Below, one piece after another: positions 1 to 39,832 of a stretch of 39,832 bases of DNA (within the stretch, counting starts at the first letter, position 1; every line of letters begins with the position of its first letter). The DNA lies in NCBI GenBank assembly GCA_032718475.1, contig JAUCBJ010005755.1:1-39832 (forward strand), in the 5' to 3' direction. A program made the position numbers and the translations under genes. This DNA is from Nemertoderma westbladi. Taxonomy: Eukaryota > Animalia > Xenacoelomorpha. Below the pieces are notes generated by a model that did not search any database, was not told the origin of the DNA, and worked only from the letters and a program-made list of their open reading frames with translations.

Positions 1-3000
1 AGGAACGTATAGGAAAGTAGGAACGTATAAGAAAGTAGGAACGTATAGGAAAGTAGGAACGTATAGGAAAGTAGGAAAGTATAGGAAAGTAGGAACGTAT
101 AGGAAAGTAGGAAAGTATAGGAAAGTAGGAACGTATAGGAAAGTAGGAACGTATAAGAAAGTAGGAACGTATAAGAAAGTAGGAACGTATAGGAAAGTAG
201 GAACGTATAGGAAAGTAGGAACGTATAAGAAAGTAGGAACGTATAGGAAAGTAGGAACGTATAGGAAAGTAGGAAAGTATAGGAAAGTAGGAACGTATAG
301 GAAAGTAGGAAAGTATAGGAAAGTAGGAACGTATAGGAAAGTAGGAACGTATAAGAAAGTAGGAACGTATAGGAAAGTAGGAACGTATAAGAAAGTAGGA
401 ACGTATAGGAAAGTAGGAACGTATAAGAAAGTAGGAACGTATAGGAAAGTAGGAAAGTATAGGAAAGTAGGAACGTATAAGAAAGTAGGAACGTATAGGA
501 AAGTAGGAACGTATAGGAAAGTAGGAAAGTATAGGAAAGTAGGAACGTATAGGAAAGTAGGAAAGTATAGGAAAGTAGGAACGTATAGGAAAGTAGGAAC
601 GTATAAGAAAGTAGGAACGTATAGGAAAGTAGGAACGTATAGGAAAGTAGGAACGTATAGGAAAGTAGGAACGTATAGGAAAGTAGGAACGTATAGGAAA
701 GTAGGAACGTATAGGAAAGTAGGAACGTATAGGAAAGTAGGATCGTATAGGAAAGTAGGAACGTATAGGAAAGTAGGAATGTATTGGAAAGTAGGAACGT
801 ATAGGAAAGTAGGAACGTATAGGAAAGTAGGAACGTATAGGAAAGTAGGAACGTATAGGAAAGTAGGAAAGTATAGGAAAGTAGGAACGTATAGGAAAGT
901 AGGAACGTATAGGAAAGTAGGAACGTATAGGAAAGTAGGAACGTATAGGAAAGTAGGAACGTTAAGGAAAGTAGGAACGTAAAGGAAAGTAGGAACGTAT
1001 AGGAAAGTAGGAACGTATAGGAAAGTAGGAACGTTAAGGAAAGTAGGAACGTATAGGAAAGTAGGAACGTATAGGAAAGTAGGAACGTTAAGGAAAGTAG
1101 GAACGTATAGGAAAGTAGGAACGTATAGGAAAGTAGGAACGTATAGGAAAGTAGGAACGTATAGGAAAGTAGGAACGTTAAGGAAAGTAGGAACGTAAAG
1201 GAAAGTAGGAACGTATAGGAAAGTAGGAACGTATAGGAAAGTAGGAACGTTAAGGAAAGTAGGAACGTATAGGAAAGTAGGAACGTATAGGAAAGTAGGA
1301 ACGTATAGGAAAGTAGGATCGTATAGGAAAGTAGGAACGTATAGGAAAGTAGGAACGTATAGGAAAGTAGGAACGTATAGGAAAGTAGGAACGTATAAGA
1401 AAGTAGGAATGTATTGGAAAGTAGGAACGTATAGGAAAGTATAGGAACGTATAGGAAAGTAGGAACGTATAGGAAAGTAGGAACGTATAGGAAAGTAGGA
1501 ATGTATTGGAAAGTAGGAACGTATAGGAAAGTAGGAACGTATAGGAAAGTAGGAACGTATAGGAAAGTAGGAACGTATAGGAAAGTAGGAACGTATAGGA
1601 AAGTAGGAACGTTAAGGAAAGTAGGAACGTAAAGGAAAGTAGGAACGTATAGGAAAGTAGGAACGTATAAGAAAGTAGGAACGTATAGGAAAGTAGGAAC
1701 GTATAGGAAAGTAGGAACGTATAGGAAAGTAGGAAAGTATAGGAAAGTAGGAACGTATAAGAAAGTAGGAACGTATAGGAAAGTAGGAACGTATAGGAAA
1801 GTAGGAAAGTATAGGAAAGTAGGAACGTATAGGAAAGTAGGAAAGTATAGGAAAGTAGGAACGTATAGGAAAGTAGGAACGTATAAGAAAGTAGGAACGT
1901 ATAGGAAAGTAGGAACGTATAAGAAAGTAGGAACGTATAGGAAAGTAGGAACGTATAAGAAAGTAGGAACGTATAGGAAAGTAGGAACGTATAGGAAAGT
2001 AGGAACGTATAGGAAAGTAGGAACGTATAAGAAAGTAGGAACGTATAGGAAAGTAGGAACGTATAGGAAAGTAGGATCGTATAGGAAAGTAGGAACGTAT
2101 AGGAAAGTAGGAACGTAAAGGAAAGTAGGAACGTATAGGAAAGTAGGAACGTATAGGAAAGTAGGAACGTTAAGGAAAGTAGGAACGTATAGGAAAGTAG
2201 GAACGTATAGGAAAGTAGGAACGTATAAGAAAGTAGGAACGTATAGGAAAGTAGGAACGTATAGGAAAGTAGGAACGTATAGGAAAGTAGGAACGTATAG
2301 GAAAGTAGGAACGTTAAGGAAAGTAGGAACGTAAAGGAAAGTAGGAACGTATAGGAAAGTAGGAACGTATAGGAAAGTAGGAACGTTAAGGAAAGTAGGA
2401 ACGTATAGGAAAGTAGGAACGTATAGGAAAGTAGGAACGTATAGGAAAGTAGGAACGTATAGGAAAGTAGGAATGTAGGAATGTATTGGAAAGTAGGAAC
2501 GTATAGGAAAGTAGGAACGTATAAGAAAGTAGGAACGTATAGGAAAGTAGGAACGTATAGGAAAGTAGGAACGTATAGGAAAGTAGGAACGTATAAGAAA
2601 GTAGGAACGTATAGGAAAGTAGGAACGTATAGGAAAGTAGGGACGTATAGGAAAGTAGGAACGTATAGGAAAGTAGGAATGTATAGGAAAGTAGGAACGT
2701 ATAGGAAAGTAGGAACGTATAGGAAAGTAGGAATGTATTGGAAAGTAGGACGGTATAGGAAAGTAGGAACGTATAGGAAAATAGGAACGTATAGGAAAGT
2801 AGGAACGTATAGGAAAGTAGGAACGTATAGGAAAGTAGGAACGTATAGGAAAGTAGGAACGTATAGGAAAGTAGGAACGTATAGGAAAGTAGGAACGTAT
2901 AGGAAAGTATTGGAAAGTAGGAACGTTTAGGAAAGTTGGAACGTATAGGAAAGTAGGAACGTATAGGAAAGTAGGAATGTATTGGAAAGTAGGGACGTAT

Positions 3001-3240
3001 AGGAAAGTAGGAACGTATTGGAAAGTTGGAACGTATAGGAAAGTAGGAACGTATAGGAAAGTAGGAACGTATAGGAAAGTAGGAACGTATAGGAAAGTAG
3101 GAACGTATAGGAAAGTAGGAACGTATAGGAAAGTTGGAACGTATAGGAAAGTAGGAATGTATTGGAAAGTAGGAACGTATAGGAAAGTAGGAACGTATAG
3201 GAAAGTAGGAACGTTTAGGAAAGTTGGAACGTATAGGAAC
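1..3240. repeat. 18-bp minisatellite (AGGAACGTATAGGAAAGT)n, truncated by the window start
   Basis: About 180 near-identical units with recurring variants (ATAAG, GTTAAG, ATGTATTGG). Ends sharply at GGAACCGGTTCCACT. It explains the YRKVGT, SYFPIR and FLLSYT ORFs. Confidence 0.98.
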
Positions 3241-3797
3241 CGGTTCCACTAACTTGTCGGGTCGGTAAAATTCGCATGTATCTGAAAGACGCCGAACTTA
3301 CCGTTCTGCTGCTTTCTTTAGAAAGTGTTTATCGGCGAAGTGAGGGAGGGATGTTTGGTAATTAAAGCTCTGCTGGCGGCCCATCGCAGCCAGAACGTCG
3401 TACTCCAGATGAGATCGGAATTCGGAGGACCTCGTTGTGGTATCCGCCAAGTCAACCTGAAATTATTCGCAAACATCTTATGATTAAATATTTTTTGGCT
3501 AGGCCTATTTCGCCAACATATATGTTGGCGAAATAGGCCTAGCAAAAAAATACCATGGAATAGGTTGATGTGGAGTATAAATAACAGGGTAATAAATAAT
3601 TTATTACCTTTATGGTTCACGTGATTAAGTTTCCCGCTGCTGTAAATCTAAAGGTTTATTATGATATATCGATACATTATTGTAAATATTTATTATTATA
3701 CGTTGAAATAAACAGTCGAATCCAATTTTATCAACAACTGAATTAACTGACTAACATGCACGGATCAGCATTCGAAGCACTGTACAAACTGTGTTAA

Positions 3798-3994
3798 CTT
3801 TCGTTTATTGTTTTGGTTCCCCCCAACACGCCTTTGTAACCTGCACCTTTACTAACCTGCTCCTTTAAATGTACAAAACTGTACAAAACAAAGAGGTAAG
3901 TCGCGTTAGGTCCCATGCCATTTAAAAGGAGCACGTTAGTAAAGGAGCAGGTTTACAGAGGCGTGTTGGGGGAACCAAAACAATAAGACGAAAG
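3798..3994. mobile_element. MITE with long TIRs and TTAA target duplication
   Basis: CTTTCGTTTATTGTTTTGGTTCCCCCCAACACGCC... is inverted at ...GGCGTGTTGGGGGAACCAAAACAATAAGACGAAAG. TTAA lies at 3794-3797 and 3995-3998. Related half-copies occur near 7600-7690, 9930-9982 and 10575-10627. Confidence 0.85.
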
Positions 3995-4129
3995 TTAACA
4001 CATGATGTTTGATGTTACAAGATTATGCAGGTTATTTAATTGGGTCTTTGTATTGTACTCACACCTAATTACTTGCGATGCTAGCCTATTGATTTGCACT
4101 TTATTGACTGATATAAAATATAAACTAAC

Positions 4130-4534
4130 CACAAAAGGTTGACTCCCATAGGCTGATTGCCACAGTTTACGGGCAGCGTCGGTGGCTGCATTCCGTCCAT
4201 CCTCCCACAGATAGCGGTGATCAAGAAGCTTACCGAACAACGATATGCAGTCGTCCCGGTACGCAACCGGAGACAACATGTGGCAATGCCACGCCCACTC
4301 GATGTCCAATGGAGGGGACAATGTGTCGCTGCTATTGGCTGCTACCAGGGGCAACCAAAGGGTCTCGTAGCGACGTACCGCGTTGACCGCAGTAACGCCG
4401 CTGTATAGCTGTGGGTATTGCTCTACGGTTTGGAGGAACCGGTATTGGGAACACGCAGTGTAGACGAGGTCAACTGAAACTCCAACGTCTTTCCACGATT
4501 TACATTTACACAGCTTATCCGCCGCCAACGCCAT
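4130..4534 (-). CDS. First coding exon of a glycine-rich domain-containing protein (GRDP/DUF1399-like)
   Basis: Motifs VSVDLV...FL..V, AVRRYETLWLPL, PPLDIEWAWHCHMLSPVAYRDDC..LFGKLLDH match the GRDP-like family. A GTTAGT splice donor at 4129-4124 coincides with loss of similarity. No further exons are seen in the window. Confidence 0.85.
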
Positions 4535-4829
4535 AGCGCAAGTGAGTAGGCCTTCCTATATGTCCTACAGTCCTACTGTCCTAGGCTCCTCAAACTTCGG
4601 TGATTAATTTAACTAAATTAATAGTAGTAATTGTGCAGAGTCAGTGGGTTGGTATGGTTGTGGCGTTAGGCCTACCCCTAGCTGCCTGGCTGCCAGCATA
4701 CCTACTGGCTACCAGCAACAGCAAGCATACCGAGAAGCAGCACTGCAGGTAAATACTGAAATATGATTCCGAGTCAATGGGTAGAGCGAGTCAAATAGTA
4801 CAACAGGTTAAAGAGTATAAAAAATAGAA

Positions 4830-5175
4830 AAAAGGGTACAACAGGACAAATTTAACAACAGCCATGTCAAAAGGGTACAAAAAATACAAAAACCTCGTCA
4901 AAAGGTACAAATGTTATAGAAAGGGTACAACAGGACAAAGTGTACAACAGCCATGTCATAGGTACAAAAACCACGTCAAAGGGTACAAATGTTATAGAAA
5001 GGGTACCGGTACAACAGGACAAAGTGAACAACAGCCATATGTCAAAGGGAACAAAATCCACGTCAAAGGGTACAAATGTTATAGAAAGGGTACAACAGGA
5101 CAAAGTGTACAACAGCCATGTCATAGGGTACAAAAACCACGTCAAAGAGTACAAATGTTATAGAAAGGGTACAAC
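4830..5175. repeat. ~80-bp tandem repeat (left part of an array interrupted by the foldback element)
   Basis: ACAACAGGACAAA recurs at 4838, 4927, 5011 and 5092; the next unit is cut after ACAAC at 5171-5175. The array resumes at 9100-9210. Confidence 0.9.
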
Positions 5176-8100
5176 GGGGGTAGGTGCTAAAATGCACAAC
5201 GAGCAACAATGACCAACAACGAGCAACAATGAGCAGCAACGAGCAACAATGAGCAACAACGAGCAATAACGAGCAACAACGAGCAAGAATGAGCAACAAC
5301 GAGCAATAAAAGTACAACAACGAGCAACAATGACCAACAATGAACTGAACTGAACTGAACTGAAATTTATTTTTCACAATAATAGCTTTTAACATAGAAG
5401 AACGCACCGCAAAAATATATAAGATATGAGTATTACTATTATTATATTATTAAACTGTTAAACACAGGTCAATGTTCTTAATAGTGAATGGAGACCGCAT
5501 GTAGCTCAGTGAGCTAGAAATACGCAGCCACCATGGAAGAGCAATTAAATTATTATAAGAAGACAAGAAATTACTTGCAAACCAGCTATGCAGGTAATAG
5601 CTGCAACCAGAGAGGATTGGGGTGAGGGGGGGGGGGGGGGGGGTGGGGGGAACAAATTGAAAATAAAATTGAAGATGAATTCATAAATTATGCACAACTA
5701 AATGTAAACTTTTATTTTTCATACCTCTAGTGTACTGTATAAAATGCAATTAACAATTATTATTAAGAATTAATACAATTGAGATAGTTATTGATAAGTT
5801 TGAAAAGACGATATAAATTAATTTATATTTAATTGAATTTGAGGTACATGACAGGGACTAGATACGTTAATTTAAAATAAATTTTGTTAGTCTAAAATCT
5901 TAAAAGAAAAAATATATATATATGATAAACTAAAGGTCATTTAATAACTTACGTTTTAGTTTTTTTTTAAAAAGATGTTTGTTTGGCAGAGATTTAAGAA
6001 TATTGTCTAAAGAATTCCATATAGTTGGACCGTTGTATGACAGCGAGTTTTTAGCAACTAAAAGTCGAACACGAGGAATAAAATAATTACCAGATAATGC
6101 CGCACGTGTACCATAATTATGGGACTTGCTAGTTTTATTAAACAGATCTGTGAGGGGTGATAGTTTTTTATGGACATCGTACATTATACTGGCAACCTGT
6201 AGTGTGTAAAGTTTGTCTATCGGTAATATACCAAGTTCTTTGTAAATTTGGACAGAGGACGCCCGGTGATGACTGAATGTAATGGCCCGTATTATTTTAT
6301 TAACTTTTGTATGTAATGGCTTAAGCGTAGTCTGATAAGTGTTACCCCAAATAGCAATGCCATACTGTAAATAAGGATGAACCAGGGAAAAGTAAATGAT
6401 GCGCAGTATATTCATAGGAAAATAATGTCGTATTTTATAAAATAATCCACCTATTTTAGAAATTTTCTTGAGCGTTAAATGAGCAACAACGAGCAACAAC
6501 GAGCAACAATGAGCAACAACGAGCAACAACGAGCAATAATGAGCAACAACGAGCAACAACGAGTAACAACGAGCAACAATGAGCAACAACGAGCAACAAT
6601 GAGCAACAACGAGTAACAATGAGCAACAACGAGCAACAATGAGCACAACAACAGCAACAATGAGCAACAACGAGCAATAATAAAGTACAACAACGAGTAA
6701 CAATGAGCAACAATGACCAACAACGAGCAACAATGAGCAACAATGAGCAACAACGAGTAACAATAATGAGCAACAATGACCAACAACGAGCAACAATGGG
6801 CAACAATGAGCAACAACGAGCAACAATAAGCACCCAACAACGAGCAACAACGAGCAATAATAAAGTACAACAACGAGTAACAATCAACTGAGCAACAATG
6901 AGCAACAACGAGCAACAATGAGCAACAATGAGCAACAACGAGCAACAATGAGCAACAACGAGCAACAATGAGTCAACAACGAGTAACAATGAGCAACAAC
7001 GAGCAATACATTCATTATACTTATGCAGTATAATGTATCCCAGTAATCCCGAATATATAAGTAGGATATTATAAATAAATTCCCAACCAAGAACTTAATA
7101 AAAAATGCTTCCATACCCGCAATGTCATCAAGATGGTGCACAATACTGCTACTGTATACCGGGACCGGTAGGCCTACAAATATTTATCAGTTTACCTGAT
7201 TTCAGTCTTGTTCTGTTCGGGTAGTGTCGTTGAAACTTACCTCAACCTATTATCTGGTTCTGACTGTCTGATATACGGTACTGTGAAGTGTGAACTGGTT
7301 TTCGTATTATTATTTGTATTTTATACAGTTGGACTTGGACAGTGACCTGATTGCCCGCAGTCCTGAAGTCTGCCTAGCGTTCTATATTACAGACTACTGT
7401 ATAGCTTGGGGGATGGGGTAGGCGTAGGCCAAGCCTATTTTGTATTTGATTTGTTATACAGTATACAGTACTTTAGGCCTATTAAATTTTTATTTATATG
7501 TTGAAGCTTTATATTTCATTTATATTTTACTTGTGTTGACCGGACCCTTATTACCTCAGCTTTTTGTGCCCGTATCCATAATCTTGTAACATGTCTTAAC
7601 TTTAGTTTATTGTTTTGGTTCCCACCAACGCCAACACCTGAACACGCCTCTGTAACCTGGTCCTTTACTAATCTGCTGCCTGCTCCTTTCTACCTTTAAA
7701 GGGCAATGGGTCCGGTCAACGGGTCCTGTCAATTGAGCAAAGGTTCCGTTCAGTAGACTTTGCCCAGTTAGGCATACTGTATTACAGAGTTAAGGTTAAC
7801 AGCCATCATTCGGGCCTAGAAACCAGTATCTACCCCCCTGTCTACCAGCATATGCCCCTGCTAATAGCTTCATTGTTCATTACTTCAGCACTTAGTATTA
7901 TTGCTTAATGTTAGGGGAACGTCACGATTGGGTTAGGCATATCTACAGTACATTTTGTTGGGCAATTTACAGTAGATCCAACTAACGGAAATTCAACTAA
8001 ATTTACCTCTAACTCAATAATTAATTAATCTATGGCGATATTTCAGACCTGAAATGCAAGCGAAGCTCTTAATATTAATTGTACCATGATTGAGAGTTGT

Positions 8101-9099
8101 CATAAATTGAATACCGTAGCGATAATAATATAAACAGAACAGATACAGACTAGTCGCAATACGTTTCCTCCTAAAGGGAAACACAATCGCCAGACTTGAG
8201 TGTGATTTACTTGTTGTATTGTGCCGCCACACCCTCCCGGTACTGTATGCTAGTGAAATATAATAGATGATCAATTACCGTAATAGACTGAGCGAAACAT
8301 TGAGCAAATCAACAATAGTGGGAAAAGGGGAATAGAGTGATACACTAGAACGGCCTTCCGTTGAAGGTACACTAGCGCAATTACCGTTTCAGTGTTTCAG
8401 ACTGGGTGTTTTTACTCGCATTCTTACATGGTTTATTAAACAATCGGAAAGAGTCAAAATATATAAAAATAGAGATTAAAAACGTATTTTTTGTCAAATG
8501 CACTAACACGTTTTAGGATGCCCGGAATGTAATGTTGCTCATTGTTACTCTTTGTTGTACTTTATTATTGCTCATTGTTACTCTTTGTTGTACTTTATTA
8601 TTGCTCGTTGTTGCTCATTGTTACTCTTTGTTGTACTTTATTATTGCTCGTTCTTGCTCATTGTTGCTCGTTGTTGCTCATTGTTCCTCGTTGTTGTTCG
8701 TTGTTGCTCGTTGTTGCTCATTGTTGCTCGTTGTTGCTCATTGTTGCTAATTGTTACTCGTTGTTGTACTTTATTATTGCTTGTTGTTGCTCATTGTTGC
8801 TCGTTGTTGCTCATTGTTGCTCATTGTTTGCTCATTGTTATTCGTTGTCGTACAGTACTTTATTATTGCTTGTTGTTGCTCGTTGTTGCTCATTGTCGCT
8901 CATTGTTGCTCGTTGTTGGTCATTGTTGGTCATTGTTGCTCATTGTTACTCGTTGTTGTACTTTAATATTGCTCGTTGTTGCTCATTGTTGCTCGTTGTT
9001 GCTCATTGTTGTACTTTATTATTGCTCGTTGTTGCTCATTGTTGCTCATTTTTGCTCGTTGTTGGTCATTGATGCTCGTTGTGCATTTTAGCACCTACC
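5176..9099. mobile_element. Foldback-type non-autonomous DNA transposon with 10-bp repeat arms
   Basis: Left end GGGGGTAGGTGCTAAAATGCACAACGAGCA; right end TGCTCGTTGTGCATTTTAGCACCTACC. Inverted arrays of (CAACAAYGAG)n lie at 5197-7007 and 8532-9080. TACAAC is duplicated at 5170-5175 and 9100-9105. Confidence 0.85.
5341..6478 (-). mobile_element. 5'-truncated L2/Crack-like non-LTR retrotransposon 3' end
   Basis: Post-RT C-terminal peptide KKISKIGGLFYKIRHYFPMNILRIIYFSLVHPYLQYGIAIWG...SLSYNGPTIWNSL ends at the stop at 5930. A 3' UTR follows, then AATAAA and a (TTCAG)n tail at 5341-5365. It is inserted in the 10-bp array. Confidence 0.85.
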
Positions 9100-9252
9100 T
9101 ACAACAGGACAAAGTGAACAACAGCCATGTCAAAAGGTACAAATACAAAAACCACGTCAAAGGGTACAATAATGTTATAGAAAGGGTACAACAGGTCAAA
9201 GTGAACAACAGGGATTTTATACTGTATGAAACTCGCTGGTTACTGTAGTGGC

Positions 9253-9394
9253 GGCCTCAACCCTAATTAAAACTGTCATGTAACCATTAACGGCCTTTCG
9301 GTCCTAGATGGCAATAATGTCAGAAATAAATTCCGCTAAATTTCTTAGATTATGACTTAGGGTTACATGACTCAGTTTTAATTATGGTTGAGCC
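9253..9394. mobile_element. Small MITE-like inverted repeat
   Basis: CTCAACCCTAATTAAAACTGTCATGTAACC versus GGTTACATGACTCAGTTTTAATTATGGTTGAG (imperfect inverted repeat). Confidence 0.6.
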
Positions 9395-9879
9395 TGACCA
9401 ACTAACCATAACCAAAATAATAAACGAACTAAATAACCGCCTGGTATGATACAGCACCTGGTACGAGGTGGCGCGTGGCGGTACTGAACAAGACAATACA
9501 ATTATTCGCATGGAATATTGGTACAGGTAGCAAGTAAGTGGAAAACACCGCCTTTTTCACTCATTTTCAGTTTACTTCTCGCTGCCAATCTGCTGTATAG
9601 GCCGAAAGTCATTTTTTTTTAATAAATTTGAAATTAGTGAAAAAATACTTTTTTAACTAATTTCCTGGAAATTGAGTGAAAATTATTGATTTAGGCCTAG
9701 ATCTCACTCATTTTTTAAAATTTTAGTGAGAAATATAGAAAGGAATCTCAAACAATCTTCCTCGAAACGAAATATACAAAATTTTACAAATTATAAGTAA
9801 AAATATGTTTCTTAATTTCTTTGTATCTTTTTATAAGATAATAAATCTACCTACAGAAGTATTGAGTGAGTAGCCTTGA

Positions 9880-10086
9880 GGGGGTAGGTGTAAAACGCGG
9901 ATCCGGATTCCAAATTTATCCATTAAGGGAAAGGAGCAGGTTACAGTGGCACGTTATTTTAACCAAAACAATAAACTAAAGTCAATAGAACAGGATATAG
10001 TTTTATTTTTGGGCGTTTTAAAAATGTAAAAAAAATCGACTTCCGTAGGGACAATGTTAAATGTAGAATCCGGATCCGCGTTTTAC
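9880..10086. mobile_element. MITE with GGGGGTAGGTG terminus
   Basis: GTAAAACGCGGATCCGGATTC (9890-9910) is inverted at 10066-10086. The left end matches the terminus of the 5176-9099 element; the right tip is degraded. Confidence 0.65.
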
Positions 10087-11052
10087 TCTGAGGATATCAA
10101 CGGCCATACAAATAATAATACTAATGTTTTGTATTTAAATAACCTGTCGGAGTAGAAGATTCATGTTATGTTTGTATTCATGGAGACACCTCTGTAAACG
10201 CTTGCAAGATTTTCAAAGGGGATATAGTTACACACCAAAAACAGGAGAAGTCAAACTAATATTATCACTATTCCAATGTGGAAACTGTTAGAATATTCGA
10301 GCACTGCCTAGCGGCGACCTATTGATAATAGTGAATACATTACAGATGATCGTTTGAAAGAGAGAAAATAGATTGGAAATATTCCGGAATTAAACCACCA
10401 ACCGCACTGAAGGACCAGCCATACCATAAGCTCTAAATATGAGAAGCACCCATCAACTGTTTGGCAAAACCTAGGGCAACAATTGTGGAGACAGGGGGGG
10501 GGGGGGGGAACTGTACGCAAATCCCATCTTGGCGAATTAATATCCCGCCTCAATGTTAAATTCTGAATTTAGGGAAAGGAGCAAGTCACAGTGGCACGTT
10601 ATTATAACCAAAACAATAAACTAAACACATTAGAACAGGTTACAGTTATATTTTTGAGAGTAATCAGCTGTTATTTTCGTCGAATTTCCCCTTGTTTCGC
10701 CCGTCAATAAAATTTGCTTCCCTAAATGTATAAGGTGCAATTGCGTTATCAACGTGGATTCTAGAACTAGAATTGTTCTATAAGGTGGCCCATATAGTCG
10801 CCATACTAGTTTTTATATGTGATCAGAGTTTTCGGGATCGGGGCCGAGATTATATTCATCGGATATTCAAGAAATTTACTTTACTATTTATACTTCGGGA
10901 TCTCGTTCCAAAACAAGTCGTATTTGATTCAATCGTGATCACTGCTTTCTGCTTGTTTACAGTTTGTATATATGGGAGATATAACTATAAACTAGATACT
11001 GTGTATAACATTCCAAACAATATAAATTGCACACATAATTTAATAAATAACG

Positions 11053-12048
11053 TTAATCAGATGGGTGTTTTTCTGCCAGTGTCTGCAGGGAAAAAACAGA
11101 GTTTATTAATTCCAGTTCATAATCTCTGATACTCGAGTTTCTATAAATTCGGTATTTATAATAAAGAAGTCTTTGCTGTAAGTTGTCTATACAATCCAGC
11201 GATAGAACCAAGGTGTCATACTTCAACATACTGTACACGTTTAGTCCCGAGAGAGGCATAACTATGGAAGCTTTGAGGGAGTAGAGGGCCTCTTCCATGG
11301 CTGGACTAAGTGACTCTGGGGTGTCTCCTACGTATAGAACAGAGGGACCCCAGTCTCGGACAGAATACAAATCGATAAGAAGCTGCCGGTCGGCAAACGG
11401 GATGTCTAAACTGTCCACGATAAACAGATCGTTTTGCGCGAGTTTCAATGAAAGAGCCACACGCAGGCCTAAAGCCCGTTCCTCGGCGGAAAGTTCATAG
11501 AAATAACTGGTGGGACCACGTGGGCCTTTACGATGCCCCCCGCCTTTCCATAGAACGGAACGTCTGCTCCCGTGACGTGCTCTACCGGTGCCCTTTTGAG
11601 GCCACGGTTTGCGCCCCCCCTTCTGTATCTCGCCTGGACTCGGGACTTTGTCGTAGTTGATGTACCGGTACCAGCGCTGCCATTCCGCGCATTTCGCGAG
11701 GATGTCGAGACGAGGTGCGGTGGAAAATACCTCCGGGTGTAGTTGTACGAGTCCCAGTCGTAGGGGTTCAACCTGGGACAGGGAATCCAACCAGACCTCC
11801 CGGGGTTCCATGTGCACTGGATGGTCCAGTTTCAGTCTGTGGATTAACGGTTGTTCGTAAACCGAGTGTAATTGTTCTGTTAGGTTATTAAGATCAATCT
11901 CGCTGTTACCTGGTTCGACTACATTTGTATAGAATCGATGAGGAGACAACCGGGCGATGGACTTACCGATCAATAACCTGTAGTTGAGTTTTACCGTAGT
12001 TCCCACTTTACGGGAATAATTAATAATGTTCAATAATGGTTGGAACAT
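11053..12048 (-). CDS. MRPL4: Mitochondrial ribosomal protein uL4m (39S L4), single coding exon
   Basis: 331-aa ORF with L4 motifs GGRKPWPQKGTGRARHGSRRS..WKGGG...GPRGPTSYFYEL, LHPEVFSTAPRLDIL, WGPSVLYV and GLNVYSMLKYDTLVL. The basic N-terminus is consistent with a transit peptide. Confidence 0.95.
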   Translation of the reverse strand: MFQPLLNIINYSRKVGTTVKLNYRLLIGKSIARLSPHRFYTNVVEPGNSEIDLNNLTEQLHSVYEQPLIHRLKLDHPVHMEPREVWLDSLSQVEPLRLGLVQLHPEVFSTAPRLDILAKCAEWQRWYRYINYDKVPSPGEIQKGGRKPWPQKGTGRARHGSRRSVLWKGGGHRKGPRGPTSYFYELSAEERALGLRVALSLKLAQNDLFIVDSLDIPFADRQLLIDLYSVRDWGPSVLYVGDTPESLSPAMEEALYSLKASIVMPLSGLNVYSMLKYDTLVLSLDCIDNLQQRLLYYKYRIYRNSSIRDYELELINSVFSLQTLAEKHPSD

Positions 12049-12420
12049 TGTTTAAGCTGTGACTCCCTCCACTCAAACCGGTACCGATAGAGAAGTAGGA
12101 ACAGTATAACAATAGCAAGGCCTACTAAAGAGTTTAGGCTGTTAGGCATAGTAGGTTTAGTATTGGCTACAACTAGCCAATATCAGAATATTGCAATGCA
12201 ATTAGGTAGTACAGTTATAATACTGCAGTAGGGAGTGGGGAGTAGGCCTACTGCAAGGCCATATTCTAAACAACGTTGTTTAGATAGCCTTGGCCTACTG
12301 CCAGACTACAGTATCTATTACTGTTGGTAGCTACAGGTATAGTACAAGTAGGTAGCTTAAGCTTTGCAGTAGGTACAAGTAGATAGCTCAAGGGGGTGGG
12401 ATGGGGGGGGGGGTTGGTTG

Positions 12421-13511
12421 TGGGTGTGGGTGTGGGTGTGGGTGTGGGTGTGGGTGTGGGTGTGGGTGTGGGTGTGGGTGTGGGTGTGGGTGTGGGTGTG
12501 GGTGTGGGTGTGGGTGTGGGTGTGGGTGTGGGTGTGGGTGTGGGTGTGGGTGTGGGTGTGGGTGTGGGTGTGGGTGTGGGTGTGGGTGTGGGTGTGGGTG
12601 TGGGTGTGGGTGTGGGTGTGGGTGTGGGTGTGGGTGTGGGTGTGGGTGTGGGTGTGGGTGTGGGTGTGGGTGTGGGTGTGGGTGTGGGTGTGGGTGTGGG
12701 TGTGGGTGTGGGTGTGGGTGTGGGTGTGGGTGTGGGTGTGGGTGTGGGTGTGGGTGTGGGTGTGGGTGTGGGTGTGGGTGTGGGTGTGGGTGTGGGTGTG
12801 GGTGTGGGTGTGGGTGTGGGTGTGGGTGTGGGTGTGGGTGTGGGTGTGGGTGTGGGTGTGGGTGTGGGTGTGGGTGTGGGTGTGGGTGTGGGTGTGGGTG
12901 TGGGTGTGGGTGTGGGTGTGGGTGTGGGTGTGGGTGTGGGTGTGGGTGTGGGTGTGGGTGTGGGTGTGGGTGTGGGTGTGGGTGTGGGTGTGGGTGTGGG
13001 TGTGGGTGTGGGTGTGGGTGTGGGTGTGGGTGTGGGTGTGGGTGTGGGTGTGGGTGTGGGTGTGGGTGTGGGTGTGGGTGTGGGTGTGGGTGTGGGTGTG
13101 GGTGTGGGTGTGGGTGTGGGTGTGGGTGTGGGTGTGGGTGTGGGTGTGGGTGTGGGTGTGGGTGTGGGTGTGGGTGTGGGTGTGGGTGTGGGTGTGGGTG
13201 TGGGTGTGGGTGTGGGTGTGGGTGTGGGTGTGGGTGTGGGTGTGGGTGTGGGTGTGGGTGTGGGTGTGGGTGTGGGTGTGGGTGTGGGTGTGGGTGTGGG
13301 TGTGGGTGTGGGTGTGGGTGTGGGTGTGGGTGTGGGTGTGGGTGTGGGTGTGGGTGTGGGTGTGGGTGTGGGTGTGGGTGTGGGTGTGGGTGTGGGTGTG
13401 GGTGTGGGTGTGGGTGTGGGTGTGGGTGTGGGTGTGGGTGTGGGTGTGGGTGTGGGTGTGGGTGTGGGTGTGGGTGTGGGTGTGGGTGTGGGTGTGGGTG
13501 TGGGTGTGGGT
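12421..13511. repeat. Perfect (TGGGTG)n hexamer array, about 181 units
   Basis: Uninterrupted over ~1090 bp; ends in TACCCCCC. It explains the poly-PT, GV, CG and WV ORFs. Confidence 0.98.
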
Positions 13512-14074
13512 ACCCCCCTGTTTAGGGTAAACGATAACAGCGAGAGAGAATGATGATTCCGAAATTGCTGGTTCCGATTCCGATAGAGAATCTGACAGTG
13601 ATACTGGTACTGGTTTGTTATATAATCTACCGGTACCTGATTATGAATTATTGAGGGAATGAGACCTATGGGACTGGGGCGGCGTGATATTGCATATGCG
13701 GAATAAGACTCTGAATACACTGCAGTCTGACGGTTGGTTGCCGTGATGTTATCAATACAACTGGAAGCCTACAAACACCCACTGTTCATCACGAGCGAGT
13801 ATAAACTGATCATTTTGATAAAATTACATCTCGATATCAGTATACAACAATGTTGCGCTATTTTATTTACAATTATGTTGTCGGGTCTGCTGGGTAAATA
13901 ACAAAACATTAAAGAAAATCAGATTTGTATGTGTTCTATTTTACGGTATTCTGCTATTTTTTACGATAAACCAAGATTGTGCTCTGGCGGTTTTGGTAAT
14001 TACCAAACTAACAAGCTGTGAATTGCTGTAAATTAATTTGTTATTAATTATAATATTAATGTTCACAATTCTAT

Positions 14075-15895
14075 GTTGATTCTAAAGAACTAAAAACTGA
14101 GTTCGTAGGACCACCACAACTGAAGTTATGTACAGCTAAATTACAATAATATTTTTTTCTAAAATGTTGGAGCACTGGCGGGCTACTACTACTACTACTA
14201 GGATCGGCATGCTGCATTGCAGCTGCATTTTTAAAAATGCTGTGCCGGCTTGTCAACAAAATTGCACCGCCACAACTCCCTATCACCCATGAAATTTGCT
14301 AGATCATCCGCATCTTTAAGGCCAGTGTCCTTTAAGATGCGTCTCAAGAAAGTCATGGGCTGTCCACCATGCTTATTCACTCCATGAGGCTGCCAAAGTA
14401 CAAGATTATGCACTGGCTGGTCCTCACGGCGAAAGCAATGTCCTGCAAAGCGGAGGCGATTTTGTTCTAGTGTCAAGCTTGGGGGAACCAATGAGACACC
14501 TCCAATGTTATATAGTGTCTGGTTGGAGATGTGTGCATTGTACTTGACACAATGAACCCGGCGTAGCATTCTTGTGAATGTGCCATCCAGAGATTTGGTG
14601 TCCTCAGCAGTTAGAGCCCAGCATGGACTCCCATAGAGGAGTACTGGAACTACTGCTGCTCTAAATAATCGGACCTTAAGTTTCCGATTAATTCTCGGTG
14701 ACTTCCAAATCCTGGAAAGCCTATTCAAGGCTGCCCATGCCTTTCCCTTACGTATTCGAAGGTCCTCACCTGACTTCCGGATCCATGATCCCAGGTAACA
14801 GAAGTCGTCCACATGCTCAAGCATACCATCCTTTGAGCTTATGCTCATCCGATCAGAGACTTGCTGAGGACTTTCAAAGTTAACTGTCAGTATTTTGGTC
14901 TTTCTGGAGTTAATAAAAAGACCAACACTAGAAGCAGCATGTTCTAATGAGCTGAGGAGCCGTTGGGCTCCCTTTAATGATTCTGAGAGTACTCCTAAGT
15001 CATCAGCAAAGTCTAGATCAGTTAGGTAGTTGGCAGGATTTCCTCGACTTCTGGAGCCAGTAGGTGGAGTTATCATCACCCCATCATCATTATGATGATC
15101 TAAGGACATGCGTAGAACATAGTCAACCACAATAATGAACAAGAATGGTGCAAGTGTGTCTCCTTGGAGGGCGCCCCATAACACTTCAAATGGTTCTGTG
15201 TCACCGTCAACAGTAGACACAAATGTTGTCGAACCATCGTATACTGATCTGATTGCTGCAATAATTTCATCAGGAATCCCATATAATGAAAGTATGCTGA
15301 ACATACGTGAGCGAGAGACTGAATCAAAGGCCTTGAAGAAGTCAACAAAGATAACAGCCAGATGCCTGTCTTTCTTTTTTGATAATTCTTCAATTATCCT
15401 TCTAAGTGCCAAAATGGGCTCCATGGTCCCACGACCTTTACGGAACCCATTCTGATTTCCACGGAGCAGTCTCTCAATGGGATCCCTGATGCGATTTAAT
15501 AGAATCCTATTGTATAGCTTTGCAGCAATCGAGATCAATGAGATACTGGCGGGCACTAAATTTTAGATCCCTGGTCGGGAAAGGGTTAAGCGTAGCAGTC
15601 CTGATAACAAGTATTTTTCTGATAAGCCAAATGATGTGTAAAGGTTACAGTATGAATAATATTATTTATGCGATTCTAAAGAACTAAAAACTGAGTTCGC
15701 AGGACCACCACAACCGAAGTTATGTACAGCTAAATTACAAAAATATTTTTTTCTAAAATGTTGGAGCACTGGCGGACACTACATTTTATATCCCTGGTCG
15801 GGAAAGGGTTAAGCGTAGCAGTCCTGATAAGAAGGATTTTTCTGATAAGCCAAATGATGTGTAAAGGTTACAGTATGAATAATATTATTATGCAT
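14075..15895. repeat. Tandem duplication of a ~230-bp unit; first copy interrupted by the RTE
   Basis: 14078-14183 joined to 15555-15670 reconstitutes a unit that is repeated intact at ~15672-15895 (GATTCTAAAGAAC...AGCACTGGCGGACACT...CCCTGGTCGGGAAAGGGTTAAGCG). Confidence 0.85.
14184..15544 (-). mobile_element. 5'-truncated RTE-like LINE with open RT domain
   Basis: RT motifs NQNGFRKGRGT, FVDFFKAFDSV, GALQGDTLAPFLF, LDFADDL, FCYLGS; stop at 14231. Short 3' UTR and (TAG)n tail at 14184-14200. 10-bp TSD ACTGGCGGGC at 14174-14183 and 15545-15554. Confidence 0.93.
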
Positions 15896-17504
15896 TTTTA
15901 ATATATTTCAAATTTGCGATTTGTACACATGGCTACACCGATGATCAATGACTTCTTATAAAAATATTAATTGGGCAATATCGTAGAGAGCACTGAATTC
16001 CCGAGAATAAAGAACACCCGGTTATATCATAATATGCATAATATATTTCTGCAATAAATCTAAATCACTATTTTATTAAAAACTGTAATAATATAATTCA
16101 GAAACATGACTGGGACTTTCTATATTATGTATTTTTAATGTCGGTATATGTTTTTATAATTAACTATTGTATTGCTATCCCTCCTCGCCTATTACTACGA
16201 CTACCACTGCTATTACTATCACTGTACACAGCGCACGTTAGTTAATGTAATTGGTATACACTTTGGAACTGCAGTGAGGGTATATGCACAACTAAATTAT
16301 ATTGGGCTTCGTATTTTTAGTGATTGCTTCACTATAACGGATGCAATAATGATAGGTTGAAATTATTCTTAATTTGATTTGAAGTTCATTTCAAAGTTCA
16401 TTTTACATTCAGCCTTAGATCATTTATACTGTTAATTCTTATGTTATCCGCATGGTGGCGTTGAGATGAATAATTTCTGACAATCACAAAACAAGGCAGC
16501 GGCTACTCAACCAATTGCAAGCGGGTAAGTTTGAAGCTCAACTGTGACGGTTATTTGTAAAGTTTCCAAACAGAGAAAACTTCATTTGATTTCAAAATTA
16601 TTATAATCTTGATGAGGGTAACAAAGGTATACCAGAATAGTAACTACTGTAGGTTAACAATTAATAGTTAAACAATACTTAACAACCATTACTTTCATTA
16701 GGATTGACAGAGGGTTGTTATTTAGCACAGTTACTACTCTAGAATATAACTGACTATATAGTCCTACAGGTTACAGAAGACATTACAATTATAAATTAGT
16801 AACTTTACAATGAACCTGTACTTGGAATTACTAAATGGTGGCCTAGGATCTATCACAAACAATGAACATTAATATTAATAATTATTCTGTGCCTAATGGT
16901 CTAAATTTGTGGGCCCATGTGAAGTATACCAGACATTCTGCTGTTATATAATACATAATTTTAAAGAAAAAAACTTCTATAAGGTATATATGTATTGTAT
17001 GTATATATGCATGCAATAGCTTCGTATCGTTTGTATTTTGGAATAAAACTACGTTGTTGCTTTCCTTGTTTGCACTCACACAATACGTTGGTTAGTATAA
17101 CAAACCACTTTGATCAACACATTGTATAGCGCAGCCACCTTGCACACAAGTATAATCATATATAAATAGTTAAAATAATTTTTGTTTTGTATTGTAAATT
17201 AATTATATTCATCATTTACAGTAAATATTGTAAATATATTTCCCACATAATCAATATACTGAATAATATTTGAAGATTGTATCAAATTCCGGCGAATGTC
17301 CGTTGAATTAGCATGAGATGTTGCAGAATTGATTGAATGGTTAGTTGTAATTATTAACTTATATAATTGATTAATTATTTTACACGTTATAAATGAAAAC
17401 TTTGCGAGTCAATGACGAATGATTAATCTCGCCAAATAGGAGAAGGAAATATTCAATCCTTGAGTGTTGATGTTGGTAAGGACACCCAGTACATTGCGTA
17501 TTAT

Positions 17505-17760
17505 GATGGGTCGTAGGTCCGAATGAGACGAAAGTCCGAAAGTGGCCATCAGGGCGCAACTTCGTCTTGTTTAACTGTAACTTGTGCTAATGACTGTTGT
17601 TTATTGCTTTGGTTATAAGATCGTGCTACTGTAAACTGCTCCTTTCCCTTAATCTACATATTCGGACCTTCGTCCCATTCAGACCTTCGTCCCATTCGGA
17701 CCTTCGTCCCATTCAGACCTTCGTCCCATTCAGACCTTCGTTCCATTCGGACCTTTGTTG
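17505..17760. repeat. Inverted arrays of a 17-bp unit (TTCRGACCTTCGTCCCA), foldback/MITE relic
   Basis: About 5 units at 17661-17755; about 2 degenerate reverse-complement units at 17505-17541. Confidence 0.65.
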
Positions 17761-18068
17761 CGCATTCGGTATTTCTTCCCATTCACACCATTATCCTCCT
17801 GGAAACGTATATTGTAGGATAGATTAATGGTGGATTAGGACCGATAACTTTTTACTTTATAAAATAAAAATATACTTTAAAAAATACTGTAACTTTCACT
17901 GATGTGGAACTGCAGTATAGTAGTATCACTGGGGATTTTTCCATTGACAAGAGTGGTCTAATTTGGGCTACCATTATCTAAGGTAGTGCTTTTCCAGATA
18001 AAAATTTTAATATTGGGGGATATTTTTTGATGACAGACTTTCGTATTGCTAAGAGAGGAGGAAGTGTG

Positions 18069-19313
18069 TGTTCGCGCTTTTGAAGACCTTTAGCAGTTTA
18101 ACCTGCCAAAATTTATATGTCTTCTAGTTAATTAAAACCACTTTAGCATACGACAATAATTTATGCTAATACGCAAAACATTAGCCGAAGTCAGCCCATG
18201 CGCGATCATTCACCCGATGGATCTACACCCGGGAGACTGAATTCGGATGCTTGAATTGTATTATTACAGTGTAAGGTTGCAGTGTATACCTAATGTATTA
18301 TTCGATAGATCGTTAATAATTAATCTCTGACAGATATTATTGGCTTTCGGGAAATATTAACAGTTCCTTTAGGACGTGGCGCTTTATCTATTTAAACAGA
18401 ACTAAGACTTATACTAAAACGCAACGATACTGCTTATGATTAAAGTATAAAGCGTATTCTTTAGGAAATACTTTGTTACCAATCACAATCATACACACTA
18501 TTCTGCCGACCGTCAGTATATTTGATCATACATAAAGAGAGCAGTAATTGACTCACGTAGGGTCTGCTAAATAACATTGGATTCAATACACACCACATTA
18601 ATATAAATCGCAATTGTTATGTATAGCCGGTCTCTCTAACCTGTAGTGTTATCAAGAAAATTGGGAATTGGGTGATTTATCCGTATTATCCAAATAGCAA
18701 TATTTCCATCAACAAATAGGTACAATTAATAACTGACGGTAAAATAACAGTACAAGCAATATGATTAATGCAGTTAAGATTGATTAAATTGATCGGTAGT
18801 TAGTTAGGTTAGATTTGATGAGGTAACAGTTTATACTTTCGATAATTCAAGCAGTTTACTATAGTTCTTCCCAAAAGGCCGGTGTTTCTGGCTTAGACAG
18901 CAATAACAACAAAGTATCAAGAAAAAACAGTAAGACTGAACACTCTCCTTATGATCGACTAAAAGCTACACGTCGACAGGAAAAATCGCTCTGATTGGCT
19001 CAAGCCAAACAAAGAACCACACATCCAATGGCTGTTTCCATGTCAGCAACCAGCTGTTAGATGTCGTAATATGAATCATCACGGCTAAGCTGTGAAAGGT
19101 AGTTGGTGCATTACAAGTTTTTTGCCTTACCATGTTCGCCAAAACACGTATATAGCAGAATGATTTTTATGTCCGTTAAAACACCTGTAAAGGTACCTTG
19201 CGGGCGAGGGGAATATATATACAGTTAGAAAACCTTTTTAGAGTATTCCAGCGCCTGGGGGAGAACTGGCCAGCAAAGGCAAACGTATCAGTTATCCCAC
19301 AAAAGCTTTTACA
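18069..19313 (-). repeat. 3' LTR (1245 bp)
   Basis: TGTTCGCGC...AAGCTTTTACA on +. Constant offset of 10891 to the other LTR; no mismatch seen by eye. Confidence 0.97.
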
Positions 19314-19321
19314 CCGCTCCC
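19314..19321 (-). promoter_or_regulatory. Putative polypurine tract
   Basis: Minus strand GGGAGCGG directly abuts the TGT start of the 3' LTR, which fixes the orientation in agreement with gag. Confidence 0.55.
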
Positions 19322-19391
19322 AGAAAATGGGATTTAAGTCTATAAAATATACCAAATCACAGTTTCTAAAATATAAAAATACTCTAAACAG

Positions 19392-20697
19392 TTAGTCTTT
19401 CTTGCGCGGACGGCGTTTACGCAGCTTTTTAAAGCTAGCAAGAGTCCTTTTCTCTTTGGGGCGAGCCACTTTACGAGGAGGGCTATAACTCCTGGGTGAA
19501 GGGTGCAATATGATTGCATCAGAAGGTATGGGATTGCGATCGGTATATCCGCCGGTCGAAGTACTGGGTTGATTGACATCAACGTCCGGGGAGAGGGGTC
19601 TAACGGCTTTGAGAGCTCGTTTCAAGACAGCCGCTCTTACGGGTCCTTTACGAGTGGTCTGAACGAGGGCCGTGGGTGGACCATAGGCAGTTAGAAACTT
19701 CCTTGGTTTAATGGTTCTTTCCAACTCGCGTTCGCGGGCTCGGTACTCGTAAGGCCGTCGATATACTTCCTGTAACTCGATATGCGTGATTTCTGTTCGA
19801 CAGAAGCGAATAGATAAGGATGGAACGCATAAATTCCTTCGTAAGCGCGTCCAGGATAATAGCGATGGCGCGAATCACGATGTAAATCAGCGTTCGCTTC
19901 CCAAGCTCTAATGTAACGTAGTGTGATCATTTCATCTACGCTTTCCAAATCGCGATTAAAAAGGGCAATCGAAACTGGCGTGTCCCTTTAGTTGACAGTG
20001 GTGACATTGAGTCATAAATTGAGGGCAAACCGCAAAAATATGCAAATTATTAAATCTGCAATACGCGCAATAAATTTCCATCGTCGGTTGTTCGTGGAAA
20101 TAGGAACAGCGGACGTTTGTGTCCATGGGCGTAACATGGTCTCTCGATGCGCATAACCGACAACGTTGCCGAGAAACATAGTTGGCATGGCGATAATCGT
20201 ACGCAGTGAGACACTGTGGACCTTGATACCATTCTAGGATGTAATCGTTGTCGCTGTTCCGAGCGCGATAGGCTGAATCTCTTCAGATTCCAGACATATT
20301 GGTTCGTCTTCCCAGTCTGTTACGAATAGAATTTTCGTGATCTATTCTCGGTTTATCGTTACGACGCCGCTGGGTATGATATTTAAATAGAACCATTTCC
20401 CTTTCGGTGTCTACATCGTCCGTATCATGTAAATCGATAGGATGGCCGGTAGTTAAGAAGTCCATATACGTACCATTACGATGCGTATAGCGAGCGGTTA
20501 ATTTTCGATAGTCCAATTCACGCGTAAGTTGCTCTTGGGACATCGGCGGTTCGATATCGTTAATCGATAAATAAACGACCATCGTCCTCCGTAATAGTCG
20601 GATCGGCTTCACCGCGTATCAAGCTATCCACAAACGCTTGTAAAGGTAGAGTATATCGCTCCCTGATACCAAGGTCATCTTCTATCAATTCCGTCAT
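19392..20697 (-). pseudogene. Disrupted accessory ORF (~430 codons) with three Cys/His zinc-knuckle-like motifs and a K/R-rich C-terminus
   Basis: Manual translation past the TGA at 20283-20285 gives CRLCASRDH...C, CAYCRFNNLHIFAVC and CHHCQLKGHASFDC (20162-19965). Pieces 20697-20560, 20612-19956, 19948-19691 and 19724-19392 abut or overlap, consistent with frameshifts. Confidence 0.6.
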
Positions 20698-21504
20698 ATC
20701 TGTTATCTGAGTTTATTAATATCAATATGAGTTAATATTTTAGGCAAGCAGGCGTCGCTGCCTACTAGGCTTTGCCCCCGGACAGTGGGTTTCTCAGCGC
20801 CGATGTACCGCTGTCGCAGTGTTTACGCCAACATGTAGCAATAGCACGACAACGATAACCGGCACAAGTCCCACCACTGTCCGTCCCAAAAGCTTGAATC
20901 CACTTGAGGTTATCTCGGTAGAGTTAGGGCTATTTTACAATTGCGATTAGCTACTGTAAACACACTTTAGTAGTAACATTCACCTATAAACGCACAAATT
21001 CCATACAATCATTACTTACTGCACACATGCATACCATTTGTCCGTTAGTCAGTGTCTTCCAGAATGTCACGTATTTACTATGTATCCTTGGATACTAATA
21101 GTGCGCTATGTATACTCTTATGCTACGCAATGGGGCAAGCTTTTTATTGTTCTTTTAACTTGCTTCTAATTCTAGCGTGGGTGTTGCCATGGTGACATTA
21201 TGGAAAACTAGCGGTAGAATTAGGGCAATCCTCATGCATACAGATCTGGGATGTTATTTAATAGTAATTCTTTAATTGTCAATATCCTCTTTATGCATGA
21301 TTTTATAAATTTTATCGGCTATTGACTATATGCTGGAGATTCTCACACTCTAATACACTCAATATGAATCTCCGCTCCCATGATCTATTAATTACTGGAA
21401 TTTTGGGAATGTTATAAATTGTACAAAATGACAATTTATGAAATTCATTTAAATATGAATTTAATTTATTCCCGTGAATTTTATTATTTGATGTTAAATG
21501 GACA

Positions 21505-21800
21505 TAAATTTTATTCCAGAGCAAGTCTGGGGACATAAGATCCTTAATTCTATGAAATTTGTCTTTTAAGAGTATCGGTAAGTGCTACGATATCTTAATC
21601 GACTAGAAATTTTAAAGGATCGGGATTTTACAGATTTTAATAAATATTAAATTAATATTTAGGATGGGCACCGATTTATTCCAGAACTTGTCTGGGGACG
21701 TTAACCACTGATTCTAGAATTTGTCTTTCAAGTATATCGGTGGGTGCCACGATATCTTAATCGACTAGAATTACAGATGGTCAAAGTTTAACAGATTTAT
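21505..21800. repeat. Diverged ~165-bp tandem duplication in the 3' internal region
   Basis: TTTATTCCAGA..GTCTGGGGAC...ACGATATCTTAATCGACTAGAA occurs at ~21510 and ~21676. Confidence 0.8.
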
Positions 21801-22312
21801 TTGCGATTTACGCTACTGTTAGAGGGACATCACGCTACTATATGTATTATTTGTTATAAGGTAGAAGAGCAATATCGCACGAAGCAATGTCAGTGTGAAG
21901 AGGCAAGTCGTTTCCAAGGTCTACCCAGAGCTTGGTTTAGCCGAGACACGAGGATCTGAACTTTGCATTCCTAATACTCTGCCTACCCATAATACTTAAA
22001 TATAGTAGTGGCTTTACTGTACTTTAAGAAGTACTGACATGTCATCTTACTATAGTCTCGCATTTATAATATAATACGGACAGTAAGGAAAGAGAAAATA
22101 ATTACTTCTTGCCGTCGCACTAAATATATATTATAAGTAATTATGTACGTAATAAACACTAATATATTGCACTAATCTACTAACATTCTAAAATAACATT
22201 TTACTAAATAAAATTAAATAAAAACGATTATAATAAGTACATAATAAAGTTCGCATATAAAATGTAATAAAATAGATAAAATAATATAGTCATACACCCA
22301 CTCCATATATAA

Positions 22313-25300
22313 TTACGTTATGGAGTCCCTAGATCTTTGTCGAATTAGGGAAGTGGTCGTAGGAAGAGTATCCTGCCTTCCATGGTTTCCGGACAGTTTT
22401 CGGTCTCTTTCCAGTAAACCTAAGCGACCAGCTGGGCGATTAGGCTGTCGTGTTACTTCCGCCGCTCCCTTGGCCTGTCTAATCTCCTCAGTGGTAAGAT
22501 GAGGAGGCCATTCATCTTCTTCTTTACTTAGGGAGTCGGGTCCACCTAACCAGCCTGGAGTATCTATCAGTTCTTGAAGAGTTGCTCCTCTGGAAGCGGT
22601 GTCGGCTGGATTAATCGTCCCAAGGCAATGTCTCCATTGATCTACATTGGAGTTAATATCGTCATTATCTGAGGAGTATGGTGTTCCCTCAGTTGGGTGG
22701 TCCACATTACTGCTCTCCACTTCCCCCTTTACTTGGTATTCCTGTTGTTGAGGTAATCTCTCTTTGAGAGTTCTACGGGAAGGGCCAGTGAAGTACCAAC
22801 CTACTCTAGTTCTTACCGCATAGGTTTGTAGTGGCTGCGGTTGAGCAGGTCGTTTTTCCAATGTCTCGAGCGCCTCGTGCGCGTTTTGGCCGATAAGTAT
22901 TTGCACTCCAGGATAATCCGTCTGGAATCGAGGTATCTTAAGATGTTGGATGCTCTCATCCTCGTCCCAATTATAAAGGTCTGCTTGGGTAGTAGCGAAG
23001 TTCTTTATAGCCACCATTTTTACTGACCTTATACTTTGTGCTCCTAACTTATCCTGGGGGGTGGACAACGCACCTACATAGTAATCTGCCGTTATGGTAG
23101 ATTTCCAAACCTGCATAATTCCGGACATATTCAACTTAGTTTGGAATTTGGGTTGTCCAGCAAAGATATCTTCGGCTAGTTCTTGATCGATGAATGTTCC
23201 TGTGCTGCCGGAGTCAAGTAGGGCGTTCACTATGTAACTCTTGTTGGGACCATGAACTCGAACTTGCACTACAGGAAATTCTCTTATTCCTATGTTGGAA
23301 GTTGGAACTTTCCAAGATGGTTGTTTGTCAAAAGGAGTTGGAGTAAACTCGTCAGTGTCCTTTTCATCCGTAAGTGCTCGATACACTGTGGTATTTATTA
23401 GGTAACAGGATTCGTTGGCATCGGAGAATTCGTCCGTATAGAATCCTTCCCACTCAGAACTTTGGTCAGTGTCGTTCACATCACTGAATTGGACATGTGA
23501 TTTGGGCTCACTTACCTGACTAGGGTTGTTTCGTTCGAATTCCGTGTGCAACAAGCTATGATGTTTCGCGCCGCACTTAGCACACCTTGCGTCAGAGTAA
23601 CAGGTTCGCCGCTGGTGTCCGCGTCTGAGACAGTTATAACATAACCGTTTATCCCACAGGACTCCACGTCTATCTGCCATGGATTTCTTTAGGAATTCTG
23701 CACACGCACTCAAACGGTGGGGCCCGTCGCACAGCGCACATTTTGGTTTGATGTTACTCACCTTAACTTGGTTGACGTTCTGCACTCTCGTTCTTTCTTC
23801 GGGCTTTCTTCCGTGAATTCTCTTAGGAGATGTAGGAGGAGTTGTTGTTACCTGTTCTCTCCTGTCACTGGTTCGAGACTTGTATTTACTTACGTCTTTA
23901 TAGGTCTTGTTGTCATAGTAAGATCGTTCGGTGTCTTTCCCGCTGTCCTCTTCTTGAGAAGCTTGGCTTTCGCCGTCGTCAGTATAACACACTGGTATTA
24001 TCCTTCTCCTAGAAACGGGTTTCTCACTTACCTTATTTTCCGATGTTTTCTCTCTGGACTGCCTTATGAGTTGTAATTTTACTTCACTATCTAAGAAGGA
24101 CATGAGATCAGCCATGGTAGGGCTTCGGCGTTGTTGTTCATTCATGTACAACACTTTCTTGTCCCAGCGCGTACATACTCCACCCTTTGGTAAAGTAGAG
24201 ACTACGGCTCCAATGACCATGGAACTCTGATATTCATGCGACTTACCTAACCAGTCCAGTTGTCTACAGATCTCTTGAATTTCATCGGAAAACTCTATAA
24301 TCCCGCTACTAAGGAAGTGTCGGGGGGCTACTAATTTTGCATACAAATACTTAGCTATGTTATCCTTGTTACCATACCTGATGTTTAGTGTATCCCAAAC
24401 TTGTCTCAATCCATCTGGATGTCCAATAAACTTTAACGCCATTAACTTGGGAGGTCCTTCCAAGCACTTGATGAGGAATCTAAGTTTCTCTCCGTTAGAT
24501 AGTACAGAGTTCTGTATGCTATCTTTGTAATATTCGTTGAAAGGTAACCATTTCATCTCATCTCCATTGAATTTGACGATCTCTCCCACTTTGACCGCTT
24601 GGCGGGCTTCTGTTCTAGCCATCTGACGCGTAAAGCTTTCTTGGACCATCGTGTTATTTAATATCGAATTATCTGTATATAAATTTCTCGGATCATTATC
24701 AGGTCTATAGGGAATATCATTAATAACAGGTCTATAATCACCCTTAATAGGGTTTGCTATAGGAGTTTCAACTTCACTAGCAGTATAGATGCGTGTAGGC
24801 TCTACACCTTGCGCATGTAATACTTCAGACCTAACGGGTTGACACAATGTTACAGGGAGCATTGGTATGCCTTTTTGTATATTGACTAATTTGTCGCGTT
24901 CTAGCGCGATACTTTGCTGCACTTCTTGCAACTCTGCTCTACCTTCCCTCACTGTTCCCTTAAGTTGGTGGACAGTCTCCTGCATCTGTCCTAGCAGAAG
25001 ATTCATCCCCCGCCGTCCCTCTTCCACCCACTCAACCGCCGAAGCGGGAGTCGCCAACATAGTAGCGGGCTGACGCGGGACGACGGGAGACAAATTATTG
25101 ATTTCTCTCTCTGCTATCTGGACAGGGGTATTTGCATGGACTGTTCCACCGGGTACAGGCAGTGTAGTGCTATGTAAAGGGAATTTAGAGTTAAGCTCTG
25201 GAAGTGTAGGGGTCTCTAGCACAGAAGTGACTTTGGGAATTACAGGCCTAATTATTTCAGGTTCATCGACTATAGTAGGGAGTCTTTTGACCTGGATAAA

Positions 25301-26488
25301 TTGTTCTATAGGTTCTGCACTACCTAATTCTGTGCTAGTTAGCTGTCTTTTAACAGCTGGGGGCAAATCAGGCAATTTGCGACGGTAATATGTTTTTCTA
25401 CGCCTACTCAAATGAGATTTATTTCCTCCGCCTTCAGGATCGGTAGTATCGCCTTCCTCCGAGGATGTGTATCCTTGACGCTTGGGAGTAGATTTTCTCA
25501 TCATCTGCATTTGATTAGCAGTAGACTGTTTATTTATACTGTCTTGCGTCTCTTGCAGCCTTTCCAACTCCAATTGGATAGTCGCCTCAGACGCTCTCCG
25601 TTCTGCTTCTGCCACTGTTGCCTTTCTTTCGGCTTCCGCCGCTTTTCTTTCTTCTTCTGCTTCTGCCGCTTTTGCCTTTCTTTCGGCTTCTGCTTCTGCC
25701 GCTTTTGCCTTTCTTTCGGCTTCTGCTTCTGCCGCTTTTGCCTTTCTTTCGGCTTCTGCTTCCGCCGCCGCTGCTGCTGCTACCTTTCTTCTCTCTATCA
25801 GTTCTTTCTTTACTTGTTCTTCTTGAACTCTAATGAGGCGGAGTTTTTCATCACATTCAGCTTGGTTTGCAGCTAACATTTCGGCATCGATTGAGTCCAA
25901 TATAAGCTTGGTTCCTTCACTATTAGGGGAAAGTCCATGCAGCCGTCTCCTCAACTCTTCGTCTCCTAGGAATCGCTGATAGTCGGACAAATAAATGTCG
26001 ATAGCGTCTCTAGTTCGCGGCTTCTCTGCTGCTGTTAATTCGCTTTCCACTTCGCTTTCCACTTCGCTTTCCACTTGAGGAGAAGCAGCGTCGGTTGATT
26101 CTTCAAAGGTTGGTCGCTCATCATAAACCGTATCCGCCATCTTCGCTCCGCGTTCGGGTCTCCGCTCAGCAGTATCCGAACAACTGGAGCCATCGGGCCG
26201 CTGAGAACTAGGTTCTGGGCTAGGAGGTTGCTGCTGTTTGATAGCTGCTTCTTGATCCCGCTTGACTTGGGCCCGAGTGCCGATGATAGACCTACGGTGT
26301 TCTACTAGTCTAGGGTCTGACACTACTACGGTAGGGATGGCCTTTCTTACAGCAGGAGGTGACTTAGACTTGGATCTAGGATGTTCTATACTGGGATCTG
26401 GGTCACTGATCTTTTTAAGACACTGTCTAACAGTCATTCTAACACTTTCCAAAAGACTATCCGACAGTGATTGGGTTGTGTCCGACAT
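22313..26488 (-). CDS. BEL/Pao Gag-protease polyprotein (1391 aa) with in-frame loss of RT, most of RNase H and integrase
   Basis: Coiled coil (AEAEAERKAKA)x3; DUF1759-like KFNGDEMKWLPF...EKLRFLIKCLEG...LNIRYG; knuckles CALCDGPHRLSAC, CYNCLRRGHQRRTC, CAKCGAKHHSLLH; protease ALLDSGSTGTFI...ILIG; RNase H tail QWRHCLGTINPADTASRG...WLGGP; integrase C-tail-like NRPAGRLGLLE. No YxDD motif. Confidence 0.93.
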   Translation of the reverse strand: MSDTTQSLSDSLLESVRMTVRQCLKKISDPDPSIEHPRSKSKSPPAVRKAIPTVVVSDPRLVEHRRSIIGTRAQVKRDQEAAIKQQQPPSPEPSSQRPDGSSCSDTAERRPERGAKMADTVYDERPTFEESTDAASPQVESEVESEVESELTAAEKPRTRDAIDIYLSDYQRFLGDEELRRRLHGLSPNSEGTKLILDSIDAEMLAANQAECDEKLRLIRVQEEQVKKELIERRKVAAAAAAEAEAERKAKAAEAEAERKAKAAEAEAERKAKAAEAEEERKAAEAERKATVAEAERRASEATIQLELERLQETQDSINKQSTANQMQMMRKSTPKRQGYTSSEEGDTTDPEGGGNKSHLSRRRKTYYRRKLPDLPPAVKRQLTSTELGSAEPIEQFIQVKRLPTIVDEPEIIRPVIPKVTSVLETPTLPELNSKFPLHSTTLPVPGGTVHANTPVQIAEREINNLSPVVPRQPATMLATPASAVEWVEEGRRGMNLLLGQMQETVHQLKGTVREGRAELQEVQQSIALERDKLVNIQKGIPMLPVTLCQPVRSEVLHAQGVEPTRIYTASEVETPIANPIKGDYRPVINDIPYRPDNDPRNLYTDNSILNNTMVQESFTRQMARTEARQAVKVGEIVKFNGDEMKWLPFNEYYKDSIQNSVLSNGEKLRFLIKCLEGPPKLMALKFIGHPDGLRQVWDTLNIRYGNKDNIAKYLYAKLVAPRHFLSSGIIEFSDEIQEICRQLDWLGKSHEYQSSMVIGAVVSTLPKGGVCTRWDKKVLYMNEQQRRSPTMADLMSFLDSEVKLQLIRQSREKTSENKVSEKPVSRRRIIPVCYTDDGESQASQEEDSGKDTERSYYDNKTYKDVSKYKSRTSDRREQVTTTPPTSPKRIHGRKPEERTRVQNVNQVKVSNIKPKCALCDGPHRLSACAEFLKKSMADRRGVLWDKRLCYNCLRRGHQRRTCYSDARCAKCGAKHHSLLHTEFERNNPSQVSEPKSHVQFSDVNDTDQSSEWEGFYTDEFSDANESCYLINTTVYRALTDEKDTDEFTPTPFDKQPSWKVPTSNIGIREFPVVQVRVHGPNKSYIVNALLDSGSTGTFIDQELAEDIFAGQPKFQTKLNMSGIMQVWKSTITADYYVGALSTPQDKLGAQSIRSVKMVAIKNFATTQADLYNWDEDESIQHLKIPRFQTDYPGVQILIGQNAHEALETLEKRPAQPQPLQTYAVRTRVGWYFTGPSRRTLKERLPQQQEYQVKGEVESSNVDHPTEGTPYSSDNDDINSNVDQWRHCLGTINPADTASRGATLQELIDTPGWLGGPDSLSKEEDEWPPHLTTEEIRQAKGAAEVTRQPNRPAGRLGLLERDRKLSGNHGRQDTLPTTTSLIRQRSRDSIT

Positions 26489-27867
26489 GTTTGTTTACAC
26501 AGTCGAATGCCTACAGCTATAAATACAGTTAAAGCAAGTCTAGTAATTCAGTATCACTGCTAGCCTAATAATTAATTACCGATACTGCTACTTAATATAG
26601 CGGGATATATATATATTATATCAGAATACCGGTATGCTTATAGTATATATAAGTATTATTACAGACTAGATTTGCCACAGAGTACCGGTGTATAAATTTA
26701 GCACAAATATATATATAAATATATAAATATATAATAGGCCTATCGTGGATACCGGTATACAGCTTACACTTATAATATATATAAAGTATAATTATGAACT
26801 AAAATTAATTACAGAATACCGGTATGATTTCAGCTCAAATTTATAGAAATAAATATAATAAGCCTATAGTAAGTACCGGTATGTCAATTATTTTTAGAAT
26901 AATTGAATTTCTGAATATTTTAAGGTTACTTAGTTACTTTAACTTACTTTATTACCGTTGTTTAAGCAGTAGTCCAACTGGTAGTGAGACCTAGTTATTG
27001 TATGACAGGCCTACTATTTATAAATCGTTTGATTTGATTTATAATATTTATATACCCGTTATATGGGTTTTTGTCAATATTTGAAATAAATGTTATTATT
27101 TCTGGGGGAGTCACTACACAGAAGCTGAACGCCTCTCAGTGAAGTGCTATTTATTTGACACTAAAACTGATAATTCTAATTTACCTAAGTTACTTAATAC
27201 TACAAATTACTTACGATACGGGTGAGATTAATTCTCTAATTAAACACAACAAAATATTACGTACGAATTTTTTAGGGTAATTTTACAGGAAGTCTACAAA
27301 CCAGTCTAACAAAGGGTTAGATTTCTGGTTATTACAATGGACAGGGTACTACGGTATTTGAAAATAATAAGTAGTAGTAAATATATTGCACTGTCCAGAT
27401 AGGAAAATACCACCGTCTGACGACCTATAACCGTATCGCTATAGGTACTACGTTATGTATCACGGATTGTTCCTACCCAGAAGCTAATAGAGCTAACGAA
27501 TGTGCCTATCAACCACTTTACAACACAAATATACTGCCTACACTAATTACTTCGGATAGCACTGTACACTAAACCCTAAATTAGGTACAAGTACCGGTAT
27601 AACAAATAATCAGTAGTTAAATATACTTGAACAGTTAAAAGAACCACGGCATCTGCTGGAGTGACCGAAGCACAAAGTCGTCAGTCTTTACCTACGCCAA
27701 GCAGCCCTGATGTAGTACCGGGGTTAGTTTAACTATAACGGTATGTATAACAAGCACAATTACTGTAGGAATAAACTTGGGGACATGAATGTTGCGAATA
27801 ATCGCATAAACTCTGAATAATAAATATTACGCTACCCGTACAGAATACTCAAACAAAATACAAACCA

Positions 27868-28385
27868 AACGCTGGCAGACTACCATCAAGCCTAAACAAA
27901 CTACTGTATGTGCAGATTCTGAAACTGTTAGTTAGTATGCGTGCTAACACGGTAGTACGACTTACTCTTTAAGAGGGGATTGACCTTCAGCATATGGCTG
28001 CCCCAACTTACTAACGGCACTTGATCAGACCAACTCTACACACGCAGCAATCCCTTCAGACCTAAAAATAGCTAGACAACAATCCAGCCTACAAATATTT
28101 GAGTAATAACTATTACGGTACCTGAACAGACCACACAAACAAACACAGGCTAAAACACTGGCAGACTACGATCAAGCCTAAATAAACTACAGTATATGCA
28201 GACTCTGAAACTGTTAGTTAGTATGCGTTCTAACACGGTAGTACGACTTATTCTTTAAGAGGGGATTGACCTTCAGCATATGGCTGCCCCAACTTACTAA
28301 CGGCACTTTATCAGACAAACTCTACACACGCCGTAATCTCTCCAAACTCAACAACAGTCAGACAGCAGCCCAGCCTACAATTATC
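27868..28385. repeat. 286-bp-spaced direct duplication in the 5' leader
   Basis: CTGGCAGACTAC...TTCTTTAAGAGGGGATTGACCTTCAGCATATGGCTGCCCCAACTTACTAACGGCACTT-type block starts at 27872 and 28158. Confidence 0.9.
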
Positions 28386-28639
28386 TGAACAATCTGAGCA
28401 GGGTCACACGCCTTCTGCTCAATATTAGCCTACTAGTAAATAAAACTGACAGAAATAGACCTAAGTAAAATCCCAATAAAAACCAGGCGTCCCCGATTTA
28501 ATATCGAGACCTACCGGTATACATTAATCAAAATCGAATAATACTAAATGTACTTGTACAGCAGTACCGGTACCGGTGATGACAGTTAGGCCTACTGACC
28601 TACAAAGTACCGGTTCAGTTTTACCAGTCACTACGGTAT

Positions 28640-28965
28640 TTTGCAACCTTATTGCCTACTGCAATAAGATTATAAACTGTTACTGTTCGTCAGAACAGTA
28701 TTAAACTGTATTTAATACCTACACTGCAATACAAGTAAACTGTTACTGTTCGTCAGAACAGTATTAAACTGTATTTAATGCCTACACTTGCAACCTTATT
28801 GCCTACTGCAATAAGATTTATAAACTGTTACTGTTCGACAGAACAGTATTAAGCTGTATTTAATGCTTACACTGCAATACAATATAAACTGTTACTGTTC
28901 GACAGAACAGTATTAAACTGTATTCAATGCTTACACTGCAATACAGTATAAACTGTTACTGTTCG
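28640..28965 (-). repeat. Five tandem ~64-bp units, each containing the LTR end plus PBS-like sequence
   Basis: TAAACTGTTACTGTTCG on + starts at 28673, 28736, 28821, 28885 and 28949; the last overlaps the LTR boundary at 28960. Confidence 0.9.
28945..28959 (-). promoter_or_regulatory. Non-tRNA primer-binding site, complementary to an LTR-internal 15-mer
   Basis: Minus strand GTAACAGTTTATACT immediately follows the LTR's CA end. It is the exact reverse complement of minus-strand AGTATAAACTGTTAC at 29728-29714. No TGG is nearby. Confidence 0.75.
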
Positions 28966-30204
28966 CGCTTTTGAAGACCTTTAGCAGTTTAACCTGCCAA
29001 AATTTATATGTCTTCTAGTTAATTAAAACCACTTTAGCATACGACAATAATTTATGCTAATACGCAAAACATTAGCCGAAGTCAGCCCATGCGCGATCAT
29101 TCACCCGATGGATCTACACCCGGGAGACTGAATTCGGATGCTTGAATTGTATTATTACAGTGTAAGGTTGCAGTGTATACCTAATGTATTATTCGATAGA
29201 TCGTTAATAATTAATCTCTGACAGATATTATTGGCTTTCGGGAAATATTAACAGTTCCTTTAGGACGTGGCGCTTTATCTATTTAAACAGAACTAAGACT
29301 TATACTAAAACGCAACGATACTGCTTATGATTAAAGTATAAAGCGTATTCTTTAGGAAATACTTTGTTACCAATCACAATCATACACACTATTCTGCCGA
29401 CCGTCAGTATATTTGATCATACATAAAGAGAGCAGTAATTGACTCACGTAGGGTCTGCTAAATAACATTGGATTCAATACACACCACATTAATATAAATC
29501 GCAATTGTTATGTATAGCCGGTCTCTCTAACCTGTAGTGTTATCAAGAAAATTGGGAATTGGGTGATTTATCCGTATTATCCAAATAGCAATATTTCCAT
29601 CAACAAATAGGTACAATTAATAACTGACGGTAAAATAACAGTACAAGCAATATGATTAATGCAGTTAAGATTGATTAAATTGATCGGTAGTTAGTTAGGT
29701 TAGATTTGATGAGGTAACAGTTTATACTTTCGATAATTCAAGCAGTTTACTATAGTTCTTCCCAAAAGGCCGGTGTTTCTGGCTTAGACAGCAATAACAA
29801 CAAAGTATCAAGAAAAAACAGTAAGACTGAACACTCTCCTTATGATCGACTAAAAGCTACACGTCGACAGGAAAAATCGCTCTGATTGGCTCAAGCCAAA
29901 CAAAGAACCACACATCCAATGGCTGTTTCCATGTCAGCAACCAGCTGTTAGATGTCGTAATATGAATCATCACGGCTAAGCTGTGAAAGGTAGTTGGTGC
30001 ATTACAAGTTTTTTGCCTTACCATGTTCGCCAAAACACGTATATAGCAGAATGATTTTTATGTCCGTTAAAACACCTGTAAAGGTACCTTGCGGGCGAGG
30101 GGAATATATATACAGTTAGAAAACCTTTTTAGAGTATTCCAGCGCCTGGGGGAGAACTGGCCAGCAAAGGCAAACGTATCAGTTATCCCACAAAAGCTTT
30201 TACA
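28960..30204 (-). repeat. 5' LTR (1245 bp)
   Basis: Copy of 18069-19313, followed by the TSD GTGTG. Confidence 0.97.
29746..29891 (-). promoter_or_regulatory. Candidate LTR promoter (CCAAT box plus TATA-like motif)
   Basis: Minus strand AGCCAATCAG at 29891-29882 (NF-Y consensus). TATAGTAAA starts at 29754, 26 nt upstream of the proposed start site at 29728. Confidence 0.45.
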
Positions 30205-31389
30205 GTGTGTAACGGGAGTTGATATTTTCAGGTGCAATGTAATGCCTTACCTAAAAATTTAGAACATTAATATGATTATTTTTCTACCTAATTTCTAATA
30301 ATTGAAATGTGAAACGAATATTCGAAGCTGAGTCTTATCTCAGTGCGTTTAAATGTTACCCTATATTACTTAGTACATTCGATAGGTTTCGTTGTACTTC
30401 TCATAAACTTAGTGCCGGATTAAGCCTCTCTGGTGGCCCTTAGGCACATTTGAGCAATTTCCAGAAATGGCCCGAAAATTTATATTTTTCCACAAACCCT
30501 TTCAAATGAAAAAAGCCACAGAAATAGTGGAAATATTGTGAAAGGAATATATGTTCGTTGGTAAATGTAGCTTGATGAGTAGCATTCACGCACTCACATG
30601 TAGCACTGCGCGCAAATAATCTACGAGAATTAGAGCACTGCGATAGTATGATTTATTTGCAAAAAGTATATTGTTTTAATTCAGAACTGTAACATTATAG
30701 GCGAGACCCAGGCCTAGGCCCATAAGTATTTCGCAATAAATGCGAACCACCTGCCTATAACTGCCTGCTAAATATTGTGTTTAATCTATTAACACAACAT
30801 ATATAACCTTTTCATCAGGTTCTACATTAGGTTCATCAGGTATAAAAAGCGTTATTCCTGTATTCAGTGGAGTTTACAACAAGCAAATATCTGCCAGTTA
30901 TGTTTATAGTTTATATACTTTATACTTACAAAGTACCTTTCCACTGATGATAAAACCAAAAATTTGGCTTTGTTTTTATTGAGAGCGTTTGAGCTGCGGG
31001 ATCAACAGCTGTTGGTTAAGTGTTTAACCAATATCTTTGTCGTACATAATGTCAGTGCAATGTTGTAACCAATATTTTGGCGGTGCCAGGAATGTAAAGA
31101 TTGTTAAATTTCATTGTCAATATTTCTGTGCTAGTGAAATTCTTGTAATTCAATTTATACCAACAATATCCTTTACTGAATTGTTGTAGTAATAGTTATT
31201 AAAGTAACTAATTAGGGTTAATATTTATACGGTAATGTAATTGTCATTAAAAGCGTTGCCTAGCAACGGAGATAAAAAATAAATTTCTAAGGCAGTGATG
31301 AATTTATTACCTTAGTGGTAATAATTTTACATACCGGTAGTGCTATCATTGATAATGTTGGACAGACACAATGATGCGGTTGTGGTTAA

Positions 31390-32600
31390 CCCTATTAAAC
31401 CCCGGGGCGGTCAATATGACCCCCCGTGGTTTTTTTATTATAATTCTGAAACAAACGCAGTTGGGAATCTGAAATTTTATGACTTTCCTAAAAATTTATT
31501 GTCTTCCTAGTAGTGAAAACCGTTTTCATAAATATTTGGTAGTTTTCGAGTTATAGCACCATTTTTTAACCCTACTTTTGGCACTTTTTTTTGAGACGTT
31601 TTTTGAAAATAATTTTGAAAATCCATTCAATAGATAAAATTTCTTGTGACAATTTATTTCTTGCGTTTTAGAGGTTTATGACTGTTCTGAATTCAATGGA
31701 ACATATAATTATCGAACTAGACATCTCAAACTTGTATTTTTCGGAAGTGGGTGCAAAATGTGGTGCTAGCACCAAATTTTGAAAACCATCGAATATATAA
31801 ATTGATTGTGTCACCTTGTTTCTTGCGTTGTACGTGTTTGAGAGGGTTCTGAATTCAATGGAATCAGTAAAAATTTCATAAGAGTTTTCAAACTTGTATT
31901 TTTCGCCGGTGGGTGAAAATTGTTGTGCCAGCACCAAAGTTTGGAAAATAAGCAAATTGATCAGCAGATAGTATCATCTTGTTTCTTGCGTTATACGGGT
32001 TTATGAGGGTCCTAAATCCGATGGAATCAATAAAAACAGCACTGGACATCGCAAACTTGTACTTTTTGGTGATTGGTACGAAATTTGGTGCTAGCACCAA
32101 AATTTGCCAAATTACGCCGAAAAATACAAGTAGCAATGATCTGGCATATTAGAAATGTATTCCATTAGAATCAGCGCCCTAGAAAACCTGAAAATGTGAA
32201 TTTATAGCATCGTATTTATAAGTGAATTAAAAATTTTGTGTTCTAACTGAAAAGTGCTGGTTACTTGTTTTTTTCATTTTTTTCCTGCGCAGAGAGGACT
32301 AAACAGCCATATATAGTAATCATATCATTTTTAAATATTTTCCAATGTATTTATTTTGCGCCCCAGAAAACCTGTATTGAAAAACAATTAGCCGAAAAAT
32401 GTAACTTTCAAATTTTGTGAACATTGTGCACTACTTGTAATTTTGGTGCTGCAATATAACAACCCCAGTACATTTTTTCAATTTTTTTTTTTTAGTTCGG
32501 ATCCACCCCCCCCCCCCCGGGGGGGGGGGGTGGTGGTGGTGAATATGACCGCCCCCCCCCCGGTATTTGTACAACATTTTATAGACCTGTACTAATAGGG
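31390..32600. mobile_element. Non-autonomous piggyBac-like element with internal ~162-bp tandem repeats
   Basis: TTAA|CCCTATT...AATAGGG|TTAA, with subterminal GGTCAATATGACCCCCC and AATATGACCGCCCCCC motifs. TTCTTGCGTT recurs at 31658, 31820 and 31983. Confidence 0.85.
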
Positions 32601-33269
32601 TTAAATCTTTAACTAATCTGGAGCCGAAGACTCAAGTTTATTACATTCATGCAATTAGCGCATCGGTATTCCAAGTGTATGCTTACCATACACAGTGACT
32701 TCTCACGACCATAGGGCAGGTGAGGTGTTTCAATACATGCCAAAGGGCTTCATGTACTTTCCACAATATTCCAGAAGAAGAGGTCGGATCCGTAGTGGCA
32801 GGATGTAATAAATTCAGTTTGAGTATATTCTTTTATTTAATTCAACTTTAAAATTTCAAATTTGCTAATACTAATAATAAACAATATGATGGGGAATGCT
32901 ACACCGGGGAATGAGAAATACAAACAAATTTTATAATAAATTTAAAAATTGTTAAATAGTTCTGCAACGGGTGTTAGTAGTGAACGTAACAGTTGGATTT
33001 GGTTAGGATTATGGAGGTATCAGCGACTTGATGTACCGTACTGCCGAGTTTCTTGCCGAGGTTGACCCCCGGAGACATATGAGGCTGGCTAGAAGGACCG
33101 GAAAACTCACCAATAAATTAATAATGTAAAACGTATTACCACCACCTGACAGGTCAAACACAATTTTAGTTTCAGATTGCCACACGTCGCGAAGCTCAGA
33201 CCACAAACAGTTAGAAAGAATTGAACAAGCGGTAGTCTGGTAGTCTGTGGCTTCAAAGTGCACCCAAGG

Positions 33270-33512
33270 AGCATGGTGTTTCTTAAAAAATCGCATTAAG
33301 TGACTTCAAGAACATTGTTTGTACTTGGGACTTTAACCATGTTACCTCCAAACAAATTAGAGGAGCTTTTCCACCCATTGTTCCTGGAAATAGTTTATTG
33401 ATAACTCCTTATTATATCCTTATTTCGGATCCTTGTGCTTTCAACGAAGATCGGTGTGAATGTCCTTATCCACAGAACGAATGTGACCTGTTCGTTCTCA
33501 AATATATAGCGC
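33270..33512 (-). pseudogene. Decayed Mutator-like (MULE) transposase fragment
   Basis: Across frameshifts it reads YFQEQWVEKL/SNLFGGNMVKVPSTNNVLEVT/NAIFKKHH, resembling the MULE YF..QW....W.EG....PSTNN.LE.TN..K region around the catalytic Glu. A TTTTTGTAG acceptor ends at 33513. Confidence 0.55.
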
Positions 33513-33910
33513 CTACAAAAATAATAAAAAATAATAATTATGTTTTCTGAATGATATTTCTGAAAGCTGAGCGAGAATAATGAAAAGCAGAGGGGGAATG
33601 TAACATATATTGTACTTGATCAGACTATACATTCACCACCAGAAGTGTGCACCACCTGCCTTTCCTAGATCTCCCGAGCATCTTGAGATCAACGGATCAA
33701 CCACATAAATCTCCAATTACCACGCATTAAAGTTTGTAGAGTCGCCTTACGATGCCAATAGATCAATAGATTCGGATTATGTGTTTATGGCTTATGTGTA
33801 TGGGGGTGTGTGTGTTTGGGGGGGGGGGGGGGTGAGTATGTTTATGTATGTTTGTATGTATGTTATTGGGTGGGGTATGTGTATGTTTAATTATGAATAA
33901 AATTATAAAG

Positions 33911-35136
33911 GAGCCCATTTTGGCACTTAGAAGGATAATTGAAGAATTATCAAAAAAGAAAGACAGGCATCTGACATCTTTGTTGACTTCTTCAAGGCCT
34001 TTGATTCAGTCTCTCGCTCATGTATGTTCAGCATAATTTCATTATATGGGATTCCTGATGAAATTATTGCAGCAATCAGATCATATACGATGGTTCGACA
34101 ACATTTGTGTCTACTGTTGACGATGACACAGAACCATTTTAAGTGTTATGGGGCGTCTTCCAGGGAGACACGCTTGCACCATTCTTGTTCATAATTGTGT
34201 TTGACTATGTTCTACGCATGTCCTTAGATCATCATAATGATGATGGGGTGATGATAACTCCACCTACTGGCTCCAGAAGTCGAGGAAATCCTGCCAAATA
34301 CCTAACTGATCTAGACTTTGCTGATGACTTAGGAGTACTCTCAGAATCACTAGAGGGAGCCCAACGGCTCCTCAGCTCATTAGAACATGCTGCTTCTAGT
34401 GTTGGTCTTTTTATTAACTCCAGAAAGACCAAAATTTTGACAGTTATCTTTGAAAGTCCTCAGCAAGTCTCTGATCGGATGAGCATAAGCTCAAAGGATG
34501 GTATGCTTGAGCATGTGGACGACTTCTGTTCCCCGGGATCATGGATCCGGAAGTCAGGTGAGGACCTTCGAATACATAACGGAAAGGCATGGGCAGCCTT
34601 GAATAGGCTTTCCAGGATTTGGAAGTCACCGAGAATTAATCGGAAACTTAAGGTGCGATTATTTAGAGCAGCTGTAGTTCCAGTACTCCTCTATGGGAGT
34701 CCATGCTGGGCTCTAACTGCTGAGGACACCAAATCTCTGGATGGCACATTCACAAGAATGCTACGCCGGGTTCATTGTGTCAAGTACAATGCACACATCT
34801 CCAACCAGAACTACATAACATTGGAGGTGTCTCATTGGTTCCCCCAAGCTTGACACTAGAACAAAATCGCCTCCGCTTTGCAGGACATTGCTTTCGCCGT
34901 GAGGACCAGCCAGTGCATAATCTTGTACTTTGGCAGCCTCATGGAGTGAATACGCATGGTGGTCAGCCCGTTACTTTCTTCAGACGCATCTTAAAGGACA
35001 CTGGCCTTGAAGATGCGGATGATCTAGCAAATGTCATGGGTGATAGGGAGTTGTGGTGGCGCAATTTTGTCGACAAGCCGGCACAGCATTCTTAAAAATG
35101 CAGCTGCAATGCAGCATGCCGATCCTAGTAGTAGTA
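33911..35136 (+). mobile_element. Second 5'-truncated, frameshifted copy of the RTE-like LINE
   Basis: Near-identical to the reverse complement of 14184-15422, with small indels; same GCATGCCGATCC(TAG)n end. Confidence 0.93.
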
Positions 35137-35774
35137 TGAAGAAAAGATAGAATGGTGAGCGAGTATGGTGTCAGTTTTCTACACAATAAGAGCGCACTTT
35201 AGATACAATTCTTCACAAAGAAAGGGGTATGAAATAAGTTAATGTTGTTGACGCCACACAATGATGGCTCATTAAACATTATAGTGATGTATAGAGTGAA
35301 TGTTATGTTCTATAATAATAACCCGTAATCATCCATAATCGTTGTATGAGATCGTTTATAGAGCTGTAAGGGCTGGTGCAGTAAATACACACACAGCACC
35401 ATAGTCAAAGGAAATGGGTGTGAGAAATGAGTTAATCATGTATTTAATCGATGTTGCCACCATATTGCCACTATGTCGTGCGTCATTTTACATTATATAT
35501 GTTCACTTTATTTTATAAATGAGCGTTTAATATTATGGCCCGATTATAAAAGTAACTAGGTGCAAAACTAGAAAGATTTGACCTGCTACTACTACTATTA
35601 AATCGAGCGAGCTGGGACAGTTGAAATTAGGCCTTCCACATTAGACCTTGCTGGCTTCCCGATTACAATAACAATTTAATAATTTCGGTAATTTCGTTTC
35701 TTCCACTTAAAATCGATATATTATGTTATGATGTAATATTATGGTTATTTATGTTCATAAATGGATAATGAGGA

Positions 35775-35865
35775 AGCACGTCACTGGGGGTTGAACCAGC
35801 GCTATACGTACGTTTTAACCTATCAGTACGCATCAGTAGCGCTAACCAGTTTAGCCACTTGCCCC
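35775..35865 (-). other. Degenerate tRNA-like sequence (SINE head or pseudo-tRNA)
   Basis: A-box-like TGGCTAAACTGG and B-box-like GGTTCAACCCC with a T-arm-like stem. No clean cloverleaf. Confidence 0.35.
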
Positions 35866-38800
35866 TGACACTTACTCTCTTATCTAATCAACTTATATTG
35901 AACAGGCAGTCTTAAGTTGCATATCCAGTTGCAATAACAGCTCAACTCCAATGCATCACATGTCAGAGCCGGACGTCCACGGGAACACCTACTTCTGATT
36001 GGTTGATTGATTGATACAGAAATACAGATAAATAGGAAGCATCTATATGAAAAGGATAGACCTATGAGGCGGAGCCTCGTTTCCATAGGGGTCCTAAATG
36101 TAATAACGTAGGTAGGCCTATTAATTGTACGAATGCTTCAGAAATATGTAGTTCCAGTAAAATAATATTCCTATAGTAAATTAAATTAAAAATAGACCAT
36201 TAAAAAGTTGGACTACAATTAAATTATTGTAGCAATAGCCTAAAATGGAAATGCTGTATGATAATAATCAAAAATATGTCATTATAATTAAAAATAAATT
36301 ATCATGGTCAGGGAACGAATGAAGTCGAGTTTTGTTGTTTCCGTTCCTGTAAGCGGTATTTCTTCAGTCGATGGATAAATTATACAACCATAGGCGCATT
36401 TATTATATATAGTATGTGGCAGTTTGTTCCAGTTTGTTCTGTCATTGCCAGAAGAGTGGATCTGGTATGAACTCGTCTTTACTTCTTCAGAGCCCCACTG
36501 AATCGGAGATTGCATTGTAATATGTAGAGTAGTTGATAAAGGTGCTATTGTAACAGAAAACTCGGCATTTGTCATGTTTTGTTTAGGGCTGCCCTTAGTT
36601 TGTCTTGTGTAACAACCATAAACTACGAGCCCTGAGTGTATCTCTAGTTGAATATCGACCTCCCCTTCGTTTACCTTCCGGGCCGGCCTGGTGTTGGAAA
36701 GACCTGTCGAGGGTTTGGATGGACCCCAGAGGAGTGTCATAAACAAAGAATGGTTTTGTAGTTTGCGTTGTATATTGATCTCCGATAACAACTAGTCACA
36801 CCACCAACTAAGTCCACTGATAATAACGTACTTCCCCAAATAATACCAATAAAGTTATCTCAACTACGTTGAAGACAATGTACTTACTAATAACACCAAT
36901 AAGTCAAATACACCAATAGGGGTTTGGTGATATTTGATGTAGAAACCTACACATAGGGAATGAATCTACATCAAATGCCATCATCAATAAATACATCAAT
37001 AATACCAACATCTGGTTAATCTATGGTTAACACGTTACTCATCTCTATACTAATGCTCGAAGTACCCATGTTGCTGTTTACTTTACTTAAGCAAACTGGA
37101 ACCGTCTTTAGGATTCTTGAGTTCTTTATTATCCAATACCTTGACGTGAAGTACAATATGTTATATGATATTACCTTTCCACTTCCCATTCCCCACAATG
37201 GATTGGTTGACACTACAAGGGCTTCCCCCATGGTCATGATATATTTAAGATTCTTCTTAAACTTTAATGGTTCCTGCACGATATTAATGTCGTATCTTCC
37301 AGTACTATATATTCCTGCTGAGTTGTGGTCAAGCCCACTTACGACCATCTCCATTTCTTCCATGCCTTTGGATGTTTGTTTACATCTTCTGTCTTTCGTC
37401 CAAACAGTATCTCGATGCTTCCTTTGAGGTCCGCCGCGTGCGTTCGATGATTCCTATACCATATAATGATCCTTACGATTCCATTGCAGCTGAACATAAT
37501 ACTTGAGAATCCAATGTTGCACCTTGGTACCCGCTCAGGGGCTCATTAATATCCTTCGTGATATCCAAACCATACAAAACGTACGTCTTATTGAGAATGA
37601 GATGCATACCTCCTGTGGTAGTCTGACTATCTACTTCGAGTTGTCCTCTATATCAGCTTTTGTTACGTTGAAGATATATATGTCCCCATCGATATTCGAT
37701 ATATGTAGGAACTGCGTTTCTCCTAATTCTTTAAGTATTCATTAATAGGAAACCTGTAATTTTAACATGTTTCATGAATGTTGTCCATTGTTTACATGTC
37801 AGGTTCTTTAGTGTCTCTCCTTGTTTAAGATGTAAGTGCATCTTTGCCTTTACCACCTTCTTTAACCCTGGTGTACCATAACTTGTTGGCTTGTGGGCCG
37901 TCCAGAACTTCTTCTGTAGCGCTGCAACTCCTTCGTGCTTAACTATCATTATTGGTTTAGATAAACTCATCTTAATATCTATGCCTCTCTATAGGGCTAT
38001 GTCATTGTAAACTCTCTAACCACTATATAGGGTCCCTTCTGTAAATATTCGAATGTATTATTTTTGTAATAAATTATTTTTGATTAACGATATAATATTC
38101 AGTATTATCAGTAAAGTTTATTATAATCTTACTATCCGAAGGATAAAGAAAACAATGCATAATATTAGTAGAGTTATTATCAACCTACTATCCTAATCCT
38201 AATCAAATATTAGTTATTGTCAACTCTCTATCCTAGAGCCTTAAAATGTTTCAAATTGTAAATTTTTCCGTTAAGATAATTAATTTCTAGACTTCATATC
38301 ATGACAGAATGATACAGGAATATCTTGTAATAGAATCAGAATACAGACTGAGGCCAGACGTCAACTGGTTGTTGCGAAACTTAGTCTTTCTTGCCTCAGG
38401 ATCCCGACTTTTGCCAGACTACATGTGTATCAGTTTGGTTAGATTTCTTCGAGGATTGGCCGAGTTATTAACGTTGAAATATTGCATGAAAGATCAAAAG
38501 ATAAACAGAGCTAAAGATTCAGATTGACAGACACACAGGTTGTGGTAGTGGTACCCCTATGCTAAGCTCGCTTATTTTCGTGGCTCGCCCCACATTATTC
38601 AATATGTTGTTCAAAATATGTCATGTCATCCATCAGGTATTGTATTATACCGGGACAGTGTAATTAAAACACAATACTAAAAGCATTCTGCTCCTAAGTT
38701 GCCCATGCCCAATAAAGAAAGGCACTTTCTCTAGGGAAATAAACTGCATTTCATCTAACATAATGCAATACATAATATATACGGCGGTTTAGTCCACCTC

Positions 38801-39220
38801 GTAGTGTCAAAAAGATCATTCAGGACAACTTAAATTCTGGGGATCAAGTCTAGCTTTTGAATTTATCTGATTATTCAGACGCCAACATCGACATTAATAA
38901 TTTTTGTATTAATTCTTCGCCTCTAATAATATCAGCAACCACTACATGAAAACTACAGAAGCATTGAGAAAATGTTAATTTATCAGATTACAACTCTCAG
39001 GTACACTTCTTAAATCTTCAGTCTGATACTATTTACACATCGTTTGCAGACATCATAAATAGTGCTTGACTATAACTTGGTGAGAGCTTTTATATTAGTT
39101 GCTGCCGTTCTATGACATATGTTGCAAAAAATATATGGTCTTCTTGGATTAACAAAAGCCACCTCTAGAAGCAACCTGTATCTATGGGATGAGGAGGAGT
39201 TAGGGACCCTCTAGACCTAA

Positions 39221-39357
39221 GGCCCGCCGCACACTAGAGATGCAAGATGCAAAAAAGGACATCCTCGATGTTCTATTTATTGCATCTTGCATCTCGAATT
39301 ATAGAATACATGGTAGACTTTGGGAGGCCGAACACTAGAGATGCAAGATGCAAGATA
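39221..39357. mobile_element. PIF/Harbinger-like MITE end fragment
   Basis: TAA|GGCCCGCCGCACACTAGAG terminus; GAGATGCAAGATGCAA occurs in direct and inverted repeats. Confidence 0.5.
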
Positions 39358-39559
39358 CATTCTTTGAAATTTACATTTAAATAATCCAAGTAATATTAGT
39401 GTGTGTTGCCACCCAATATTATATTATACTGTACCTCAGTGTGATTAGCAGAATTTCTTTCGCTCCAATCGTTTTTCTAAACTTGGTGCTACACTTTCGG
39501 ATGTTTCCATCAATTAGGGTCAAAACTGCACCAAAAATGTACCAAAGGACATGCGAGTA

Positions 39560-39832
39560 TAACTCGCAAATAGAGATTTGATATTTCACAAATTCCTCAT
39601 CACCAGGAATCACATATGCTGCAAGAATGCTGAACATACATGATTGTGGGTAAGAATCGAAGGCCTTAAAGAAATCAGTAAAGTCAACAGCTTGATATCT
39701 GTCTTGTTGACAATCTTCAATTATACTTCAATGTGCCAGATTGGCCTCCATGGACCCATACCTTTACGAAACCCATCCTGGTTCCCACGAAACTCTCTCT
39801 CTATACAGGATCTCTGATTCAATTCCATATAC
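39560..39832 (-). mobile_element. Third, more diverged fragment of the RTE-like LINE
   Basis: Recognisable homology to 15200-15490 (GAATCGAAGGCCTTAAAGAA, CCTTTACGAAACCCATCCTG, TGCTGAACATAC) with many substitutions and indels. Confidence 0.8.

Follow-up and report, generated by a model that had tools for sequence, protein, structure and literature searches.

A BEL/Pao retrotransposon of Nemertoderma westbladi (GenBank assembly GCA_032718475.1, contig JAUCBJ010005755.1) carries, directly after its 5' long terminal repeat (LTR), a primer binding site (PBS) that is complementary to a segment of its own LTR and lacks the TGG of a tRNA-type site. The 39,832-nt stretch of DNA that we analysed as a whole is referred to here as the window. 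Self-complementarity of the PBS and LTR is a real, non-chance feature of this element and, judging from its sequence, the element probably uses its own RNA, instead of a tRNA, to prime minus-strand synthesis. The evidence comprises the anatomy of the element, the exact register of the pairing, a block of sequence shared among family copies and the self-pairing seen in relatives, where the letters differ.

The element occupies 18069-30204 on the minus strand (12,136 bp, with an internal region of 9,646 nt) and its features are collected in the table. It displays the hallmarks of BEL/Pao elements, including TG...CA LTRs, a target-site duplication, a polypurine tract, a DUF1759 Gag, Cys/His knuckles and a protease. 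The main frame encodes, in this order, a BEL Gag, three Cys/His knuckles, a DSG protease and a short RNase H-end remnant, with DUF1759 located at amino acids 642-770 (Pfam E 8e-12) and the remnant of 45-50 amino acids being 36-53% identical to BEL proteins. All of the homologues (10/10) are BEL/Pao polyproteins with both DUF1759 and Peptidase_A17. The nearest protein relatives are distant, mostly with 23-36% identity in the Gag-protease region and at best 41% over a short stretch only, and none were found among viral contigs. Reverse transcriptase (RT), integrase and most of RNase H are missing, and the element is therefore non-autonomous. Its identical LTRs and intact target duplication indicate recent reverse transcription despite the absence of a TGG PBS. 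We conclude that this is a young non-autonomous BEL/Pao-derived element which departs from the ICTV family description because no TGG follows the LTR.

Table. Features of the BEL/Pao element and its candidate priming signals (window coordinates)
Feature	Position	Strand	Remarks
5' LTR	28960..30204	-	1245 bp, TG...CA, 100% identical to 3' LTR
3' LTR	18069..19313	-	1245 bp; end matches junction at first PBS unit
Target-site duplication CACAC, upstream copy	30205..30209	-	5 bp
Target-site duplication CACAC, downstream copy	18064..18068	-	5 bp
Non-tRNA PBS GTAACAGTTTATACT	28945..28959	-	adjoins 5' LTR; begins GT
Candidate self-primer AGTATAAACTGTTAC	29714..29728	-	LTR positions 477-491; exact 15-nt complement of PBS
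Candidate self-primer, 3' LTR copy	18823..18837	-	
Block common to family copies, 36 nt	29712..29747	-	primer with ~19 nt before it and 2 nt after it; flanks variable
Possible GT-AG intron, 349 nt	29727..30075	-	predicted; removal would extend pairing to 18 nt (5+13)
Predicted U5 hairpin, 7 bp	28981..29000	-	just upstream of LTR end; from folding only
Tandem array of five LTR-end+PBS units	28641..28964	-	units of 63-85 nt; unit number appears variable between copies
Main open frame, 1393 codons	22313..26494	-	ATG 26488; BEL Gag and protease, RNase H-end remnant
Broken extra reading frames	19395..20618	-	Cys/His knuckle-like motifs; between gag-PR and 3' LTR
Polypurine tract GGGAGCGG	19314..19321	-	adjoins 3' LTR; resembles the GGGGCCGG tracts of relatives

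The extra reading frames are interrupted by a stop at 20285-20283 and by frame changes further on, end in a basic tail and have a weak zf-CCHC likeness (best score 0.87) that is a lead only. The 2.5-kb leader contains a 286-bp unit in two tandem copies (27812-28393, 85% alike), of which one-copy and other forms occur in contigs of public runs. Elsewhere in the window, an intron-less frame for mitochondrial ribosomal protein uL4m lies at 11053-12051 on the minus strand, with at most 56% identity to any database protein. Two copies of a non-LTR RT fragment (14190-15422 and 33910-35136; RVT_1 and a weak DUF6451) are 96.7% identical, stand in opposite orientation and flank the BEL element on both sides. 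From 1 to ~3700 runs a long tandem array of an 18-bp unit that is strongly strand-skewed, and a second skewed stretch, G+T-rich and with long open frames, lies at 12266-13768.

On the minus strand the 5' LTR (30204-28960) ends ...CGCGAACA at 28960 and GTAACAGTTTATACT abuts it without a gap, the TGG of a tRNA-type PBS being absent directly after the 5' LTR. A preliminary description of this DNA had reported the gapless junction without TGG, the perfect 15-nt complement in each LTR and a pairing register ending on the LTR terminus. Our analysis agrees at every coordinate: the match is exact in both LTRs and motif-PBS pairing stops exactly at the LTR boundary. The end of the 3' LTR corresponds to the junction with the first PBS, which locates the 3' end of the primer at that point. 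Among ~9,600 start positions of the internal region, the PBS is the longest complement of the LTR, and dinucleotide shuffles of the LTR never gave a match above 12 nt (0/5000; 15 nt observed). The further LTR-end+PBS units of the array, at 28900, 28836, 28751 and 28688, have Watson-Crick matches of 13, 13, 11 and 13 nt, respectively. A search for a tRNA-like primer gene within the element with ARAGORN found none, and there was no Rfam match of note.

Copies of the family were read from contigs of public sequencing runs, the stretch being present in 6 of the 9 runs listed, of which four were analysed; these describe a high-copy and variable family. In run X1, summed depth (contig depth, which is not copy number) reaches ~400,000-500,000 at 29716-29739 and drops to ~12,000 at 29704-29709 within the examined interval 29650-29800, where depth below ~29680 is reduced by the edge of the stretch; runs X3 and X4 have a similar pattern across the same interval. 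A 38-nt contig of X4 (depth 5562) matches 29712-29747 without difference. In X1, X3 and X4, contigs have 29712-29747 in common and diverge from the window sequence at 29747-29750; loose contig ends, of several dissimilar types, set in on either side, at 29693-29709 and 29747-29750. Together, the depth peak and the loose ends on both sides indicate that the motif and ~19 nt upstream are shared, in a block ending 2 nt past the motif, on a scale at which only blocks of at least 31 nt are visible. The letters downstream of the block, in a segment that is simple in sequence, differ between copies in three runs. A single X5 contig (depth 5) departs from the window sequence at 29722, inside the motif. 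Single-base variants in the motif or its flanks were almost absent among those listed and the tables did not discriminate, the wider table giving 40 of 270 sites; a matched (compensatory) PBS/LTR change was not seen within the family of the window element itself.

The promoter signals were also found as previously described, with CCAAT at 29889, the TATA-like TATAGT at 29754 (26 nt before the motif) and 769 nt from the motif to the LTR end for the proposed R-U5 of ~770 nt. The claim that this TATA-like motif fixes the start of transcription at 29728 is not supported, since the TATA-like motif lies outside the shared block; in run X4, no contig covers 29752-29757. Of the self-priming BEL reading proposed in the preliminary description we therefore retain the self-complementary non-tRNA PBS, with self-priming as its best explanation, and set aside the fixed start. 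Other promoter-like signals occur further upstream, including a TA-repeat at 30112 and TCAGTC at 29830. The primer of most relatives would be internal to the transcript, at a splice joint that is predicted, and a Tf1-style cap position is hence not required; transcription may begin elsewhere than at the motif. A contiguous primer within a transcript that starts further upstream is a reasonable possibility, and a contiguous primer with a start near 29728 would be rather unlikely.

To survey relatives, 11 full-length proteins among the best Gag-protease matches were aligned and 79 metagenome loci were fetched. For 8 non-redundant loci the 5' LTR end was fixed independently by a direct repeat; for 17 further relatives, from loci with a known LTR start, it was chosen by the pairing scan itself and these are hence less independent. 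Self-pairing of 10-13 nt was found in 7 of the 8 anchored relatives. Six of them (L007, L026, L045, L053, L071 and L074) pair over 10-13 nt with the joint that removal of a predicted GT-AG intron from their own LTR would create, L003 has a contiguous 10-nt pairing, and L034 has a TGG-type PBS and no pairing with its own LTR. With shuffled PBS sequences, matches as long as those observed arose in 0-3 of 200 trials in the seven positives, compared with 199 of 200 in L034. The comparison of PBS and LTR among related BEL families, which had been suggested as a check, had a positive outcome: 24 of 25 relatives have an own-LTR match of 10-15 nt, each with different letters; by type, 21 match across a predicted splice joint, 3 are contiguous and 1 is TGG-type. 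In a 26 x 26 matrix, cross pairs of at least 10 nt are few (23/650), and the own-LTR match, set against all others, is highest in 18, tied in 5 and lower in 2 of the 25 relatives. Matched changes on both sides of the pairing distinguish L010 from L015. The paired site begins with GT in 15/24 and with AT in 8/24 relatives, GT being also the form in the window element, and the PBS register starts 0-6 nt from the LTR end. The predicted donors are mostly GTAAGT or GTGAGT, accompanied by pyrimidine-rich acceptors.

A uniform scan gave values of at least 11 in 16/24 LTR-anchored regions, compared with 0/17 regions without a located LTR, with single loci often not significant alone (positives reached by 0-6 of 30 shuffles). 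The strict scan missed L008 and L058, both of which were recovered by relaxed scans. Excluded from the 25 were five loci of families already counted (L017, L022, L024, L033 and L035), two without a call (L032 and L064, the latter with no clear polypurine tract), the 17 regions used as controls, and 30 loci that had insufficient upstream DNA or lay outside the survey.

The predicted LTR introns of relatives range from 37 to 423 nt; two of them, in L039 and L046, are only 38 and 37 nt long and have GTTTGT donors. Repeats of ACTTAC, the complement of the GTAAGT donor, occur in the first 90 nt of the LTR in 9/25 relatives (L003, L005, L008, L010, L015, L016, L058, L071 and L077), including three intron-less LTRs, and are absent from the window LTR. 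One idea is that these repeats, being transcribed only in the 3' LTR copy, could mask its donor and so allow the intron to survive reverse transcription.

In a quick tree of 20 rows, the contiguous elements L003 and L005 both have a spliced element as sister (support 100 and 95), a placement that by itself suggests repeated intron loss among relatives. Clean intron loss was not visible in global alignments of L003/L010 and L005/L015, which are too diverged. The window element falls outside the clade of 14 self-pairing rows, on a long branch (quick tree, missing data), and the tree thus gives no support for shared ancestry of the trait. We lean somewhat towards a broader reading in which a large animal BEL/Pao branch would have dropped tRNA priming, the spliceosome would build the self-primer from two LTR exons and splicing would act as a switch for reverse transcription. 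The window element would then either carry a ready-made primer after intron loss or itself splice a 5+13-nt primer from a tiny first exon.

In the proposed mechanism, transcription would start at or upstream of 29728, and Gag/nucleocapsid would open a leader hairpin and anneal the motif to the first PBS; the annealed motif may derive from the 5' LTR copy, from the 3' copy or from a second RNA. As in Tf1, the RNA would then be cleaved immediately 3' of 29714, probably through the RNase H activity of a trans-supplied RT. Extension of the resulting 3' end from the LTR terminus would give a strong-stop DNA of ~750 nt that would transfer to the 3' copy. Splicing would assemble the primer of most relatives, and the window element would carry it ready-made. 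Annealing of a primer to its site usually needs a chaperone, and one would be needed here too: the 15-bp motif-PBS duplex has a predicted energy of -18.9 kcal/mol, compared with -24.7 for the local hairpin of unit 1, which is predicted to hide the PBS. One predicted fold pairs the motif with the PBS, and 8 other folds (four start sites, two ends) give a first-PBS pairing probability of 0 to 0.11. With the full array the motif is predicted to prefer unit 5, at a probability of 0.98 (start 29728), 0.49 (start 29760) or 0 (starts further up). These folding predictions depend on the boundaries chosen and do not settle the pairing. Points that weigh against self-priming also include the distance of the primer from the LTR end, 769 nt compared with about 50-200 nt in relatives, the lack of a canonical poly(A) signal (AATAAA or ATTAAA) in the LTR, and, as described above, the lack of a matched change within the family and the long branch of the element in the quick tree.

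The pairing could instead be a structural or regulatory long-range contact, serving as a packaging, dimerisation or translation switch, with a host RNA such as an internal tRNA fragment acting as primer. The predicted burial of the PBS within a stronger local hairpin fits this explanation, and the accessible text of two papers describes half-tRNA primers in copia lineages (PMC6317226) and, in fungal GalEa, a conserved hairpin that replaces the PBS and whose role is unsettled (PMC5445492). Against this, the differing PBS of every self-pairing relative is matched by its own LTR in a register close to the LTR end; because each PBS is different, host-RNA priming would need a different host RNA for each. 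The lack of pairing in the TGG-type relative, and of a tRNA gene or notable Rfam match in the element, also make such a contact unlikely.

Within self-priming itself, the window element may also splice its primer, joining a cap-proximal exon ending at 30076 to 29726 to give an 18-nt primer (5+13), in which case the acceptor AG within the 15-nt match would be coincidental. A splice-joint match is the rule in relatives (21/25), among which weak donors and AAG acceptors also occur; the pairing would score 18 nt, and the exon-end word that it needs arose in 2.8% of shuffles. The TA-repeat at 30112 lies ~30-35 nt upstream of the exon end, and the ~19 nt upstream of the motif are common to family copies. 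However, the donor is weak and the acceptor pyrimidine-poor, both below splice-site thresholds, relatives place 3-7 nt of the primer in exon 2 and not 13, and the contiguous match is already longer than the primers of most relatives. A first exon of ~5 nt would be unusual, and no contig joint across the intron was present among the joints listed, including those of run X5 (RNA only by guess), in which U3 is covered. On balance we consider this spliced form improbable for the window element. An alternative donor at 30021 was rejected, its pairing being by eye no better than that of the contiguous motif.

Other splice-like signals on the minus strand of the LTR (30021-29784 and 29447-28993) include donors at 30021 and 29447 and a pyrimidine tract with AG at 29784, and acceptor-like sites occur close to the LTR end and immediately ahead of the gag ATG; a spliced gag mRNA without the PBS is possible.

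That the match is a functionless by-product, either an inverted PBS copy captured in the LTR or an AT-rich chance, is very improbable. Duplication is frequent in the leader, with its five PBS units and the 286-bp tandem, and the LTR contains the 7-mer TAAACTG three times, but the shuffles, the block shared across copies with differing flanks and above all the cross-pairing matrix, with self-pairing in different letters in nearly all relatives, already largely refute it.

Self-priming by the element's own RNA, the reading that we prefer, has so far been demonstrated in Tf1 alone, with predictions for related gypsy elements and for a single copia lineage. If true for BEL/Pao, it would add a third superfamily, making self-priming a repeated solution, and it would explain BEL elements without a findable PBS. 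It would presumably also make such elements insensitive to 3' tRNA fragments that target the PBS, and the splice-joint form in relatives would tie host splicing to the onset of reverse transcription. The window element provides single-base predictions in the form of an RNA end at 29714/29713 and a strong-stop DNA of ~750 nt. Cer7 of Caenorhabditis elegans is reportedly a BEL element that has been proposed to supply its own primer.

The replication of BEL/Pao elements is described as poorly understood, and Belpaoviridae are characterised by host-tRNA priming from an 18-nt PBS for tRNA-Arg or tRNA-Gly (ICTV, PMC8742986). The window element shares with this profile the LTRs, the knuckled Gag, the order of protease and RNase H, the polypurine tract and an animal host, and differs in that it and 24/25 relatives have a self-complementary site in place of the tRNA PBS. 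In the accessible portions of the sources consulted, self-priming is listed for Tf1/sushi, Tcn1, Tj1 and TAR copia only (PMC6317226, PMC7175516, PMC4600332, PMC5341516, PMC6934838, PMC5445492, PMC3601003, PMC5443660). A term look-up in the available text of PMC554778, PMC3118150 and PMC9094657 found nothing on priming, and that of PMC13524379 and PMC8220671 added nothing on the subject. In the open-access literature we found no account of BEL/Pao elements that self-prime or build a primer by splicing; Repbase, GyDB, subscription papers and supplements may hold a mention.

The TAR lineage of plant Ty1/copia elements (Houba, Osr-1) is the closest parallel in kind of evidence, self-priming being likewise predicted there from LTR-PBS complementarity alone; its hosts are plants and, unlike for the BEL/Pao relatives here, the accessible text mentions no splice joint (PMC6317226). 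Tf1 pairs through its first 11 bases, and cleavage by RNase H falls between bases 11 and 12 (PMC7175516, PMC4600332, PMC5341516). Tf1/Tf2 of Schizosaccharomyces pombe, Tj1 of S. japonicus and the Tf1/sushi and Tcn1 chromoviruses likewise have no tRNA PBS and, as far as these sources describe them, a PBS complementary to their own LTR. The primer of Tf1 is the 5' end of the transcript, a position that the motif of the window element might also have. A U5 inverted-repeat stem beside the PBS is a further trait of the Tf1/sushi group, for which the predicted 7-bp hairpin at 29000-28981 is a candidate counterpart. Tf1 pairs 11 nt, compared with 15 nt in the window element at 769 nt from the LTR end and with five tandem PBS units. 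In most BEL/Pao relatives the primer would arise only through a predicted splice, for which the accessible Tf1 literature gives no counterpart. The Tf1/sushi group belongs to Ty3/gypsy and the window element has a BEL-type Gag and RNase H end; it is thus not a member of that group, and the likeness to Tf1 lies in what is likely a shared mode of priming, by the element's own RNA.
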